From: a virus
Reading direction: 5' to 3' (one strand)
DNA length: 64,000 nucleotides
IMG/VR virus record: IMGVR_UViG_3300027851_001140
Coordinates: 1 to 64,000 of that record
Positions 1 through 64,000 of this stretch are shown here, piece after piece. The first letter of the stretch is position 1; every line of letters starts with the position of its first letter. The notes under the pieces are model-generated. The model searched no databases. It worked only from the letters and a program-made list of their open reading frames with translations, and had not been told where the DNA came from. The position numbers and the translations under genes were made by a program.

Positions 1-1077
1 TCCTACATTATTCTCTGTAAGGGGGATGTTAGGAAGCGGGCGTCGTTCTGATTCGTAAGAAGGGAACGCCCTCAGGTAGACTTGGTCCGACCTTCCGTCT
101 TCTAAGATGTCTGGTATTCCCACGTCTACGGTTACTTGATAGGTTATCCTCCCATCAGGAAGAGAGCCTACAGAAAGAGATTCTGCCACAGAATACTCAA
201 AGAACCTATAGTTTATTACATCTCCGGTGTAAATAGGGAATTCGCTGTGAACCACAAAAGTATTAACAGTTGACAACTGCGCCCACGTAAGCACTCCTCC
301 CAAAATGGGTGAAGGAAGGGCAAATGGATCTGATATGATATCAAGCCCAGAGGTGGAAGTGCACACCCAGGAACTTCTGGAATAAGTAGTACCACCTAGC
401 ACAAATACCTGTGCGCGAGAAGCCGCTGAACCACCACGGAAATCAGACGGCCGACTCCAAGAAAATACAGAAACCTCCCATATACCGTTCTCAGTGGGGT
501 CTGTTTGATTTATCAGTAAGACCCTCTCTCCAGAGACAAGAGAAACTCCATCAATAATAGGCTCCCCGGAGAGAACTTGATTGGTGTCTGAAACCGCAGA
601 CACAGACCCTCTTGGAGACAAATTACGTACAAAATCATCTGAGATAGGAGTGGAGGAAGGAGTGGGAGTGTACGTCCCATTAAGTTCAAGAGGATGTCCG
701 TACAGGTCTACTGTTGTTCCTGCAGGATATCCAGTGATAAGTGGCTCCACCAAAGAAAGAACGTTTCCAGATTCAAGAATGTCGTCAATAGAAGTAAAAA
801 ATCTACCATCTACAAGAATCTTACTTCCTATGCGGAACCACGGAAGTGGAGAAGATAAAGCCAAACGGGAAGAAGTTGCAGATGCTCCTGTGGAAAGAGT
901 GGTCTGGTTATCTGGAAGCCAAATAGGAAGTGGTGAACCTACCTTACGCGCAAAGCGCAAGGTTCCAGATAAAAAGGGGTCAAGAGGATGAGCAATTCCC
1001 CTGACCTTTATAAAGGCGGAATTATAAGAGGGAAGCTTTCCGTTCACCAACTGAAAAAGATCTCTAACTCTTCCCAT
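1..1077 (-). CDS. Tail fibre/virion structural protein (3' truncated at window edge; absent from ORF track)
   Basis: ATG at 1077 overlaps the TGA of the upstream gene. Hand translation to about 480 (MGRVRDLFQLVNGKLP...) is open and includes LSGEPIIDGVSLVSGERVLLINQTDPTENGI, a common phage fibre motif. Confidence 0.7.
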   Translation of the reverse strand, partial: MGRVRDLFQLVNGKLPSYNSAFIKVRGIAHPLDPFLSGTLRFARKVGSPLPIWLPDNQTTLSTGASATSSRLALSSPLPWFRIGSKILVDGRFFTSIDDILESGNVLSLVEPLITGYPAGTTVDLYGHPLELNGTYTPTPSSTPISDDFVRNLSPRGSVSAVSDTNQVLSGEPIIDGVSLVSGERVLLINQTDPTENGIWEVSVFSWSRPSDFRGGSAASRAQVFVLGGTTYSRSSWVCTSTSGLDIISDPFALPSPILGGVLTWAQLSTVNTFVVHSEFPIYTGDVINYRFFEYSVAESLSVGSLPDGRITYQVTVDVGIPDILEDGRSDQVYLRAFPSYESERRPLPNIPLTENNVG

Positions 1078-1856
1078 CAGCAATACTCCGAATCAAAGGG
1101 AAGGGCCAAAGACCTTAGAGCATGAGCAGCACGTAAATACTTACCAGGCAGGTATAACGACCCTACACGGTAATGGGCCTCCCTGTTTCGTGCATCTGTG
1201 GGGTCTGCGGTGTCCGAATCTTCAGTAGTGGTTGGAGCCAGGTCCAGATCAGGAGGAAGCTCTTCTGTAGGCGAAAATTCAGGAACTACAGGTACATCTT
1301 GTATGTCATCTTCTTCAACCGCCCTCTCCTCTGGGGACTCTCCTGACCAGGAGGAAAGAGCTACTGGAAGAACAGCATATATGTGCTTACACAAGGTACC
1401 TATTCCTCTAGGGTTCGTAAATCTAGCAGGCTGTCCGTTGCTGTATATGATGTCGGAGCTTCCATATCGAGTCAACGCCCACTCACACACATACCTAAAG
1501 TAGTTACAGGAACAACTAACCCACACAGGATTGGTGACAGAGGGTCTTCCTGGAAGTAATTCTTCTGATCGTATTCCAGGCGAGGGCAATCCAGGCCAGC
1601 ATAGAATGACTTTCTTTGGAGTTCCGGACCGTGTGGGTTTTCCTGGATAGGAGACGGAGCACTGAACCCTATAGAACTGTCTGTACACGGGCCCTAACGA
1701 TGACAACCTACGATATTGAGATGGGGCTTGCCAATCGGAGGGCTCACCTATAGCGGATATGCTACGGCATCCATCGCTGTACCCAACGATGTTAGGGGCA
1801 GTATTGGCCATGAGTACGCGAGGAGAAAGAGGCCGTAAATTTCCGCGAGAAGGCAT
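1077..1856 (-). CDS. SWIM-type zinc-finger protein
   Basis: VWVSCSCNYF...TNPRGIGTLCKH fits CxC-x(n)-CxH; acidic C-terminal region; AGGAG upstream. Confidence 0.7.
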   Translation of the reverse strand: MPSRGNLRPLSPRVLMANTAPNIVGYSDGCRSISAIGEPSDWQAPSQYRRLSSLGPVYRQFYRVQCSVSYPGKPTRSGTPKKVILCWPGLPSPGIRSEELLPGRPSVTNPVWVSCSCNYFRYVCEWALTRYGSSDIIYSNGQPARFTNPRGIGTLCKHIYAVLPVALSSWSGESPEERAVEEDDIQDVPVVPEFSPTEELPPDLDLAPTTTEDSDTADPTDARNREAHYRVGSLYLPGKYLRAAHALRSLALPFDSEYC

Positions 1857-1895
1857 CGATGATAGAATAACTCCTAAAAAGTAACACTTATTTTG

Positions 1896-2201
1896 TTACT
1901 CTCCCTCCGCAAGTTTCTCTATCCAGATAAGAAGATTGTCGAGGAATCCAGATATCGTGATCCCGGCCAAGGAATAAATGAGCAAGGAACAAACGGTGTC
2001 AGAAGAAAATTCCACAAATCCATTAGCAAGAAAATACACCATCCATCCAGAGTGAAACCCTATGCAGTAAGGACAAGAAAATAACTTACGGAAAAACCTA
2101 GTTCTCTCAGATAGAAAATTCCTTGGCGCAGATAGTAAGTAGGACTCCTTGATCAAAAAAGTTAGTCCGTACATGGCCAACAATGAGATAAAATCCTTCA
2201 C
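1896..2201 (-). CDS. DUF1360-like small membrane protein
   Basis: Hydrophobic segments around LFSCPYCIGFHSGW (CPxC..W). Confidence 0.6.
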   Translation of the reverse strand: MKDFISLLAMYGLTFLIKESYLLSAPRNFLSERTRFFRKLFSCPYCIGFHSGWMVYFLANGFVEFSSDTVCSLLIYSLAGITISGFLDNLLIWIEKLAEGE

Positions 2202-2587
2202 TTGGACCTTTTCCTAGGAGATTTTGATGGGGACCCATTTTTTGAAGTGCGCTTTTCCGGAACTCCGTTCCTTACAAAACACCCTTCAATTGTGTTCAGT
2301 GTCCATCCAGATTTAGAAAGATCCACATCATAGGACTCGGTAAGGTACTTTCCTAGTGCATTAAGCTCGTCAGTTTTACCTGAGATAGACTCCTTAATCA
2401 TCTTTTGTTCCTGTATATGACGGGACTCCAGGACGGAGAACTGCTCCTTTAGAGCATCAAGGTTCAGCACCGATTGCCCTAACTTTGATTTTAGACTTTC
2501 CAAATCTGCCATTATAGAATGGATTTTAGATTTATCAGTAGATTTTAGTGCTATTCTCTCTAGCTCTATTGTGTTGTCCGCAGTCAT
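2198..2587 (-). CDS. Hypothetical coiled-coil protein
   Basis: Heptad-rich core, basic tail, AGGTG upstream. Confidence 0.6.
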   Translation of the reverse strand: MTADNTIELERIALKSTDKSKIHSIMADLESLKSKLGQSVLNLDALKEQFSVLESRHIQEQKMIKESISGKTDELNALGKYLTESYDVDLSKSGWTLNTIEGCFVRNGVPEKRTSKNGSPSKSPRKRSK

Positions 2588-2615
2588 AAATCACCTTGTA
2601 ACATAATTTACAAAC

Positions 2616-4121
2616 TTATACCACCCCTACACGAAGAAGACCCCAGACTGTAGTAGCTCCAGCTCCATCATGACCGATGTGAAACTGAGTTCCTGTGTAA
2701 GGAGCTAGACTGGCAGTGCCTCCAACAAAGTAGCTTGCATCTTCGTATTGCCCATTTACGAACAGACGAACGAACTGATTGTCCCAATCGATCTCAAGTC
2801 GAATAGTATCACCTGCGGTGAAGCCACTAGTAATAAATGCAGAAGAGAACTGAACCTCTGCAATAGCAGTACCATCAGTGACTATGATGCGAGCTACACC
2901 GCCATCCTGGTTCATGACGACACCACGAGAGGCGGTAGCATCGTCCAACATGAAGATGCACTGAAGTCCGTCTATAACAGCTTGCTCGTCATGCTCAGGG
3001 ACGTATTCGAAGATCAGCTTGTTTGAAGTCCAGGCGGCAGGAAGATTGATTGCTAGCTGGTCTTCTTGTCTGGTAACGGCTACTCCTGTAGTAGGAATGT
3101 ATGAGGTTGGGAAAGCCCCAGACTCCAACTGAAACCCATAGTAAACCGCATCTCTGTCGCCAGCAGGAAGACCACCTGTGAGACTACGATTGCCTGCATC
3201 GCCAGCTCTGTGTTGGTTGTTAGCATTGGGTGTGGTTACGAAACCCACACGAATCCAGTCAGGACCTACAGTACCTCCCACAGCTTGCTCAGGATTTATT
3301 GCTGTGAATTGATACACACCAGTACCAGGGCCTTGACGTACAAAGGCGGAATGTGCAGTAGGAACCATTGGAGGACTCACAATAGTGGTAAGATACATGT
3401 TATTTCCACTAGGTGATTCCACTCTAGCAGCGGATGTGCCACCAAAAGGATCTGCCTGACTTCCAGTTAGTGTAGCAGTGCCAGCGGGCCCCCATCCAGC
3501 TTCAGCAGGGCTAAGTGACCTAAGCACCAAGTTAGTTCTGGCACCCTCAAGCAGATACCAGTAGTCAGATGCAACACCTACTTTAGCTGAAACATCTCGC
3601 AGAACGCCAGAAGAGTATGAACTCAGATTACCAGCAGGAATACCTACTTCGGGTGCACCATCAGTCGCAGCACTCGTACGAGCAAAGGTATAGCCAGCTT
3701 GAGCTGTAAGATCTTGCCACTCAACTGCCGCTTCACGTTCACGACGAAACTCTAGGTGCACTCCATGAAGATTTAGAGTGTTGACACTCTCGCAGATCAT
3801 GCGAATACCATAGTATCCGTCCTGCGGTACGAAGCCAGTGTCCGTGAAGGCTGTAGGTGTTGTTGTAGCAGCCACGTCAATCACAGCTACTATGAAGCCT
3901 GTCTGCGACTCGTACAACTCAACACGACCTGGGTCATCTACGAGATTAGCCCACGACAACAAAGCAGTGAAACTTATAGGACCCTTCGGTAGCCACAAAA
4001 AGGCGCCGATCTCCCCATCAGGGCTAGTACCAGTAGCAGAGCGACCAATGTGCAGCGTGTGCTCGAATCCGAAAGATCGAGTAGAGCCATCTTGAGTTAA
4101 GTTGTTGTATGGGTAGGTCAT
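2616..4121 (-). CDS. Virion fibre/spike protein with LamG/ConA-like domain
   Basis: YTFARTS...LLEGARTN...QLESGAFPTSYIPTTG motifs typical of phage head/tail fibre domains; paralog of 4125..5495. Confidence 0.65.
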   Translation of the reverse strand: MTYPYNNLTQDGSTRSFGFEHTLHIGRSATGTSPDGEIGAFLWLPKGPISFTALLSWANLVDDPGRVELYESQTGFIVAVIDVAATTTPTAFTDTGFVPQDGYYGIRMICESVNTLNLHGVHLEFRREREAAVEWQDLTAQAGYTFARTSAATDGAPEVGIPAGNLSSYSSGVLRDVSAKVGVASDYWYLLEGARTNLVLRSLSPAEAGWGPAGTATLTGSQADPFGGTSAARVESPSGNNMYLTTIVSPPMVPTAHSAFVRQGPGTGVYQFTAINPEQAVGGTVGPDWIRVGFVTTPNANNQHRAGDAGNRSLTGGLPAGDRDAVYYGFQLESGAFPTSYIPTTGVAVTRQEDQLAINLPAAWTSNKLIFEYVPEHDEQAVIDGLQCIFMLDDATASRGVVMNQDGGVARIIVTDGTAIAEVQFSSAFITSGFTAGDTIRLEIDWDNQFVRLFVNGQYEDASYFVGGTASLAPYTGTQFHIGHDGAGATTVWGLLRVGVV

Positions 4122-4124
4122 ACG

Positions 4125-5495
4125 TTACCCCTCGCTAATGATAAAGATGCCACCAAAACCAGGGAGAGGTAAGCGACCTATGGACAAGGCACCAAAGACA
4201 TGCTCCTCTCCAGCGTTGTGGCCTATGTTCGCTGTTACAGGTGACGCGTAGTTCCAGATGCCAGTGAACGCTGTGGTGTCTACCAAAACTGTGTCAACAT
4301 ACACACGAATCTGTTCATTAGCCCAATCCAGCTCCACCCTTACTTCGTCTCCTGCGTTATAGGTCAGTCCAGCCGTCAGAAAGGGTCCGTCGTTTGTGAC
4401 CATCTGAACTTTGCTCGCGCCTGTATCTACCACGATAGAGATGGAGTACACACCAGCCCGCAGCAAAGTCAAAGTCGAACCATGAGCTACGTGTTGAGCA
4501 CTGCTATGCTCAGGTCGATAGTAGAATACCAGCGTGCCAGCACCCCACGCGTTCTGCAAGGCGCAGCTCAATACGTCGGCAGCACGTGTTGTGGGTGTGT
4601 TTGATGTGCCTACGTCAATGTAACTACTTGGGAACTGTGCTTGCTCGATCTGGTTGAACGCCTGCGCGTAGTGGCGTTCGTCTGCGTCACCATTACGAGT
4701 TCGAATCGTAGTACTACCAACTCCTATAGCTGAATCAAGTACCTGCTGAAATCTTTGCCATTCTAGAGGAAGATTGATGTTGATCGTGGAGACCGTAGCG
4801 TCCCGACGAATCCAATCAAAGAATACAGCAGGATCTGTCGCGAGGAACTCCGCCTTGACGAAAGCTGATACAGCGTAGGTGGTGGAGTCAGTAGTATCTG
4901 CATTCTGAGTGATGACCTGCGTACGTGCGTTCGACACTGTCATCTGATAGAGTGAGATATTGGCATCACCACTCGGGCCTGTATACGTGGTCGAAATAGT
5001 GCTAGTCGAGGCCACAGCGCTCGAATTTCGGCTCAGCGTAGTGAATGAGATGTTTGTTCTTGCCCCTTCCAGCAGGTATGTTGGCTGGTCCGTCAATCCC
5101 AGCTTCGAGCTTACCTCACGTAGCTCACCTGAGGCGTAGAAGCTCACATTGTGTGCTGGAAGGCCAGTCTCCGGAGCACCATCAGACGCAACAGTGGCTC
5201 TTGTGAAAGAGTAGTTAGGCTGGATCGTCATGTCGATCCACTGCGTAGCATCGTACAGAGTCACAGGCGCTGAAGATACTGTTACGCCATTAGTGGTGAC
5301 CTCACAGCGAACCACAACACCGGCCTGAGCTTCTGCATAATCGTAGGCCAGAAGACGAGCAGTCTCAGAGACCTGCAGCACATCATCGAAGTACCACTGG
5401 TAGGTGCGTGTGATTGGTGCTGCAACTGTGACCAAGCCGTCAGAGCAATATACGAGACGACGAAATGGATCGTGATATAGCGTAGGCAGTACCAT
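4125..5495 (-). CDS. Virion fibre/spike protein with Ig-like and LamG-like domains
   Basis: Start moved to ATG 5495 (TAATG overlap). TYQWY..VVVRCEVT Ig-like segment; LLEGARTN and QIEQAQFPSSYI motifs. Confidence 0.65.
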   Translation of the reverse strand: MVLPTLYHDPFRRLVYCSDGLVTVAAPITRTYQWYFDDVLQVSETARLLAYDYAEAQAGVVVRCEVTTNGVTVSSAPVTLYDATQWIDMTIQPNYSFTRATVASDGAPETGLPAHNVSFYASGELREVSSKLGLTDQPTYLLEGARTNISFTTLSRNSSAVASTSTISTTYTGPSGDANISLYQMTVSNARTQVITQNADTTDSTTYAVSAFVKAEFLATDPAVFFDWIRRDATVSTININLPLEWQRFQQVLDSAIGVGSTTIRTRNGDADERHYAQAFNQIEQAQFPSSYIDVGTSNTPTTRAADVLSCALQNAWGAGTLVFYYRPEHSSAQHVAHGSTLTLLRAGVYSISIVVDTGASKVQMVTNDGPFLTAGLTYNAGDEVRVELDWANEQIRVYVDTVLVDTTAFTGIWNYASPVTANIGHNAGEEHVFGALSIGRLPLPGFGGIFIISEG

Positions 5496-5899
5496 TATAG
5501 CACTCCTCCGACGGCAAAGAGGATTCCACGAATGTAGAGCTGGTCTCCAGTTGATGGAGCTGTGACGTAAACCGTATACCAATCACCTCCTGGCGGAACA
5601 GTGAAGTCAGTATCAAGCGTTACGTACCACTCTGTGCTTGGTACATTGTCCAATGTACGAGACGCGTGTGTAGTAAGCCCGTCGAGTGACCTAAGCTCTA
5701 CATCGTAGATTGAGGCATCACCTAAGCAATGGTAGTGAATCGGAGTATTAGCTCCTTGTAGCTCACCACCAGGTAGGAAGATTGTTGCAATCTGCTGACT
5801 GAGCGTATCTCCTGAATACGCAGCTTGGCAGTTGCAGTGAATCAGACGCGCATCCTGCTGCAATCCTGACTTGATTGATATGGTGCGAGCATCAGACAT
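5495..5899 (-). CDS. Small beta-rich virion/fibre accessory protein
   Basis: ATG 5899 in a TGATG overlap; lies within the fibre cluster. Confidence 0.5.
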   Translation of the reverse strand: MSDARTISIKSGLQQDARLIHCNCQAAYSGDTLSQQIATIFLPGGELQGANTPIHYHCLGDASIYDVELRSLDGLTTHASRTLDNVPSTEWYVTLDTDFTVPPGGDWYTVYVTAPSTGDQLYIRGILFAVGGVL

Positions 5900-7338
5900 C
5901 AGCAAGATACTCCTGTGAGGTAGGTGAGCAGCGCGCGAAGGTGGGTACGCTGATCCGCGGTAAGTGCAGGTCCAAGATGGGCAGCATGTACGACTATGTT
6001 TGCAGCAACGGTACCGTAAGGGCCAGTAGCAGAAGTTTGGGAGGCGCCCATAATAGCATACTGACCATCTGCGCGGCCAGATACGCTACCTGATCCTGTG
6101 GCTACAACCACTCCAGCTACGCGAGCATTGACTGTACTCGTGCCCTGAATAGCTTCACCAGAATAATGAGCTAGTACTCCATCAGGGTCGTAGGTAGCGC
6201 TTGGAGTTGCGTTTGCCGCCCCTGAGGATGTGAATCTAAACCTTGTAGAATCCTGATCACTGAGGTAGAAGATGGCAGTGTTCGGCACCCAGTACCCAAA
6301 CCATACATCACCTAAAGTGCCAAAGGCGACACGCTGACCGACAATACCCGTCTCTTGGTCGGTGAATCCACTTCCTTTGGTGAACGTACCACGCAAGAAA
6401 TCATCAACACCATCAAACGTCAGGATAGGACGTCCATTAACGCCTCCTGTGGAGTATGCAGCACGATGCGTCGGCGCCGGAGCTGCGAGTGTGCAAGAAA
6501 CGCCACCCCACCCCGAAGCCCACTGGTCTACAGTAGTATCACCGTCAGTTAGCGTCATCAGAGAATTGTCTGGATTTGCCCATATTGCAGTGTCGGGCAG
6601 ATACGTAGCGTCAGCAAAAACGACTACATTAGAGACACTAACATCAGACCCTGCGCCGCTATGGGCACGTGCCCTAAAGCTCAAGTCAGGTCCGATGTCA
6701 TTCACTCCCGTATTGTCGCCAGACCATTGAGCTACGTAGGCTTCTGCTGTGGCTTTGTCTACTTCGTTGATAGTAGCATCTTCTATACCGTCACGAAGCA
6801 GCGTCCAGGTAATGTGCGTGAAAGATCCAGTAACTACTGGGTTGGTCAATGTAGGACTGTTGCCGATCTCTACAGTCCATGACACTACCGGAGGCGTGGT
6901 GATTATAGGCAGGGCTCCAGCGCGCACCACTTCGAAGTACCACGTCAGAACACCTGCGCCTGAAGCAGTGTTCGTGAATCGCAGATAGCAAAGCGTATCA
7001 CTTGGAATGTTGACGTTGTTGTCGAATGGTACGTGAAAAACAGTTCCAGGACCATCAATAATCTCTGCTGCTGAGCCACCTACTGTAGCTGTGGCTATGA
7101 CGTTACCGCCAAAGTCGACAAGCTCAGCGGTTCCGATCCAGCTGCCGCTTGTATTCAAGTAAGAGATGTAGGAGCCAGGTCCATGAAAATCTCCAGCAGG
7201 CAGTAGAAATGGGCCTGCATAGTCAACTGTTACATCAGGCGAAGTACCCAACAGCTGAATGCAAGACCCGGTAATGATAGCTGGAGCTATCACCTTTCCT
7301 GTATGCTCTTGATTTAGAGCTAACGGAAAGCCGATCAC
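5899..7338 (-). CDS. Virion protein with Ig-like and LamG-like domains
   Basis: GGVNGRPILTFDGVDDFL and LTADQRTHLRALL are LamG-type signatures. Confidence 0.6.
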   Translation of the reverse strand: MIGFPLALNQEHTGKVIAPAIITGSCIQLLGTSPDVTVDYAGPFLLPAGDFHGPGSYISYLNTSGSWIGTAELVDFGGNVIATATVGGSAAEIIDGPGTVFHVPFDNNVNIPSDTLCYLRFTNTASGAGVLTWYFEVVRAGALPIITTPPVVSWTVEIGNSPTLTNPVVTGSFTHITWTLLRDGIEDATINEVDKATAEAYVAQWSGDNTGVNDIGPDLSFRARAHSGAGSDVSVSNVVVFADATYLPDTAIWANPDNSLMTLTDGDTTVDQWASGWGGVSCTLAAPAPTHRAAYSTGGVNGRPILTFDGVDDFLRGTFTKGSGFTDQETGIVGQRVAFGTLGDVWFGYWVPNTAIFYLSDQDSTRFRFTSSGAANATPSATYDPDGVLAHYSGEAIQGTSTVNARVAGVVVATGSGSVSGRADGQYAIMGASQTSATGPYGTVAANIVVHAAHLGPALTADQRTHLRALLTYLTGVSC

Positions 7339-10088
7339 GGGATCACTATCCCTTCCTGAATTCTGAGTAATATTTGAGTAGCTGAGATGGCAAAGCCAAG
7401 CTCAATGACCAAGTCACCACTACCAACAGGGGCAGTGCTAGTCAAGCCCCCAGCAACGGTGTCAAGATAGTAGCGCGTCCCAGCAGTTAAACCGGACAGG
7501 CCGCCCACAATGCCAGATGTCTGTACAATGACTGGATTGCCTATGGTATTGCTTGTCAACGCAATACCTGCAACGAACTGATCACCATTATCGGCATCGG
7601 CCAGGTCAACAGTGCCCGACCCGTTGACAATAACTACCTGACCTGCCGTGATTGTAGCGGCTGCATTAAGGGTGAATCGATCGCTAGATCCTGTTTTTAA
7701 TTCATTCAACGCACCAATAATAGAAGACGCCGCGAAAGACCCATCCAAATCTGTATCACCAGGCTCATTTAGGAATATGGGTGAAGCCATCGAATTGGCA
7801 GAGAACACTATATCCGACGTCAGGCCATCAACAGTAACACCCGTAGATTCCAAGGTGAGGCCACCAGACGCGGTAGTAAGAATTTGCCCTGCTCTAAAGG
7901 TTAGTGTGCCATCTGCAAAACGGTAGGATGCCTGTCCACCACATGCAAAACCAATGGTATTGGTTGTGAACTGATACACGCCAGTATCAGTATCAGAGGT
8001 AAAAGTAAAGGTAGGTGTGCCACTGCCTCCAAGTGTGCCCTGAAAGGAGGAGTTTGACGCAGATCGAAAAAGACCATCGGCTGATACAAGAGACGAGCTA
8101 ATGGACATTCGGCTAGTGCCAGATATGGATATTCCTATATTTCCTGGGGCGGGCCTATTGAAACCAGTCCCTGTATCTCCTGCAAAGGAATAAGCGGGAG
8201 TAGCTGTTGGGGCTCCAGCAACAGCCAAAACCTGACCCGTGAAAGCACGGGAGCCATTAACAAGTATGTATTGAGTATGATCGTCATCAGCCAAGCCTGA
8301 CAGGGCACCGTGGTCGGTAATACCGGGAGAAGCCTTTAACTCATTTAGGGCACCAATAATGGATGTTGAAGTGAAGCCAACAAGGTTAGTATCCACTACA
8401 TCATTGAACGGAATAGGAGCGATGTTTCCATTTGCCTGGAATGTGAGATCAGTCTGAGCTAGAAGAATAATATTTTGAGTTGTCTCAAGTGCTCCTATTT
8501 GTACATTACCATAATTTCCAGCGCCTCCGTTGGCGTCTCCTCCATCAATAGCAATAGTACCACCGAGACCACTAAATCCCTGGCCAAAACCACCAACAAT
8601 GGCAACGTTTCCTCCGTCAGGGGCACCCGCAGACAACACGTTACCAGCGTCACCGCCACGAATGTTAACGACACCACCAAAACCTGGCGGGGCACTACCT
8701 GCTCCAGCACCTCCAGTTCCGCCAATGATTGACACGGTACCACCAGCGGTGCCTGCAGAGACTACTACAGCAGGAGCACCAGTACCGCCCTGAATAGATA
8801 CTTCTCCAGCAGTGCCTGGTCCATCAACACCCGCCGAACCACCTGCATTTCCAGCAGAGATTTGAACGTTGCCTCCGTTACCCTCTGATGCAGCAGAAGC
8901 TCCATTGATGATGACACTGCCTCCGTTTCCGGTTCTGCCTCCGTCATTTGTGCCAGGTGCACCGCCCTCTATAGTTACAGTACCTCCATTACCTACAAAG
9001 TTAGAGGTAAAACCGTAACCGCCCTGTCCAGCAACAATGATTACGGACCCACCCGTACCACAGGGTAAGAACTCTGAACCAGAGCCACTCCCAGCAGCAA
9101 TGGTGATGAGGCCCCCTGTGTTGACGCTGCTTCCGGATAAGTCATTACCTGCGCTTCCAGAGAAGATGTCGACATTACCTCCTCCAGCGGGAGATCCAGC
9201 ACCACCATCGTCTCCTCCGTCCCCAGAAGACAAAACTACGGGTCCACCTTGGCCTGCTAGGTTGCCGTTACCTCCAGCCCCAGCGTAAAGATATACACCA
9301 CCACCAGATCCGCCATTAGAAACGTTCTGGAGACCTCCATCATTGGCCACTATTTGAATATTAGACCCATTGATGTCGTCTGCTGCCTGAACGCCTGAGC
9401 CGCTATTTATAGTGAGAGCCTCTGACCCTTGAAAAATGAAGGTAGGTGCTATACCGCTAACAGGGCTGCTGGTATTTATATTAACGCCATTGGCAGCAGC
9501 GATAGTAACAATATCGCTGTCACCGCCTGCGAGATCGGTATCAACGAAGGTATCACCATCCCCGTCTTCTATTCTTGATCCTCCACCGCCACCGGAACCA
9601 AGCTGTGTCCAAGAAGTTGCGCCAGCAGCCGTCTTTATCCAAGCAGTGCCGTTAGTTTGGAGAAGAAGGGACCCAGCAGGAGGATTGATGCTTCCGTTGG
9701 TGCCGCTGACAGTGGGGTTGGAACCGCTTCCGATCAGAATTCGTACAGACCCGTCCACCCCGTACGTAGGAGCACCTTGCGGGTCTAATAGGATGCCACT
9801 GGAATAAGAAAGGTTTGTACCGTTTATCCAGTCACCAAAGGAGGCAAGTGTACCATCCCCAAGAACAGAAAAAACTGTACTGGACCCGTCCGATACTGAT
9901 AGAGCAGAAGAAGATGACGGTACAGGAGAAAGAGGAATAACAGATAGAGGAGACGATACTCCCCCCGACACTGCAATCGTGTCTATCAAAAGCCTGTCAG
10001 TGGAGGGGTCAGCTTGAGATTGAACCCTATTTACGGGTCCTAATCCAGTTCCCTCAAAGTTTACTCCAACAAACTTTAGATCCGCCAT
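7335..10088 (-). CDS. Glycine-rich modular tail/head fibre protein
   Basis: Many GGxVxIxGG repeats, a DHGALSGLADDDHTQY module, duplicated SIIGALNELK, C-terminal GLTAGTRYYL module. Confidence 0.7.
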   Translation of the reverse strand: MADLKFVGVNFEGTGLGPVNRVQSQADPSTDRLLIDTIAVSGGVSSPLSVIPLSPVPSSSSALSVSDGSSTVFSVLGDGTLASFGDWINGTNLSYSSGILLDPQGAPTYGVDGSVRILIGSGSNPTVSGTNGSINPPAGSLLLQTNGTAWIKTAAGATSWTQLGSGGGGGSRIEDGDGDTFVDTDLAGGDSDIVTIAAANGVNINTSSPVSGIAPTFIFQGSEALTINSGSGVQAADDINGSNIQIVANDGGLQNVSNGGSGGGVYLYAGAGGNGNLAGQGGPVVLSSGDGGDDGGAGSPAGGGNVDIFSGSAGNDLSGSSVNTGGLITIAAGSGSGSEFLPCGTGGSVIIVAGQGGYGFTSNFVGNGGTVTIEGGAPGTNDGGRTGNGGSVIINGASAASEGNGGNVQISAGNAGGSAGVDGPGTAGEVSIQGGTGAPAVVVSAGTAGGTVSIIGGTGGAGAGSAPPGFGGVVNIRGGDAGNVLSAGAPDGGNVAIVGGFGQGFSGLGGTIAIDGGDANGGAGNYGNVQIGALETTQNIILLAQTDLTFQANGNIAPIPFNDVVDTNLVGFTSTSIIGALNELKASPGITDHGALSGLADDDHTQYILVNGSRAFTGQVLAVAGAPTATPAYSFAGDTGTGFNRPAPGNIGISISGTSRMSISSSLVSADGLFRSASNSSFQGTLGGSGTPTFTFTSDTDTGVYQFTTNTIGFACGGQASYRFADGTLTFRAGQILTTASGGLTLESTGVTVDGLTSDIVFSANSMASPIFLNEPGDTDLDGSFAASSIIGALNELKTGSSDRFTLNAAATITAGQVVIVNGSGTVDLADADNGDQFVAGIALTSNTIGNPVIVQTSGIVGGLSGLTAGTRYYLDTVAGGLTSTAPVGSGDLVIELGFAISATQILLRIQEGIVIP

Positions 10089-10100
10089 GCCTGTAGATAA
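10089..10100 (-). promoter_or_regulatory. Candidate phage late -10 element TTATCT (leaderless geometry)
   Basis: TTATCT-N6-ATG with no SD; related hexamers recur upstream of many virion genes. Confidence 0.45.
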
Positions 10101-10105
10101 GACAA

Positions 10106-10492
10106 TTAGGAAGAGAGTCCTACCGCCAGAGAAACTGATATTATGCCAAGAAGAAAACCAACTCCAAGCATGAATACATTTCCATGCTTATCCCACCAAC
10201 TAACTTTCGACAATTCTCTAATTCTATCCCTCTGGTCCTCAATGAATGTGTCTCGAAGAGATGAACTTAGAGTCAGCTCTTGAGTTCTGGCAGCAAGTTC
10301 TACTGTCAATCTCTCTACCGAAGCAGAATCCTCCACGCACTGAATAGCGTGTTCTTCTGTGATGAGAAGCCCTGAAAAGGGAGCAGGCCTACCTTCTAGT
10401 AACGGAACTGACAACCGAAATGGCTGAGCCAAAACAGATGAAGGAAACATAAGTATCGCAAGGATAATTATGGCAATTGTTTTTATGGTCAT
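10106..10492 (-). CDS. Exported coiled-coil protein with C-terminal TM helix (spanin/lysis accessory candidate)
   Basis: N-terminal signal-like helix, coiled coil, C-terminal hydrophobic helix; ATGA overlap gives start 10492. Confidence 0.45.
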   Translation of the reverse strand: MTIKTIAIIILAILMFPSSVLAQPFRLSVPLLEGRPAPFSGLLITEEHAIQCVEDSASVERLTVELAARTQELTLSSSLRDTFIEDQRDRIRELSKVSWWDKHGNVFMLGVGFLLGIISVSLAVGLSS

Positions 10493-10857
10493 CTTGGGTT
10501 CCACCAGTCGGGTTTACCTGGCTTTACATCCTTAGGGTGTGGTCCTTTTCGCCTCTCCTTGTACGGAAGTGCCCCCATAGGAAAGTAAGCTTCTACGTCC
10601 TCATCATCTGCCTCATCTTCAGTAGAAGAGGCGGGAGGCTCTAGCTTACCGTCATTATCAGCGTCTACCACTTCTATTGGAGGCTCATTTTTCCTCTCAT
10701 CCAAAAGAGAATCAGATAGAAGCTTGTCTGTGTCCTTCCTGTCAGGTCTAGCCAGCAGTAGGGACACGTGAGTAAGCCTTTTAAATAGGGACGGGTGTCC
10801 TCTTCTAAGAGACAGTGAGGCAATCTTTGATAGTCTTGCTGATAAATACTGAGTCAT
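10489..10857 (-). CDS. Hypothetical protein
   Basis: ORF with AGGA upstream, coupled to its neighbour. Confidence 0.55.
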   Translation of the reverse strand: MTQYLSARLSKIASLSLRRGHPSLFKRLTHVSLLLARPDRKDTDKLLSDSLLDERKNEPPIEVVDADNDGKLEPPASSTEDEADDEDVEAYFPMGALPYKERRKGPHPKDVKPGKPDWWNPR

Positions 10858-10883
10858 GAGGTCCTAATGCACCAAGTAAGGCA

Positions 10884-11309
10884 TCAGCTCTCCGATGAAG
10901 GTGGAGTAAGGCTGTCCACCCCAGGAAGGTCGATGTCTATTCCCTTGTTCTTAAGGTAACCCTTGAAGAAAGCCCAGACGAACAAGGAAACAACTCCTGC
11001 CCCGGCAAAGTACACTACACCAGAAACTAAGGACCAGGCGGGAGAAGCAGATTCAGGGTTTGTCCACAGAAGACCTAGCACTCCTCCTGACATAATGGGA
11101 TGTAATGGAAGCGTTTCTCTTCCCCACCACCAGAAAGACTGCCTCTCCCAAAACTTATACCAAGGCCCAGTAGATTTTCTGTAGGCCCGTTCCCTAGTAA
11201 AAACACTCTTACTAGTGAACTGTCCTATAACAGCAAAAATGGCTGTTACCATTACAAATGGCCAATGAGGTAAAATGTAGTCACTAAAGATAGAGGCGAG
11301 GTCTTCCAT
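10884..11309 (-). CDS. Multi-TM membrane protein (holin candidate)
   Basis: About three hydrophobic helices and a charged C-terminus. Confidence 0.5.
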   Translation of the reverse strand: MEDLASIFSDYILPHWPFVMVTAIFAVIGQFTSKSVFTRERAYRKSTGPWYKFWERQSFWWWGRETLPLHPIMSGGVLGLLWTNPESASPAWSLVSGVVYFAGAGVVSLFVWAFFKGYLKNKGIDIDLPGVDSLTPPSSES

Positions 11310-11310
11310 G

Positions 11311-11568
11311 TCAAACCGTCCAGGTAGTTGTTACGTTCCACCTATACTCTCTTTTAGCATTAGACAAAACACTACTGCTGATAAGAGAACAAGTGAAAGT
11401 AGAAGAAGAGGGTGCTCCTACTTCTTCACGTACATAAGAGGACAGCTGATTAAGTAAATATCCGCAGGGGTCGGTCAACGTGTCAAAAGTAGTGTACACC
11501 ACAACTATACTCTGAGAACGAGTCTCTGACTGTACACTGACGGATAATTGACTGCCTCTAAGTGTCAC
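11311..11568 (-). CDS. Hypothetical protein
   Basis: GTGA overlap with the upstream gene. Confidence 0.5.
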   Translation of the reverse strand: MTLRGSQLSVSVQSETRSQSIVVVYTTFDTLTDPCGYLLNQLSSYVREEVGAPSSSTFTCSLISSSVLSNAKREYRWNVTTTWTV

Positions 11569-13115
11569 TCCTGCTCTCCTATAACAATGACTTCCTTGAT
11601 GGAGGTCTCTCTTATAAGATCTCGCAGGTCGGCGTTTACCTTTAGTCTAAACTGGAAAAAGTCAGAGGCTGGAACACTGTCTGTTTGACTAAGGATTTGC
11701 CACACTCCTGTTGAAGATGTACGATATTCCACTTGTACCTTTGAGGAAGCTACGGTGCCCTTGACCAAATAACCATGGAGGGACACAGGCACAGTAAATT
11801 CCATAGGAGAAAACAAAACAAGGTTTTCTCCCTCGTAGGAGTTCTCACTAAAACGCACTATTCTGTTATTAGTAGAATCGTGAAATAAAGAGAAATTAAG
11901 TAGCACACCGTCTACAGACAGAATGTCAGAACCTACAGCCTGTACAACTCCTGTAGAGGGAAAGAAATAAGGGGAGTTTCTGTTGCTACTATTTTCGTCA
12001 ATACCGTAATAACCAAAAGTGTATAGATGCTTTAGTGTAACAAGATCAAACACTTCTACACCAGGAGAGTTAGTCAGGTACAACCTTCTCCTGTTTACAT
12101 CTACATGGATTTTACTAGCAGCCGTGACTGCAAATCCATTTCCCCTAAACTCCAGGTAACCCCTCAGGTATCCATTGCTGGAGAGACCAGTTACGGAAAG
12201 AGCGCCAACCTCAAAAGGACGAGACGTGTTCAAGGAGTCGGAAGACAAGATCCACAGAGAAGATATTTCAGGATCGTAATACAGTCCGCTTGGAAGCACT
12301 ACCTGACCCTGATGAAGAGATTGCCCGTTGTTTAGAGCAACGTACTGACCAAAAGTAATAGCGGGAAGAGCCGCCAAGTTAAAAGATGCTACAAAGCCTG
12401 GACCAGTGGCTCCTACCGGAATGCTTACCCCTCCACACGAAACGTAAAGAGTCGAAGTTTCTGGGTCATAAGCCAGATCTGTAGGCGTGTCCAACTCACT
12501 AGCGTCAGGAAGTCCTGCAGACCCCGAGGTACCAAAGCTAACGACGGGAGTAAAGGTCTCAGTATCGTAAATGTGAAGAGTGTGCTGCTGGCTTACTATT
12601 GCTATGTACTCTGTTCCAGATTGAGTAAATACTATGGATGAAACTGGATTTCCATACCCAGTAATAGTATTGTCAAATCCAGGAACTGCTCCTAAAATCT
12701 GACCATACTCATTCAAGTAGAAGACTCCGGCACTAGCATCTGTTACATAGTATCTACGTCCATCCGGAAGAGTCCCGTAGGGAACAGTTGTGACGGTACC
12801 CAAGGCGTCGTCACTTCTCTGCCATATCTTTCTCACGTCTGATATGTTTGCCTCCAAAAACCCTTGAACTACCTTTCCAGCTCCTTTTGGCTCAAAACGT
12901 ATCTCCCTTCTGTTAGAATCTGGAACCAATAGCCCAGAGGAAGAAGATACCTTAGTAGTATCAAGTCGTATGTTATGGTCTGGCGTCAAGGCACTTATGT
13001 GATCGGCCAAGGCCTGTGCATAAGCTGCATTAGACAACACAGAGTTTTGGTTAACAGTTTGTTGGTTAGACACAACAAGCTGAAGAAAAGTCTTGAAATT
13101 TTCGAAGAGAATCAT
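11565..13115 (-). CDS. Virion protein with NHL/beta-propeller-like repeats
   Basis: Blade-like repeats LDTPTDLAYDPETSTLYVS, PSGLYYDP, HDSTNNRIVRF. Confidence 0.55.
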   Translation of the reverse strand: MILFENFKTFLQLVVSNQQTVNQNSVLSNAAYAQALADHISALTPDHNIRLDTTKVSSSSGLLVPDSNRREIRFEPKGAGKVVQGFLEANISDVRKIWQRSDDALGTVTTVPYGTLPDGRRYYVTDASAGVFYLNEYGQILGAVPGFDNTITGYGNPVSSIVFTQSGTEYIAIVSQQHTLHIYDTETFTPVVSFGTSGSAGLPDASELDTPTDLAYDPETSTLYVSCGGVSIPVGATGPGFVASFNLAALPAITFGQYVALNNGQSLHQGQVVLPSGLYYDPEISSLWILSSDSLNTSRPFEVGALSVTGLSSNGYLRGYLEFRGNGFAVTAASKIHVDVNRRRLYLTNSPGVEVFDLVTLKHLYTFGYYGIDENSSNRNSPYFFPSTGVVQAVGSDILSVDGVLLNFSLFHDSTNNRIVRFSENSYEGENLVLFSPMEFTVPVSLHGYLVKGTVASSKVQVEYRTSSTGVWQILSQTDSVPASDFFQFRLKVNADLRDLIRETSIKEVIVIGEQE

Positions 13116-13122
13116 CCTTACC

Positions 13123-13692
13123 TCACAAGGAAATAATAACTCGATAAGAGGTAACGTGATTTAGCGTCTTCACATTCAGTGGCTGGTGCGCAATGGCGAA
13201 GGCGAAAAATGTACCTATTTCGAAAGGAAACGGAGAATCAATAATCTGAGCAAGAAGAGCTATCTCACCTATGCCAGCAGCAAGCTCGTCTCGACCAATC
13301 CTGGCAACAAATGATTTAGAAGTCCCATCGAGAGTAGCAGTCTCTACTAAATCAATGGTATCCCTGTACACTTCCGACACAAGAGATGTCGCAGTGGGGT
13401 CCACAGAAGTGGCAGACAATGGGTTGGCAGGATCGTATCCAGATGTTCCTACGGCATAATGGGTAATTCTTATACTGGTTCCATCGGTGATAGACCTAGC
13501 AAGATATTGACGAGCTATATCTGTAACCGAAGCAACCACAGAGGATACGCCCCCAAATGGAGCAGAACCACTGACAGAAAATCCTATACATCCCGCTTCA
13601 GGAGGCCAGTGAGCAGCAAAAGCTGCATCCAATATAAATCCTCCCCCCACAAAGGGAGACGAGGAAGAAAAGTCTGAGGAGAAACTAGCCAT
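13123..13692 (-). CDS. Tail fibre/baseplate attachment protein (DUF3751/tail-collar-like)
   Basis: VTDIARQYLAR..ITHYAVGTSG..IGEIALLA..FAIAHQP; paralog of 25255..25731. Confidence 0.6.
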   Translation of the reverse strand: MASFSSDFSSSSPFVGGGFILDAAFAAHWPPEAGCIGFSVSGSAPFGGVSSVVASVTDIARQYLARSITDGTSIRITHYAVGTSGYDPANPLSATSVDPTATSLVSEVYRDTIDLVETATLDGTSKSFVARIGRDELAAGIGEIALLAQIIDSPFPFEIGTFFAFAIAHQPLNVKTLNHVTSYRVIISL

Positions 13693-14077
13693 CTAGTACA
13701 TCTCTGGGGTCAAAGTCGTCGTAAACTTTGTAGATAAAGTTGTGAAGGACTCCGCCTATTTCGCAGTTTGGAACATTCTTGCTGTCTAGCAGATAAAGAA
13801 GACAACACCAAAACGTGTCATCATAGCGTGTCTTTCTAGGAAGTAAGTCTAATATCACTTCCTTCATGTATCGTGCTAGAGAGATAGGTGAGTCATCCTG
13901 TGGAGGAGACGCTGCAACTGCATCTGCTATCTTGTTAGCTAGTGACAATTGAGGGTAGGAATTCTGTATGGCCAGATCATATACAGCACGTATTCCAGGG
14001 CCCTGAGATCTGGCTGACGCGTAGAATCTCTGCCTGTTAATAAGCTCCTGCGGGTCAGAAAGTGCATGCTTATACAT
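13685..14077 (-). CDS. Hypothetical protein
   Basis: ATG 14077 in a TAATG overlap. Confidence 0.5.
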   Translation of the reverse strand: MYKHALSDPQELINRQRFYASARSQGPGIRAVYDLAIQNSYPQLSLANKIADAVAASPPQDDSPISLARYMKEVILDLLPRKTRYDDTFWCCLLYLLDSKNVPNCEIGGVLHNFIYKVYDDFDPRDVLDG

Positions 14078-15198
14078 TAGGGCTGAGGCACCTTTCCGTT
14101 CCACACGCAACCAATACCGTTACCCAAAACGTAGGAATTGTTCGAGTTGAGAGGAGTGCGGTTAGCTACAACATCGTTTAGGAGCCTGACTGCAGGTACT
14201 CTTCCCCGAAAGGACTGATTAGGAGACCGTAGAAAAACAATAGCGTCATAGTCATCTGTCTGAGAAGAGCGAGGATTTGTGGCGGCAGGAGCAAGCGACA
14301 GAGAATCAACCCCAGAAGAGAGCAGTGTCTTTTGTGCCATGTATACAGGAGTGAGAACTCCGGAAGAGTTAAGCATCTCTCCTACAACAAAATTGTCTGA
14401 TATGGTGGTGTCTCTAGACAAATTGTCTGTTGGGCCAGGAGAGGTGGTAGACCCAAATATAGCACTGAAATCCAGATCCTTAGGAACCCCTGCTTCAGAA
14501 GGGGAGTGAAAAGGAACTAGGGATCCGAACCACAAGGCGTTTCTATCTGCTAATGCGCCTCCTGGCGGATCCTCGGACCAGATAAAAACGTATCCAACCT
14601 GAGCGTCGGACACACAAAATGTCCTAGAAACCGAAGAAGGTAACCAATGAGAGGAGGATACTGGAAGAAGCCAACTAGTGGTGCCTATGTCCCAGCCACC
14701 AGAAAATCCGAACTCAAACTCTAATGCCGCAGGTGCAGCATTTACTATAATCCTTACCTGCCAGGTGGGTCCTGTGGTGGAAGCGTTTTGAACAACAAAA
14801 AAATCACCGTTGTTTGGAGGAGAGGCGGTGTCAAAAACAGCGTATTCCACGTCTGTAGAGTCTATATTGAGAATAGCTGTGCTGTCTAGATTTACTCGTG
14901 TTGGAGATATGAAAGCGGTTATCTCCGCAATGAAACAATTAGACGGGTTAGAAGAATCCCTGATAGCAAGATGCTTGCCAACAAAGGTGGCGTCAAAAAC
15001 AGGATTGGTGTCGTAGAAAGCCTGTGGAGTGGAACTGTTTATGACCCCAGTAGACCCACTGTAGAATAGAGTGGACCAATTAGGTCCGTTTGCCTCTATC
15101 ACGGGCATTTCGTTGACAAAAGACATCCAATGATACAGTACATGAGCCTGAATCTGATGAGACGCAGTAGGTGTGTTATGAAGGTGCTTAGCAACCAT
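14077..15198 (-). CDS. Virion structural protein (paralog of 19133..20197)
   Basis: Shared motifs FVVQ..PTWQVRIIVNA and LGNGIGCVWNG. Confidence 0.6.
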   Translation of the reverse strand: MVAKHLHNTPTASHQIQAHVLYHWMSFVNEMPVIEANGPNWSTLFYSGSTGVINSSTPQAFYDTNPVFDATFVGKHLAIRDSSNPSNCFIAEITAFISPTRVNLDSTAILNIDSTDVEYAVFDTASPPNNGDFFVVQNASTTGPTWQVRIIVNAAPAALEFEFGFSGGWDIGTTSWLLPVSSSHWLPSSVSRTFCVSDAQVGYVFIWSEDPPGGALADRNALWFGSLVPFHSPSEAGVPKDLDFSAIFGSTTSPGPTDNLSRDTTISDNFVVGEMLNSSGVLTPVYMAQKTLLSSGVDSLSLAPAATNPRSSQTDDYDAIVFLRSPNQSFRGRVPAVRLLNDVVANRTPLNSNNSYVLGNGIGCVWNGKVPQP

Positions 15199-15215
15199 GA
15201 CTGTATTTTACCGAA

Positions 15216-16220
15216 CTATTCTTGAGGTTTTTTAGGTAAATTCTCTAATGATTCTTCGTACTTCAACTTCATCTTCCGCAAAGAATCATTTATTTGCTTT
15301 CTTTGAGAAGAGTTTAGCGCTACAGACTGAATCACTATGGTGTTAAGGGCAAGAACGGCAGCGAGAAGACCCTTGCACGCTACATAAGTACCTGGCTGCA
15401 GATCTTCTCTGGCCCTATTTGCTGCCGTCAACAAAACCTGACCTAATGTGGCAGCTTTGGTGGCAGAAGATTGAATAAGCCCAAACACTCGCTCCGTAGA
15501 AAACTTTAGGACTTCTTGAAGGTCAGAATCGTGCTTCTTTACGGCCGCTCGACAAGCATCTATGGAGTTTTCATGGGTTCCGATGAATTTACGGAACTCC
15601 TCTGGATCTTCTGATTTGGAAGTAGGCTCTGCCCTACTAAGCTGCTTTTGTACGTTCTGATCCGTTTTTCTTTGATGCTGATCTCTTCCCTGCTGTGGTT
15701 TTATTTCTCTCTCAAGGCCAGAAAGGGCTTCGTCAAATTCCGGATCAAAGGTATCGGGGTCAGACTCTTCTTCCTGAGAGGTGTCGTTCGATCCAGCGGC
15801 GTTAGCCTGTCGTATCAAGGCATTGGTGTAAGCCACCAAAGCCTTATAGGCAGTAAGAAATGAAGAAAGAGCAAGTTTAGACAGGGCATTTATCTGATCC
15901 TCAGTCTTCTTTTTCTGAGTCAGAAACGGAACAGTTCTATAGACTGTGCGCCAGAACAGTCTCTTGTAAGCTTTGTCAGCATAATTATTAGGAATTCTCT
16001 CTTTGATTAGAGAATCTAACTGGTCTTTTGCTGACGTAGGTGACACAAGTTCTGCTGCTACGCGTTCATAATATTTAAGGGAACGCTCCAAGCCTTCAGA
16101 TGCGGATTTAAGAGACTTCTGAGTAGCAGGGTCCATACCTCCGGAAAGCGAAACCACCTTACCCAAAGATAAGCTTATGGAATCACTAACCTTTTCTGGT
16201 AAGTTGGAAGATATGGACAT
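15216..16220 (-). CDS. Helical hypothetical protein
   Basis: 334-aa ORF coupled to its neighbour. Confidence 0.6.
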   Translation of the reverse strand: MSISSNLPEKVSDSISLSLGKVVSLSGGMDPATQKSLKSASEGLERSLKYYERVAAELVSPTSAKDQLDSLIKERIPNNYADKAYKRLFWRTVYRTVPFLTQKKKTEDQINALSKLALSSFLTAYKALVAYTNALIRQANAAGSNDTSQEEESDPDTFDPEFDEALSGLEREIKPQQGRDQHQRKTDQNVQKQLSRAEPTSKSEDPEEFRKFIGTHENSIDACRAAVKKHDSDLQEVLKFSTERVFGLIQSSATKAATLGQVLLTAANRAREDLQPGTYVACKGLLAAVLALNTIVIQSVALNSSQRKQINDSLRKMKLKYEESLENLPKKPQE

Positions 16221-16609
16221 TACACTAGTTTCCAGATTTTTACGACAGGAGAGTCAGTTTTAGAGGAGCGAGAAAAGTTAAACTCTCTACACTCTTTTTC
16301 GAATAGGTCTAACGCCAAGGAGAATGCAGCAGACACAGTAGAGTTTTGAGGAGGCTCTGGAATCAAATACTGACCCGTGTCGTCCTCCCTTTCTCTTCTG
16401 GAGTCCTTTCGGGAGGGAAGAACGACTTCTTCCGTGACCGAATGAGAGGACACTGCAGACATTCTCTGACTCTCTCTAGAGATATGACGTACCTTTCTAA
16501 GAGTGTCGTTGATCTGTTTCACTTGTTTTGTAGCAAGTTCCTTGTTCTCAAGCTCCAGATCAATAACGTCAGGCATATCGTATGCAGCCCCAGAATTTCT
16601 ATCCGTCAT
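16220..16609 (-). CDS. Hypothetical protein
   Basis: ATGA overlap with the holin-like gene gives start 16609. Confidence 0.5.
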   Translation of the reverse strand: MTDRNSGAAYDMPDVIDLELENKELATKQVKQINDTLRKVRHISRESQRMSAVSSHSVTEEVVLPSRKDSRREREDDTGQYLIPEPPQNSTVSAAFSLALDLFEKECREFNFSRSSKTDSPVVKIWKLV

Positions 16610-16923
16610 TTTCTGATCCCCCATAGCCTTTCGGCCAATTCGTGTGTCTGTTCTACCGCTGTAACAATGCTATTGCCGAAAGACTGAAAGGTGGCAGATA
16701 CCTCTTTTTCTCTTTCTGTCTGAGCCTTGCGGATGTCATCTAGTGTACGAGAGTGAGATTCCATAAGCTTTTGAATTTGCTCTTCTTTTGACTGAATCTG
16801 CTTCAGATGCTCGGACTGCATTTCTTTTATCTGGTCGTCTTTTTGCTTTACTGTCATCCACAGAACGGCACAGAATATTCCCAACGGACCGTAAGTAAGT
16901 AATGCTGTGAGTATCTCTGCCAT
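16606..16923 (-). CDS. Single-TM coiled-coil protein, BhlA/UviB-like holin candidate
   Basis: LLTYGPLGIFCAVLWMTVK TM helix followed by a coiled coil. Confidence 0.5.
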   Translation of the reverse strand: MAEILTALLTYGPLGIFCAVLWMTVKQKDDQIKEMQSEHLKQIQSKEEQIQKLMESHSRTLDDIRKAQTEREKEVSATFQSFGNSIVTAVEQTHELAERLWGIRK

Positions 16924-16929
16924 GGTGGG

Positions 16930-19128
16930 TCATGAACGTATGGACTTATTAAGAGCGTCGTCTATCGCTAAAAACATATGTCCGTAGGCTTGAATAGTGG
17001 GAGGAAGATTAGGATACTTATTTCGTGCTTTCATGCTCTCCTGAATCATTTTTCTTGCAGCAGACGCAATCCTGTCACTTTGACGTAGCAGTTCTTTTTC
17101 CAAAGAGGCATCGTCTGGGATCCCTTCCTTAAGGAAAGAAGTTAGTTTAGGCATGCTTAGAGACATCAGTCTAACCGCCTGTTCGTAGTCTGATTTAGGT
17201 CTGGTGGCCTTATCCTCTTGGCCTTTCATGACACCAGGAGAAGGAGAGTGGGATAGTCCTTTTGACAAAAGATCCTTTTTTTCTCCGATTGAAGAAAGCT
17301 GGTCTTGTAACTTAGAAATAGTATCACGAAGCTGACGAATGGATGATTCGTCCCCAGAACTAGATAGCCTAGCTTGAAGAGACTTAGCCACCTCTAGGTG
17401 CTGTATCACGTCCCGTTCAGCAGCTATCAACTGTTGAAGAGTGAGCTGTTGCTGCTGAAGCTGTGCCTTGGGGTCTCTTCGAGTCCCTGTGTCCTCTTTA
17501 TCGAACTTCTTCTTATCCAAGAACTCTTCGGCTTTCTCAATCAAAGAGTCTACTCTTTCTCCTAACTCAATTCCTTTGTTATACACAAAAGACATAAGCT
17601 GAAGGCTCTTGTTGGCAGTACCTTTCCCTAACTGAACTGCCTTTTGAACCAATTCCTTGAGTTCTACTGCCTCCCTCACGAATCCTGACTCTACAAAGGT
17701 GTCAGCAAGCCGTTCCGCTTCAGCCAATTTGGAGGCGGCTTCTTTGACGTCAGAAGAAACCACGCCATCCATGGTAGAAGCAAGAAACTCATAGAGAGAC
17801 GGAACGAGAAGAATCGCGGACCTGTGCATTGGATTTCTGCTGTAAGGGTCTGCTAACTTCTTGGATTCTGATGATCTTTTGAGTATTACCTGATTAGTGG
17901 TCCTGATGAAGTTTTCTACCTTAGGGTCCGAAGGTATGTCAGGAGAAAGAAAGGATAAAATGAAATCTCCGTAATTCTTGGATAATTCGTCAACAAACGA
18001 TAGCATCTCGTCTGCTTTAGTTTTGTACCGAAGTGGCTTAGAAGCAATGTCTTTCCCAGGATCCTCTTGCTTTATCTGCTCCTTGGATCTTTCCTTCAAC
18101 AATTCAAAATTGTTTAGTTCCTCAGGATCAGATATAGAATTCTCAAGAGCCTCATCCAATTCACGAAGTCTTTGCTCCGTAGAGATGTCTCTGAGCTTAT
18201 CTTCGAAGTAAAGAATCTTAGCTATAATGGATTTCTGGTCCTTTTCCGCCAGTTCCACTTCTTCTTGCTTTATCTGTATTACTTCTCGCAGCGTGTTGAT
18301 GTCTGCTTTGCTGCTGTTGGTGTCCAGCAACATGTGCATCTCCCTGTGGGATTTAAGAAGAGCATCCATTTTCTTGTCCAAGACCTTCTGAGAATTAAGC
18401 AGGTCTTTTCTGAGTTTGGATATCTCTGCAAGAGTGTCTAACTTATCCTGCATGAGCTGCTGGACCAGCTCGTCGTCCTCTGTTCCAGGGGTGAGAAGAG
18501 CAGCGTCATTTGCTTCTTGAAGCTCATTTATGAGGCCCTCCTCAGTATTTGTAATGGCTACAACAAGCTTCTCTAGAGCAGATATCTCACGGCGTATAAT
18601 CTCTTCAGCCTGTTCTGCTCTCTCGATGTGATCTTGTACCCACTCAGATTTTTGACGAAGTTTTTCCTGTACCGCAGGGTCCTCTTCGGTTTCTCTCTTT
18701 TCTTCAGTTTCTGCAAGGAGGGAATCGAGTTTTTCGACTTGTTTTTCAGCACCCTCCAGACGTTTTCTGGCGACGTCTAGTCTCTTCTTTAGAGCAGATA
18801 AATCTTGGAGAACCTTGTCCTCTACAGCGTCAAACGCCTCTTCCCTACGTTTGGCAGACTCTTCCCGTTGCGCCTTTGTAACACCACCATCTAGTATTTC
18901 CTGCGCTATCTCTGGAGTCATTCTACCTATGTCATCAGCGTCATAACCGAGAGAAGATATCTTCTCTTTCATTTCATCGGATATGATAGACGGGGAACTT
19001 CCCTCCTCTGCCTTTTTGGTGAGAAAAATCCTATCCTTTCGTAGAAAAGCAAGTCGTAATCTCCTCTTTCTCATGGAGGAAGGAGAGGCTGACATGGAAG
19101 CTAGTTCTAAGCGAGAGGATATGGACAT
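16930..19128 (-). CDS. Long coiled-coil protein (possible internal virion protein)
   Basis: 732 aa, E/K/L-rich heptads, no Walker motifs. Confidence 0.6.
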   Translation of the reverse strand: MSISSRLELASMSASPSSMRKRRLRLAFLRKDRIFLTKKAEEGSSPSIISDEMKEKISSLGYDADDIGRMTPEIAQEILDGGVTKAQREESAKRREEAFDAVEDKVLQDLSALKKRLDVARKRLEGAEKQVEKLDSLLAETEEKRETEEDPAVQEKLRQKSEWVQDHIERAEQAEEIIRREISALEKLVVAITNTEEGLINELQEANDAALLTPGTEDDELVQQLMQDKLDTLAEISKLRKDLLNSQKVLDKKMDALLKSHREMHMLLDTNSSKADINTLREVIQIKQEEVELAEKDQKSIIAKILYFEDKLRDISTEQRLRELDEALENSISDPEELNNFELLKERSKEQIKQEDPGKDIASKPLRYKTKADEMLSFVDELSKNYGDFILSFLSPDIPSDPKVENFIRTTNQVILKRSSESKKLADPYSRNPMHRSAILLVPSLYEFLASTMDGVVSSDVKEAASKLAEAERLADTFVESGFVREAVELKELVQKAVQLGKGTANKSLQLMSFVYNKGIELGERVDSLIEKAEEFLDKKKFDKEDTGTRRDPKAQLQQQQLTLQQLIAAERDVIQHLEVAKSLQARLSSSGDESSIRQLRDTISKLQDQLSSIGEKKDLLSKGLSHSPSPGVMKGQEDKATRPKSDYEQAVRLMSLSMPKLTSFLKEGIPDDASLEKELLRQSDRIASAARKMIQESMKARNKYPNLPPTIQAYGHMFLAIDDALNKSIRS

Positions 19129-19132
19129 GGAG

Positions 19133-20197
19133 TTACCTTGATAGGCTTCCGTCCCACTCTACTGCGAGACCGTTGCCAAGACTTAATATAAGTCTTCCAT
19201 TGTCAACAAATGATCTGTAGGGAATCTGGTCAGAAACGTATCTAACTCCCCTTAGATACGCTCTGTCGTCTTCTTCAAATCCAACGGAATCTGTTCCAAT
19301 AGGAATCTTTGCTGAGTCATTCCTAAGGTCAAATTGGTTGGGAGGAAGAGAAGTAAACATGTTGGGCTGCACCGAATCTCCGTAAGTAAGGGCGGAGTAA
19401 ACGACAGCAGTGGATAAGGAGTCATCCAAACACTGGATGTTTGCTAGGGCCCCTAAGGCGGTAAGAGAAGGGTCTCCTGCAAATGAAATGATGCAACGAT
19501 CGTCAGAAGCAGGTCTGCGGGGTTCTGCGCCACCAAAGTAGGCCAGCTGAAATACTGCCGTTCCAGCTGTATTCTGTGTCCACATGCGAACATGAGTATC
19601 ATCAACAAGCACGTACCAACTTTGAGTAGCATCGGCTTGTATCTGTTGTGTGGGAAGAACAGGAAGAGACCAGCCAGCTACCCAGCCAGCCTGAGGACTG
19701 ACTTCAATGTCTATTGTGTCAGTGACAGCAGCATTTACTACCAATCTGGCCTGCCATAGAGGGGCAGAAGACCCAGCGATCCCCTGAAGTACAAAATAAT
19801 TGGTTCCTGCAGCATTTAGCGTAGGATCTACTACCCTAAATTGAACGTTTATGTCATCAACAAAACTAGCCCCATACACTCCCCCTTCAAGTACGACCTC
19901 AGAAGGGGACGTGACACCTATAATCCTGTACACACCGTTGTTGGCAAATTCAGACCCATAAACGGTCAGCCACATTCCTACGTGACCTGGAATAAATGGG
20001 GCCGCCCCACTCCTAAATCTGTTGGGCTGAGAGGTGAGAGTCTCTCCATCAACCCCGGTAACTAATGGGGCCTCAAATATCCCTAAGGGGTTAGACTCTA
20101 CGTCTGCCCACCCCAGTGAATACACAAGGAGTTCCCGCATTAGAAAGTGAACAGTACGAGCGGGTTCGTTAATTCTCTTTAGGATTTTAGTGGGCAT
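19133..20197 (-). CDS. Virion structural protein (paralog of 14077..15198)
   Basis: FVLQ..PLWQARLVVNA and LGNGLAVEWDG. Confidence 0.6.
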   Translation of the reverse strand: MPTKILKRINEPARTVHFLMRELLVYSLGWADVESNPLGIFEAPLVTGVDGETLTSQPNRFRSGAAPFIPGHVGMWLTVYGSEFANNGVYRIIGVTSPSEVVLEGGVYGASFVDDINVQFRVVDPTLNAAGTNYFVLQGIAGSSAPLWQARLVVNAAVTDTIDIEVSPQAGWVAGWSLPVLPTQQIQADATQSWYVLVDDTHVRMWTQNTAGTAVFQLAYFGGAEPRRPASDDRCIISFAGDPSLTALGALANIQCLDDSLSTAVVYSALTYGDSVQPNMFTSLPPNQFDLRNDSAKIPIGTDSVGFEEDDRAYLRGVRYVSDQIPYRSFVDNGRLILSLGNGLAVEWDGSLSR

Positions 20198-20200
20198 CTA

Positions 20201-23200
20201 TCAAACCTTACGTCTAAACACGGGTCTGCCTACGGGATAAAATACATCTGTAGCAGATCCCATAGATACAGTAAAGCGATTTGAGGATCTACTGCCAATG
20301 CCTGTGTCAACTACCATAGATACTTCATCAGTACGCCCTGCTGCCTCTGATCGTACCAAGTAAGATCTACATGCTCCCAAAATCATGGAATAATCAGGAC
20401 TTTCGTCATTGTAGCCAAACACGGTGACTTGTGGTGAATGGTTTCTAGGCAGTTCTCTTCCGTAAGGAGTCAAGGAAGGAGAAGTACCCAAAATGGAAGA
20501 AATAGGGGATATCAGAAGAGAATAACCAGTTTGGTTGGGGACCAAGGAGGCCGGTGACCCAACAAATCCCACTCCTCTTTGTGGCATCCCTGCATAGTCA
20601 GAGGTACCGGGAGAAACAAGACTCGACTCCACAGAAGAGAAGTCTACACCCCACACATCCTCCAACCTTACTCCCCGTGAAAGAGGAGTATATGGATAGT
20701 TAGTAAGTATCTCATTCTGATAGGAACGAAGGTCTGATTCCGAAAAGAACAAGAAAGGAGATGAAGCAACTCTTTCCGGGTTTGGTGGCCAATACCTAAC
20801 TTCTATGCCCCCATATATCTCAGCCTTTGCTCCTATGACTCCAACAAGTATTTGACGCTGAGTGTCGGGGGAAAATACTGCAGAAGACCCTGCTTGCAGA
20901 TCTCCCAACCTCTTATATTCCTGAGGCGAAGTAAACGCTGTTCCTGAACCTATAGTAGATACAGCACCAGTAGAAAGGTTGGTTTGAAGCAACTGAGCAA
21001 GTCCTCCTAATCCAGACCCAGAGGCTTCTGGCATATTTACATCTACAAGTCTAAAACCATTTTGAGATAACCGAAGTACAGCAGATACATAGTCACCAAT
21101 GTTGACGGCCTCTATCGATTGATTTATGATAGACGAGATATAAACCCAACCTCCTGCGGTAGGAAAGGCTGACGATATAAGATCGGTAGCCGTTATAAAT
21201 TCTCGAAGCACAGGAGGAGCCGCTTTGGACAGGGATGTCCCTTGACAAAGTATGTAGGAGTCAAAGCCGAGAGCATCAACAGAAGGTAGGTAGGAAAGTG
21301 CCTCAAAATAGGAAGAGTTTCCGATTCTTACGTAGGAAAGATTGTCAGACCTAACTCTTCCAGATGCTTTTGGCCCTCGAAGGAAATTGTTGGTTCCTAG
21401 GGCACCTCTAAAGCCGATGTCCACACTAAGCTGGTGAGGTACGTAAGACGATCTGTTCACATTGCTGGGACGTGCTACACGTGTGGCGGGTAGGGTTCGA
21501 GGAGAAATCCAAGAAGCTCCAGGCCCAAAGGAAGACACAAAAAGGTCTCCTACGGCTTCAACCACGCCCAAAGACCTGTCCTTAAGGCCAGAAGAAGTAG
21601 AATCTCCCTGGTATACAGGGGTGCGGTAAAAAATACGTAAAGAGTCGGAAGAAGAAAGGGGAACTTGTACAGGGGCCACAACGGCAGCGTACGAGTTCAC
21701 CACGGAACTCTGTCCATACGACACAAAAGAATGCCACGCTGTTCCCTGGTTGCGAGGAGATATAGCTGTGATCTCTTGTGGAGTATAGGACACGCCAGGA
21801 AAGGGGTTATCCGCCGGATTTCGCCACACTCTCCAGGGACCCGCACCCGTACTGACATAGAAAATTAGGTCAGCAGAGTCTAATCCACTAAACACTGAAA
21901 AGGACGAAACACCAGAAGAAGGACCAGCGGCAGTTGCAAAAAGAGCCGACCCTACATCAATGTCGTAGAAAGGCACCAAGTGACTAGTATAAGGAGGAGC
22001 AGAAAATGCGTATGAGGGTCTGGTTCCTCTTTGAATGGTGGAGGTGTTGTTTACCAAAGTGGAGGACCACTGGTAGGGACCACGTATCTGCTTAGAGTTT
22101 GGTGCAAATTCGACCCATTTGTATACCTGGTCCCCTTCGCAGAATACAACAACATCACAAGTAGGCGTACCCGCTACAGCAGCCTCAAAGGTGATGATCA
22201 TACGGGCAAAGCCAGGAACTCCCGCACCATCGTCCAGCTCGACATACCGAATGTTGCTGTTTGCAGCAAATCCAGGTATAGATATGTTCTCTATTCCGTA
22301 CAGGTTTACCTTAGAAGGGTCTACGGACAGAGGACCTTTACCTAAAGCTGCATAGGCAGCCAACACGTCCGCTTGAGTAATAGTGGCAGTAAGACCAACT
22401 ATAGGAATCGTAAGAGCAACTTTTATGGGACCTACATTATAAGAAGTTGTACCGTCTGTAACGTGATACACTTCTTTAGGTACTGCGGTCAATCCTTCAT
22501 TTCCTGGGTAGTCAGAAGAGTTTCGTGGCTCTTTATGCACCCACACGTGAATGTAAAGGCGCGTGTTGGCCGCTACAGTGGAGTGAGAGATAGTAGAAGT
22601 AAAGGATATAAGTTCTCCGCCAGGCCCCAAAACGAGTCCGGCAGGAGAAAACGGAGAGGCCGCAGTAATGGCTCCGGTAGAAATATTAGAGAAGGCTACT
22701 TGTATGTTGTTAGGGGCCAAAGGATCATTAGTAAGATCCACTCCCTCGCCAAAACTAAAGTGGCATCCGCTGGGTGCCCTTACGGTCAGAGTACCGCCAG
22801 AACCTCCTCCGTTCCAGGAAAAGCAAGGATTAATACCGTCATACGATACCGACCCGTCGTTCTGCACTACTGAGGTGTCGTCAAAAGACCACGACATCAA
22901 AAATAGTTCTCTCGACTCGGACCAAACAGCCGTATGACCATCAGGACCATTATTCAAGGTGCGCGCACCAGAAAGAGAAGAATTAGACACGTGGTCTATA
23001 AGAATGTGAGAATACCCAAAAGGTATATTGGGAGAAGGAGAGAATGGATGATTTCTACCTTGAGTTTTCAGTTCTCCCTGCAAAAGGGACTCGTAACTTT
23101 GATCTAAAACATCCTCAAGGTCAGAATCTGTAATAACAGACCTACGTCGAAGGTCCACAATCTCCTCGCTCCAAGGAAGAGTCGCACTGAAGGAGGGGAA

Positions 23201-25243
23201 CCCAGCAGGTAGTGAAGCACCTCCGCTTTGGTTTGTGTTGGAATATGCGTTAGTATTTCGTCTGCTTACTATAGCGATAGGCATGGCATAAACCACAGAC
23301 CCACCTTCTTCGTCTCCGCCTGCCCTAAACCACAATCCAGGATCATTCTTGGAGTAGCCTCCCCATCCTGAACCAAGAAGAGGATGAGTTAGAGCGCCCA
23401 ACGAAGACATAGAGTCGTCTTCATCCGTATAGGAAGTGGAAGCGAGAGGAGAACTAAACACCACAGTACGAATGGAATAGGAAGCTAAGCTGGGTCCCTT
23501 GTTAGGGGTGCGGACAATATCTGTTCCGTACAACTCCCTAGCCACTGAAGAAAACGAATTAGGCTGAGATTCTACGGGAAGCTTGACGAGTTCTAGAACA
23601 ACAATATCTCTTCTAGACTGAGAAGCAGGAGGAGCTGGAAGCAATACATTCTGAGAGTTTATAGATATTTTGTAACCATCTATTGTGATGATTCCCTTGG
23701 GAACGACTATCTCGTTAGCCACTCCAGACGAAACTATTGGAGTCTCGGTGCCAGACAGCCACCCGGCAGCCATCTCTTCCCTATCACCATCTCTTCTTCC
23801 GGTTTCGGAGGAGGCAAAAGTGGAAAGAGCAGTGAGTCCTATTCCAGAATCACTGCGTGGAGCCACATCCCAGACGAATCTCCTGTTACTGGAAAGTGGC
23901 CTAAACTGAGTGATGTAGGCACCAATAGTCTCAGGGTCGGGTGATGTGGTTCCAGGTCTTTTAACCACCAATACCGGAATAGCCAGTATTACTCCATCTA
24001 TCTTCTGTGGGTCTGCTGTTGATGCAACAAACACTCTCTTGTCTGAGGGGTGAGATAGAGTAAATGGTGTGGCATCTACGGACGTAAACAAGCCGTCCAA
24101 AGAAGAAAGAGATGACAAGGAAGAAGAAGGGACACCAGATGCTACCGAATACTGGTAGGTGGTGACAGCAAGGGTAGTAGAGTCTACGTACTCTATACCT
24201 AGAAAATCATAGTTAGGACTCGGATAGGTCTCTAAAAGTTGTTCCAGAGCAGCACTGACCGCAGAAAAAGATGTAGGAGTTCCTGCTTGGTTGTCGTAAG
24301 TAACAGAAGAAGAAGGAACAGCAAGAAGCTGACGCCAAACTTGTAGGTATACAAGGTCGTAACGAGGAGAGGCCCCGACAGGAGGTGCCGAGAGAGTTAG
24401 GGTTCTAGACCTTGTCTTTAGAAATCTTCCGTTGAGAACCCAGTGAGAGGGCTCCATTATCAGCTGGTTAGGGGAGTTTACGGCAGACCAGGGGACTCCG
24501 AAAGAAGTGAGAGAAGAGCCGCCTAGCAAAAATCTACCCAACGGGTCCGTAACAAGAGAGGATACAAGTCCTGTTCCGTCAGTAACCCTAGATTTCTGTG
24601 TAGAAAGAGCGTCACTTCTAGTGACTACTTCGGACAAGTCTAGAGCACCTCCTGCTACTGTCCAGGATCCCGCCGTAGAATCCCAGACATAAACTGTGTT
24701 AGTGTCTAAGGTAATTCTTGCGTCTCCGCTTCTGTTGCCAGTAAGTGGAAGAGCAGCACTATTAGCTACTGGAGATCTCCATCCAGTCTTGCCCAGCTTG
24801 TCAGCCCAATCTCCTACAGAGTAGTCAACCACAACTCCAGGGTCGGTAAGAGATGTGGCCCCAAACGGTACCTCAAACCTAGCAAATGTTACAAAGAAAT
24901 TTCTACTGACACTAGTAAGCCAGGTTGTTTCTGGGACAACCTGAAGGTTAACAATTGGAGAAGTTAGGGTTCTGTACTCTAAGTGAAGAATCAGGTAACT
25001 GATCCGATTGGGCCCGGCTACAGCAGGAGCTGGAACAGACAAAACTTCGGAGGCGTCTGATATTGCTACCATGCCATCATAGCCAGCAGCAATAAATGGA
25101 GCTACAGTAACCTGTAGGGACACTCCCGATGGAGTGAGAGAACCTCCATCAAAAATAGCCCTATCCACAATTCTAGCCTTGGTAGAATTTAGGTCGAGGG
25201 TAGAATCTGCGTTTCTGTATTGAAGAATCGGCCTAACTGCCAC
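20201..25243 (-). CDS. Large baseplate/tail structural protein
   Basis: 1680 aa, beta/Ser-rich, repeated LxxPP..R.DxVxLxV modules; follows the baseplate genes. Confidence 0.65.
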   Translation of the reverse strand: MAVRPILQYRNADSTLDLNSTKARIVDRAIFDGGSLTPSGVSLQVTVAPFIAAGYDGMVAISDASEVLSVPAPAVAGPNRISYLILHLEYRTLTSPIVNLQVVPETTWLTSVSRNFFVTFARFEVPFGATSLTDPGVVVDYSVGDWADKLGKTGWRSPVANSAALPLTGNRSGDARITLDTNTVYVWDSTAGSWTVAGGALDLSEVVTRSDALSTQKSRVTDGTGLVSSLVTDPLGRFLLGGSSLTSFGVPWSAVNSPNQLIMEPSHWVLNGRFLKTRSRTLTLSAPPVGASPRYDLVYLQVWRQLLAVPSSSVTYDNQAGTPTSFSAVSAALEQLLETYPSPNYDFLGIEYVDSTTLAVTTYQYSVASGVPSSSLSSLSSLDGLFTSVDATPFTLSHPSDKRVFVASTADPQKIDGVILAIPVLVVKRPGTTSPDPETIGAYITQFRPLSSNRRFVWDVAPRSDSGIGLTALSTFASSETGRRDGDREEMAAGWLSGTETPIVSSGVANEIVVPKGIITIDGYKISINSQNVLLPAPPASQSRRDIVVLELVKLPVESQPNSFSSVARELYGTDIVRTPNKGPSLASYSIRTVVFSSPLASTSYTDEDDSMSSLGALTHPLLGSGWGGYSKNDPGLWFRAGGDEEGGSVVYAMPIAIVSRRNTNAYSNTNQSGGASLPAGFPSFSATLPWSEEIVDLRRRSVITDSDLEDVLDQSYESLLQGELKTQGRNHPFSPSPNIPFGYSHILIDHVSNSSLSGARTLNNGPDGHTAVWSESRELFLMSWSFDDTSVVQNDGSVSYDGINPCFSWNGGGSGGTLTVRAPSGCHFSFGEGVDLTNDPLAPNNIQVAFSNISTGAITAASPFSPAGLVLGPGGELISFTSTISHSTVAANTRLYIHVWVHKEPRNSSDYPGNEGLTAVPKEVYHVTDGTTSYNVGPIKVALTIPIVGLTATITQADVLAAYAALGKGPLSVDPSKVNLYGIENISIPGFAANSNIRYVELDDGAGVPGFARMIITFEAAVAGTPTCDVVVFCEGDQVYKWVEFAPNSKQIRGPYQWSSTLVNNTSTIQRGTRPSYAFSAPPYTSHLVPFYDIDVGSALFATAAGPSSGVSSFSVFSGLDSADLIFYVSTGAGPWRVWRNPADNPFPGVSYTPQEITAISPRNQGTAWHSFVSYGQSSVVNSYAAVVAPVQVPLSSSDSLRIFYRTPVYQGDSTSSGLKDRSLGVVEAVGDLFVSSFGPGASWISPRTLPATRVARPSNVNRSSYVPHQLSVDIGFRGALGTNNFLRGPKASGRVRSDNLSYVRIGNSSYFEALSYLPSVDALGFDSYILCQGTSLSKAAPPVLREFITATDLISSAFPTAGGWVYISSIINQSIEAVNIGDYVSAVLRLSQNGFRLVDVNMPEASGSGLGGLAQLLQTNLSTGAVSTIGSGTAFTSPQEYKRLGDLQAGSSAVFSPDTQRQILVGVIGAKAEIYGGIEVRYWPPNPERVASSPFLFFSESDLRSYQNEILTNYPYTPLSRGVRLEDVWGVDFSSVESSLVSPGTSDYAGMPQRGVGFVGSPASLVPNQTGYSLLISPISSILGTSPSLTPYGRELPRNHSPQVTVFGYNDESPDYSMILGACRSYLVRSEAAGRTDEVSMVVDTGIGSRSSNRFTVSMGSATDVFYPVGRPVFRRKV

Positions 25244-25254
25244 AGCAACACCTA

Positions 25255-25731
25255 CTATAGTTGGATAAACACTTCGTAAACAAATCTATCCGTTGGGGTC
25301 TTGAATCTCAAAGGAAAATTAGCAATCGCAAAAAGAAACTGAGTACCTATTTCCGGATCTCCTGGAATGGGTGAGTAAACCACGGTTCCCAGTAGACACA
25401 AAGAACTTACAGCTCCTGTAGCTTCTCCAGGCTCGACTGATGCAGTGAACACAGGGCAAGAAAAGCTAGCAAAGCTCACAGCGTCTATCGTGTCAACAAG
25501 AGAACACCCCCCAGCAACAGTAATAGACTCAGCAGAGGCGCCTAAGGGACCACAGTAACAACCTGTGCGAGCAGGATCCGGGGTAATTGCAAGAGTGGGG
25601 TCTACAGCGTCATGTCCGTTGGCGCCCACAACAAAAGTATCGACAACAAAGCTCTTCCCAGTAGCCAGCATGTCGGCAATTCGAGCTTTACCTTGGTTCG
25701 TAACTATAGCGAGAGCTTCAATAGCGGGCAT
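25255..25731 (-). CDS. Tail fibre/baseplate attachment protein (DUF3751-like)
   Basis: IVTNQGKARIA..FVVG..LFAIANFP. Confidence 0.6.
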   Translation of the reverse strand: MPAIEALAIVTNQGKARIADMLATGKSFVVDTFVVGANGHDAVDPTLAITPDPARTGCYCGPLGASAESITVAGGCSLVDTIDAVSFASFSCPVFTASVEPGEATGAVSSLCLLGTVVYSPIPGDPEIGTQFLFAIANFPLRFKTPTDRFVYEVFIQL

Positions 25732-25811
25732 TAGGTTGCACCTGTGGGTAGATAAGGACCATTACCTCTACTATTTAGAGCGCAAGTGAGGCATTAGCTA
25801 TCTTTTACTGG

Positions 25812-27299
25812 TTAGGGCAATACAGTCAAGCTAGAAAATGAGCTTGTGGAAATAGGAACCGACACACCCAGTAAAGAAGACACAGCAAGAGTAGCTTGTG
25901 GTCTAGAGAAGCAGCAGTCCAGGTCTTCGAACAAAGATACTTCAGGAATGGTTGAATCTAAGCAGGATCCGCCATCAAATCTATCAACCAAAGGAAGGCC
26001 GTACCACCCATCACCCAAGGGGTCGGAGTCCTCCCTAGAATCTAGAGGAAGTCCGCTATCGAAAGGTATACTACCTTCGTACCTTACACTTACAGATCTT
26101 CCAGGATTTCCAGAGGGAATTACCAGTCTCTGGGTACCTGGAACAAAAGTAGCGGATAGAAGAGCGCCTCCCAAAGGGTCTATGACTGTAACCGATACTA
26201 TTCTTTCAGGCGGGTTAGACAACTCAGCATAGGCTGCTCCCACAATTCCAGTTTCTGCTCCAGTGATATCTATCAAAAATGAAGCAGGAGACAAAACTTC
26301 GGAAAAAAGAGAAGAGCTGTCTAACCTAAGACGCCCCAGAGCCAACTCCGACACTACGTCAAACGGATATCGCCAAGCACAAAAAGCAATCTCTGATTCT
26401 ATAGTTAGGGCAACAGAGACTACAATAGGAAAACAGTCCTGCGTGAGAAGGTCTATGATAGAACAAGAACCTCCGTCAAAATCAAAAAGATGAGATTCAG
26501 GGCGACCTAAGAAATTAAGACGAACTAACTCGTCGCTGACTGAGGTAAGTTCAGCAATGGACGGGTCCAGATTGTCCATAAGCTTGATAAAGGCAGCCCA
26601 GCTTCCTACGCACAGGTTTGGAGTCCAAACATGAAACGCAAATCCGCCTTCATCGTGGGCTGTAGAGAACAAATCACGAACCGAGGGCTCAAAAAACTCT
26701 AAGTCTACTGTTGTCGGCCTTACAACAGGAGTGGTGTTAGAAGCAGCAGTAACAATGTCGTCCACTCCACGAGTAGACGGACTTTCGTTAATTAGACTCC
26801 TTACAGCCAACTTTCCTGCCAAGACTCTCATGGCACGTGTGGGTGGGAGGAGAGATTGGAAGCCTATCTGGTGCTCTGTTGCCCGAAGAGACAGATCACT
26901 GTTCAGCTGGTTTCTTGCATCTTGAAAGTTTATGTCTATGCTATAGAAGTAATCCTCAGAATATCCTCGAATTAGGGTCGCATAGTTAGTGGCTACCACC
27001 AATAACAAAAAGCTTTCAGAGGTAGAACGTACCTGAATGAAGTTCTTTCCTGGAAGTAATCTGATAAAAATCTGGACAGAGGGAGAAGATAAAACTACTG
27101 TGCGAAGTAGCTTGTCATTCAAAAACACCTGAACAACGTCTCCCACATCTCCTTCCAACAAAAATGGTGTGTCGGAGGAAAAGGGAAGGGGCAACACCAC
27201 AGGTCCTGTATGCCACTGTATTCCTTCTGGAATACTAGCTATCAACTCCTGATATAGGGTCTCATAAGGCTGAGTGTTCGGTGTAATACGTAGAGTCAT
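25812..27299 (-). CDS. Putative baseplate wedge protein (tail protein I/gp7-like position)
   Basis: Downstream of baseplate J; STRGVDDIVTA motif. Confidence 0.45.
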   Translation of the reverse strand: MTLRITPNTQPYETLYQELIASIPEGIQWHTGPVVLPLPFSSDTPFLLEGDVGDVVQVFLNDKLLRTVVLSSPSVQIFIRLLPGKNFIQVRSTSESFLLLVVATNYATLIRGYSEDYFYSIDINFQDARNQLNSDLSLRATEHQIGFQSLLPPTRAMRVLAGKLAVRSLINESPSTRGVDDIVTAASNTTPVVRPTTVDLEFFEPSVRDLFSTAHDEGGFAFHVWTPNLCVGSWAAFIKLMDNLDPSIAELTSVSDELVRLNFLGRPESHLFDFDGGSCSIIDLLTQDCFPIVVSVALTIESEIAFCAWRYPFDVVSELALGRLRLDSSSLFSEVLSPASFLIDITGAETGIVGAAYAELSNPPERIVSVTVIDPLGGALLSATFVPGTQRLVIPSGNPGRSVSVRYEGSIPFDSGLPLDSREDSDPLGDGWYGLPLVDRFDGGSCLDSTIPEVSLFEDLDCCFSRPQATLAVSSLLGVSVPISTSSFSSLTVLP

Positions 27300-27835
27300 C
27301 AGTAACTAAAGAAATGGGGAGGAAACATTGGAACTGGACCGGGTGGAGAAGAGGGAACAGCAGCAGAACTCTGGCTCCTTCGTTCCAAGAAGAACACCAA
27401 TATCTCTATTTCGTTGGCAGTGGTAGCAAGTAAGTCTTCCAGACCCAATGTCAGCATTCCTTCTTTCTTTAACGAGGAAGAGAGACGACGAAACTTACGC
27501 GACAAAGAAAGGAGTTCCTGATAGAAGAATAAGGATGTGCTATCGGCGCTTAGAAGAGCCTCTTTTAGAGGCGGACCCAGAGTCTTCATCCTAGAATACA
27601 CATACTTAGCCTGTTGCAATGGGTCTACGTACTTTTCGTCATCAAATTGAGCCATCGCAGTGAGGCGTTCAGCTAATGGGTCAAGAAGGTCAGACAACTT
27701 CTCATAAATTTGACCATACAAGGTGTGGTCGCTGTAACTGGTGGGACCAAACACCCTCCAGTGCGCTGTTTGAGAGGCTATGGACCAGAATCTAAGCTCC
27801 CACACCAAATTAGACAATTTTTGTATACAAGACAT
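27299..27835 (-). CDS. Dps/ferritin-like protein
   Basis: AHWRVFGPTSYSDHTLYGQIYEKLSDLLDPLAER matches the Dps H-W..G...H...D..AER signature. Confidence 0.7.
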   Translation of the reverse strand: MSCIQKLSNLVWELRFWSIASQTAHWRVFGPTSYSDHTLYGQIYEKLSDLLDPLAERLTAMAQFDDEKYVDPLQQAKYVYSRMKTLGPPLKEALLSADSTSLFFYQELLSLSRKFRRLSSSLKKEGMLTLGLEDLLATTANEIEILVFFLERRSQSSAAVPSSPPGPVPMFPPHFFSY

Positions 27836-27841
27836 GAGATA

Positions 27842-28120
27842 TCACCGTGGTACTGAACGAGGAGGAATAACATTTTGACGAGAAGTGAACCCCGAAGGAG
27901 AAGATTTTCCAGTCCCTTTGTCTAGGTCAGACACGTCCTTAATATAATGACCGGGTCCTCTGCCATGATCTCCTCCTGAAAGTCCACCTGGAGGACCAGA
28001 CCAACGGTCTTCCTCAGGAAGAGCCCCATCATGCGGAAAAAGACTGAGTCCAGGACCAGGATACTGTTTAGAATCTGAGACACGGTCTATTGAATTAAAG
28101 TCCAGAAATCTATGGCTCAT
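27842..28120 (-). CDS. Hypothetical low-complexity protein
   Basis: ATGA overlap with baseplate J. Confidence 0.45.
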   Translation of the reverse strand: MSHRFLDFNSIDRVSDSKQYPGPGLSLFPHDGALPEEDRWSGPPGGLSGGDHGRGPGHYIKDVSDLDKGTGKSSPSGFTSRQNVIPPRSVPR

Positions 28121-29517
28121 CTTCTTACCTCCACAGTTATTAGTGAATCTGAGGTCTGTGGGTATTCAAAGGGTCTAAATTCTATGGTTTCGACAGGGAT
28201 AGTTCCCGTTAAGTCGCGAGTAAATTCCAGTATTGATATGTTGGAGACTCCTGCGACGTCGGAAGATAGTCGAGATCTTAGGTCATTGGCGAATAAAATA
28301 CCAACGAATTCTTCACGATTAACGAAAGAACTAATAGTAGAAAAGGCGGCAGCGGTTGCATCTGTTTCATCAAAGGAAGACAATATTTGAATTAGTACCC
28401 TAACTCTTATAGGAATTGGGATTGCCTTCCTTATCAGAATGTCAGACCGGTAGAGTTCTACCCCGATTCTATTTACGTAGTCTTGCGTATCTCTTACCAG
28501 CTTGTCGTAAACGTAAGTTATAGTCACACTTTCGTTTACCCCTGGAATTACGTCAAGTTCCACCCTATCATTGGCTTGAGTAGAACTTCTGTATTGAAAA
28601 GTTGTGTCGGGTAAAAATCTAAATCCTGTTGAAACATTTCCAATTCTTGTGGATATAACCTCTACGACAGGAGCAAGCGGAAGTGAAAATGTTCTCTGAG
28701 AGGCATTTCCCACATAGGTTACTTCGGCAGTTTCAGTGGTGGAGCCTATTAGGTAAATATCCCAAGAAGACCTACGAGTACGCCTGCGGAAATTATCTGT
28801 GTCAGAACTGAATATCATCTGCACATCATTGATGGAAGAAGTGTCAAATTGACGTATAAGCTGAGAGAGTCCGTCTCCTGACCCAAGGGCAAGTCCGTTA
28901 AACTTAGCGCGAATTCTGGCTCCAAATCTAGATATGCTCTCAAATTCGGTGCTTCCAGAGATTCTTTCTCTATTGACTACTCCGTCTATTCCTTCCACAT
29001 TTGTCTGAATTCTAGAGATCCTATTGGGTGGTACCTCGAATAAACTACCTGCCCCTAGAGCTTCAACGGGGGCTCTAACTTCATAGCGCCGAGTGGAGGC
29101 GTTAAAAAAAGACCCAAGACTGGACCCTAGTATGAAAGCATCTCGAAGAGTCCTAAAGGATATACTGGGATCCGATGTGGAGACTACGGTTCCAGCAGGA
29201 ATAACCAGTACCTCGTCAGAAGAAGGAGGGGAAAACGTGAAAAAGGTTACATTTCCACGTGCGGCTCTTCCCTGGGATCTCCTAAGTCCATGGTTGGCAC
29301 CATACAGCTGCAGAACCTCTACATTTTGGGATAGAACATAGTCGAGACTGAATCTTCTAGATAGGTCGTCGTATAAAAGCTCAACAGCCCTAAGCTGCGC
29401 TGCTTGGGGTCTAATGAAGAGATCGAAGATAGGACCCTTCAACGTGTCAATGGAAGGGTCCTGATTTTCTATCGAATCAGCTAAGGACTGTTCTATCTGT
29501 CTAAGAGTTCTGGCCAT
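28117..29517 (-). CDS. Baseplate J-like wedge protein
   Basis: YGANHGLRRSQGRAARGNVTF, IPAGTVVST, VEALGAG, GIDGVVN..ISGSTEFES. Confidence 0.85.
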   Translation of the reverse strand: MARTLRQIEQSLADSIENQDPSIDTLKGPIFDLFIRPQAAQLRAVELLYDDLSRRFSLDYVLSQNVEVLQLYGANHGLRRSQGRAARGNVTFFTFSPPSSDEVLVIPAGTVVSTSDPSISFRTLRDAFILGSSLGSFFNASTRRYEVRAPVEALGAGSLFEVPPNRISRIQTNVEGIDGVVNRERISGSTEFESISRFGARIRAKFNGLALGSGDGLSQLIRQFDTSSINDVQMIFSSDTDNFRRRTRRSSWDIYLIGSTTETAEVTYVGNASQRTFSLPLAPVVEVISTRIGNVSTGFRFLPDTTFQYRSSTQANDRVELDVIPGVNESVTITYVYDKLVRDTQDYVNRIGVELYRSDILIRKAIPIPIRVRVLIQILSSFDETDATAAAFSTISSFVNREEFVGILFANDLRSRLSSDVAGVSNISILEFTRDLTGTIPVETIEFRPFEYPQTSDSLITVEVRR

Positions 29518-30014
29518 CAGATACCAATGTCATCAGTAATAGCAGATCCTGGAAGATTTGGTTTGGATCCGGGAAGAAATTGATGACGAAGCTGAACTAA
29601 GAAACTGGTAGGAACCACGTCAGGTCCGTCAAATGGAGTCACATCGACATAGAATATGTAACCAGTCCTGGAAAACTGTACTACTCGGATAGTTCCTATG
29701 GATTCTATCGCCTCGAAAGAAGTAAGCTGATCCAGGCGCGTATTTTGTAATTCTTGTAGTCTCTCTATTGCCTCTCGCACCAATGTCTTGATGTATCCTC
29801 GACCGACTAGACCGATTGGACCCGATCTGGACTGAGAATTTATAGTTTCTATGTTAGCGAGCTGAGACCCGTAACTACGTTCTGGGTCGTATTCGGTCAT
29901 GAGCGCATCGGCTACGTCTTGACTGAGCTTATGTATTCCTTCTATGAGAATCGGACGACCATTACTATCGTCAAAAACTATGTCTCCGTCTCTCTTTTTT
30001 AGAGTTCTAGCCAT
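29517..30014 (-). CDS. gp25/GPW-like baseplate wedge (sheath initiator)
   Basis: DGDIVFD..GIHKLSQDV..YGSQL; directly upstream of baseplate J. Confidence 0.7.
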   Translation of the reverse strand: MARTLKKRDGDIVFDDSNGRPILIEGIHKLSQDVADALMTEYDPERSYGSQLANIETINSQSRSGPIGLVGRGYIKTLVREAIERLQELQNTRLDQLTSFEAIESIGTIRVVQFSRTGYIFYVDVTPFDGPDVVPTSFLVQLRHQFLPGSKPNLPGSAITDDIGI

Positions 30015-30559
30015 TATTCGTACTCCAGTAACACTCTTATCCAGGATTGAAGTTCTTGCCGTAACTCTGTGGATCCAGACGATTCCTGCCGAGAAGCCAA
30101 GACGGATAAAACAGAACTGTTAAACACATGCCTATCTCTGGCTGACACTATATCTCCCATAGACCTAGTGACCGCCTCCTGTAGAAGAGAAGCTTCCTCC
30201 ACATCAGAAAATCCCTCTAAGGAAGAAGCAAGCGATTCTCTGGTTTGGTCATATAGGTCTGTCAGCTGCTGAAACATTCTCTGGTTTTCAGATTCATTTC
30301 TCTGCTCTTCTTCCAGGAATTCAGAAAACAGTTGGTTTCTCAGGTCAACTTGGTTCGGATCGTTGTCCAACACCACCCTAAAAAATGAGGACACAGAATT
30401 TAGAGTAGGAGTAGGAGTGAGTATAAGGTAGGATTCAAATTCTTGACTTATTTCTGTTTCGGTGTTGTCCACCGATCGATAAAGCTCAGGACGATCACCT
30501 TCTTCACGAGATAATCTAGTAACTATTTCCGCTTCTTCGAGAGTAAGTCTTCTAGGCAT
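30014..30559 (-). CDS. Hypothetical protein
   Basis: Likely start ATG 30559 (MPRRLT). Confidence 0.5.
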   Translation of the reverse strand: MPRRLTLEEAEIVTRLSREEGDRPELYRSVDNTETEISQEFESYLILTPTPTLNSVSSFFRVVLDNDPNQVDLRNQLFSEFLEEEQRNESENQRMFQQLTDLYDQTRESLASSLEGFSDVEEASLLQEAVTRSMGDIVSARDRHVFNSSVLSVLASRQESSGSTELRQELQSWIRVLLEYE

Positions 30560-30563
30560 GATA

Positions 30564-32396
30564 CTACAATTCTGGTGTAAAACCTGCGATAGCACGTTGT
30601 GCTAAAAGAGAAGCAAGTCTAGAGGCTTCGGGAGGGGCACACCCTGGACTTCCGGGCGGAGAGGGGAAAGAACTAGAAGAGAAGGCAGAATTACGCCTTT
30701 CTAGTGACGCTCTCAAGGAAAGACTCATGGATCTAACGGACATCTTGATACTTCTCAGGTTTGCGCGAACTCCATCAAACAATGTCGTCATAAGATCCAT
30801 AACAACCTTTGTTGTTCCAAGTGCTTCTTCAAACAGAGGAGGAAGCTCAAACCCAGAATCAATAGCAGAATCTATTTGACAAGTAAGAGGCCCAGACGGC
30901 TGCAAAAGGGGAGAAGAAGAAACAAAGCTGGATCCGCAGGAAAGGTCAGATAAAGAACCTACTAAGGAAGAAACCGAGGACACATAGGAGTTCACCAGAG
31001 AAGACTGAGTTTCTATAAGAGACAATACAGTCTCCAAAGGATTTGACGTAGAAGCCCCAGGAGTGCCAGGAGATCCCAATCCTCCTATTCCGCCTATGCC
31101 AGAAGGCACAGAAGGAATTCCAGTAGGAGCAAAGCTGGATGAGGAAAATGAAGACCCAAAGAGACAGTCAAGAAGACCATTTGACAAATCATTGAATATA
31201 GAATTGGCTAGACTAAGTAGGTTTGTTAGGGTACCTAGTATTTCTGACACTACCTGCTGGGCCTCTTCCATGGCAGCAGTAATAACCTGTAGCTGAGAAG
31301 AGATGGAGTTAGAGAGAGCTTCTGCGAGTGCGGCTGCATCACTTGACAATGAGGACAAGGAGTAAGTGAGAGAGGCTGCAATCTTAGATAGACCAAATGT
31401 AGAATCTACGTTTATAACCGAAAAAATGGACACACCTGGAGAAGAAAGGTCAGACACACCTGACGGACCTATGCTACCCGGAGAAGCCCTCAGGGCAGAC
31501 CGCACACTGAGAGCGACATCATCAGAAGAAGGAAAGAATTCTATAGGCCCAGAAACTCGTGAAACTACAGCAGGGGCATCCGGACCAAAAGCGGCAGATA
31601 GTCTAGGTATATCTGCGGGGTCTCTGATTACAGAGACAGTAAAATTATCCCTATTTGTGAGAGATACAGCGTCCACAAATTGAGAGTTGGTGAGGCCAAG
31701 AACTCTGGCCTTAGACCTAGAAGATTCAGAAGATTCGGGATTTCCTAACCAAAATATATACAACTTCAACTGGTCAATGGGCACGCCAGCTAAGAGGGAG
31801 GCTCGACTGAGAGGAATGTCCACTCCTACAGTTATTTCTTCTTCTACACGTACCTCTGGCGTACAGGAGGTGGCTTCTGTTACAGAAACTCGGATGTAGG
31901 TACACACCAAAATCATACGAGTTCTAACTCCTAACAAAGTAGAATACGTACGAGAATCAGAGTCATCAGTAATAGGAGTCTCATCTAGGTCGGGAAAAGT
32001 ATCGTATATTCGATCGAACCCACCTAAAACACGAGACAGAAGCTTAATGGGTGCGATGTCTCTTGTTCCAGGAAGAATATATCTTCCATTGACTACGGAT
32101 AGGTTGAACCTATCCCCTATAGTAGCCTCCAAATCAGCTGGAGATGATGGGTCTACAAAAGATAGGCTGTTCATCACTTCTGAGGTACTGGTGTCCGCTG
32201 AAGCTAGAACGTAGTCTAAATTTCTACGAAGAGGGTCTAAAAAACTCTCTCTGAGAGATTCACCCTCTGTGCGAAGTGAGGCTAGTTGAGATCTGATGGA
32301 TAAGAGCTGATCCCCCAACCTTTCCTGGTAGGAGAATAGAGCAGCGTCTAACTCCGAATCAAGTCTACAACGTAAGGTTGATAAGGATATGGGCAT
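30564..32396 (-). CDS. Virion protein, Ser-rich/helical
   Basis: 610-aa ORF within the baseplate operon. Confidence 0.55.
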   Translation of the reverse strand: MPISLSTLRCRLDSELDAALFSYQERLGDQLLSIRSQLASLRTEGESLRESFLDPLRRNLDYVLASADTSTSEVMNSLSFVDPSSPADLEATIGDRFNLSVVNGRYILPGTRDIAPIKLLSRVLGGFDRIYDTFPDLDETPITDDSDSRTYSTLLGVRTRMILVCTYIRVSVTEATSCTPEVRVEEEITVGVDIPLSRASLLAGVPIDQLKLYIFWLGNPESSESSRSKARVLGLTNSQFVDAVSLTNRDNFTVSVIRDPADIPRLSAAFGPDAPAVVSRVSGPIEFFPSSDDVALSVRSALRASPGSIGPSGVSDLSSPGVSIFSVINVDSTFGLSKIAASLTYSLSSLSSDAAALAEALSNSISSQLQVITAAMEEAQQVVSEILGTLTNLLSLANSIFNDLSNGLLDCLFGSSFSSSSFAPTGIPSVPSGIGGIGGLGSPGTPGASTSNPLETVLSLIETQSSLVNSYVSSVSSLVGSLSDLSCGSSFVSSSPLLQPSGPLTCQIDSAIDSGFELPPLFEEALGTTKVVMDLMTTLFDGVRANLRSIKMSVRSMSLSLRASLERRNSAFSSSSFPSPPGSPGCAPPEASRLASLLAQRAIAGFTPEL

Positions 32397-32989
32397 TAAA
32401 CTGTGGTGGGCTCTTGAATGTTAAGAACTAACTCAAACTGAGTCTTGGCGTAGCCGATCTCCTGAACAAATCCGCCAGGAAGAGGAGAGGGAGATGAAGT
32501 TATTTCTCCTCCAGCACCTACATAGTATAAGGAGTCTGGCGTAAGTGGAAGGAAAGAAAATCCCATACCTATATTGTACAAAAAACTGCCTATATTCTGC
32601 ACTGAAACGGTAGACACAGTAGGGGAAGAGACCACTACCCCTATAGCAGGACCGAAAGACAAACTGGAAAAGTCAACGGCATCTACTGTGTCGGAGCTTA
32701 CCTGATACACCCACTGTCCTGCAGTTAGAGGAGAAGCAGAATTAAACAATAGTGTAGGTATAGATGAAGGTCCACCCTGAATAAGAGAGTAAAGAGTCTG
32801 TATGTTCTGCTCTATGTAGTCATAAGAGGGGTTTTGTACAGAGGTTAAAGCTTCCGCCCAAGCATCAACAACAGTACCGTAGTCGGCTGACCCTCCGTTG
32901 TTTATGGCAGAAACGTTTTGACGCTGACGTAAAAAGTTCTTTATAGCTTGGGCTAGAGTGAGTGGGTCTATGGCGGGAAACTGAGGCAT
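32396..32989 (-). CDS. Virion protein sharing a C-terminal module with 7335..10088
   Basis: LTPDSLYYVGAGGEIT..FVQEIGYA..LNIQEP; AAGGAG RBS. Confidence 0.6.
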   Translation of the reverse strand: MPQFPAIDPLTLAQAIKNFLRQRQNVSAINNGGSADYGTVVDAWAEALTSVQNPSYDYIEQNIQTLYSLIQGGPSSIPTLLFNSASPLTAGQWVYQVSSDTVDAVDFSSLSFGPAIGVVVSSPTVSTVSVQNIGSFLYNIGMGFSFLPLTPDSLYYVGAGGEITSSPSPLPGGFVQEIGYAKTQFELVLNIQEPTTV

Positions 32990-33015
32990 GATAGCTCCTT
33001 ATACGTAAGATAACA

Positions 33016-33468
33016 TCAGCTCCAGTTAATTACACCACCTCCCCCTGCGGGCACAGCTGTTCCTGTACGTATCCATGTGTCTATTCGTGAGGAAAAACGT
33101 TGAGCAGCCTCAAGATGTGTAGAAGGAGGAGAAGCTTGGAATAGAATTAGAAATCCGACCAAACCAGGAGGCGGAGTGGCGGCAAAAGCGGGGGCCATAC
33201 CCGCAGCCACCGTAGCCGCAAACACTGCCCATGCCCCTTCCATGGCAGAAGCGGTGGCGGATGCGATGACAGATGTCTCAAAAATGGAAGCCAAAGTAGA
33301 GGATAGTACCAATTGAGCGGCTTCTACAGTGACAGAGGGAGGAGAAATAGATAACGCGTAATCACGCATACATCCCGCCCACGACTCAGCGCAGCCTAAA
33401 GCAGTGTCAGGCGGAGAAGAAAAGAACGACTCAAAAGAACTTGATAGAGTATCTACTACAAGGGCCAT
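33016..33468 (-). CDS. Spike-associated baseplate protein
   Basis: Ala-rich, ends IDTWIRTGTA..W; directly follows the spike gene. Confidence 0.45.
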   Translation of the reverse strand: MALVVDTLSSSFESFFSSPPDTALGCAESWAGCMRDYALSISPPSVTVEAAQLVLSSTLASIFETSVIASATASAMEGAWAVFAATVAAGMAPAFAATPPPGLVGFLILFQASPPSTHLEAAQRFSSRIDTWIRTGTAVPAGGGGVINWS

Positions 33469-34610
33469 TATTCAACAAATACCTTAGTACTAAGAACGTT
33501 GGTAAATCGTACTTCAACGTCAGAGGTAAGAAACGCAGCGGGCCCAGTAGAGGTAAGTACCCTTGCATCTCTGAGCCATTGCCTCATTTCCTCTCCTCGC
33601 ATAGCGGGTTCTGTGGCCTCGGCTCCATGTTTTATCTTGGTTCCTTCAATCTCTACTGTTTGCTCTGCGTCAAGAAGGAAATTTCTACTTACATTGTGTA
33701 TCTCGTCTCTTCCAACGGAAATCTTAACGTCTGACTTTTTCACGTCCAAACTAAATCCGTAAGAGGAGTTGTCGGGAAGAATGACGCTCACATTACCTTC
33801 TACGTCCACTTCCACAGAAGTTTCTTCGAGTCTAACTGTTCCATACTTGGATAGACTTCTAAGCTTCTTTCCAGTAACAGAAGACGTAGCCTCCTGTCCC
33901 TCATCGTCTACTACATGACCTTCCCTATGGTCTACAAGAGTATATGGGGGCGCCTTACTTTCTAAGGTTCGTAGGTATTCTTTAGCAAAAACCTCATCTC
34001 CTCCTTCAGGAGTGACTCTGATCCACTGGTCCTGGGTTTGGTCTGTTTCAGTTTTACGTTTCACCACCCCAAAACGAATCTCGCTGGATATCTCTGAAAT
34101 GTTGTTGTCGAGCGTTCTATGAATTATTGTTGGAGCCTTAACATTTGCCTCCAATCTAGGAACGTCTAGGGTGTACTGCATGGGTCCACCCCGCAGAGAT
34201 AGAGTACCATCTTGACTAAAATGGGCAGAGGCCAGGCCCTTTGACGTTATATCAATTTCCCCCTCAAGAAGTCTTCGGTAATAGAACCTATTCTCTGCGT
34301 ACGTAGCTCTAATTTGAAGACTAGCTATGGATTCGGCCATGTAAGCAGAAGCAAATGTTTCTCCAGAATCCACTCGACTATCTAAAATCATACGAGTGGC
34401 GCGCTCAGGCATTACCCTTATCCAGGAAGATGGACCAAGGTAAGGATGTGTTATAGGGGCACTTCGACCGGCGCGAGGTCCGGAGTAGATAAACGTGTCC
34501 TCTTCTGGATTGATAGAGGTGATCACAGCTCCGTAGGGGCGAACAGCATACTGCTCATCCCCCGAAAAGTGCCTCTTAGCGTCACGTAATGTTCTTCCAA
34601 TGGCACTCAT
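33468..34610 (-). CDS. Baseplate central spike (gpV/gp5-like)
   Basis: OB-like N-terminus, C-terminal beta-helix, ends ATEPAMRGEE..LSTKVFVE. Confidence 0.65.
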   Translation of the reverse strand: MSAIGRTLRDAKRHFSGDEQYAVRPYGAVITSINPEEDTFIYSGPRAGRSAPITHPYLGPSSWIRVMPERATRMILDSRVDSGETFASAYMAESIASLQIRATYAENRFYYRRLLEGEIDITSKGLASAHFSQDGTLSLRGGPMQYTLDVPRLEANVKAPTIIHRTLDNNISEISSEIRFGVVKRKTETDQTQDQWIRVTPEGGDEVFAKEYLRTLESKAPPYTLVDHREGHVVDDEGQEATSSVTGKKLRSLSKYGTVRLEETSVEVDVEGNVSVILPDNSSYGFSLDVKKSDVKISVGRDEIHNVSRNFLLDAEQTVEIEGTKIKHGAEATEPAMRGEEMRQWLRDARVLTSTGPAAFLTSDVEVRFTNVLSTKVFVE

Positions 34611-37600
34611 GTCGACCTTCTCCGTGCGTCCTCTGCGGTCTCTCGCGTAAGTCGTCTACGATTTGTTATAGGCTCTCCTGCCTGGCGCTCGGAGGATCCT
34701 TCATACCTCTCAGGCGGGCACTCGTTTGGAGGAACAGAATCCGCAAACAAAGCCACCTGCTGATCCCGTACCGTAGCGTACGCTGTAATAGCCCTCTGTC
34801 TGCGCTCATTTATGGCAAGAGCCCTTTGTCTATCAGCTTCCAGATTTCGCCTTCTCTGAGCGGTGGCATCAGGTGGTATCTCAGGGACAGGCTCTGGAAC
34901 AAACCTGGTGGGCTCTGCAGCCAATCGCAAGGCAGGAATACCCTTTAATCCAAAACCACTGTAGTAGTCTTCTAGAGAAATTACATCGCTATCGGGTCCT
35001 GGTCTTCCTACAGTTTCTGCCTGAGAAAACGGCAAACTGTTAGGAATAGGGTTGTAGAAAAGAACATGACGTGAAACGAACCCCAATGAACCATCTCTAC
35101 GCCGCAAGAAAGATAGATTGAATCTTTCCACCAGCTCAGGGTCCCACCGTTGAAGAATATTTGTGCTAGAATCTCCAACTCCCGACACGACTCGAATACT
35201 TCCTTGAATACGAAGGGCCTCTACTGCCGTGAGTAAGGATAGATTAGAAGTTCTACGATTTACGATCGTAAATCTCTTGCCGTCACCCACATAGTTTTGA
35301 AAAGTAGGGGATCCGCTTATAGCCCCAGTCTCAAAATGAAGATGAGTAAGAGTACTGCGGTCTTCTGTTCCAGAAAATCCTACACGAGCAATGGGTTGAT
35401 TTCTCTTAACGGTCGCTCCTACGTCAACTCCAGATTCTAGTGAATTAAGATGACGATAGAACGTGACGAATCCGTCAGCATGAATAAGTCCAAGAGACAT
35501 ACCCTGTCCAGGGAGGCCGTCTCTAGCAACAGAAGGACGTACGTAAAAAACTATTCCGTCTGAAACTGCGTACACGAGTTCGTCGAGGTCCATGGGGATG
35601 TCCACCCCAGGATGCCAACTTCCGTTTCTCAGACCAAAGCCAGAGGTGACTATGCGAGGAAATTCCCCAGCAAACTGCCAGGTTCCTACCCCACGATCAA
35701 TAATATCTTGGTCAGGAATCTGGCCACGAGCGTAAGCATCAAGCAAAGAACTTCTCTCGCTGGAACGAAGAGATCTCTTCCATGCGGCCCACCTTGGTAC
35801 CACACGAGGAGCGGGCCCCGCAGGAGAACTATAAAACCTAGGGTCTCCCGGAAAGCAAGTAACTTCTTCCTCCGCAGGAGATACCTCTGGCGGCTCGTAC
35901 TCCTCACTCGGAGAATACGTAGAGCGAACTCCAGTAGTACCTAACCTTGGACGGGCACCGCCAGACGCGAACTCTGCTCCGGCATTAACATTCCTAGACC
36001 GTAAATCGTCCAATATAGACTGAGAACGTTCGGTAAGATCTCGAAGTCGCTGCTGCCTTTCCTCAGGAGTTAGCGCACCTGCACTTCTAGTGAGTTCATC
36101 TATCTCGGCTTGAAGCTGCCTAAATTCTGTAACTATGGGGTCGTCTTCTCCTTCAGCACGGTCTACAGGTCCCAAAAAGGCAGCGTTAATGACATTGTAT
36201 GTGGATTGGCCACTAGGTATGATGGCCCTGTACCTATCCCTGAGAGAGGAAAACTGTTCTTGAGTAAGGGAATCGTTGTCAGTTGATATAGTAGTAAGGG
36301 CGGCCTTAAAATCCTGTACGCGACGTTGAAGAGACTGAACTAACGACAATACTCCGTCCTGAGGTTGAGCAAAATACATGGGGTTGGCTGGACCCCCAGT
36401 TATGTACCTTGGTATCCCTAACTCATCGTAACTTCTGCTGTAGTTGAGAGTTACGTTCATAGATGGCGGCTGTTGTCCTGCGATGGCGCCCGCAGTAACA
36501 GGGAGAGTCCACGAAATTCCGTCTATGAGAGCTAGCCTCTCTCTATAGCGGTTGAACACTGGTCTGTTTAGAGTGAGCCATGGCCTAAACACCAACCCAA
36601 TCTGATACTTGTCAGCAGAAGACAGCAGCTTTTGAAACTCTAACGTAGCCAACTGCTCAAGCCTAGCCAAGTCAGTGATTTGTGAATAATTTAGGACCTT
36701 TATTCTCAGACCAAGCCTAGAGGCCAAACTGGGAGACCACACGCCAAGAGATCTTCCAGGATTAAGAGGAATAATTCCTCCCTCGTTTATGTTGGTAAGA
36801 CCGACGTAAGACCCGTTGGCTACTACTCCAGTAACAATCTCTCCTCCCTCTTCATCGAAGGAAGAATTTAGCAAATGATGGTCTAACGTGAAAACTTCTG
36901 ACCAGGTCCCATAATCGGAAGGGTCGAAGTCGTACTGGGCAAACTCAAATATTAGGTCGCCACACCCAGACACCCAAAATCTATAGTCGGCAGTCTCACA
37001 GGCGTCGGCCAACATCTGAAGTCTGTTGGTCCAGTTCAAGTTTTGAGCAACAGGCTGGTCCGCTATGAGCGTACGATCCCATAAGGAATCACTAGGAGTG
37101 GTCGGACCAGGGGTAAGAAAATGCACTCCTTGAGCTTCGGGATGCCAGGCAGCTTCTCGTCTAGTAAACCTTCCTGCAGTCCTTACTTCATTTTCCGTCC
37201 AATAACGTCTATTTCTAGGAGAATAGTCAGGAGCAGCGTCGGTTACAGCAAGACTTTGCCGTGGAGAAAAGTTAAACCTAGCGGGAGTCCCAAAAAGACA
37301 CAGATTATGCCATCCTTGCATACGTCGCCGGATAGATCTCGATGTTTCAGCTCTATTTCCATTTATAGACGGAAAATAGGCCTCATCAGCGTAAGACCGA
37401 GGAGGGTCTCCCGGAAGGGAGCCTTGCCACGGAAAAACCCCAGGGCGCATTCTTCCCACACGTCCAGACCCTACATTGATAGCCACGCGTCGTTGAGGTC
37501 TGGAGGGGTTGGACGTGGATCCTGCGTCCGCCCCAGGAGGAGGAACGGGATCAGAAGGTATTTGGGCCTCATCAATCTCACTGAGACTGGTGTCTACTAA

Positions 37601-39022
37601 ATCTCCAGATTCGTTTATGGAAGAAGGATCTAGGCCGAAGCCAGACAAATCTGACAATAATCGTCTATATTGTGTCAGTTCTTCAGAAGAAAGTACTCCC
37701 TCTCCTCCTTGTCTAACACGAGACAACAACGGACTAAGCTCGGCAGCTACTGCACGAGCTTCATCTGCGGCCGTAGACCTAGAAGAGGATAGGTTTCTAA
37801 TGGCTCTGGCATCAGCATCTGACTGGAATCCAGGAGGAAGATCCCGAAAAAATGTTAGCGAAGCTACCATTTCGGGTAGGTTGTAGGAAGACCATGGATT
37901 AGTAAAAGTGCTACCTCTGACAAGATCACTGAAGAATCCGTCATTGAACTCCTGGTTAACTGCCTCAGAGTCAAAGGACCTGAATACGTCAATCCCGGAC
38001 AAGGTCAAGTTATTTGTGGGGTCTGCTGACCCTGATGTCTGGCTACTAGGAAGTACTGCCAACATTGTGTTGGAGTTTACACGCATCTGTGCCATCAGAT
38101 GGCGTATGTCAGCACAAGATACCTGCACAGTGTTGAGCCCGTTGATGTAGTCTTCTGTAGTAGGTTTTGAAATGATGAACCCAGTAAAAACTGGTATCCA
38201 CTCATCCAACTCAGAAGAGGGGTTATGAATCCACACCCTAACTGCATCATTTCGGTGAAATATAGACCCCCACAAATGAAGCGGAAAGCGTCTTCCTCCC
38301 GACATTGGGTCTATGGGGTTTCTTCCTATGTCTTTCTTAGACTCGAAGAGTTCTGCCTTTATAGACTCATCGTAGTCAAAAGAATTACCTTGACCACGAG
38401 GAGAGGACCTTCGGAATATTCCTCTAAGATTCTCAGGGGTGATAGTGAACCGGTGACCTGCGTTGTCTAACGTAAAGTCACACTTATTAAAGTCTGCGCC
38501 AGCGCCATAAGACACAGATATAGTTCCGGTAAGAAACGGACTTACATCTTGACCTTCGATGTACACAATAGCATCATGGTAATATACTTGGTGAGTCTGT
38601 TCCTTAAAGAAGTGAGGAGCAGACCCTCCTCTGCGCACAGGGGCCGCTTCTCGACTTGCGGTAGGGGTAGACTGGCTTCTACGAGGGTCAGCAGGCTCCT
38701 GTGGCCTGATAGCCGCTCCTCCTGTTCCTGCGGAATCCCTACTTCTACGAGGGTCAGGAGATCTTCCATCCGGATCCTCTTCTGAGGAGGAGGCAGAAAG
38801 AATGGAAGAGGCATCTCGTTGAGCACGTTCTCTGTCTTGTCGTGGAGTACGTCCGGAAGCAGTAGGAGTGGAGTCTAGGGAGGGAGGAGGACTAGGCACT
38901 CCCTCTTGTGGGTCACCTGGAACTTGTTCTATTAGTTCTGGACGACGTAAAAGTGCCTCTCCCGGTTCTGGAAGAAGTCGTCCCATGGCTCCGCTTATTA
39001 CTCTAGTTCTGTTTCCGGCCAT
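34607..39022 (-). CDS. Baseplate hub/tail lysin with M23 metallopeptidase domain
   Basis: Hub-like VFTGFI and FWVSGCGDLIF; M23 motifs HPGVD, YRHL and HLHFE at about 35330-35650. Confidence 0.8.
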   Translation of the reverse strand: MAGNRTRVISGAMGRLLPEPGEALLRRPELIEQVPGDPQEGVPSPPPSLDSTPTASGRTPRQDRERAQRDASSILSASSSEEDPDGRSPDPRRSRDSAGTGGAAIRPQEPADPRRSQSTPTASREAAPVRRGGSAPHFFKEQTHQVYYHDAIVYIEGQDVSPFLTGTISVSYGAGADFNKCDFTLDNAGHRFTITPENLRGIFRRSSPRGQGNSFDYDESIKAELFESKKDIGRNPIDPMSGGRRFPLHLWGSIFHRNDAVRVWIHNPSSELDEWIPVFTGFIISKPTTEDYINGLNTVQVSCADIRHLMAQMRVNSNTMLAVLPSSQTSGSADPTNNLTLSGIDVFRSFDSEAVNQEFNDGFFSDLVRGSTFTNPWSSYNLPEMVASLTFFRDLPPGFQSDADARAIRNLSSSRSTAADEARAVAAELSPLLSRVRQGGEGVLSSEELTQYRRLLSDLSGFGLDPSSINESGDLVDTSLSEIDEAQIPSDPVPPPGADAGSTSNPSRPQRRVAINVGSGRVGRMRPGVFPWQGSLPGDPPRSYADEAYFPSINGNRAETSRSIRRRMQGWHNLCLFGTPARFNFSPRQSLAVTDAAPDYSPRNRRYWTENEVRTAGRFTRREAAWHPEAQGVHFLTPGPTTPSDSLWDRTLIADQPVAQNLNWTNRLQMLADACETADYRFWVSGCGDLIFEFAQYDFDPSDYGTWSEVFTLDHHLLNSSFDEEGGEIVTGVVANGSYVGLTNINEGGIIPLNPGRSLGVWSPSLASRLGLRIKVLNYSQITDLARLEQLATLEFQKLLSSADKYQIGLVFRPWLTLNRPVFNRYRERLALIDGISWTLPVTAGAIAGQQPPSMNVTLNYSRSYDELGIPRYITGGPANPMYFAQPQDGVLSLVQSLQRRVQDFKAALTTISTDNDSLTQEQFSSLRDRYRAIIPSGQSTYNVINAAFLGPVDRAEGEDDPIVTEFRQLQAEIDELTRSAGALTPEERQQRLRDLTERSQSILDDLRSRNVNAGAEFASGGARPRLGTTGVRSTYSPSEEYEPPEVSPAEEEVTCFPGDPRFYSSPAGPAPRVVPRWAAWKRSLRSSERSSLLDAYARGQIPDQDIIDRGVGTWQFAGEFPRIVTSGFGLRNGSWHPGVDIPMDLDELVYAVSDGIVFYVRPSVARDGLPGQGMSLGLIHADGFVTFYRHLNSLESGVDVGATVKRNQPIARVGFSGTEDRSTLTHLHFETGAISGSPTFQNYVGDGKRFTIVNRRTSNLSLLTAVEALRIQGSIRVVSGVGDSSTNILQRWDPELVERFNLSFLRRRDGSLGFVSRHVLFYNPIPNSLPFSQAETVGRPGPDSDVISLEDYYSGFGLKGIPALRLAAEPTRFVPEPVPEIPPDATAQRRRNLEADRQRALAINERRQRAITAYATVRDQQVALFADSVPPNECPPERYEGSSERQAGEPITNRRRLTRETAEDARRRST

Positions 39023-39043
39023 TACTTCTTCCCAAAAGATAAG

Positions 39044-39637
39044 TCATTCCTGGCTTTTCGGCAAATTAGACCTAGAATAAAGTATGTGTTCCCTAGACTT
39101 GTCTAAGTACAGAGCGGCCATCTGACTTTTGACCAGCAAATCTGTGTGATAATGATACCAAGGGTCTATAGACAATGAGTCAGATACTCCGATGGTAGGA
39201 ATCATGTCATGAGAGTACACCAATTCCATCCCGCATCTTCCGCCGCCCATTAGATTACAGTCCACGAAATAGATGTCAGAGCGAGACAAGACGTACAAGT
39301 CTAAAAGAACTCTAAATTCAGAAGACCCAGGATTAGACAAAGCTAGGTTTGATATCTTTTCTATGTCTGGTGACACTAAAGCGTCTATGAGGCGAGACGG
39401 AAAACCTCTAGATAGACGAATGCTCATCTCGTGAGCCTGAGCCACCTGTTCTCCTCTTCCTTTTAGAACTGAGAGAAGCTCTGGGGTCACACTCCCGCCA
39501 GAAATAAAAAATCTGTAGGGATGGGACTCCTTTTCTGTCATTTCCTTTTGGAGAAGAGACGACATCCAGTGAGGTACGTCAGAAGACTCAGCCGGGTATC
39601 CGAGATACACTACAATCTTATCGTCAGTAAAAGACAT
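39044..39637 (-). CDS. Nucleoside 2-deoxyribosyltransferase (NDT/DNPH1)-like protein
   Basis: VYLGYP, DLYVLSRSDIYFVD, GMELVYS (catalytic Glu position), IPTIGV, PWYHYH. Confidence 0.55.
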   Translation of the reverse strand: MSFTDDKIVVYLGYPAESSDVPHWMSSLLQKEMTEKESHPYRFFISGGSVTPELLSVLKGRGEQVAQAHEMSIRLSRGFPSRLIDALVSPDIEKISNLALSNPGSSEFRVLLDLYVLSRSDIYFVDCNLMGGGRCGMELVYSHDMIPTIGVSDSLSIDPWYHYHTDLLVKSQMAALYLDKSREHILYSRSNLPKSQE

Positions 39638-40068
39638 CAGGTGACCTTAGAGTGACGGGAGAACTCTTTATCGATGACATTCCTAACTATTAGGTCTAAA
39701 TCACTTGGATTTAGACCCATATGTTCTCCTAGCTTCCTAACAAAATGAACTTCTTCCAACTTCGATAGAAGAGAGTCCAAATCCTTGTGTTCTATGCGTA
39801 AAGCTTCTGGGTCTCCTATCTCGTTGGACAACTCGGACAGCTTAGCTGTAGCAAGAGACACTGCTTTGTAGTAGGAGATGCTGCGTATAAATCTAGAGCG
39901 AAGATAGCCATACAAGGCAGAAGAGTGAGACTCTGACTCCTCTGCGTGTACGCCAAACAGCTTGGTTGCAAGACCAAGTATATCGTCAGCAGAAAACTCC
40001 TCAAACTCCTCGGCTAGAAGATCGTCATCGGAGGAATCCGGGAGTTCTTCTTCAGAAGAATCTATCAC
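39637..40068 (-). CDS. Hypothetical protein
   Basis: Coupled ORF with an acidic N-terminus. Confidence 0.55.
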   Translation of the reverse strand: MIDSSEEELPDSSDDDLLAEEFEEFSADDILGLATKLFGVHAEESESHSSALYGYLRSRFIRSISYYKAVSLATAKLSELSNEIGDPEALRIEHKDLDSLLSKLEEVHFVRKLGEHMGLNPSDLDLIVRNVIDKEFSRHSKVT

Positions 40069-40634
40069 GACCTATCCCCCTTCAAAGATTTCGACAATCC
40101 TCCCTCGTACATCATCTCTTTAACGATCTCAACCTGAAGTTTCAGTATGTTGAAACTCTGATTTACGTTTTTAGAAACTATCTCAGCAGCAGACACTACA
40201 CGCTTTACTGCAGAAAGCCTGTCCTCTATCTCCGGACATGTGAGAGATACCACCGCATTTCTTTGCGCATCGTTCTTTAGAAGAATGACTTCCTTTTTCA
40301 TAAAGAGAGTGGAACGTACAACATCATGAAGTCTCTCCAATTTTCCTCTCATGTTGTCGTAAGATAGTATGACTTCAGCCGCTCTATCCTTGATAGATTG
40401 CAGTTCGGCAGCAACAGCAAGTCCCCTATTCAGGTCGGACGGGCCTCTTATGGTACGAGTTGACTCCTCGCCCTCTCTAAGGAAGGGGAAATAAGAGTGT
40501 AGCTCTCCTATGATGGTTACATCTGGCTTGAGGTTCTTTTTGCACGCAGACCTTATGGCGTTTTCTACCACAGGTTCAGCCCTATATGCGTCTGCCCTTG
40601 CTTGCCAAATTCCTATGTCGTCTTCCACGGTCAT
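40065..40634 (-). CDS. UvsY-like recombination mediator (tentative)
   Basis: Helical; C-terminus loosely resembles UvsY; clustered with RecA, SbcD and SSB. Confidence 0.4.
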   Translation of the reverse strand: MTVEDDIGIWQARADAYRAEPVVENAIRSACKKNLKPDVTIIGELHSYFPFLREGEESTRTIRGPSDLNRGLAVAAELQSIKDRAAEVILSYDNMRGKLERLHDVVRSTLFMKKEVILLKNDAQRNAVVSLTCPEIEDRLSAVKRVVSAAEIVSKNVNQSFNILKLQVEIVKEMMYEGGLSKSLKGDRS

Positions 40635-40912
40635 CTAAGCACCATAATCTTCATGTTAGGTTTGGTAGGAAGTACCGGAGCAGGTACTAAAGGTCGGATG
40701 AAAAGCCATGCGTTGTTCTGCATCACAAAATCAACAGCGCTGACTCGACTTTTTATGATAGTAGAGAACCAAGAATGTATCTCTTCTACCTTCTGGTCGA
40801 AGAATTCAATATCGTAGCCATCATCTGGACGAGAGGGGTCGGAATGAGTATCGACCAAAAGAAGCACATGGTGTGTCTTAAGTGACTCCCATACTGGATT
40901 GTAGTCAGACAT
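40631..40912 (-). CDS. Hypothetical protein
   Basis: Coupled small ORF. Confidence 0.5.
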   Translation of the reverse strand: MSDYNPVWESLKTHHVLLLVDTHSDPSRPDDGYDIEFFDQKVEEIHSWFSTIIKSRVSAVDFVMQNNAWLFIRPLVPAPVLPTKPNMKIMVLR

Positions 40913-41945
40913 CAGACACCATAGACAACAAGGAATCTACTTCGGACTCTGCGAGAACCATGTCGATATCTTCGCCTCCTTTTGTCTTTATTCCACTCAA
41001 AAGCTTTTCCTTCAAAGAAGAATTCACGTCAAGAGACAACGAAGCGTCCTTATCTTCATGGACAAAGTGAACCTTTACAACATTGCTGGGCAGCTCACTT
41101 GGAAGGTCGTCCTTGGAGGAAAGGACCCACTTAACGTACGAATTAGGAGGCACCTCATCGTTTTTCTTGGCCACCACAAGTTGGTTAGAAGGTACAGGAA
41201 TAAAACGAGGAGATGTGGGCTCCTCTGTATCCACCAGAAGGACCCCACGGGGCCATCCATCACTAAACCTAGTCTGCACAGGGCTTCCGGAGTAGAAAGC
41301 GTTTGACGCTACTTCTTGAGGCTTGTGAATGTCACCCAGAGCCCAGTAAGTGACCGGAAGAGAGGAGTCGGGAGCTTCTTCCCCATCCTCCAGGCAGTAC
41401 ACTCCTCCTGTCTTCAACTGAATGTCAGTTTGAGACCCTCGTATTGTTTCGTGGCATACCATAATAAAGTTACTGTGGGGAACAAGCAAGGATGACTGCC
41501 TGAAGTCACTAACTGCCTTGAGAGACTCTGTTCTGAACCCATTCTTTTTATGGCACAACAAACAAAATACAGTGTCTCTTATACAGACGAACTGAGTTCT
41601 TTCTGTAATGGTGGAATTGGATAGTCTCCCGAAAGAAGACAGCATAGAAAGGTAGTGGAGAGCAGTGTACCCTGTTGCATCTATTCTATCATGATTTCCT
41701 GGTATCATGAGGATGTGGAAGCCAGCTGCATCGTAGGCTAAGATCTTCCTCTCCAAAAGTTCGCGGTCTTCTTGTGTGGCTGTGTTGGGATTATCAAAAA
41801 TATCCCCAGCAACGACTACAACATCTACATTATGGTCATAAGCTATGTCGAATATAGAGTCTATCATCTCCTCTTGCCTCCTAAAAGAGCCAGGAAGAGA
41901 ACTATTAACTCCAATGTGCCAATCAGCTGTATGAAGGAATTTCAT
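40905..41945 (-). CDS. sbcD: SbcD/Mre11-family metallophosphoesterase nuclease
   Basis: HTADWHIG, AGDIFD, PGNHD, YWALGDIHK, YSGSP. Confidence 0.9.
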   Translation of the reverse strand: MKFLHTADWHIGVNSSLPGSFRRQEEMIDSIFDIAYDHNVDVVVVAGDIFDNPNTATQEDRELLERKILAYDAAGFHILMIPGNHDRIDATGYTALHYLSMLSSFGRLSNSTITERTQFVCIRDTVFCLLCHKKNGFRTESLKAVSDFRQSSLLVPHSNFIMVCHETIRGSQTDIQLKTGGVYCLEDGEEAPDSSLPVTYWALGDIHKPQEVASNAFYSGSPVQTRFSDGWPRGVLLVDTEEPTSPRFIPVPSNQLVVAKKNDEVPPNSYVKWVLSSKDDLPSELPSNVVKVHFVHEDKDASLSLDVNSSLKEKLLSGIKTKGGEDIDMVLAESEVDSLLSMVSDV

Positions 41946-42571
41946 ATGTTAGGAAGTACCCCTTCATTCCTAAGGTAGTTCAGGATTAAGGAAGAGGCCT
42001 CCTCCCTAGAAAAGAACTTTCCGTTAGGAGGAGCGTGGCGAACGTAAGTCTCTCCGTTTCTGTGCCACAATCTGATCTCGTCTATGATGATTTGTTCAGT
42101 GGACAGCCTCATCTTAAACCTGACAAAGGTGAGGAAATGTCGTTTGCACATGAGCACCAAGCCATACCAACTTGCAACGCCAGAGTCTACCTTAACCTTG
42201 TGGAGGTTAAGTACAACAAAGAGACTTCTAGAGCGAAGCGGTAATATTATCTTTTCGTAAAGGGTCTCGTCTATAACTGTTATTCCTATCGTGTTGGCTA
42301 AAAACTGAGCCAGGGGAAGTATAAACTTGACCTCAGCCGCCTTCACTTGAGGAGGTACATCAGGGTAAGCAGAGTCTGATCTATAGGAATATTCGATATG
42401 GTCGTCTGGACCAACAGAATTAGGGTCCGTGTTACCCACTTCTATGGGTTTATGTGTGATCGGGTCATAGACCGTAGTATCCAAACGAGCCATAGGGTCC
42501 TTGGCAAGTTTTCCCTCCTCAAGAAGATCTAAAACTGAGTTAGAACTCTGTGATGGTCTTTCATGCGTCAT
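41942..42571 (-). CDS. Hypothetical protein
   Basis: Coupled ORF. Confidence 0.55.
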   Translation of the reverse strand: MTHERPSQSSNSVLDLLEEGKLAKDPMARLDTTVYDPITHKPIEVGNTDPNSVGPDDHIEYSYRSDSAYPDVPPQVKAAEVKFILPLAQFLANTIGITVIDETLYEKIILPLRSRSLFVVLNLHKVKVDSGVASWYGLVLMCKRHFLTFVRFKMRLSTEQIIIDEIRLWHRNGETYVRHAPPNGKFFSREEASSLILNYLRNEGVLPNI

Positions 42572-42577
42572 AAGTAA

Positions 42578-43087
42578 TCACAGGTCCTTTGACCCAAGGA
42601 AAGAACGAATATGTGACCTACACACTTTTGTGGCAGATCTAATGGAGGTGCAGGAGGAAGTAGTCTCTACACCAGAGGAAGAAACCAAAGAAAGTGAGGA
42701 CAAGGAAGCTTCTTTTCCTTTGTAGGAAGCGTGCAGACTTAGTACCCTGTTACCACAATGAAATACAACAATAGGGGCCCAAGTAGACCTTACTATTCCC
42801 CGTCTTTTTGTAGACGAAAGGTTTAGAAAATCAAATACACAGTAAGTATTGGAAGCCAAGGAAGAGTCGGACTCTAGAGATAAAGAAAAAAGAGAAGAGA
42901 CATCGACGTTCAACTGCAGGGCCAACTCGTTAGCGAGCGGCCTAAGTTGAAGCATAAACTTGCTTGACACTACCCTAAATCGTGTCTCTTGGAAATCGAT
43001 AACACGATCCTCAAGAGACACGATGGGATTATCGGCCAATGTAAAGCGGCTTCCCGTATGTCGTACGATGGTACGAGTAGTTTCCAT
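42578..43087 (-). CDS. Hypothetical protein
   Basis: Fills the gap between recA and the next gene. Confidence 0.5.
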   Translation of the reverse strand: METTRTIVRHTGSRFTLADNPIVSLEDRVIDFQETRFRVVSSKFMLQLRPLANELALQLNVDVSSLFSLSLESDSSLASNTYCVFDFLNLSSTKRRGIVRSTWAPIVVFHCGNRVLSLHASYKGKEASLSSLSLVSSSGVETTSSCTSIRSATKVCRSHIRSFLGSKDL

Positions 43088-43108
43088 CGTAAAACCTTTA
43101 CAGGTTGG

Positions 43109-44383
43109 TCAGGCCAAAGTAACCTCTGTCGCAATATCCTCGTCAGAAGACTTTTTTCTCTTCTTCTTCTCTGGCGGAGCACTAACTACAGGGGCAGACC
43201 CCAAAACTGCTTCAAGCTCGTTCTCTTCGTCGTACGCAGCTTCCTCGTCAAATTCATAAATGTTGTCCCAGTCATTGGCCTTAAAGTATAGAGAATAAGC
43301 CAGATCAGATTCTAACTGAGATCGGCACGCACGTCTAAACTCGTTAGAGCACAGAACCGTGTATAGGTCATCAGTGTAGAATGCCTGATTATTCCAGCTG
43401 TAGTCTTCCTCTACCTGAAGACAGATCATCTTCTTGTTTCCAGATTTTTGTATTTGCCCAGTCAACTCTAGGTACCCAAGACCATCACGACCCCGCTCAA
43501 ATCCCCTACCGAAAGCCACTGCCAACATCTCCTTACACTCAAGGAAAGGAGGAAATTGCTTGTTTTTCTTTGTAGAAATGTTGATAAAACGCATGGATCG
43601 ATTTCGCTCCACAAACGCCTTTTGTACTGCAGAGGCTCTAAAATTAAGGTCAGGATAAAAACGCCATGCTTGTCCTCCTGGCTCATACTCCGGTGACCCA
43701 AACATCTGACCAGGATTCAGTCGTATCTGATTTGTAGCAAATAAAGATACGTTCTTCCTTCCTAGCTTGGATTTTATAAGAGGCAAATACATAGAGTGGA
43801 CCGAAGCAGCGGCAGCCATTCTTACGTTTTCATCGTCCTCCTCGATAGACTCTGGAAGCATAGATGCAACGGAATCTATTACCACCAATCCCTGAGGCTT
43901 GGGTCGTCCACCGTCTTCTGCTGGAGAGTAGTCGGGAAAAGAACGAAGAAGACGAGCAATCGTACGGTATGTCTGCTCTGCAGTAGAGGGCTGATAATAA
44001 TGAAAGTAGGGGTTCTTACTTCCATCAGACAGCCTCATTCTAACCCCCAAAGCGTGGAAGTATTTAGCGTCAGATGCAACCTCATGGTCAAAAAAGAAAA
44101 CAGGCACCTGTGTTCGAGTGGCATTGGCAATAAGATGCCCAGCCATAGTGGACTTACCGCTGCCCTCCGGGCCAAACACCTTAGAAACTTTTCCAGGAGG
44201 AAGTCCCCCTCCTGTAAGAAGGTCTAGAATAAGAGAGCCGAAACTAATAGCTCCCTGGACGTAAGACCCTCTATCGAGGAGAACAGGAGGATTGTCTAGG
44301 TCCTTTCCTATGCTCTCTGCTCTTTCTGCCAGATCTGAAATAGAAGTAAAGTAATTCTTTTCTACGGGTTTTTTCTTTGCCAT
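43109..44383 (-). CDS. recA: RecA/UvsX recombinase
   Basis: LDLLTGGGLPPG, Walker A GPEGSGKST, VVIDSVA, TNQIR, PGGQAWRFY, KKNK; ATG 44383 with AGGA RBS. Confidence 0.92.
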   Translation of the reverse strand: MAKKKPVEKNYFTSISDLAERAESIGKDLDNPPVLLDRGSYVQGAISFGSLILDLLTGGGLPPGKVSKVFGPEGSGKSTMAGHLIANATRTQVPVFFFDHEVASDAKYFHALGVRMRLSDGSKNPYFHYYQPSTAEQTYRTIARLLRSFPDYSPAEDGGRPKPQGLVVIDSVASMLPESIEEDDENVRMAAAASVHSMYLPLIKSKLGRKNVSLFATNQIRLNPGQMFGSPEYEPGGQAWRFYPDLNFRASAVQKAFVERNRSMRFINISTKKNKQFPPFLECKEMLAVAFGRGFERGRDGLGYLELTGQIQKSGNKKMICLQVEEDYSWNNQAFYTDDLYTVLCSNEFRRACRSQLESDLAYSLYFKANDWDNIYEFDEEAAYDEENELEAVLGSAPVVSAPPEKKKRKKSSDEDIATEVTLA

Positions 44384-44434
44384 GATATTCCTGTTAGTGT
44401 GTATAGTTATCAACGGGCCGACGAAATGAGGAGC

Positions 44435-46177
44435 CTACTGGCTGGCCAAACTGGTAGGCTGTTCCTGAACAATGCGTCCTTTTTCGTCGAAGCGAACATA
44501 ACAAGTCCACCCCGAATTATCCTCTGCGTAGGGCTTTCCTTTTGACGAGAGGATAACCTTCATTTTAGACCCCGAAGGAGACAAAAAAGAAGGGCGAAGA
44601 TTTTTCACACGAGAAGAGGAGAGTAGAGTGTCAGACCACTCCCAGTACTCCGATACAAATTCGTTAATAGGTCTTCCCTCAGCCACCCGACCAACGTCTT
44701 CTTCTACTTGAGCGGCCATGTCGGGGTCCAATAAGTCTGGAAGGGCTCTGCGAACAGCAGTCAGCACAACTTCTCCTTTGGGAGTGAGAGTGGCAACGCC
44801 TCCGCCTCCAAATTCCACGTAAGAATTATTGCTCATCCAGTTTAGAGCCTTGGTATAAGTGTGAGGAAACCCAAAAAAATGATTTGTCATCCATTCGATG
44901 ATGGAGTTGTAATGCATTCTGACGGGAGACCTAGAAGTAACTTCCACTACGGAAACATCTGCCAGCACTGAGTCCGACTCTATTGGAGAATGACTAGGCT
45001 CAAATATTCTGCCACTAAGCTGGTGCCACCCCGGTGTATGAACCGAAGTACCCTGTATCGACCCCATAAGGTCGGAAGAGTTGTAGAAGGAAGCAGAGTG
45101 ACACTCTATCAAAGAATTAGTACCTTGAGACCCTGCAGTCCTAAACCATATGGCAGAGTACACATCCCTTTCCTTAGACCTTAAGTCTGTTTTGGAAGGC
45201 TCAAAGTAAAAGTCGGTAGGATATATACCAAAGGAATTTCCAACAAAAGAGGGCGAAGCGGAAAGATGGGCACCCATCATCCTTTCGGAGATGAAGTCCC
45301 TGACTCTATTGGCTGCTGCCAATGGCATTTCATTTCCGCTTACCATTGGATAAGACGTAAGCCCTCTAGAATATAGAGAAGTACAGATTTCTATACAGGA
45401 TCTTGCGTCTATGCCGTAACGAGAAAAGCAAAACGAAAGAAGAGAAGAAAGAGAAAATAACCCAGGTACAACACTGGCCTTCTTATTGGAGGAGTATACG
45501 ACAGAAGATGATTTTAACTTTTGTGCAAAATCTTCTGCTTCGTTTTCTGAGGCAAAGACCCACGATGAATAAGATCCATCACTGAGTAACGCTCTAACCT
45601 CATAGGCTTTGTCGGGACGAAATTTTCTTATACTACGTTCTCTTCGTGCGACAGCCGATAACACTGGAATAAAATAGCTGAGTTCGACATCTCTACCCAG
45701 GATAGAGGATATACGAGGAGACAGCACAAATCTAGCTATCCTATCTACAACTTCTCTAGCCAGGAAGGAGTTAGAGAGGTTGGTATCTATGCAGTCGCCA
45801 GAACTTTCTAGAGAAGCGGATAAATTTGTCAAATCAAGTGACGAAGGTCGTATTCTTCTGAAGGTTTTTCCAGAATTAGAGGCAGTGTGCTGTAGATGTT
45901 GGGATAGCAGTTCTCCTTCTGGAGAAAAGTCAAAAAAAGAAACAACCTCTGAGGAGGTTTCTACAGCCTTCTTTAGGAGAGAGAAGGTATATGGATTAGT
46001 AATCTTCCAAGACGGAGAGAAGTCTTTCCTTCCAAACCCTATGCTAGACTTGGGAAGGTCCATGTAGTGGCCATTTGTGCTTACCACATGTACGTCATTA
46101 TTTAATGACATCTTCCTAAGACTGTTTAGGAGGGCGGACCTCTTTCCTTCTGTCTCTACCACAAGAAGTATCATCAC
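44435..46177 (-). CDS. Type IA topoisomerase-like protein with degenerate active site
   Basis: LLVVE..K, TNGHYMDLP, DFSPEGE, LYSRGLTSYP, GIYPT, PGW, LTPKGEV are colinear with TopA. Confidence 0.75.
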   Translation of the reverse strand: MMILLVVETEGKRSALLNSLRKMSLNNDVHVVSTNGHYMDLPKSSIGFGRKDFSPSWKITNPYTFSLLKKAVETSSEVVSFFDFSPEGELLSQHLQHTASNSGKTFRRIRPSSLDLTNLSASLESSGDCIDTNLSNSFLAREVVDRIARFVLSPRISSILGRDVELSYFIPVLSAVARRERSIRKFRPDKAYEVRALLSDGSYSSWVFASENEAEDFAQKLKSSSVVYSSNKKASVVPGLFSLSSLLSFCFSRYGIDARSCIEICTSLYSRGLTSYPMVSGNEMPLAAANRVRDFISERMMGAHLSASPSFVGNSFGIYPTDFYFEPSKTDLRSKERDVYSAIWFRTAGSQGTNSLIECHSASFYNSSDLMGSIQGTSVHTPGWHQLSGRIFEPSHSPIESDSVLADVSVVEVTSRSPVRMHYNSIIEWMTNHFFGFPHTYTKALNWMSNNSYVEFGGGGVATLTPKGEVVLTAVRRALPDLLDPDMAAQVEEDVGRVAEGRPINEFVSEYWEWSDTLLSSSRVKNLRPSFLSPSGSKMKVILSSKGKPYAEDNSGWTCYVRFDEKGRIVQEQPTSLASQ

Positions 46178-46476
46178 ATATTCCTAATGCACTCATACAG
46201 AGAGGATTCGTCAAAAACTCCTGTAATACTGCAGGATAGCTTTCCTCTCACGAAGAATCTTAGTTGAGGAACTCTCACACAAGAAAACTCTTCTAGTGAA
46301 GGGTCTGACTTAACATGAACGTAAAATACGGAACACCCGCTGGAATATAGTCTGTTCTCGTTTGAACTAACGATAGACATGGCACGAGAGGACAGAACAG
46401 AATCCTTTGTGTACAAAAGGACACATACGAGTTTACCTGACCTTATGGCGTGTAACGCGTCTTCTTCTTGATTCAT
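46174..46476 (-). CDS. Thioredoxin-fold protein lacking CxxC
   Basis: LVCVLLYTKDSVLS, FYVHV, VRVPQLRFFVRGK..ITG follow the Trx pattern; ATG at 46476. Confidence 0.55.
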   Translation of the reverse strand: MNQEEDALHAIRSGKLVCVLLYTKDSVLSSRAMSIVSSNENRLYSSGCSVFYVHVKSDPSLEEFSCVRVPQLRFFVRGKLSCSITGVFDESSLYECIRNM

Positions 46477-46515
46477 AAAATATAGGGGCTCTTGCACAAG
46501 AGCCCCTATATTTTA
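46476..46515 (-). terminator. Perfect inverted repeat, probable intrinsic terminator after the SSB gene
   Basis: TAAAATATAGGGGCTCTTG-ca-CAAGAGCCCCTATATTTTA (19-bp arms). Confidence 0.7.
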
Positions 46516-46522
46516 CAATATG

Positions 46523-47575
46523 TCAAACGTCAAATTCGTCGTCGAATTCTTCGTCATCATCTTCGTCTACAGGAGGCTTCTTTGGCTTAGCCTTCTTAGG
46601 CGGAGGTGAGTCCTCGTCGTCATCTTCGTCGTCATCCTCAACAGGAGGCTTCTTTGGCTTAGCCTTCTTTGGTGGTACAGACTCAAATTCGTCGTCATCG
46701 TCGTCTACAGGAGGCTTCTTTGGCTTAGCCTTCTTAGGCGGAGGTGAGTCTTCTTCCTCGTCGTCGTCATCCTCTACAGGAGGCTTCTTTGGCTTAGCCT
46801 TCTTAGGCTCCTCGAATTCGTCGTCGTCATCGTCGTAAGACTTCTTGGACTTTCGGGAAGAAGAGGGAGCCTCGAAATCATCGTCGTCGTCATCTTCAGA
46901 CTTCTTCGATTTCTTCGACTTTGAAGGAACTTTTTCGTCCGAATCAAAATACCCGTGACGTGTGAGATCTGCACGTATCTTATGCACGTCAGGTTCGGCC
47001 CAAAGCTCGTCAAAAGCAATCAACTCAAGAGAGGTTTCTTCCTCGGATAGAGGGGATCTGTCACCCTTTTGAACCTGCCACTCAATGCCCCCTCTTTTTT
47101 TGGTGCGCTGCTTCTGCATAAAGACATCACAACCAAATCTAGGATGAGCAATGGACCTCGCTTCCCCCTTTACTGAGTTAAGCTTCTTTAGGTCTAAAAG
47201 CTGCCTAAGAACGGTGGGAGGAATATCTAAGGCCCGTATAGGATCGCTGTCTCCCTTCCCCTGAGAGAGACGATCTATGACGTTAATCAGATATTTGATG
47301 GAGGGACGAAGTCCAGCCTCGCAAGCAGGACATCCTCCTTGCTTTGAGGGAGCCTCTTTGTCTGGATCCCAATTTGCACAATCAACAGGATAGCGTTTTA
47401 CTTGCCCTTCTTTGTTAGTAAACTCAATCCAGTGTTGAGCATAACTATAGACGCCTCCTACAATCCTAAACTGATACCATTCATCGAGTTTAGGGAGGTC
47501 AGCTAGGGGGATATCTTCTTTCCAGTTTTTGTCACGGGTACGGGGATTAGTTTCGTCGAAATCTTTAAGTGCCAC
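46523..47575 (-). CDS. gp32-like single-stranded DNA-binding protein
   Basis: QFRIVG..QHW..DC..GCPAC..YLINVIDR..HPRFGCDVF; long acidic tail ending DDEFDV. Confidence 0.75.
   Translation of the reverse strand: MALKDFDETNPRTRDKNWKEDIPLADLPKLDEWYQFRIVGGVYSYAQHWIEFTNKEGQVKRYPVDCANWDPDKEAPSKQGGCPACEAGLRPSIKYLINVIDRLSQGKGDSDPIRALDIPPTVLRQLLDLKKLNSVKGEARSIAHPRFGCDVFMQKQRTKKRGGIEWQVQKGDRSPLSEEETSLELIAFDELWAEPDVHKIRADLTRHGYFDSDEKVPSKSKKSKKSEDDDDDDFEAPSSSRKSKKSYDDDDDEFEEPKKAKPKKPPVEDDDDEEEDSPPPKKAKPKKPPVDDDDDEFESVPPKKAKPKKPPVEDDDEDDDEDSPPPKKAKPKKPPVDEDDDEEFDDEFDV
46545..46830 (-). repeat. Four tandem PKKAKPKKPPV[D/E]-acidic repeats in the SSB tail
   Basis: Repeated plus-strand aggaggcttctttggcttagccttctt units. 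Confidence 0.85.
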
Positions 47576-47610
47576 GGAGTATACCTTTTACGTAAGGGGG
47601 TGAAACGATT

Positions 47611-48957
47611 TTACGGATTGACAGAGATCTGTCTAAGTCTTTCTTCTTCAACCTTGTCCGGAGGAATAGGTTGAACCACATATTCAGTTAAACCATAAGC
47701 TAAGCAAACTAAGTTTCTAAGGTCGAACGATAGGTTATCAAGAAGACATTTTACAGAATCTGAAGCGGTGTAGTCGGCGGGATCTTCTGATTCGTCTTCT
47801 AACGGAGACACGCTCATAACGGTTGAGTTACCCTCCCAACGAAGTGGGTAGTCAAGAGACTTTACCTGAGAGGTTCGGACGGTCGAATAGACTGACTCCA
47901 CGTGAGATTTTGAATACCCAGATAGATCCGAAAGCTGAGAATCTGTCAGAGGTCCCAGTCGCGATTCCTGCCTATGTCGTATAGCCTCTAGTTTAGCATA
48001 ATGCTGCCAAGTGTTTGAGGATACTCGTATAAGATTTGAGTCTTCCTTTAGGTAGTAAAGCATGGACTGCCGTATCCACCATTTTGCGTGTCCAACAAAA
48101 CGCGCGTTAGATACATTATCATAGGAGGATATGGCGCGTAGAAGACCAAAACTTCCGTTCTGGAAGTTGTCTAAGGCGGAGTCTTCGCTCACTGCCTGTC
48201 CTTTGGCTTGCTTGAGTATCACTCGACTATAGGCGTTGAATATTCTCTCATAAATGGAAGATAAAGCCTCTAGTCTAAGGGCTATGTAGCGAATCACTCC
48301 AAAGGCCGACCTTGCATTAAGTCCACACTCGTTCTCTATTCTGTAGCACACAAGCTCTGGTTCAGAAGGGTCTTCCCCAAGAAGACGAAGGTGCGTACTC
48401 AAGTAAGCGTTATATTCGTATTCGTGTGTCTTGCGATGCCATTCTTTGATAAACTGCTCAAATACCATCCTAGTTAGAGGAAGAGAGAAAACTATATCTA
48501 TCTGAGATTTCTTGTCTCCACGAACCAAAGATGCCTGAAGATCCATGCAAGAACACAAGAAATCAGCCTCTCTTTTGTCAGAATCTGCTGGAACGTCTTT
48601 TAGTACCCCTGAGACGAATTCAACAGGACGCCTGTATATTGCTTTATTTCGGTCCAGGTTTGCAGCCACCTCTGCTGCCAGGTTAATGATGCAAGACTGT
48701 ATGTAACTATTTTCTTGGACCAGAAGGCGAACAGAATCGTTAACTAGAAGAGAAGCTCTACTGAACAGGGGAAACAACTCTTCTTGGGTCAGGGTGGCAG
48801 AAGAATTTATGGTCTCTATAAGAGAACGAGCAGTAATCAGGTCAGTCGACGCAGGCGATCGTTTATAGACACCCTGGGAGATTGTTGTCTCAAGCGATCC
48901 ATCTCCGTCGAATTCATCGAGAGGAGAGACTCGCACAGTGTAAGAAGATGTGGACAT
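47611..48957 (-). CDS. Sigma70-family RNA polymerase sigma factor (start uncertain)
   Basis: Region 2 DNFQNGSFGLLRAISSYD..RFVGHAKWWIRQSM..LIRV, region 3 SLDYPL, shortened region 4 ERLRQI. Confidence 0.85.
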   Translation of the reverse strand: MSTSSYTVRVSPLDEFDGDGSLETTISQGVYKRSPASTDLITARSLIETINSSATLTQEELFPLFSRASLLVNDSVRLLVQENSYIQSCIINLAAEVAANLDRNKAIYRRPVEFVSGVLKDVPADSDKREADFLCSCMDLQASLVRGDKKSQIDIVFSLPLTRMVFEQFIKEWHRKTHEYEYNAYLSTHLRLLGEDPSEPELVCYRIENECGLNARSAFGVIRYIALRLEALSSIYERIFNAYSRVILKQAKGQAVSEDSALDNFQNGSFGLLRAISSYDNVSNARFVGHAKWWIRQSMLYYLKEDSNLIRVSSNTWQHYAKLEAIRHRQESRLGPLTDSQLSDLSGYSKSHVESVYSTVRTSQVKSLDYPLRWEGNSTVMSVSPLEDESEDPADYTASDSVKCLLDNLSFDLRNLVCLAYGLTEYVVQPIPPDKVEEERLRQISVNP

Positions 48958-49298
48958 AAGCCGGGCCTTTGTAATCCTCTATATTTATCAGGAATTTCGT
49001 CACGATCTACCCTAAGATCGGTAGACCCTGCTATAAACAAGGAAACAGCAAGACGAATTCTAAAGTAAGGACAAGAACAAGATACCTTGGCCGAGGCTCC
49101 AGGATCCACTTCTGTTCCGTACACTCTAACTATGGATTTTCTTGGCTCCTTACCACCGGTCACAATGGAAGAAAACTGAAGATGTACACCTAAGGTGTCT
49201 TCGCCTGAAGTGGATTTAAGTGAGTCCAAAGTATAGGAAGTTCTGAACCTTCTCCTGTCCTGTTGAGTGAGTACTAGAAGTTGGCTAAGAGTCAACAT
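48837..49298 (-). CDS. SWIM-type zinc-finger protein
   Basis: AKVSCSCPYF...PGLCPHL. Confidence 0.65.
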   Translation of the reverse strand: MLTLSQLLVLTQQDRRRFRTSYTLDSLKSTSGEDTLGVHLQFSSIVTGGKEPRKSIVRVYGTEVDPGASAKVSCSCPYFRIRLAVSLFIAGSTDLRVDRDEIPDKYRGLQRPGLCPHLLTLCESLLSMNSTEMDRLRQQSPRVSINDRLRRLT

Positions 49299-49543
49299 TA
49301 CAGAGAGAATACCTTGCTTAATGTGTGTAGTATGGCTTCCAACTTTCTCAAGGAAAACCTATTGGATTGAGTGCTCAAGATGTAGGACAATTTATTAGCA
49401 TCTGTGCTTTGTATTATGAAAGCAAGAACCTCAGATAAAACAACTATGTCGTCTTCTGGAGAAAGACCAGATTGACGCAAGTGTTCCCTTACATCCTCAA
49501 CATGCTTTCTAATACTAAGATGTTTGGATGAGGGAACACTCAT
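49298..49543 (-). CDS. Hypothetical protein
   Basis: TAATG-coupled to the SWIM gene. Confidence 0.55.
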   Translation of the reverse strand: MSVPSSKHLSIRKHVEDVREHLRQSGLSPEDDIVVLSEVLAFIIQSTDANKLSYILSTQSNRFSLRKLEAILHTLSKVFSL

Positions 49544-49557
49544 AGGTCAATTTTACA
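49544..49557 (-). promoter_or_regulatory. Candidate sigma70-type -10 (TG-TAAAAT) for a leaderless mRNA
   Basis: TAAAAT-N6-ATG; same geometry at 15205-15210 and 55092-55097. Confidence 0.5.
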
Positions 49558-49560
49558 ATA

Positions 49561-52488
49561 TCAAGTCTTTTGATCAACCAAGTCTACTACTTCGCACACT
49601 CCTCCTGCGCAGGCTAAGGTCTGACTGCCAGCAGTCATGTCGTACGTTTCGTAGTTTCTCAAAGAAGACCAATCTACATCCGTAGGAAGATCAGCAGATA
49701 GTTTTAGATAAGTGTCTTCGTCTATCTCCTCGTAAGGAGCTTGCCTATACACGTGGTCTGAATGTGGAAGAAAAGATATACCAGAAATTGAGTCTAGGTT
49801 GTTCCAAACCCAAGAGCCTACTTCGAGAAACTCAGAATCTTTGTAGTACACAGTAATAGAAGGCTTGTGCTCGCACCAGTAATCTTGATAAATTTTCCAC
49901 AACTTAAGCTGACTAAGAGCCGCTACGGCACTAGTAGTGACGGAGGTTTCTGGTGCACGTATCGGAAAAGAGAACACCCATACGTTTGGGTTCATCAAGT
50001 CTTCTTCGCACGGAAATCCCCACATTTGCATCATGCTTGCCAGAGGGTCTTTCTTATCGCACCTAACCCTTCTAACGTAGAACTTAGAAAACCTTGGATG
50101 AATTCCGCTCGCAGAATCTACCAACTGACTCACGGTGCCGCTGGGCTTTACACAAGTAATGGCTGTACTTTGGCTTATTTTTAGTTTTCCTGACCACTCC
50201 TTGTTAACGTCTATAGCCTTCTGACGCATTTGAGTAAGCCAAGAGGAAAGGTCGGACGAATCAGGATCTCCAAGTATGGGGTGGTCCATTATGCCAGTGA
50301 GAGAAACGCCTAGAAGCCTTTCTTCTTCTGTATTCTTCTTCCAGATGGGTCTGAGATACCTAAAGTTTGTAACAGTAGACTGCAGCGTCCCCAAAATAGT
50401 GGCGGCTTCCACCTTTAGAAGCAAGTCGGCTAACGTGTCAGAAGGTCTGACAACAACCTCAGACAAGTTGCAAAACTGATAGGGCCTAAGGATAATTTCA
50501 CTACAAGGATTTGTACCAAAATCGTAGTCTGAATCGCGGCGACCATTTTTGGCTACTTGATTTTTACTGGCAGCCCGGCTGAATATGCCCCTCTCTCCCG
50601 ACTTAGACTCGTATAAACTAAGCCATTCGTTTAGAAATACCTGGTAGTCAGGTCTTTCTGTGTAAGAAGCGGAATTATTGGCTAACTGCCTGTGGGGATA
50701 TTCTACCCACCATTGGCCACTTTTAGCTAAACGCATTCTATCATCAGATAAGTTTGAGAGACTGATCAGAGCAGATCTTCGAACTCCTCCCACTACCACA
50801 ATGTCAGCAATCTTACACACTAGATCATGACATTCTAAGGAAGAAAGCTTCCTTCCTGCTGCTTTCTTGAAAAGCGCTACGCAAAACTTAAATAAACTTT
50901 CAAGTGGAGCAGGTCCGGATGCGCGTCCTCCAAACGTCTTGAGGCGAGCCCCTGCAGGTCGTATCTTAGATAGGTCCCACCGAGGAATAGTACCTGAGTA
51001 CAAAAGACTGATAAGTTGGCGAAGGGAAGAGGCCCACCCTATTTTAGAGTCTGCAACAGATATAACAGTATCAACCTCATAAAAGGTGTCCGCCACATCG
51101 GGCAATTTACTGACATACTGTCTTTCTACAGAGAACCCTACGCCAGTGCCACACATCAGTATGTACATCAGCTCGTCAAAAGATCTGACGTGATCTATGG
51201 GTAGGTAGGAACAGTTTCCTGTTACCAAGCCCATATCCAGTACAAAAGTATTTGTGTCAGGGACCTCGGCACAAAAAACCTCGGACAAGGTAGTTTCACC
51301 AGAGAATCCGGTGAATACATAGTGAGATTCCAGAGGCTTAAAGTTCTTTCTCTTACGATCTATCAAAAAATCGTCTGAACACATAGAAGAACGACTGAAG
51401 GACAAGCACCATAATTTCTTTGTGCGCTTACCAAAGTTGGTGTCTTCTGGATATTCGTACTTAGATTGAACAACGTACCCTAAACGAGAGGCTACTCTAT
51501 TAACCCAGGAAATCTCATTCGACCCAACGGCAAGACTTACTTGACTACTTGCACTTACTGTACCGTCTGCTGCAAGCCAGCCGCGCATGAATCCGAGCAA
51601 GTACTGATCGGTCTCGTTCTCCGATGGGAGTTCTTTAAGTTCATGTGTCTTAGCGAAAGATCCATACATCATCACTACGGGGTCTCCTCCGTAAGAAGGA
51701 GGATAAGATACAGGGTACTCAGAGAACCAAGGAAGAGTGTCCTCTTTGTCAGAGCAAATACGTATGTGATACCCCTTAAGCCTCTCCTGAGCATACGTAG
51801 CAGTTCCATCCCCATAAATAAACCCGTGCTGTACGCCAAGCCTGTAGTCCAAGGAGTCCGGGTCAGGCTTTGGACCCGCTACGAACTTGATGCGATCTCC
51901 GGGCTGGAGCTTCTCTGTTGGGACTACAGTACCATCGACAAGAACCCAACGGTGATTAAGAGTGCACCTAACTTCCTTACGAGTATTGGAGTTTAGTCGG
52001 AAGTTTGCCTGAACAACGGGTTGTTCGCCGTAAGACTTAAATGTGGCACGTACCCAGCGACCCTCTACGTTCAAAACTGTGCAGGAAGATCCAGAGAGAG
52101 TACTTATGGGCACAAGGCCGTGCTCATAAGTAAGAACAAGGGTGTCACCTGACACTGGGTTGTACCCAGCAACCGAATCCTTTGTGAGTGCCTTTCCTGC
52201 CGTCATTAGAGCGCGCATGGAAGGCATGGATTTCAGATTTATGATATAGTCTCTCAAAAATCTCCTAGTCTCTTCATATTCAGAGCTAGAAGTAGAGGAA
52301 GACAACAAAACTTCGTCAAAAAAACTAAGGTACCTGTCTACTGTCTCATCCCAAGTCTCTCGTCTCTCCTCTGCTTCTATCCATCGAGAATAGCGAGACA
52401 AATGAATGAACTGTGAGTACAGTGGAGTAGACGTGTTCTTATAAAAGGAATCATGGGTGCTTAAGAAAGAGGTACCAGGTTCAGTCAT
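49561..52488 (-). CDS. nrdJ: Class II (adenosylcobalamin) ribonucleotide reductase, RTPR type, intein-containing
   Basis: RRETWDETVDRY, PSMRALMTAG, N|CSY, GTGVGFSVE, GGVRRSA, TNPCSEI, KPSGTVSQL, C-terminal CAGGVC; start at ATG 52488 with AGGA RBS. Confidence 0.93.
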   Translation of the reverse strand: MTEPGTSFLSTHDSFYKNTSTPLYSQFIHLSRYSRWIEAEERRETWDETVDRYLSFFDEVLLSSSTSSSEYEETRRFLRDYIINLKSMPSMRALMTAGKALTKDSVAGYNPVSGDTLVLTYEHGLVPISTLSGSSCTVLNVEGRWVRATFKSYGEQPVVQANFRLNSNTRKEVRCTLNHRWVLVDGTVVPTEKLQPGDRIKFVAGPKPDPDSLDYRLGVQHGFIYGDGTATYAQERLKGYHIRICSDKEDTLPWFSEYPVSYPPSYGGDPVVMMYGSFAKTHELKELPSENETDQYLLGFMRGWLAADGTVSASSQVSLAVGSNEISWVNRVASRLGYVVQSKYEYPEDTNFGKRTKKLWCLSFSRSSMCSDDFLIDRKRKNFKPLESHYVFTGFSGETTLSEVFCAEVPDTNTFVLDMGLVTGNCSYLPIDHVRSFDELMYILMCGTGVGFSVERQYVSKLPDVADTFYEVDTVISVADSKIGWASSLRQLISLLYSGTIPRWDLSKIRPAGARLKTFGGRASGPAPLESLFKFCVALFKKAAGRKLSSLECHDLVCKIADIVVVGGVRRSALISLSNLSDDRMRLAKSGQWWVEYPHRQLANNSASYTERPDYQVFLNEWLSLYESKSGERGIFSRAASKNQVAKNGRRDSDYDFGTNPCSEIILRPYQFCNLSEVVVRPSDTLADLLLKVEAATILGTLQSTVTNFRYLRPIWKKNTEEERLLGVSLTGIMDHPILGDPDSSDLSSWLTQMRQKAIDVNKEWSGKLKISQSTAITCVKPSGTVSQLVDSASGIHPRFSKFYVRRVRCDKKDPLASMMQMWGFPCEEDLMNPNVWVFSFPIRAPETSVTTSAVAALSQLKLWKIYQDYWCEHKPSITVYYKDSEFLEVGSWVWNNLDSISGISFLPHSDHVYRQAPYEEIDEDTYLKLSADLPTDVDWSSLRNYETYDMTAGSQTLACAGGVCEVVDLVDQKT
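51214..52158 (-). mobile_element. Class 3 intein (315 aa) with LAGLIDADG homing endonuclease
   Basis: Interrupts GYN|CSY. Starts PVSGDT; block B TLNHRW; block F VFCAEV; block G LVTGN|C; LAGLIDADG helices GFIYGDG and GWLAADG. Confidence 0.9.
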
Positions 52489-52518
52489 GTTTCTTCCTAT
52501 AAAGTGTACAGACACAAA

Positions 52519-52549
52519 AGGCAACATACCTAGTTAAAAGGTGTTGCCT
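52519..52549 (-). terminator. Bulged hairpin with T-tract upstream of nrdJ
   Basis: Minus strand AGGCAACA-CCT..AGG-TA-TGTTGCCT followed by TTTGTGT. Confidence 0.5.
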
Positions 52550-52607
52550 CTGCATCATTGTTATGGAGTTTATAGATAAGCGCGGAAAGGTACGGTTTAA
52601 CGCCCAA

Positions 52608-53027
52608 CTACTCCCTAGACAACCAAGTGGCCAAAGACGCCATATATCGCGCTAGATGAGACTCAAGAAGGGACAGTGACAGGTCAATGTCGTCCTCAGT
52701 GGAGGTCGAAAGAAGAGCAGGGACCAAATCAGCCTGAGCAGAACTCCACAACGAAGCATCAGTCTTAAAAGCGTGAACCAGCTTTAGGTAATTGGGAGCA
52801 ACCACCTGTAGAACGTAAGCCTTATCGGAATACGAATTTCTAGGAAGCTTGAGTAAGGAATTCAACATCTCAGAGGTCTCCGACAAGGCACGTGCACGAT
52901 GTATTGTGTAATCGGGAGAGGTAGCGGATTCGAGAGCAAGCAAAGAAGACAAAGCATGAGAGGGCTCCGTGTATCCTTGCTCCTTCAGTAAGGAGTAAAG
53001 CTCATTGATTACTTTTGTGGATTTCAT
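52608..53027 (-). CDS. Hypothetical protein
   Basis: 139-aa helical ORF. Confidence 0.55.
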   Translation of the reverse strand: MKSTKVINELYSLLKEQGYTEPSHALSSLLALESATSPDYTIHRARALSETSEMLNSLLKLPRNSYSDKAYVLQVVAPNYLKLVHAFKTDASLWSSAQADLVPALLSTSTEDDIDLSLSLLESHLARYMASLATWLSRE

Positions 53028-53844
53028 GCTTATCCCTAATAAGAGAAGAAACTGGAACTAGGTGTGAAGACAATGCTGGTGAGAAACATATTCCTGCGTA
53101 TGAGCAACCACTCTTGTGACCTTCCGCTGCATTTACACAAATTCCGTCAGGAATACGGCCGTCTGCAAGGTCTTCTTGCGCTTGTTTGTACAGCCCAAGC
53201 GCTTCTGGGTAGGCCTCCAACGAAGGCTTAACTACAAAAACTTTGAACTTTTCTGGATTATCCCTAGAAAGATAGACAAATATTATCTTGTCTATTCCCC
53301 AATCGTAACTTTCATTAAGGGCACAGGAGTAACAACTAGCTTGTACGATGTGTTTATCATAGGGTTTCTTCAAAGATTCCAGGTTAGAGGAAGAAGTTGT
53401 CTTGAACTCCACAACTGCCTTCCACTTGATGTTTACACCGTCTACGTGCATCCCTAATTCAGAGTTGGGAGCCAACTCATCATATTTTTGAGGTCGCCCA
53501 CAGAGAGGACAAATAGCAGATCCCTCTCTACCATATTCTGTGATACCACAACACGTCCAATTTCCGTATAGGAAGTTGGCCATTCCCAAAAATTGCTGTA
53601 CCACTTCGTGAACGGCAGACCCAATTTTTACGTAAAAGTTGAACTTGTAATCTTCGCTTCTAAGAACTGTCCGTTCCCTGTCGAACCTATTGTGGATGAC
53701 GTACTCCCGTTTGCAGAAAGGAAGTCGTGAAGATCGGAATTTGAAGTCAGCAGGAAGAAGTATCTCTTCTTTCAAAGAGGCCCTGAGGTCTTCTTCTACT
53801 AATGACTCAATTTCTTTTTTTGAAATACGTGATTTTTTAGCCAT
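53002..53844 (-). CDS. Cas4-like PD-(D/E)xK exonuclease with inserted Zn finger
   Basis: SSRLPFCKRE, GSAVHE, HVDG, EFKT, QASCY, C-terminal C..CSYAGIC; insert WTCCG..CPLCG. Confidence 0.75.
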   Translation of the reverse strand: MAKKSRISKKEIESLVEEDLRASLKEEILLPADFKFRSSRLPFCKREYVIHNRFDRERTVLRSEDYKFNFYVKIGSAVHEVVQQFLGMANFLYGNWTCCGITEYGREGSAICPLCGRPQKYDELAPNSELGMHVDGVNIKWKAVVEFKTTSSSNLESLKKPYDKHIVQASCYSCALNESYDWGIDKIIFVYLSRDNPEKFKVFVVKPSLEAYPEALGLYKQAQEDLADGRIPDGICVNAAEGHKSGCSYAGICFSPALSSHLVPVSSLIRDKHEIHKSNQ

Positions 53845-54782
53845 GAAAGCTGGTCACTATCAAGAGAACCTGGATCGTCATCCGGTGAAAGAGAAAGAAT
53901 GTCTACTCGGCGAACTTTACTAACAAGAGTTGGTTTTATCTTGCGGGCAGCAAGTCTACCCGCAGGGTCAGGATCCATCAATATCCATACGTGGTCAAAG
54001 CCGAGGGAAAGAAGAGTGTCTCTTTTTTCGTCAGACCAGTTATTAGACCCTAGAATAGAGAGACAAGGTATCTCATGCTGAAGAAGATTTAGTGCGTCTA
54101 CTTCTCCCTCCACAAGAACTACAGGGCCAGAGTGATGAAAATTTTCCCTTACGTAATCAAATGGAAAAAGTATTCTCTTTGCATCACATCCAGGAACTCT
54201 ATAGTATTTCTGAAATTTGTTACTGTCTAGTCGTCTACCTACGTACCCCATGAGCCTGTTGTGCTGTAGATAGGGCCACAAAATCCTATCTACAGTGAAA
54301 GACTTGCCAGTCTTGGTCACCACAGGTTGAGGCCAAAGATACGAAGGTATCTTACGTAGAAAAGACCTACTCAATCCTCTCCAGATAGGAGCTTTCCACG
54401 AGGAGCACTCAGTCGGAATAGTGTAATCATCGTCTTCCGTCGAAGCCAAAGACGACAACTTTGAAGCCAAAGGAGAAAATACGTTAGTATCTTCCACCTT
54501 CTTGGTGAAGGTGTTTTCGAATACAGTAGTGTTGAAGGGGGCCAGCCCTAACTCTTTAGCGAGTTTATTCCAGCTACCAGACCAGTCACAAACCCAGCAA
54601 TGAGCCTTTCGACCATCCTTGGTAATCTCTAAATGATAGCCAGTATCGTGACCATTTTCGTGCGGGAACGGACAGTTCAATTTAAGATTCCTGGACCCGG
54701 AACTCTTAAACTCTATACCTCCACGAGATAACTCTCCCACTAAATGAGATTCCGCTTCGATAGGGTGTGGCCACTTAAACAT
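53799..54782 (-). CDS. dnaG: DnaG-type DNA primase
   Basis: Zn finger CPFPH..HCWVC, GYVGRRL, TOPRIM VLVEGEVDAL and MDPDPAG. Confidence 0.85.
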   Translation of the reverse strand: MFKWPHPIEAESHLVGELSRGGIEFKSSGSRNLKLNCPFPHENGHDTGYHLEITKDGRKAHCWVCDWSGSWNKLAKELGLAPFNTTVFENTFTKKVEDTNVFSPLASKLSSLASTEDDDYTIPTECSSWKAPIWRGLSRSFLRKIPSYLWPQPVVTKTGKSFTVDRILWPYLQHNRLMGYVGRRLDSNKFQKYYRVPGCDAKRILFPFDYVRENFHHSGPVVLVEGEVDALNLLQHEIPCLSILGSNNWSDEKRDTLLSLGFDHVWILMDPDPAGRLAARKIKPTLVSKVRRVDILSLSPDDDPGSLDSDQLSWLKNHVFQKKKLSH

Positions 54783-54785
54783 GGG

Positions 54786-55085
54786 TCAAGAAGGAGGAGA
54801 TAGGACGGATTCTATTCTATTCATAATAGAATCCCATTCCGGTCCGGATACCTTACCTGCACGTGCGTAGGACAGAACGTCCGAAAGTATCGATATGTGC
54901 TCGTGAGGTGTAACAAGAAGCTGAACCAGTGGTAGCTTTTCTAAAGGACCATCATAAGGCACGTAGTCACTAAGTATGTCCATATCCAGGACACATAGGT
55001 CATCTACAAAGTATTCAAGGTGGGTGTGTCCATCAGAACCCTTAGTTCTAGAAACGGATACAAGAGGAATTCTTAGTGTGTGCAT
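54786..55085 (-). CDS. Hypothetical protein
   Basis: 99-aa ORF, probably leaderless. Confidence 0.55.
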   Translation of the reverse strand: MHTLRIPLVSVSRTKGSDGHTHLEYFVDDLCVLDMDILSDYVPYDGPLEKLPLVQLLVTPHEHISILSDVLSYARAGKVSGPEWDSIMNRIESVLSPPS

Positions 55086-55101
55086 GTAAGCACTTTACAG
55101 G

Positions 55102-55971
55102 TCACCCGCCTTCTCCCTGGCCTCGTACAGGTACTCCTGTTGTACCTAGTGTGTTCCCAGGACCAAACTCGCCAGCTGCCTCGGAAGAAAACTGAATTCC
55201 AGGAACAAAGGCAGACCGCCACGAAGAGATAAGACGCTGGGCACTGTAGAATGGAGGCTCAGTAGACCGTATCTTGAATGTAGCATTCCAAGATAGAGTT
55301 GCTGGGTTGGACGCGTCTTCCGAGAAGGAAAGACCTTCTGGCGTAAAGAAACCTCTCATGAATATCTCAGGATATACAAGAGAGTGGTACGCAATGAAGA
55401 CAAAGTTAGGCCTGCCATCCCTCAGTATTTTAGGTTGGTTCAGTATGTCAAAGAAGTCGTAAAAGTCCAGGAGACCAGGAGGAAGACTCACAGCCTGTTG
55501 TGAGGTTACATTTCCGTTGCTCTTTTGAAGTACTTCTTGACCTATACGAACAGGCATTATATTACCTGCTTGAAATGTAAACGAAACTGTGGGCTCGTCA
55601 AAGAAGGTGGAACGAGACCCGTTTCTCCATACATGAGTAATAGTTCCTGAGCGAGTCTGCTGCTGTGCAGCCCTCATAGGAAAATTCCACTGTGTGTTGG
55701 ACGGGCCAGACCAAAAAAGTATGTAGCGCCCTTGAACGGCCAAGGATTCGGTAGTTATGATGAGGGGAGTTCCGTTATACCTGTAGGGTCCTCTGGAGTC
55801 TCCACTACCTGTTTTTGAGGAAAAGGCGATACTACTTTGAGGGGCTCGTTGAGCCAGATCGCGTATGAGCCTCTCTTCGTCTCTAACGTAAGAACGTAGA
55901 ACAGAAAACGCTCCGCCTAGAACGTCGGTGGACTCGGCTCCAATAGTAGAATTAGCTGCGGGTGAACTCAT
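55102..55971 (-). CDS. Tail tube initiator/baseplate-like protein
   Basis: QQQTRSG..W..FDEPTVSF and RGFF..SFSEDASNPATLSWNATF pattern. Confidence 0.5.
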   Translation of the reverse strand: MSSPAANSTIGAESTDVLGGAFSVLRSYVRDEERLIRDLAQRAPQSSIAFSSKTGSGDSRGPYRYNGTPLIITTESLAVQGRYILFWSGPSNTQWNFPMRAAQQQTRSGTITHVWRNGSRSTFFDEPTVSFTFQAGNIMPVRIGQEVLQKSNGNVTSQQAVSLPPGLLDFYDFFDILNQPKILRDGRPNFVFIAYHSLVYPEIFMRGFFTPEGLSFSEDASNPATLSWNATFKIRSTEPPFYSAQRLISSWRSAFVPGIQFSSEAAGEFGPGNTLGTTGVPVRGQGEGG

Positions 55972-55995
55972 AGTACTCTCTCATTGCTACATAAC

Positions 55996-56032
55996 AAGAG
56001 AGGGCCCCATAGAAACTATGGGGCCCTCTCTT
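55996..56032 (-). terminator. 17-bp perfect hairpin, probable terminator
   Basis: AAGAGAGGGCCCCATAG-aaa-CTATGGGGCCCTCTCTT. Confidence 0.75.
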
Positions 56033-56055
56033 TCAATATGAAGACATGCTAATAT

Positions 56056-56781
56056 TCATTCTGAAAATTCAGAATCTTCATCAGCTAAATGAAGTACACC
56101 AGTAAGTTCGGAGTATCTTTCCTTGGCGTACTTCTGGACTATACCGGAGGTACTGTCGATAAGAAAACTAAGGTCAGATTCTGTGAGGTCCATCGACATG
56201 AGTTCGGACTTAACCTGACGACTCTTCATGTCCTTACTTGCCAGAGAAGCCACCAGCGTCTGTACTCTAATGTTCACATCAGAGTATTCCTCATCTTCAT
56301 CCTCCGGTTCCGCATCCTCTATCACGTCAGAGGGCTTTGACATAGCAGGAGAAGACTTAGATGAGTACTCACTACCCAACGAAGTCAGGTCATCACCATC
56401 GTCGTTAACAGATCTTGCCTTCTGTACAGCGGAAGAGCGAGCCGTAAGGCGAGCTGTAGCCTCAGCCAAAGCTTCCCTAACGGCAGGGTCAGACAGTTCC
56501 TTTTCGGCCTGCTCCTGCGTGACCAGAGCAAGGGCCCGTCTGTCTAGGCACTCCCTCAAATCCTTAGAGTTCCTTATCATAGAAGGAGTGGCCCGGTTAG
56601 AAAGGCAGACCGGAAACTTAGTGTTTGGTATTATTTCTCGGTGGGTACGAGTACCATCATTCAAGGTAATAACTAGTGCTCCCCTTTTGGGGTAAATGTT
56701 TCTTACGTAAATCGGTTGCTTGCTGTCTAGCAAGTCGTCAAGATATACGAAGGCACTCTTGTCTTTGTCGTACAATGTCAT
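56056..56781 (-). CDS. Hypothetical, possibly virion-associated protein
   Basis: GAGG RBS; IRNSKDLRECLDRRALALV; acidic linker. Confidence 0.55.
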   Translation of the reverse strand: MTLYDKDKSAFVYLDDLLDSKQPIYVRNIYPKRGALVITLNDGTRTHREIIPNTKFPVCLSNRATPSMIRNSKDLRECLDRRALALVTQEQAEKELSDPAVREALAEATARLTARSSAVQKARSVNDDGDDLTSLGSEYSSKSSPAMSKPSDVIEDAEPEDEDEEYSDVNIRVQTLVASLASKDMKSRQVKSELMSMDLTESDLSFLIDSTSGIVQKYAKERYSELTGVLHLADEDSEFSE

Positions 56782-56945
56782 TCTGACCTCTTAGGCTCAT
56801 GGGTGAGATTGGGTTTAGTCTTTGGGTCTTGGTCAAAACCTTCGGACGAAGAATCATCCAAAGGTTTTCTCTTCTTTAGTTTTTCTTCTAGAGAAGAGGG
56901 AACATCATCTGTGTGAACTACTTCACCATATCGGACTGTAGGCAT
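56778..56945 (-). CDS. Small protein, 55 aa (absent from ORF track)
   Basis: MPTVRYGEVVHTDD...PKRSE*; AAGGA RBS; ATGA overlap with the next gene. Confidence 0.6.
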   Translation of the reverse strand: MPTVRYGEVVHTDDVPSSLEEKLKKRKPLDDSSSEGFDQDPKTKPNLTHEPKRSE

Positions 56946-56955
56946 ATATTTCCTT

Positions 56956-57918
56956 TTACAAAGAAGAAGGCATTATTCCTTTTTTGTCGAATAAAGAGGA
57001 TTCCCATATAGTAGACGCAAATCTTCTAGTTCTGCTCCACCTACCATTGCGTATCGACCAGTGCCATCTTCCGTAAGTTGACTCCGCTAGTCTTCTTAGG
57101 AGTAATTTAGAAAAGGAATTCTGATTTTTCGAAGGATTATCTATCTGGTCGGTGCAAGAAGACAATATCCTGAAGGCTGTATAAGGAGAATTTACGCTGT
57201 GGCTCCAAAATACTGCCAGGGAAAGGTCGTAGGAAGGAGTTATAGTATCTACTTCGTAAAGTAGTTCGTTAACAGTAACTCCCCCTAAACGCCTAGAGTT
57301 AGCCAAAGTTAGAAAGTGGGAAGAACCAAATTCTATCTGTGAATCAAAGGTTTTTGGGTCGGAGAATAATTTGTGAAAGCAAACGGCCCATTTTGCTGAT
57401 TGGTCCCAACGTGGTCCTGTCCGAGGAACTTTCCCTCCCAATGGAGTAAGCCTATCCCTTATATCCGACCCAAAAACCTTAGACCCTGCAGTTATAATCA
57501 AGCGTCGGTTAGAAATCTTTATGCTGCAGTCTTCTAGGTACCTCAGATGGCCATCTTGAGATATATACCAATTGTTTTCTCTTAGAAGAGAACTCAAATC
57601 CGAATAAGGAGTCAGCTGAGGTACTAGCTCGAACTTGCGCAAAAGAGACCACAAAGCTCCTTGGTCATTCTCTGCGTAAAAGTCCTCTGATGCCAATTCC
57701 TTGGGGTAGACCGCCACTGCCTGATGAAGTCCGGCCGTCACTGCCGTCCCATCATACATAGTTATGGAGCCAAATTTGGCGCCGGATTCGACTAGGGAAG
57801 TTAGATAAAGAACTCTTTCCCAATGACCCGAAGATGAGTTATCAAAAGGAAATCTGTGAGATCCTATTATCTGTGGACCTGAGTACGAACCAAAGGTACG
57901 GTGGCGGACGTTAGTCAT
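56956..57918 (-). CDS. Lysozyme-fold peptidoglycan hydrolase candidate (endolysin)
   Basis: LVESGAKFGSITMYDGTAVTAGLHQ resembles the lysozyme-superfamily E...YD...G..Q core. Confidence 0.5.
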   Translation of the reverse strand: MTNVRHRTFGSYSGPQIIGSHRFPFDNSSSGHWERVLYLTSLVESGAKFGSITMYDGTAVTAGLHQAVAVYPKELASEDFYAENDQGALWSLLRKFELVPQLTPYSDLSSLLRENNWYISQDGHLRYLEDCSIKISNRRLIITAGSKVFGSDIRDRLTPLGGKVPRTGPRWDQSAKWAVCFHKLFSDPKTFDSQIEFGSSHFLTLANSRRLGGVTVNELLYEVDTITPSYDLSLAVFWSHSVNSPYTAFRILSSCTDQIDNPSKNQNSFSKLLLRRLAESTYGRWHWSIRNGRWSRTRRFASTIWESSLFDKKGIMPSSL

Positions 57919-58436
57919 TCCTTCGAAGAACGTTTTTTCCTACGCTTAGGAGTTGAGGTAGAACCTTCCTCAGTTTGAGACGCAGAAACGTCGTCAGAAA
58001 TGTCGCTGCTTTCCGTTGATACGGGTGCAGTGTCATGATCGTAGTCGGAAGAAACTGCTGCCTCCGAAATTTCGACAGAAGACGTTTCCAGCTGTTCCTG
58101 TTCCTGTTCCTGTTCCTGTTCCTGTTCCTGTTCCTGTTCCTCAGATAAGGCAGGAGACTCCTTAGAAACTAAGGGTGAGGCAACAGGCTCCGGCAAAACG
58201 TCCGCTGGGGCCGGGTCGACCGAAGCTTCTACCCTAACAGCGGATGGGGTCTTAGAAGCACCTGTTGTATTAGCAGCTGAATTGGATGCTACAGGGGTGA
58301 CTGCTACACCAAATTTAGCAAGTTCTCGTGCAGTGAAAGAGTCCAGGTTAGCACTAAACTTTGCGTAGGGCTTAACTCTAACTTTTCCAACGAAAACAAG
58401 ACTTCCGTTTGGATTTTTAACGTCATATCTAGGCAT
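57915..58436 (-). CDS. Hypothetical protein with low-complexity tail
   Basis: GGAG RBS; (EQ)8 tract. Confidence 0.6.
   Translation of the reverse strand: MPRYDVKNPNGSLVFVGKVRVKPYAKFSANLDSFTARELAKFGVAVTPVASNSAANTTGASKTPSAVRVEASVDPAPADVLPEPVASPLVSKESPALSEEQEQEQEQEQEQEQEQLETSSVEISEAAVSSDYDHDTAPVSTESSDISDDVSASQTEEGSTSTPKRRKKRSSKE
58092..58139. repeat. Perfect (CTGTTC)8 microsatellite
   Basis: Eight exact hexamers encoding (EQ)8. Confidence 0.95.
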
Positions 58437-58476
58437 AGATTACTCCAGTAAACATAAGACTATGAAAGTCTGGATG

Positions 58477-58851
58477 TCACTTAGCAGCCCAACCAGTGGC
58501 TACGTTGTTTCCCACTTCCTTGACATACAGAGTGGTAAGTGCGCCACCGTCCTTACGGACAAAGAGATCGCCCACGCTTCCCACTACCACTCCCTCTGGA
58601 TCTCCGGTTCCTGCAAGGACCTTGGCTCCTCCCATGACAGGCTCAGCTTGATTATCCGCATCCTGACTTGTTGGGTTGACAGAAAACTGTATGTATCCGC
58701 CTTCTGCAAGATTTACTAGTGTGTTCTTGGAAAGCTCAAGCTCCTGGGCTGTCAGGTCCAGCTGTCTCACTTCGTTGGGCTCCAAAATGCCAACGAACTG
58801 ACCTACTGGTAGACGACTGTTTGTTCTATTTGTTACTGAAAGAGTTGCCAT
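58477..58851 (-). CDS. Small virion decoration-like protein
   Basis: GGAG RBS; GTGDPEGVVVGSVGDLFVRKDGG..LYVKE..GW motif. Confidence 0.6.
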   Translation of the reverse strand: MATLSVTNRTNSRLPVGQFVGILEPNEVRQLDLTAQELELSKNTLVNLAEGGYIQFSVNPTSQDADNQAEPVMGGAKVLAGTGDPEGVVVGSVGDLFVRKDGGALTTLYVKEVGNNVATGWAAK

Positions 58852-58960
58852 TGTGTATCTCCAAAGTCCTAGAGGACCGATGATGATTCATATAACCAAA
58901 AAAGTTAGAACAATGAATTATAGTCTAAATGACTGAGGTATTTTGAACGATCTGACTAGA

Positions 58961-61900
58961 TCAACGCCACACAGGGGGAACCTCAGTATCCGTGAGTGTG
59001 CCCGTTACAGAGAATGTGGCAGCCCCTCCATTTAGTGAGGGCCAACCAGGTGCCAATGCACCACCATTTAGTTCATCCCAGCTAATACCGCCATCGACCC
59101 AGGCCCTAGCATCCGCCACTGCTGCCCAATGGTCAATGACCTGGTCATCTGTCAGTACACCAGCAAGGTAAGCAACACCCAGAATTTCAAAATCCGCTGC
59201 TTCGGCGATACCAAAAGGGCCTAGGCCAATCACGGGTGCGATGCCAGTAGCAGTAAAGGAGCTTGCAGCACCTCCCGCTGCCCTGGATCCATTCACAGCA
59301 CCATAAATGTTAGTACCATCAAAGATACAATGAAGCAGGCATAGCTTTCCTGCATTCGCAAACAATGACCCCGCTGGACCGAGTATGAACTGCGGTGCGC
59401 TGACGCCGTCACCAGATGAGAAATAAAACCCTTGTGTAACCTGCCATCCGACTAAATATCCTGTATGGTTGATGAATGTGTTTGCCGTGTGTAGGAGCAC
59501 GGAGTCAACAGGATCACGACGTCGAGGACGTGCAAGCACTGCTAGTGAGTACCCAGTAGGGTCCCCTTGGTAGTCTGAGGTTGTTGCTGTCATGTAGTCA
59601 GAGCCGCTAAATCCGCGAACTGCATCAAAGTTCACAGCACCACCACTAGGGTTACCTCCAACCAGCGTGCTGCCTACACGTCGTGCATATTCACCGTCAG
59701 CAATAGCACCAAGGGTAAGCAGTGTTGGTCCGCTTGTCTCCCTAATGCCTCGAACATCCGGACTTGCAGCAGTACCCCCCAATTGTCCCCCGATAAGAAC
59801 AGGGTCCCCACCAACAGCAGTAGCACCTGACCTTCTAAAGAATTGGCCGTCTGCAATGGCCCCAAAAGTGAGCAGCGTGGGACCGCTGGTCTCTCGAACA
59901 CCACGTACGTCCGGAACAGTAGTCGAACCACCAATTTGACCACCGATCTTTACTGACGTAGAAGCGGGGTCTCCAACAAGGGCGAGACCAGAGAATTTAT
60001 CATCGACAACACTTAGGGAACCTACCAGTGCCAGGTCGTTACTGCCAATGGCATCAGTAACAGTAGCGGGAACAGAACCAACTGGAAGTGAAGCGAAACT
60101 CCATCTTGACGTGAAGACTCCGTTAGGAAGATCTCCCGTAGCTAAGAATATTCTCAAGGCTTCTTCATGTTGAGCATCTGTCAGTACACCATCTGTCTTA
60201 GCGGCAAGAGCAAAGAGCGTAGCATTCTCCAATGCACCTGATGTTGCTGAACCGCCGGGACGTCCAACTCGAAATGGGTTCACGCTTGGAGTATACCCAG
60301 TCATTGCTGCAGAGAATATTGTCTGTCCTGCAATTTTCAAGAATCGCGTGGTTCCATTGAAGCCCATAGAAAGGGGAACTAACGGCTTCCTAAATGTTGT
60401 ACCTAAAAGCCACTCTTGTAGGAAATTACTGAGCAAGGTACTACTACCATCAGTAATAGAGTGCCTTGGACGGTCCCCCTGCAGCCATAAGTGATATCCA
60501 GGACCCACGAACTCGCTCGCAGTGGACGCGATGTAGTTGTTTACGATTAGAGACCCCCGTAATAGCCCATCAACATTGAGGAGACCATAGATCTCAAATC
60601 CAGGGGAAGCATTGCCCGCAAGGTCTGCGGGAGTTGCTGCTTCTAAATAGTTCGCAAGCGTGAACCCTCGAATACCTCTGAAGGTGCTACTTCCACCACC
60701 AGGTATTCCACCGATTACTGATGTTCCGGAGCGTCGGAAGTACTCGCCGTCTGCAACAGCACCCATTGTGAGGAGCGTAGGTCCACTGGTCTCACGTACG
60801 CCACGAACATCGGGGCTCGCTGCTGTTCCTCCGAGTTGACCCGCGAGATCTACTTTTGATCCGAGTTTTGTATCAGTATCATTACGTACTTCTACAATTG
60901 CTGCCTGTACATCAGTTGCTGCAATGTCCCCATTAGGTGTGAAGTCCACCTCCGAACCCTGATAATCTAGAATGGTCTTTACAGACGCTGCAGAAAGAGC
61001 AGCAATAGGAGACCCCCCATCTGAGGCTCGACCAAGTATTGTGTTGTTTCCTACAGAAAGAGGACTTGGAGAACCCGTACCTGACTGTTGGACTAACAAC
61101 GAGTGTGCAGGGGTATAATCACTCTCCATGACCGCACCGGCGGCAGCGACGTTTGCGGCATCGGTGACATCAGCATTTGTCTCTATGGTATCCAGCTTTG
61201 TTCCATCCGCAGAGACGTCACGACCATCTACTGTCCCCACATTTGAGACGTCCTGTCCTCCCATGTCGAGGTCTCCAGTCATGGCGCGCACGCCATTGAC
61301 CAGGAGATATTGGGTATGATCGTCGTCGGCAAGCCCAGTCAATGCGCCGTGGTCTGTTACTCCACCGCCCGCTCCAATCTGTCTCCAAACAGCGGCACCT
61401 ACAGAAGCATCGGCACAAAAATATATTTGTCTAGCTACTACGTCTACCCAAAGAGACCCAACGGAATACCCTAAAGAAGAATCGCTAGAGGACGTGGGCC
61501 CCACTACCGCAAGAAGATTATCCTGCAAAACTGAGTAAGACCCTGCTCCAACACGACGAAGAAATCCTACGTTAGAACCAGCAAAGTCACTACCCATGAC
61601 TGCGCCAGCAGCCGCAACGTTGGCCGCATCTGTCACGTCAGCATTTGTTTCTATAGTATCAAGTTTGGCACCATCAACAGAAACATCTCTGCCATCTACG
61701 GTCCCAGGAGTGGATATGTTTCCGCCATCAGAGACAGTAACAACACTGTCCTTTAGACTAGTTCCATCCACTCCATCAAATCTAGGGACAGCATTATTTG
61801 TGGAAGAAATAGGCCCAGTTACGAATCCACCAGGACCAGACCCATCCACGTAAGCAATCGTAGCTCCTTCTGCGCCATCGTCGGAAGAGTCTGGGTTCTT

Positions 61901-62080
61901 ACCAGTAGCCCAAGAAATAGCACCAGTTGAAGCCAGTCTGACTAACGTAGGACGTATTGCTTCCAACTGCGCTATAGTGACTGGTATAGTCACAGTTCTT
62001 CTCGGAGGAACAGTGCCTAACTCAGAGTTCAGAACCACGCTAGTTAGTTGGTTATTTTGTATTACCAGTATCATGATCAA
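58961..62080 (-). CDS. Modular fibre protein with internal repeats and two LamG-like domains
   Basis: 2x VDGRDVS..AAAGAVM, 3x GQxGG..RETSGPTLLT, DHGALTGLADDDHTQY. Confidence 0.7.
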   Translation of the reverse strand: MIMILVIQNNQLTSVVLNSELGTVPPRRTVTIPVTIAQLEAIRPTLVRLASTGAISWATGKNPDSSDDGAEGATIAYVDGSGPGGFVTGPISSTNNAVPRFDGVDGTSLKDSVVTVSDGGNISTPGTVDGRDVSVDGAKLDTIETNADVTDAANVAAAGAVMGSDFAGSNVGFLRRVGAGSYSVLQDNLLAVVGPTSSSDSSLGYSVGSLWVDVVARQIYFCADASVGAAVWRQIGAGGGVTDHGALTGLADDDHTQYLLVNGVRAMTGDLDMGGQDVSNVGTVDGRDVSADGTKLDTIETNADVTDAANVAAAGAVMESDYTPAHSLLVQQSGTGSPSPLSVGNNTILGRASDGGSPIAALSAASVKTILDYQGSEVDFTPNGDIAATDVQAAIVEVRNDTDTKLGSKVDLAGQLGGTAASPDVRGVRETSGPTLLTMGAVADGEYFRRSGTSVIGGIPGGGSSTFRGIRGFTLANYLEAATPADLAGNASPGFEIYGLLNVDGLLRGSLIVNNYIASTASEFVGPGYHLWLQGDRPRHSITDGSSTLLSNFLQEWLLGTTFRKPLVPLSMGFNGTTRFLKIAGQTIFSAAMTGYTPSVNPFRVGRPGGSATSGALENATLFALAAKTDGVLTDAQHEEALRIFLATGDLPNGVFTSRWSFASLPVGSVPATVTDAIGSNDLALVGSLSVVDDKFSGLALVGDPASTSVKIGGQIGGSTTVPDVRGVRETSGPTLLTFGAIADGQFFRRSGATAVGGDPVLIGGQLGGTAASPDVRGIRETSGPTLLTLGAIADGEYARRVGSTLVGGNPSGGAVNFDAVRGFSGSDYMTATTSDYQGDPTGYSLAVLARPRRRDPVDSVLLHTANTFINHTGYLVGWQVTQGFYFSSGDGVSAPQFILGPAGSLFANAGKLCLLHCIFDGTNIYGAVNGSRAAGGAASSFTATGIAPVIGLGPFGIAEAADFEILGVAYLAGVLTDDQVIDHWAAVADARAWVDGGISWDELNGGALAPGWPSLNGGAATFSVTGTLTDTEVPPVWR

Positions 62081-63213
62081 AGAAGTCCAAGTCGGCTAAA
62101 CAATGGAAGAACCTGATTCTGTCCTCCGTTTACTGTCTGAACCCTGGTTACGAGGCTCTGCAAACCAAAGTCGTAAGGACGAGTGGCAATAGCGCCAACA
62201 CTAACCCTTCTAAGCATGTTTCTCTTAGTCTGCTGAAGCTGGCTATCGAGGTATTCTTTAAGCCTGCTCATGGCATCTGCGTAAACAGAAGTGCGATCGA
62301 CGTCCAAAGTAACAGTTTGACCGCTGAAATTGAACTTAAGCTCTCCTTCGCTAAGGTACTGAGCATTAAGACCCCACCAGGCAGCAGCCATGAGAAGAAA
62401 ATTAGTCATACCAAAAGAGGTGGGCCAATTTACCAAAGTCCACCCAGAGATAGGATTGACGGCGTTAACAAAGTCTGCACCTCTCAAAAGGTATTCATAT
62501 AGGTCAGAGTCGGAGTAAGATTGTACGTGACCTATTTTCTTTTGGACTTTATCAATTAGCATTCTAAGGCTCGGCTGAATCCACCAATACATCATTTCAG
62601 GAACTCTTATCTGCTGAACCATGGTAGTTGCAGGAGAGATAGGAGTCTGTCGAGTGGTCCAAACGACAAGATAACAGCCAGATGTAGTGAGAACGGGGGT
62701 GTCTACATAGTAGGAGTACAATCCATCTGACTGTATCACCTGAACAGCAGGAGAAAGATTCAGTTCGGATCCTCCCTGACACACCAAAACAACCTGAACC
62801 TGGTCTTGAGGGTGCTTGAACTTTATAATGGCACGTTCTGAATTGTTCAGATAGGTAAGATTTGTGTATGCCCTTTCATCTGGAGAAGCCTCTATGTTGT
62901 CTATGACAACAAAATTTGACTGCCTCTCTATCTGCCTTCCTCCAGGAGTAACCATCATCCAGTCGATGCGCCATGGATTGTCCAACCCAGACAGTTCTAG
63001 GTCTGCAGGAACAAACCAAGTAAATCTCCATCGTCCTTCTCCTGCTGAGAGTCCTACACCAGATTGGATTACCTCCTCTGTAGGAGAGACGATGGAAATA
63101 GAAGGATAGGCAACGGGGTCTAACGGAACAAGAGGAGTGCCGTCTTCTTCGAGAAAAAGCTGCTCAAAAACTACAGGTGTTCCTCTTACAACCTTTTGTG
63201 GGGAAATAGCCAT
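62077..63213 (-). CDS. Neck/head-tail adaptor-like protein
   Basis: Ig-like N-terminal half; C-terminal YSDSDLYEYL..FNFSGQTVTLDVDR. Confidence 0.5.
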   Translation of the reverse strand: MAISPQKVVRGTPVVFEQLFLEEDGTPLVPLDPVAYPSISIVSPTEEVIQSGVGLSAGEGRWRFTWFVPADLELSGLDNPWRIDWMMVTPGGRQIERQSNFVVIDNIEASPDERAYTNLTYLNNSERAIIKFKHPQDQVQVVLVCQGGSELNLSPAVQVIQSDGLYSYYVDTPVLTTSGCYLVVWTTRQTPISPATTMVQQIRVPEMMYWWIQPSLRMLIDKVQKKIGHVQSYSDSDLYEYLLRGADFVNAVNPISGWTLVNWPTSFGMTNFLLMAAAWWGLNAQYLSEGELKFNFSGQTVTLDVDRTSVYADAMSRLKEYLDSQLQQTKRNMLRRVSVGAIATRPYDFGLQSLVTRVQTVNGGQNQVLPLFSRLGLL

Positions 63214-63302
63214 AGTCTAGAAGCTCTCAGTCATTATTTGAAATGTGCTGCTATTCCAAATAACTAGCAAAGAAAATAGACCTATCTCCAACGAGGAAAT
63301 TG

Positions 63303-64000
63303 GTGAGCGCAAGAGGCTACAGACCTAAGGATGACGATAGGGTAACGGCAGACACCGATATCCTTGGAGACCTTCCACAGCGACATGCTAGGGAAGATTT
63401 GATACCCATTATAGCTAGAAAGAGTCAAAATGCATCTAATGTGGACCCAGTTTATTTTGAATACTTCCAAAAGGTAAAAACAGGAAGAAGATGTTCCTGC
63501 TTTGAGATAGAAAGCGAGCCAGCAGGAATATGTCCGGTATGTTATGGGACTGGAATTGTAGGAGGATTCAATAAGAGGGGAACAAAAACAGAAGTTTTCG
63601 ACGTGACGTATCCAAACGTGTCATGCGCAAACACCTCTCCAGACTACACCAATCCTACAAGACCTATATTCTGGTCGCTCATAAAATCCGCAGTGTATGG
63701 GACCATAGACTTCGATTTGTGGGTAAAGAGTAACACAGGAATACTAGACCTTATGGAAGTGAAAGACTTCCAACCGGAAGGGACTTCTATAAATTACTAC
63801 ATAAAATCTCCTTCAGAATCAGATTTTGTGAGTCTTACGGAGGATAATCTTAGAGTACGTCTTGGCCAACAGAAGATAATGTTTAGAGTGGTGATGAAGA
63901 GAGTGTCTCCTGTTGCACCACTTCCTAAACTTATATCCATCAGAATAGCCTACAGACTGATATGCAACACGGAAGTAAGAGTCAATATACCTAGAGTCGA
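63303..64000 (+). CDS. Head-closure/neck-like protein with CxC..CxxC finger (3' truncated; absent from ORF track)
   Basis: GAGG then GTG at 63303; hand translation is open to the end: MSARGYRP...GRRCSC..CPVCYGTGIVGGF. Confidence 0.65.
   Translation, partial: MSARGYRPKDDDRVTADTDILGDLPQRHAREDLIPIIARKSQNASNVDPVYFEYFQKVKTGRRCSCFEIESEPAGICPVCYGTGIVGGFNKRGTKTEVFDVTYPNVSCANTSPDYTNPTRPIFWSLIKSAVYGTIDFDLWVKSNTGILDLMEVKDFQPEGTSINYYIKSPSESDFVSLTEDNLRVRLGQQKIMFRVVMKRVSPVAPLPKLISIRIAYRLICNTEVRVNIPRV

Follow-up and report, generated by a model that had tools for sequence, protein, structure and literature searches.

The gene at 44435..46174 on the minus strand of the window (the whole 64,000-nt stretch of DNA that was analysed, part of a jumbo-phage genome of roughly 400 kb) encodes a full-length homologue of type IA topoisomerases whose catalytic site is largely eroded, and our data show that it is nevertheless under purifying selection. 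The type IA active site is treated as invariant, and here a clade of huge phages keeps the toroid over the long term while dismantling the site. Sequence comparison and structure modelling suggest to us, with about an even chance of being right, that the protein is a non-relaxing, ssDNA-binding toroid, a topoisomerase re-used in the phage recombination and replication module.

Fold and active site of the topoisomerase homologue

The listed reading frame (44435-46177, minus strand) is open for 580 codons and starts with GTG at 46177, one codon upstream of an ATG at 46174. The ATG is likely the true start; it overlaps the TGA of the upstream gene (TGATG), and a 99%-identical database protein begins there. 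The product matches Pfam Topoisom_bac (PF01131) over residues 130-502 (E 5.1e-37, 128.3 bits versus a cut-off of 35.1) and, weakly, Toprim (E 0.002, 18.6 bits, under the cut-off of 23.1). In a phmmer search against the PDB it aligns with TopA of T. maritima (2gai, 4e-20) and of E. coli (1ecl, 2e-17), colinearly over residues 22-518. The intact, colinear frame described in the earlier note is what we see as well. Its AF2 model is of high quality (pLDDT 96.1, pTM 0.92), and in Foldseek the model is closest to the full-length TopA of E. coli (4rul, E 1.7e-38, TMq 0.82). The protein shows the Toprim and Topoisom_bac homology and the four-domain toroidal fold that define type IA enzymes; judged from sequence and model together, this likeness is not due to chance, and the proposal of a full-length homologue is upheld. 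Its score against the bacterial TopA equivalog model of NCBIfam (TIGR01051, topA_bact) is 96.7 bits, far under the cut-off of 456.4; the relatives P0003 and P0008 reach 196 and 181 bits. The parts of the gene to which we refer are the following.

44435..46174, minus strand: topo-IA-like CDS, 579 aa, ATG at 46174
46142..46156, minus strand: Toprim residues E8...K12 (E-T-E-G-K), E9/K13 in E. coli, both retained
45911..45931, minus strand: degenerate Toprim acidic motif D83-F-S85-P86-E87-G-E89 (canonical D-x-D-R-E-G-E), second Asp and Arg gone
45665..45688, minus strand: G-strand-binding site SAGRVQS, reading V-E-L-S-Y-F-I-P, with R195 and Q197 gone
45335..45358, minus strand: active-site strand T-S-Y276-P-M278-V-S-G (canonical I-T-Y-x-R-T-D-S)
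45218..45235, minus strand: S-F-G-I-Y-P in place of H-E-A-I-R-P, with His, Glu and Arg gone
45008..45031, minus strand: clade-specific, strongly conserved domain-2 motif G-W-H-Q-L-S-G-R, from the clade alignment
44855..44878, minus strand: F-F-G-F-P-H-T-Y in place of G-I-G-R-P-S-T-Y, from the alignment
44453..44605, minus strand: C-terminal four-stranded ribbon lacking Cys, counterpart of TopA's first C-terminal domain

Motif calls rest on HMMER alignments and on an alignment of 65 sequences. Each of the five changes that had been read from the letters alone is borne out by these alignments, at the positions given for it: DPDREGE has become DFSPEGE, VELSYFIP occupies the place of SAGRVQ, ITYMRTDS has become TSYPMVSG, AHEAIRP has become SFGIYP, with a short deletion immediately before it, and GIGRPSTY has become FFGFPHTY. 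The catalytic tyrosine, Tyr276 (Y319 in E. coli), is kept at 45350-45352, and the arginine two residues after it (Tyr+2) is replaced by Met278 (45344-45346). The acidic triad D111-x-D113-x-E115 is broken, D113 being replaced by Ser85, and next to it R114 is replaced by Pro86. R169, R195, Q197 and H365, which serve in G-strand binding or relay, are each replaced. What is retained comprises E8, K12, His37, D83, E87, E89, Tyr276 and Arg141/Arg146 (E. coli R168/R173). In 74 canonical relatives, 79 alignment columns reach a conservation of 80% or more; of these the window protein keeps 40, versus a median of 74 for the canonical proteins.

A jumbo-phage clade under constraint

Some 11 representative relatives group in a supported clade, two of them from complete phages of 392 and 424 kb (the one from the 392-kb phage, at L001:9992-11746, is less eroded than the window protein), and in a quick tree the grouping of the window protein with P0003-P0015 has an SH-aLRT support of 99. 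The window protein bears the shared signature (D-x-S/G-P..., T-Y-P-(Y/F/M), G-W-H-Q-L, L-R-P-x-F), and its nearest library family is phrog_13226 (E 1.4e-17), annotated as of unknown function. The INPHARED phage collection gave zero DNA matches and, at the protein level, three weak matches only, to faecal phage contigs that carry no annotation (24-30% identity). When the clade profile was used in a second, word-indexed search, no further members came up; a metagenome scan contributed one locus only (L008), and an exact 35-mer search of IMG/VR gave no second near-identical contig.

Erosion of the site is a property of the whole clade, present in graded form. Losses were counted against the 74 canonical relatives, in which the residues concerned are 92-99% conserved. 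The Tyr+2 arginine (E. coli R321), present in 96% of the canonical set, is kept in 0/11 representatives and is replaced by Tyr or Phe in all except the window protein, the only one with Met. Arg114, Gln197 and His365 are likewise absent from all 11; Arg169 is kept in one, Asp113 (the second Asp of DxD) in two, and Arg195 in six and lost in five. Nor are the nucleophile and the general acid universal: the catalytic Tyr is kept in 10/11 but is Ala in P0011, the Toprim Glu is Asp in P0010, where E115 is also Gly, and D111 has become Leu in P0008 and P0012 and Ser in P0015. Different lineages lose different catalytic residues, and selection on catalysis therefore appears relaxed. In the crown group, the equivalents of E8, K12, H37, D83, E87, E89 and Tyr276 are present in 5/5 representatives. 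The description of most motifs as eroded is accurate for the window lineage and too strong for its relatives, in which TDS, EAIRP and G(R/K)P are still there.

The topo-like gene is under purifying selection yet evolves fast. Strain variants show 8 synonymous versus 6 non-synonymous changes (pN/pS 0.23, p=0.007 against neutrality) and zero indels, and the same frame is found in independent metagenomes. The corresponding pN/pS is 0.05 for RecA and 0.09 for SSB; among three phages, the topo-like proteins are 41/32/39% identical versus 58-75% for RecA and 57-62% for SbcD. Between the four divergent loci (32-41% protein identity) synonymous sites are saturated. The window protein keeps 28/31 clade-signature residues. 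It has been suggested that the gene is not a decaying pseudogene, and these figures, together with the 580 open codons and the confident model, contradict the contrary view, that it is an incipient pseudogene of this phage lineage whose open frame is coincidental. We regard that view as scarcely credible, even though the terminal branch of the window protein is longer than those of its sisters (1.0 versus 0.2-0.44 in the quick tree) and its motif losses are more numerous than those of its relatives. Close homologues with intact motifs beside a freely drifting window copy, the pattern named in the earlier note as speaking against repurposing, are not what we found, the losses being clade-wide and the selection purifying.

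Within the protein, the motif windows are less conserved in the narrow clade than in the canonical set and are its least conserved parts. Conserved far more in the clade than in the canonical set are stretches of domain 2 (196-210, 376-390), residues 331-345, domain 4 (466-495) and the C-terminal domain, whose ribbon is conserved across the clade (LRP.F.SP ... FD.KG). Conservation has shifted towards domains 2 and 4 and the C-terminal ribbon.

Gene neighbourhood and possible roles

Gene order is identical in 4/4 loci (the window, L001, L002 and L008): SSB-like, thioredoxin-like, topo-like, RecA, two small ORFs, SbcD. The elements of this block in the window are listed below.

46523..47575, minus strand: SSB-like protein, phrog_15004
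46473..46518, minus strand: strong, terminator-like hairpin between the SSB-like and thioredoxin-like genes
46174..46476, minus strand: thioredoxin-fold protein of 100 aa without CxxC (redox-dead), upstream of the topo-like gene
43109..44413, minus strand: RecA/UvsX-like recombinase, next gene downstream of the topo-like gene
40905..41945, minus strand: SbcD/Mre11-like nuclease

RecA immediately adjoins the topo-like gene, as had been noted. The hairpin is preceded by TGTAAAAT, and its 3' arm extends to the ATG of the thioredoxin-like gene, whose stop overlaps the topo-like start by 1 nt in 3/4 loci. Complex prediction for these two neighbours gave a score of 0.01, which speaks neither for nor against a complex. 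The pair of small ORFs that separates RecA from SbcD has no Pfam match and no usable Atlas match. Complete relatives carry a single topo-IA-like gene, GyrB-like and GyrA/ParC-like genes (a type IIA topoisomerase) and an SbcC-like gene. Contigs of the metatranscriptome run X16 cover 45610-45736 and 46046-46263 of the topo-like gene; carry-over of DNA is possible, and they are not counted as expression. Joints in the acidic repeat of the SSB-like gene (46633-46899) have short sides of 21-25 letters that may stem from other organisms, and they were left unused.

We would explain these observations as follows. A small, jumbo-phage-specific clade descends from a type IA topoisomerase of the TopA type and retains the complete toroid (the Toprim domain, domains 2-4 and a single C-terminal ribbon), but has most likely abandoned the canonical cycle of cleavage, strand passage and religation, so that DNA would be neither relaxed nor decatenated. 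Published mutants agree with a loss of relaxation: changing R321 to an aromatic residue or mutating the D111/D113/E115 triad stops religation (PMC10079683, PMC7823277, PMC6101483), and an R169A change lowers relaxation about 150-fold (PMC3467081). The protein would then be a gate-shaped, ssDNA-binding accessory, encoded between SSB-like protein and RecA and near SbcD, that could hold or encircle ssDNA at gaps, forks or D-loops, perhaps in concert with the redox-dead thioredoxin-like protein, to which it is translationally coupled. Topological work would be left to the phage type IIA topoisomerase, as found in complete relatives. It should be noted that E8, K12, H37, D83, E87, E89 and Tyr276 persist in the window lineage despite its long branch. 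The acidic cluster and the nucleophile are not obviously needed for structure, and residual metal-dependent or cleavage-only chemistry is therefore possible. The earlier idea of a repurposed pseudo-topoisomerase gains from the erosion, the selection and the conserved block; its catalytic death does not follow, as the window protein and the majority of the clade retain Tyr, Glu/Lys and two acidic residues out of three, and a part as clamp or scaffold, or binding to RecA or SSB, is hypothetical.

The same residues may instead belong to an active type IA topoisomerase whose site is unorthodox, for example a Topo III-like dissolvase of RecA intermediates, in which another residue or metal replaces the Arg and His. 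The intact fold, the equivalents of Tyr, Toprim Glu, Lys, D111, E115 and E117 kept in the crown group, those of R168 and R173, the purifying selection and a site beside SSB and RecA that suits a dissolvase all agree with this, but we consider it unlikely. PMC6101483 and PMC10079683 describe the Tyr+2 arginine, missing from all 11 representatives, as strictly conserved and required for transition-state stabilisation and rejoining; in addition His365, Gln197 and usually Asp113 are missing from the clade, one member lacks Tyr and others D111, the motif regions are the least conserved of the protein, and the topA equivalog score is well under its cut-off. If it acts as a decoy or in counter-defence, the protein would mimic type IA enzymes to absorb TopA-targeting factors of the host or of competitors, or inhibit partners of host topoisomerases. 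An enzyme shape with a degenerate site and fast evolution fits such a role as a general pattern only; the gene sits in a conserved core replication and recombination block and not in a variable accessory region, domain 2 and the C-terminal domain, both exposed at the surface, follow a conservation pattern that is specific to the clade and does not mimic canonical TopA, and no known TopA-targeting defence is linked to the gene, all of which makes this role very improbable.

A third kind of activity would be that of a self-trapping enzyme that cuts ssDNA, does not reseal it and stays bound through a 5'-phosphotyrosine, either damaging host DNA or, by a logic shared with Spo11 and rolling-circle Rep nickases, leaving a protein-capped nick with a free 3'-OH, to be processed by SbcCD and used by RecA for the start of recombination-dependent replication. 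Mutants of the DxD triad are religation-deficient, and the clade carries Tyr or Phe exactly where the self-trapping mutants R321W, R364W and R338W carry Trp. The residues of the cleavage step (Tyr, Glu9, D111) are retained for the most part, SbcD lies inside the block with an SbcC-like gene in complete relatives, and MRE11 is implicated in the removal of TOP3A adducts (PMC10079683). Against these points, P0011 has Ala for Tyr, other members have an altered Glu or D111, the window protein has the non-aromatic Met at Tyr+2 and has also lost T-D-S, E366, R369 and R493, the G-strand-positioning R195/Q197 and R169 are lost, and a stoichiometric suicide enzyme is costly. We judge self-trapping to be quite unlikely. 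The bolder form, in which the clade as a whole would be a natural self-trapping type IA enzyme whose protein-capped breaks pass to SbcCD and RecA for recombination-dependent replication, as a one-strand analogue of Spo11, or else poison host DNA, strikes us as a long shot.

The non-relaxing toroid, if indeed inert, would be a clear case of a topoisomerase repurposed as an accessory protein for handling DNA and a new candidate recombination mediator of jumbo phages; if the protein still cuts DNA, it would be a natural equivalent to the self-poisoning mutants with which the repair of topoisomerase adducts is studied. The automatic label 'DNA topoisomerase I', which one source already gives to a relative, is misleading under either reading. 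In a review that compares 224 jumbo phages, topoisomerases of types II and IB are listed and none of type IA (PMC7824862), and the literature, searched for jumbo-phage enzymes of type IA and for topoisomerases that have become pseudoenzymes, gave no matches.

Relation to known DNA-handling proteins

The closest known system is TopA (4rul/1ecl, 2gai), with which the window protein shares domain order, toroidal fold and one C-terminal ribbon (TM 0.78-0.82), as well as the catalytic Tyr, the Toprim Glu/Lys, the first Asp, EGE and R168/R173. It differs in lacking D113, R114, R169, R195, Q197, R321, T322-S324, H365, E366, R369 and R493, in a ribbon without Cys, in evolving faster than neighbouring core genes and in its equivalog score (96.7 versus 456.4 bits). 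In the engineered self-trapping mutants E. coli TopA R321W, human TOP3A R364W and TOP3B R338W, the residue at Tyr+2 is likewise non-basic and, as it usually is in the clade, aromatic, and DxD is broken in the clade as it is in the DxD-triad mutants. The engineered mutants, however, carry a single change in an otherwise intact site, whereas in the clade many more residues have been lost, with a non-aromatic Met at Tyr+2 of the window protein and no Tyr in one member.

RecR, a small oligomeric ring, is a non-catalytic Toprim-domain protein that encircles DNA, works with RecA and SSB and helps to load RecA. A paper on the Toprim family covering RecR appears as reference 56 of PMC7824862. The likeness is a precedent only; the window protein shares Toprim alone with RecR, which, unlike it, is not derived from a topoisomerase. 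In Spo11 (the relative of Topo VI-A) a topoisomerase has become a DNA breaker, and Mre11-Rad50 removes its covalent adduct before strand invasion by a RecA-family recombinase. The window protein may resemble this system in logic only, as a topoisomerase relative whose substitutions block resealing in model enzymes and whose gene lies beside those of RecA and an Mre11-like nuclease; it comes from another topoisomerase family, its cleavage is hypothetical, and it would act on one strand, where Spo11 acts on two.

Fold and motif state of the topoisomerase-like protein

The frame at 44435-46177 on the minus strand holds 580 open codons. Its start is likely the ATG at 46174, where a database protein (579 aa, 99% identical) also begins; this ATG and the TGA of the upstream gene share one A, as TGATG. 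Pfam Topoisom_bac matches residues 130-502 (5.1e-37), Toprim gives a weak, sub-threshold match, and phmmer against PDB sequences aligns residues 22-518 colinearly with TopA of T. maritima (4e-20) and E. coli (about 1e-17). An AlphaFold2 model based on 89 homologues (pLDDT 96.1, pTM 0.92) has full-length E. coli TopA (4rul) as its top Foldseek match (E 1.7e-38, TMq 0.82), with Topo III and reverse gyrase scoring weaker. As modelled, and by homology, the protein has the full TopA-type toroid and a single C-terminal ribbon domain, which is without zinc cysteines.

The erosion of catalytic motifs described in the earlier note was borne out at every motif, both in HMMER alignments to 1ecl and 2gai, from which E. 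coli numbering is taken, and in a 65-sequence alignment.

Table. Sites of E. coli TopA and their counterparts in the window protein
D111-x-D113-R114-E115-G-E: D83-F-S85-P86-E87-G-E89 (45911-45931, minus strand)
S-A-G-R195-V-Q197: V-E-L-S-Y-F-I-P
I-T-Y319-x-R321-T-D-S: T-S-Y276-P-M278-V-S-G (Tyr codon 45350-45352, minus strand)
H365-E-A-I-R369-P: F-G-I-Y-P, short deletion just ahead
G-I-G-R493-P-S-T-Y: F-F-G-F-P-H-T-Y
R169: Glu
Y177: Phe

Retained are E8 (E9 in E. coli), K12 (K13), H37, D83, E87, E89 and Tyr276, as well as R141 (R168), D145 and R146 (R173). The protein keeps 40 of the 79 columns that are at least 80% conserved among 74 canonical relatives, against a median of 74 in canonical proteins, and the NCBIfam topA equivalog model gives it 96.7 bits (cut-off 456.4).

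Erosion and selection in the clade

When 1.84 billion representatives were searched exhaustively and without a profile, 2405 homologues emerged, just 13 of which scored below 1e-30. About 11 representatives (P0003-P0006, P0008-P0012 and P0015, numbered as homologues from this search) group together as one clade (support 99, quick maximum-likelihood tree); the matches next in line are topoisomerases of the usual kind, with all motifs intact in the 65-sequence alignment.

Table. Catalytic residues (E. coli numbering) kept among the 11 clade representatives
R321: 0/11 (Tyr, Phe or Met instead)
H365, Q197, R114: 0/11 each
D113: 2/11
R169: 1/11 (Glu in nine)
R195: 6/11
R369, R493: 7/11 each

D-x-S-P-E-G-E and T-Y-P-(Y/F) are invariant in the crown group. 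The window's sub-lineage is further eroded, with T-D-S, E-A-I-R-P and G-R-P lost, and the Arg of G-R-P is also missing in P0013, the closest available fragment (64% identity). Tyr is replaced by Ala in P0011; the Toprim Glu by Asp and E115 by Gly in P0010; D111 by Leu in P0008 and P0012 and by Ser in P0015; K13 by Arg in P0008 and P0012. Because separate branches drop separate catalytic residues, the pattern is what relaxed selection on catalysis would produce. Sporadic degenerate lineages also occur among the top 150 matches, a list biased towards degenerate proteins by the query's own degeneracy: the metagenome proteins P0039, P0057, P0066, P0112, P0130, P0140 and P0154 have lost the Arg at Tyr+2 along with several further catalytic residues, and in five of the seven the Tyr is missing too. 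Degenerate proteins of this type may be a wider phenomenon.

Three recorded contigs encode the 99%-identical protein, whose motifs do not differ from those of the window protein, and near-identical DNA is present in sequencing runs of many studies. Across 43100-47600, no indels appear in the contigs of four runs (wastewater DNA, two; groundwater DNA, one; wastewater RNA, one); in the topoisomerase-like gene these contigs carry 8 synonymous and 6 non-synonymous variants (pN/pS 0.23), so many synonymous changes having a neutral probability of 0.007. The check proposed in the earlier note thus came out positive on both sides, the substitutions being common to related phages, in graded form across the 11 representatives, and the gene being under purifying selection; its view that an intact frame speaks against a decaying pseudogene holds as well. 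RecA and the SSB-like gene have pN/pS of 0.05 and 0.09, a difference from the topoisomerase-like gene that is not significant at these counts (Fisher p=0.26). Long-term divergence agrees: identity of the topoisomerase-like proteins among three phages is 41, 32 and 39%, against 58-75% for RecA and 57-62% for both SbcD and primase, and the terminal branch of the window protein is 1.0 versus 0.2-0.44 in its sisters (quick maximum-likelihood tree).

Constraint on the clade has moved away from the catalytic motifs. Compared in 15-residue windows with a much broader canonical set, the clade falls below canonical conservation exactly at these motifs (76-90, 136-150, 166-180, 256-285, 436-450) and lies far above it in domain 2, 196-210 and 376-390 (G-W-H-Q-L-S-G-R motif), at 331-345, in domain 4 at 466-495 and in the C-terminal ribbon. 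The window protein keeps 28 of the 31 clade-conserved positions that differ from canonical proteins.

Source phage and gene neighbourhood

The parent record (94,856 bp, 24% complete by CheckV) points to a phage genome of roughly 400 kb. Every gene in the window lies on one strand; around the topoisomerase-like gene are a DnaG-type primase, a sigma factor, RecA/UvsX, SbcD and the following features.

41942-43087, minus: two small ORFs between RecA and SbcD, 169 and 209 aa
46174-46476, minus: 100-aa thioredoxin-like protein
46473-46518, minus: terminator-like hairpin
46600-46900, minus: C-terminal part of the SSB-like gene, acidic and low-complexity
49561-52527, minus: class II ribonucleotide reductase, 988 aa
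53002-53844, minus: Cas4-like / PD-(D/E)xK exonuclease

Clade members occur on two complete jumbo-phage genomes (392 kb, and 424 kb with terminal repeats) and a 19.9-kb metagenome contig. All four loci share the order sigma, SSB-like, thioredoxin-like, topoisomerase-like, RecA, two small ORFs, SbcD. The complete relative genomes carry one topo-IA-like gene each, and GyrB-like, GyrA/ParC-like and SbcC-like genes elsewhere.

The thioredoxin-like protein has a thioredoxin fold (AF2 pLDDT 86, Foldseek TM 0.82 to thioredoxins) and a cis-Pro loop, C-V-R-V-P-Q-L-R, invariant in window and relatives, and is without the CxxC redox pair (S-V-L-S in the window, D-E-L-C in three relatives). Three of the four loci have a one-base overlap between its stop and the topoisomerase-like start, an arrangement predictive of translational coupling. 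The strong hairpin ahead of it (-29.9 kcal/mol, z -7.9) reaches its ATG with the 3' arm. Equivalent hairpins at L001:9644-9690 and L002:9640-9675 in relatives' loci (folded stretches -35.8 and -36.8 kcal/mol) have unrelated stem sequences, and L008, the metagenome locus, has none between the SSB-like and thioredoxin-like genes; a TGTAAAA(T/G) word lies directly upstream of the hairpin site in the window, L001 and L008.

The exonuclease (phrog_1706 2e-22, phrog_2506 3e-18) adjoins the primase and belongs to the same replication/recombination region. Both small ORFs, 41-64% identical between phages and without a match in Pfam, PHROG or Atlas, could be additional accessory proteins of recombination. 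Residues 305-385 of the reductase match phrog_4645, a family of phage endonucleases (2e-4), which would fit an inserted intein or homing endonuclease. Aligned contigs several times skip 48-260 nt in the acidic SSB-like region. This could reflect length polymorphism, or other organisms may be the source, given flanking matches of just 21-25 nt.

Possible functions

The Arg at Tyr+2 of E. coli TopA serves to stabilise the transition state; with an aromatic residue in its place, cleavage is Mg2+-dependent and resealing blocked (PMC6101483). Human TOP3A and TOP3B become self-trapping with the same substitution (PMC10079683), and D111/D113/E115 triad mutations, which are dominant lethal, prevent religation (PMC7823277). 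With R169A, relaxation falls about 150-fold and site choice shifts, and Y177S/A abolishes cleavage, DNA binding affinity being barely altered in either case (PMC3467081). Canonical relaxation by the window protein is unlikely because R321, H365, D113, R169, R195 and Q197 are absent and relatives can lose the Tyr; by analogy with these mutants, ssDNA binding could well persist.

The reading we favour, with an even chance of being right, is a non-relaxing ssDNA-binding toroid that would serve the recombination block, topological work being left to the phage type IIA enzyme. The repurposed pseudo-topoisomerase of the earlier note is partly supported in this form; the note's decoy option is without specific support and highly improbable, and a decaying gene, contradicted by the selection data, is less probable still. 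What weighs most against the favoured reading is the survival of E8, K12, H37, D83, E87, E89 and Tyr276 along the long branch of the window lineage, which leaves room for two other readings. These are an atypical but active type IA enzyme, which we consider doubtful, and an enzyme that cleaves without resealing, quite unlikely in our view even with an Mre11-like nuclease and RecA adjacent and natural substitutions in the clade that match those of the engineered self-trapping mutants.

The clade belongs to a very well known family, of which it forms a degenerate branch; we found no type IA topoisomerase homologues, active or degenerate, described in the literature on jumbo phages. RecR, which has a Toprim domain but no catalytic activity and acts with RecA as a ring around DNA, is a precedent to which the topoisomerase-like protein may be likened.
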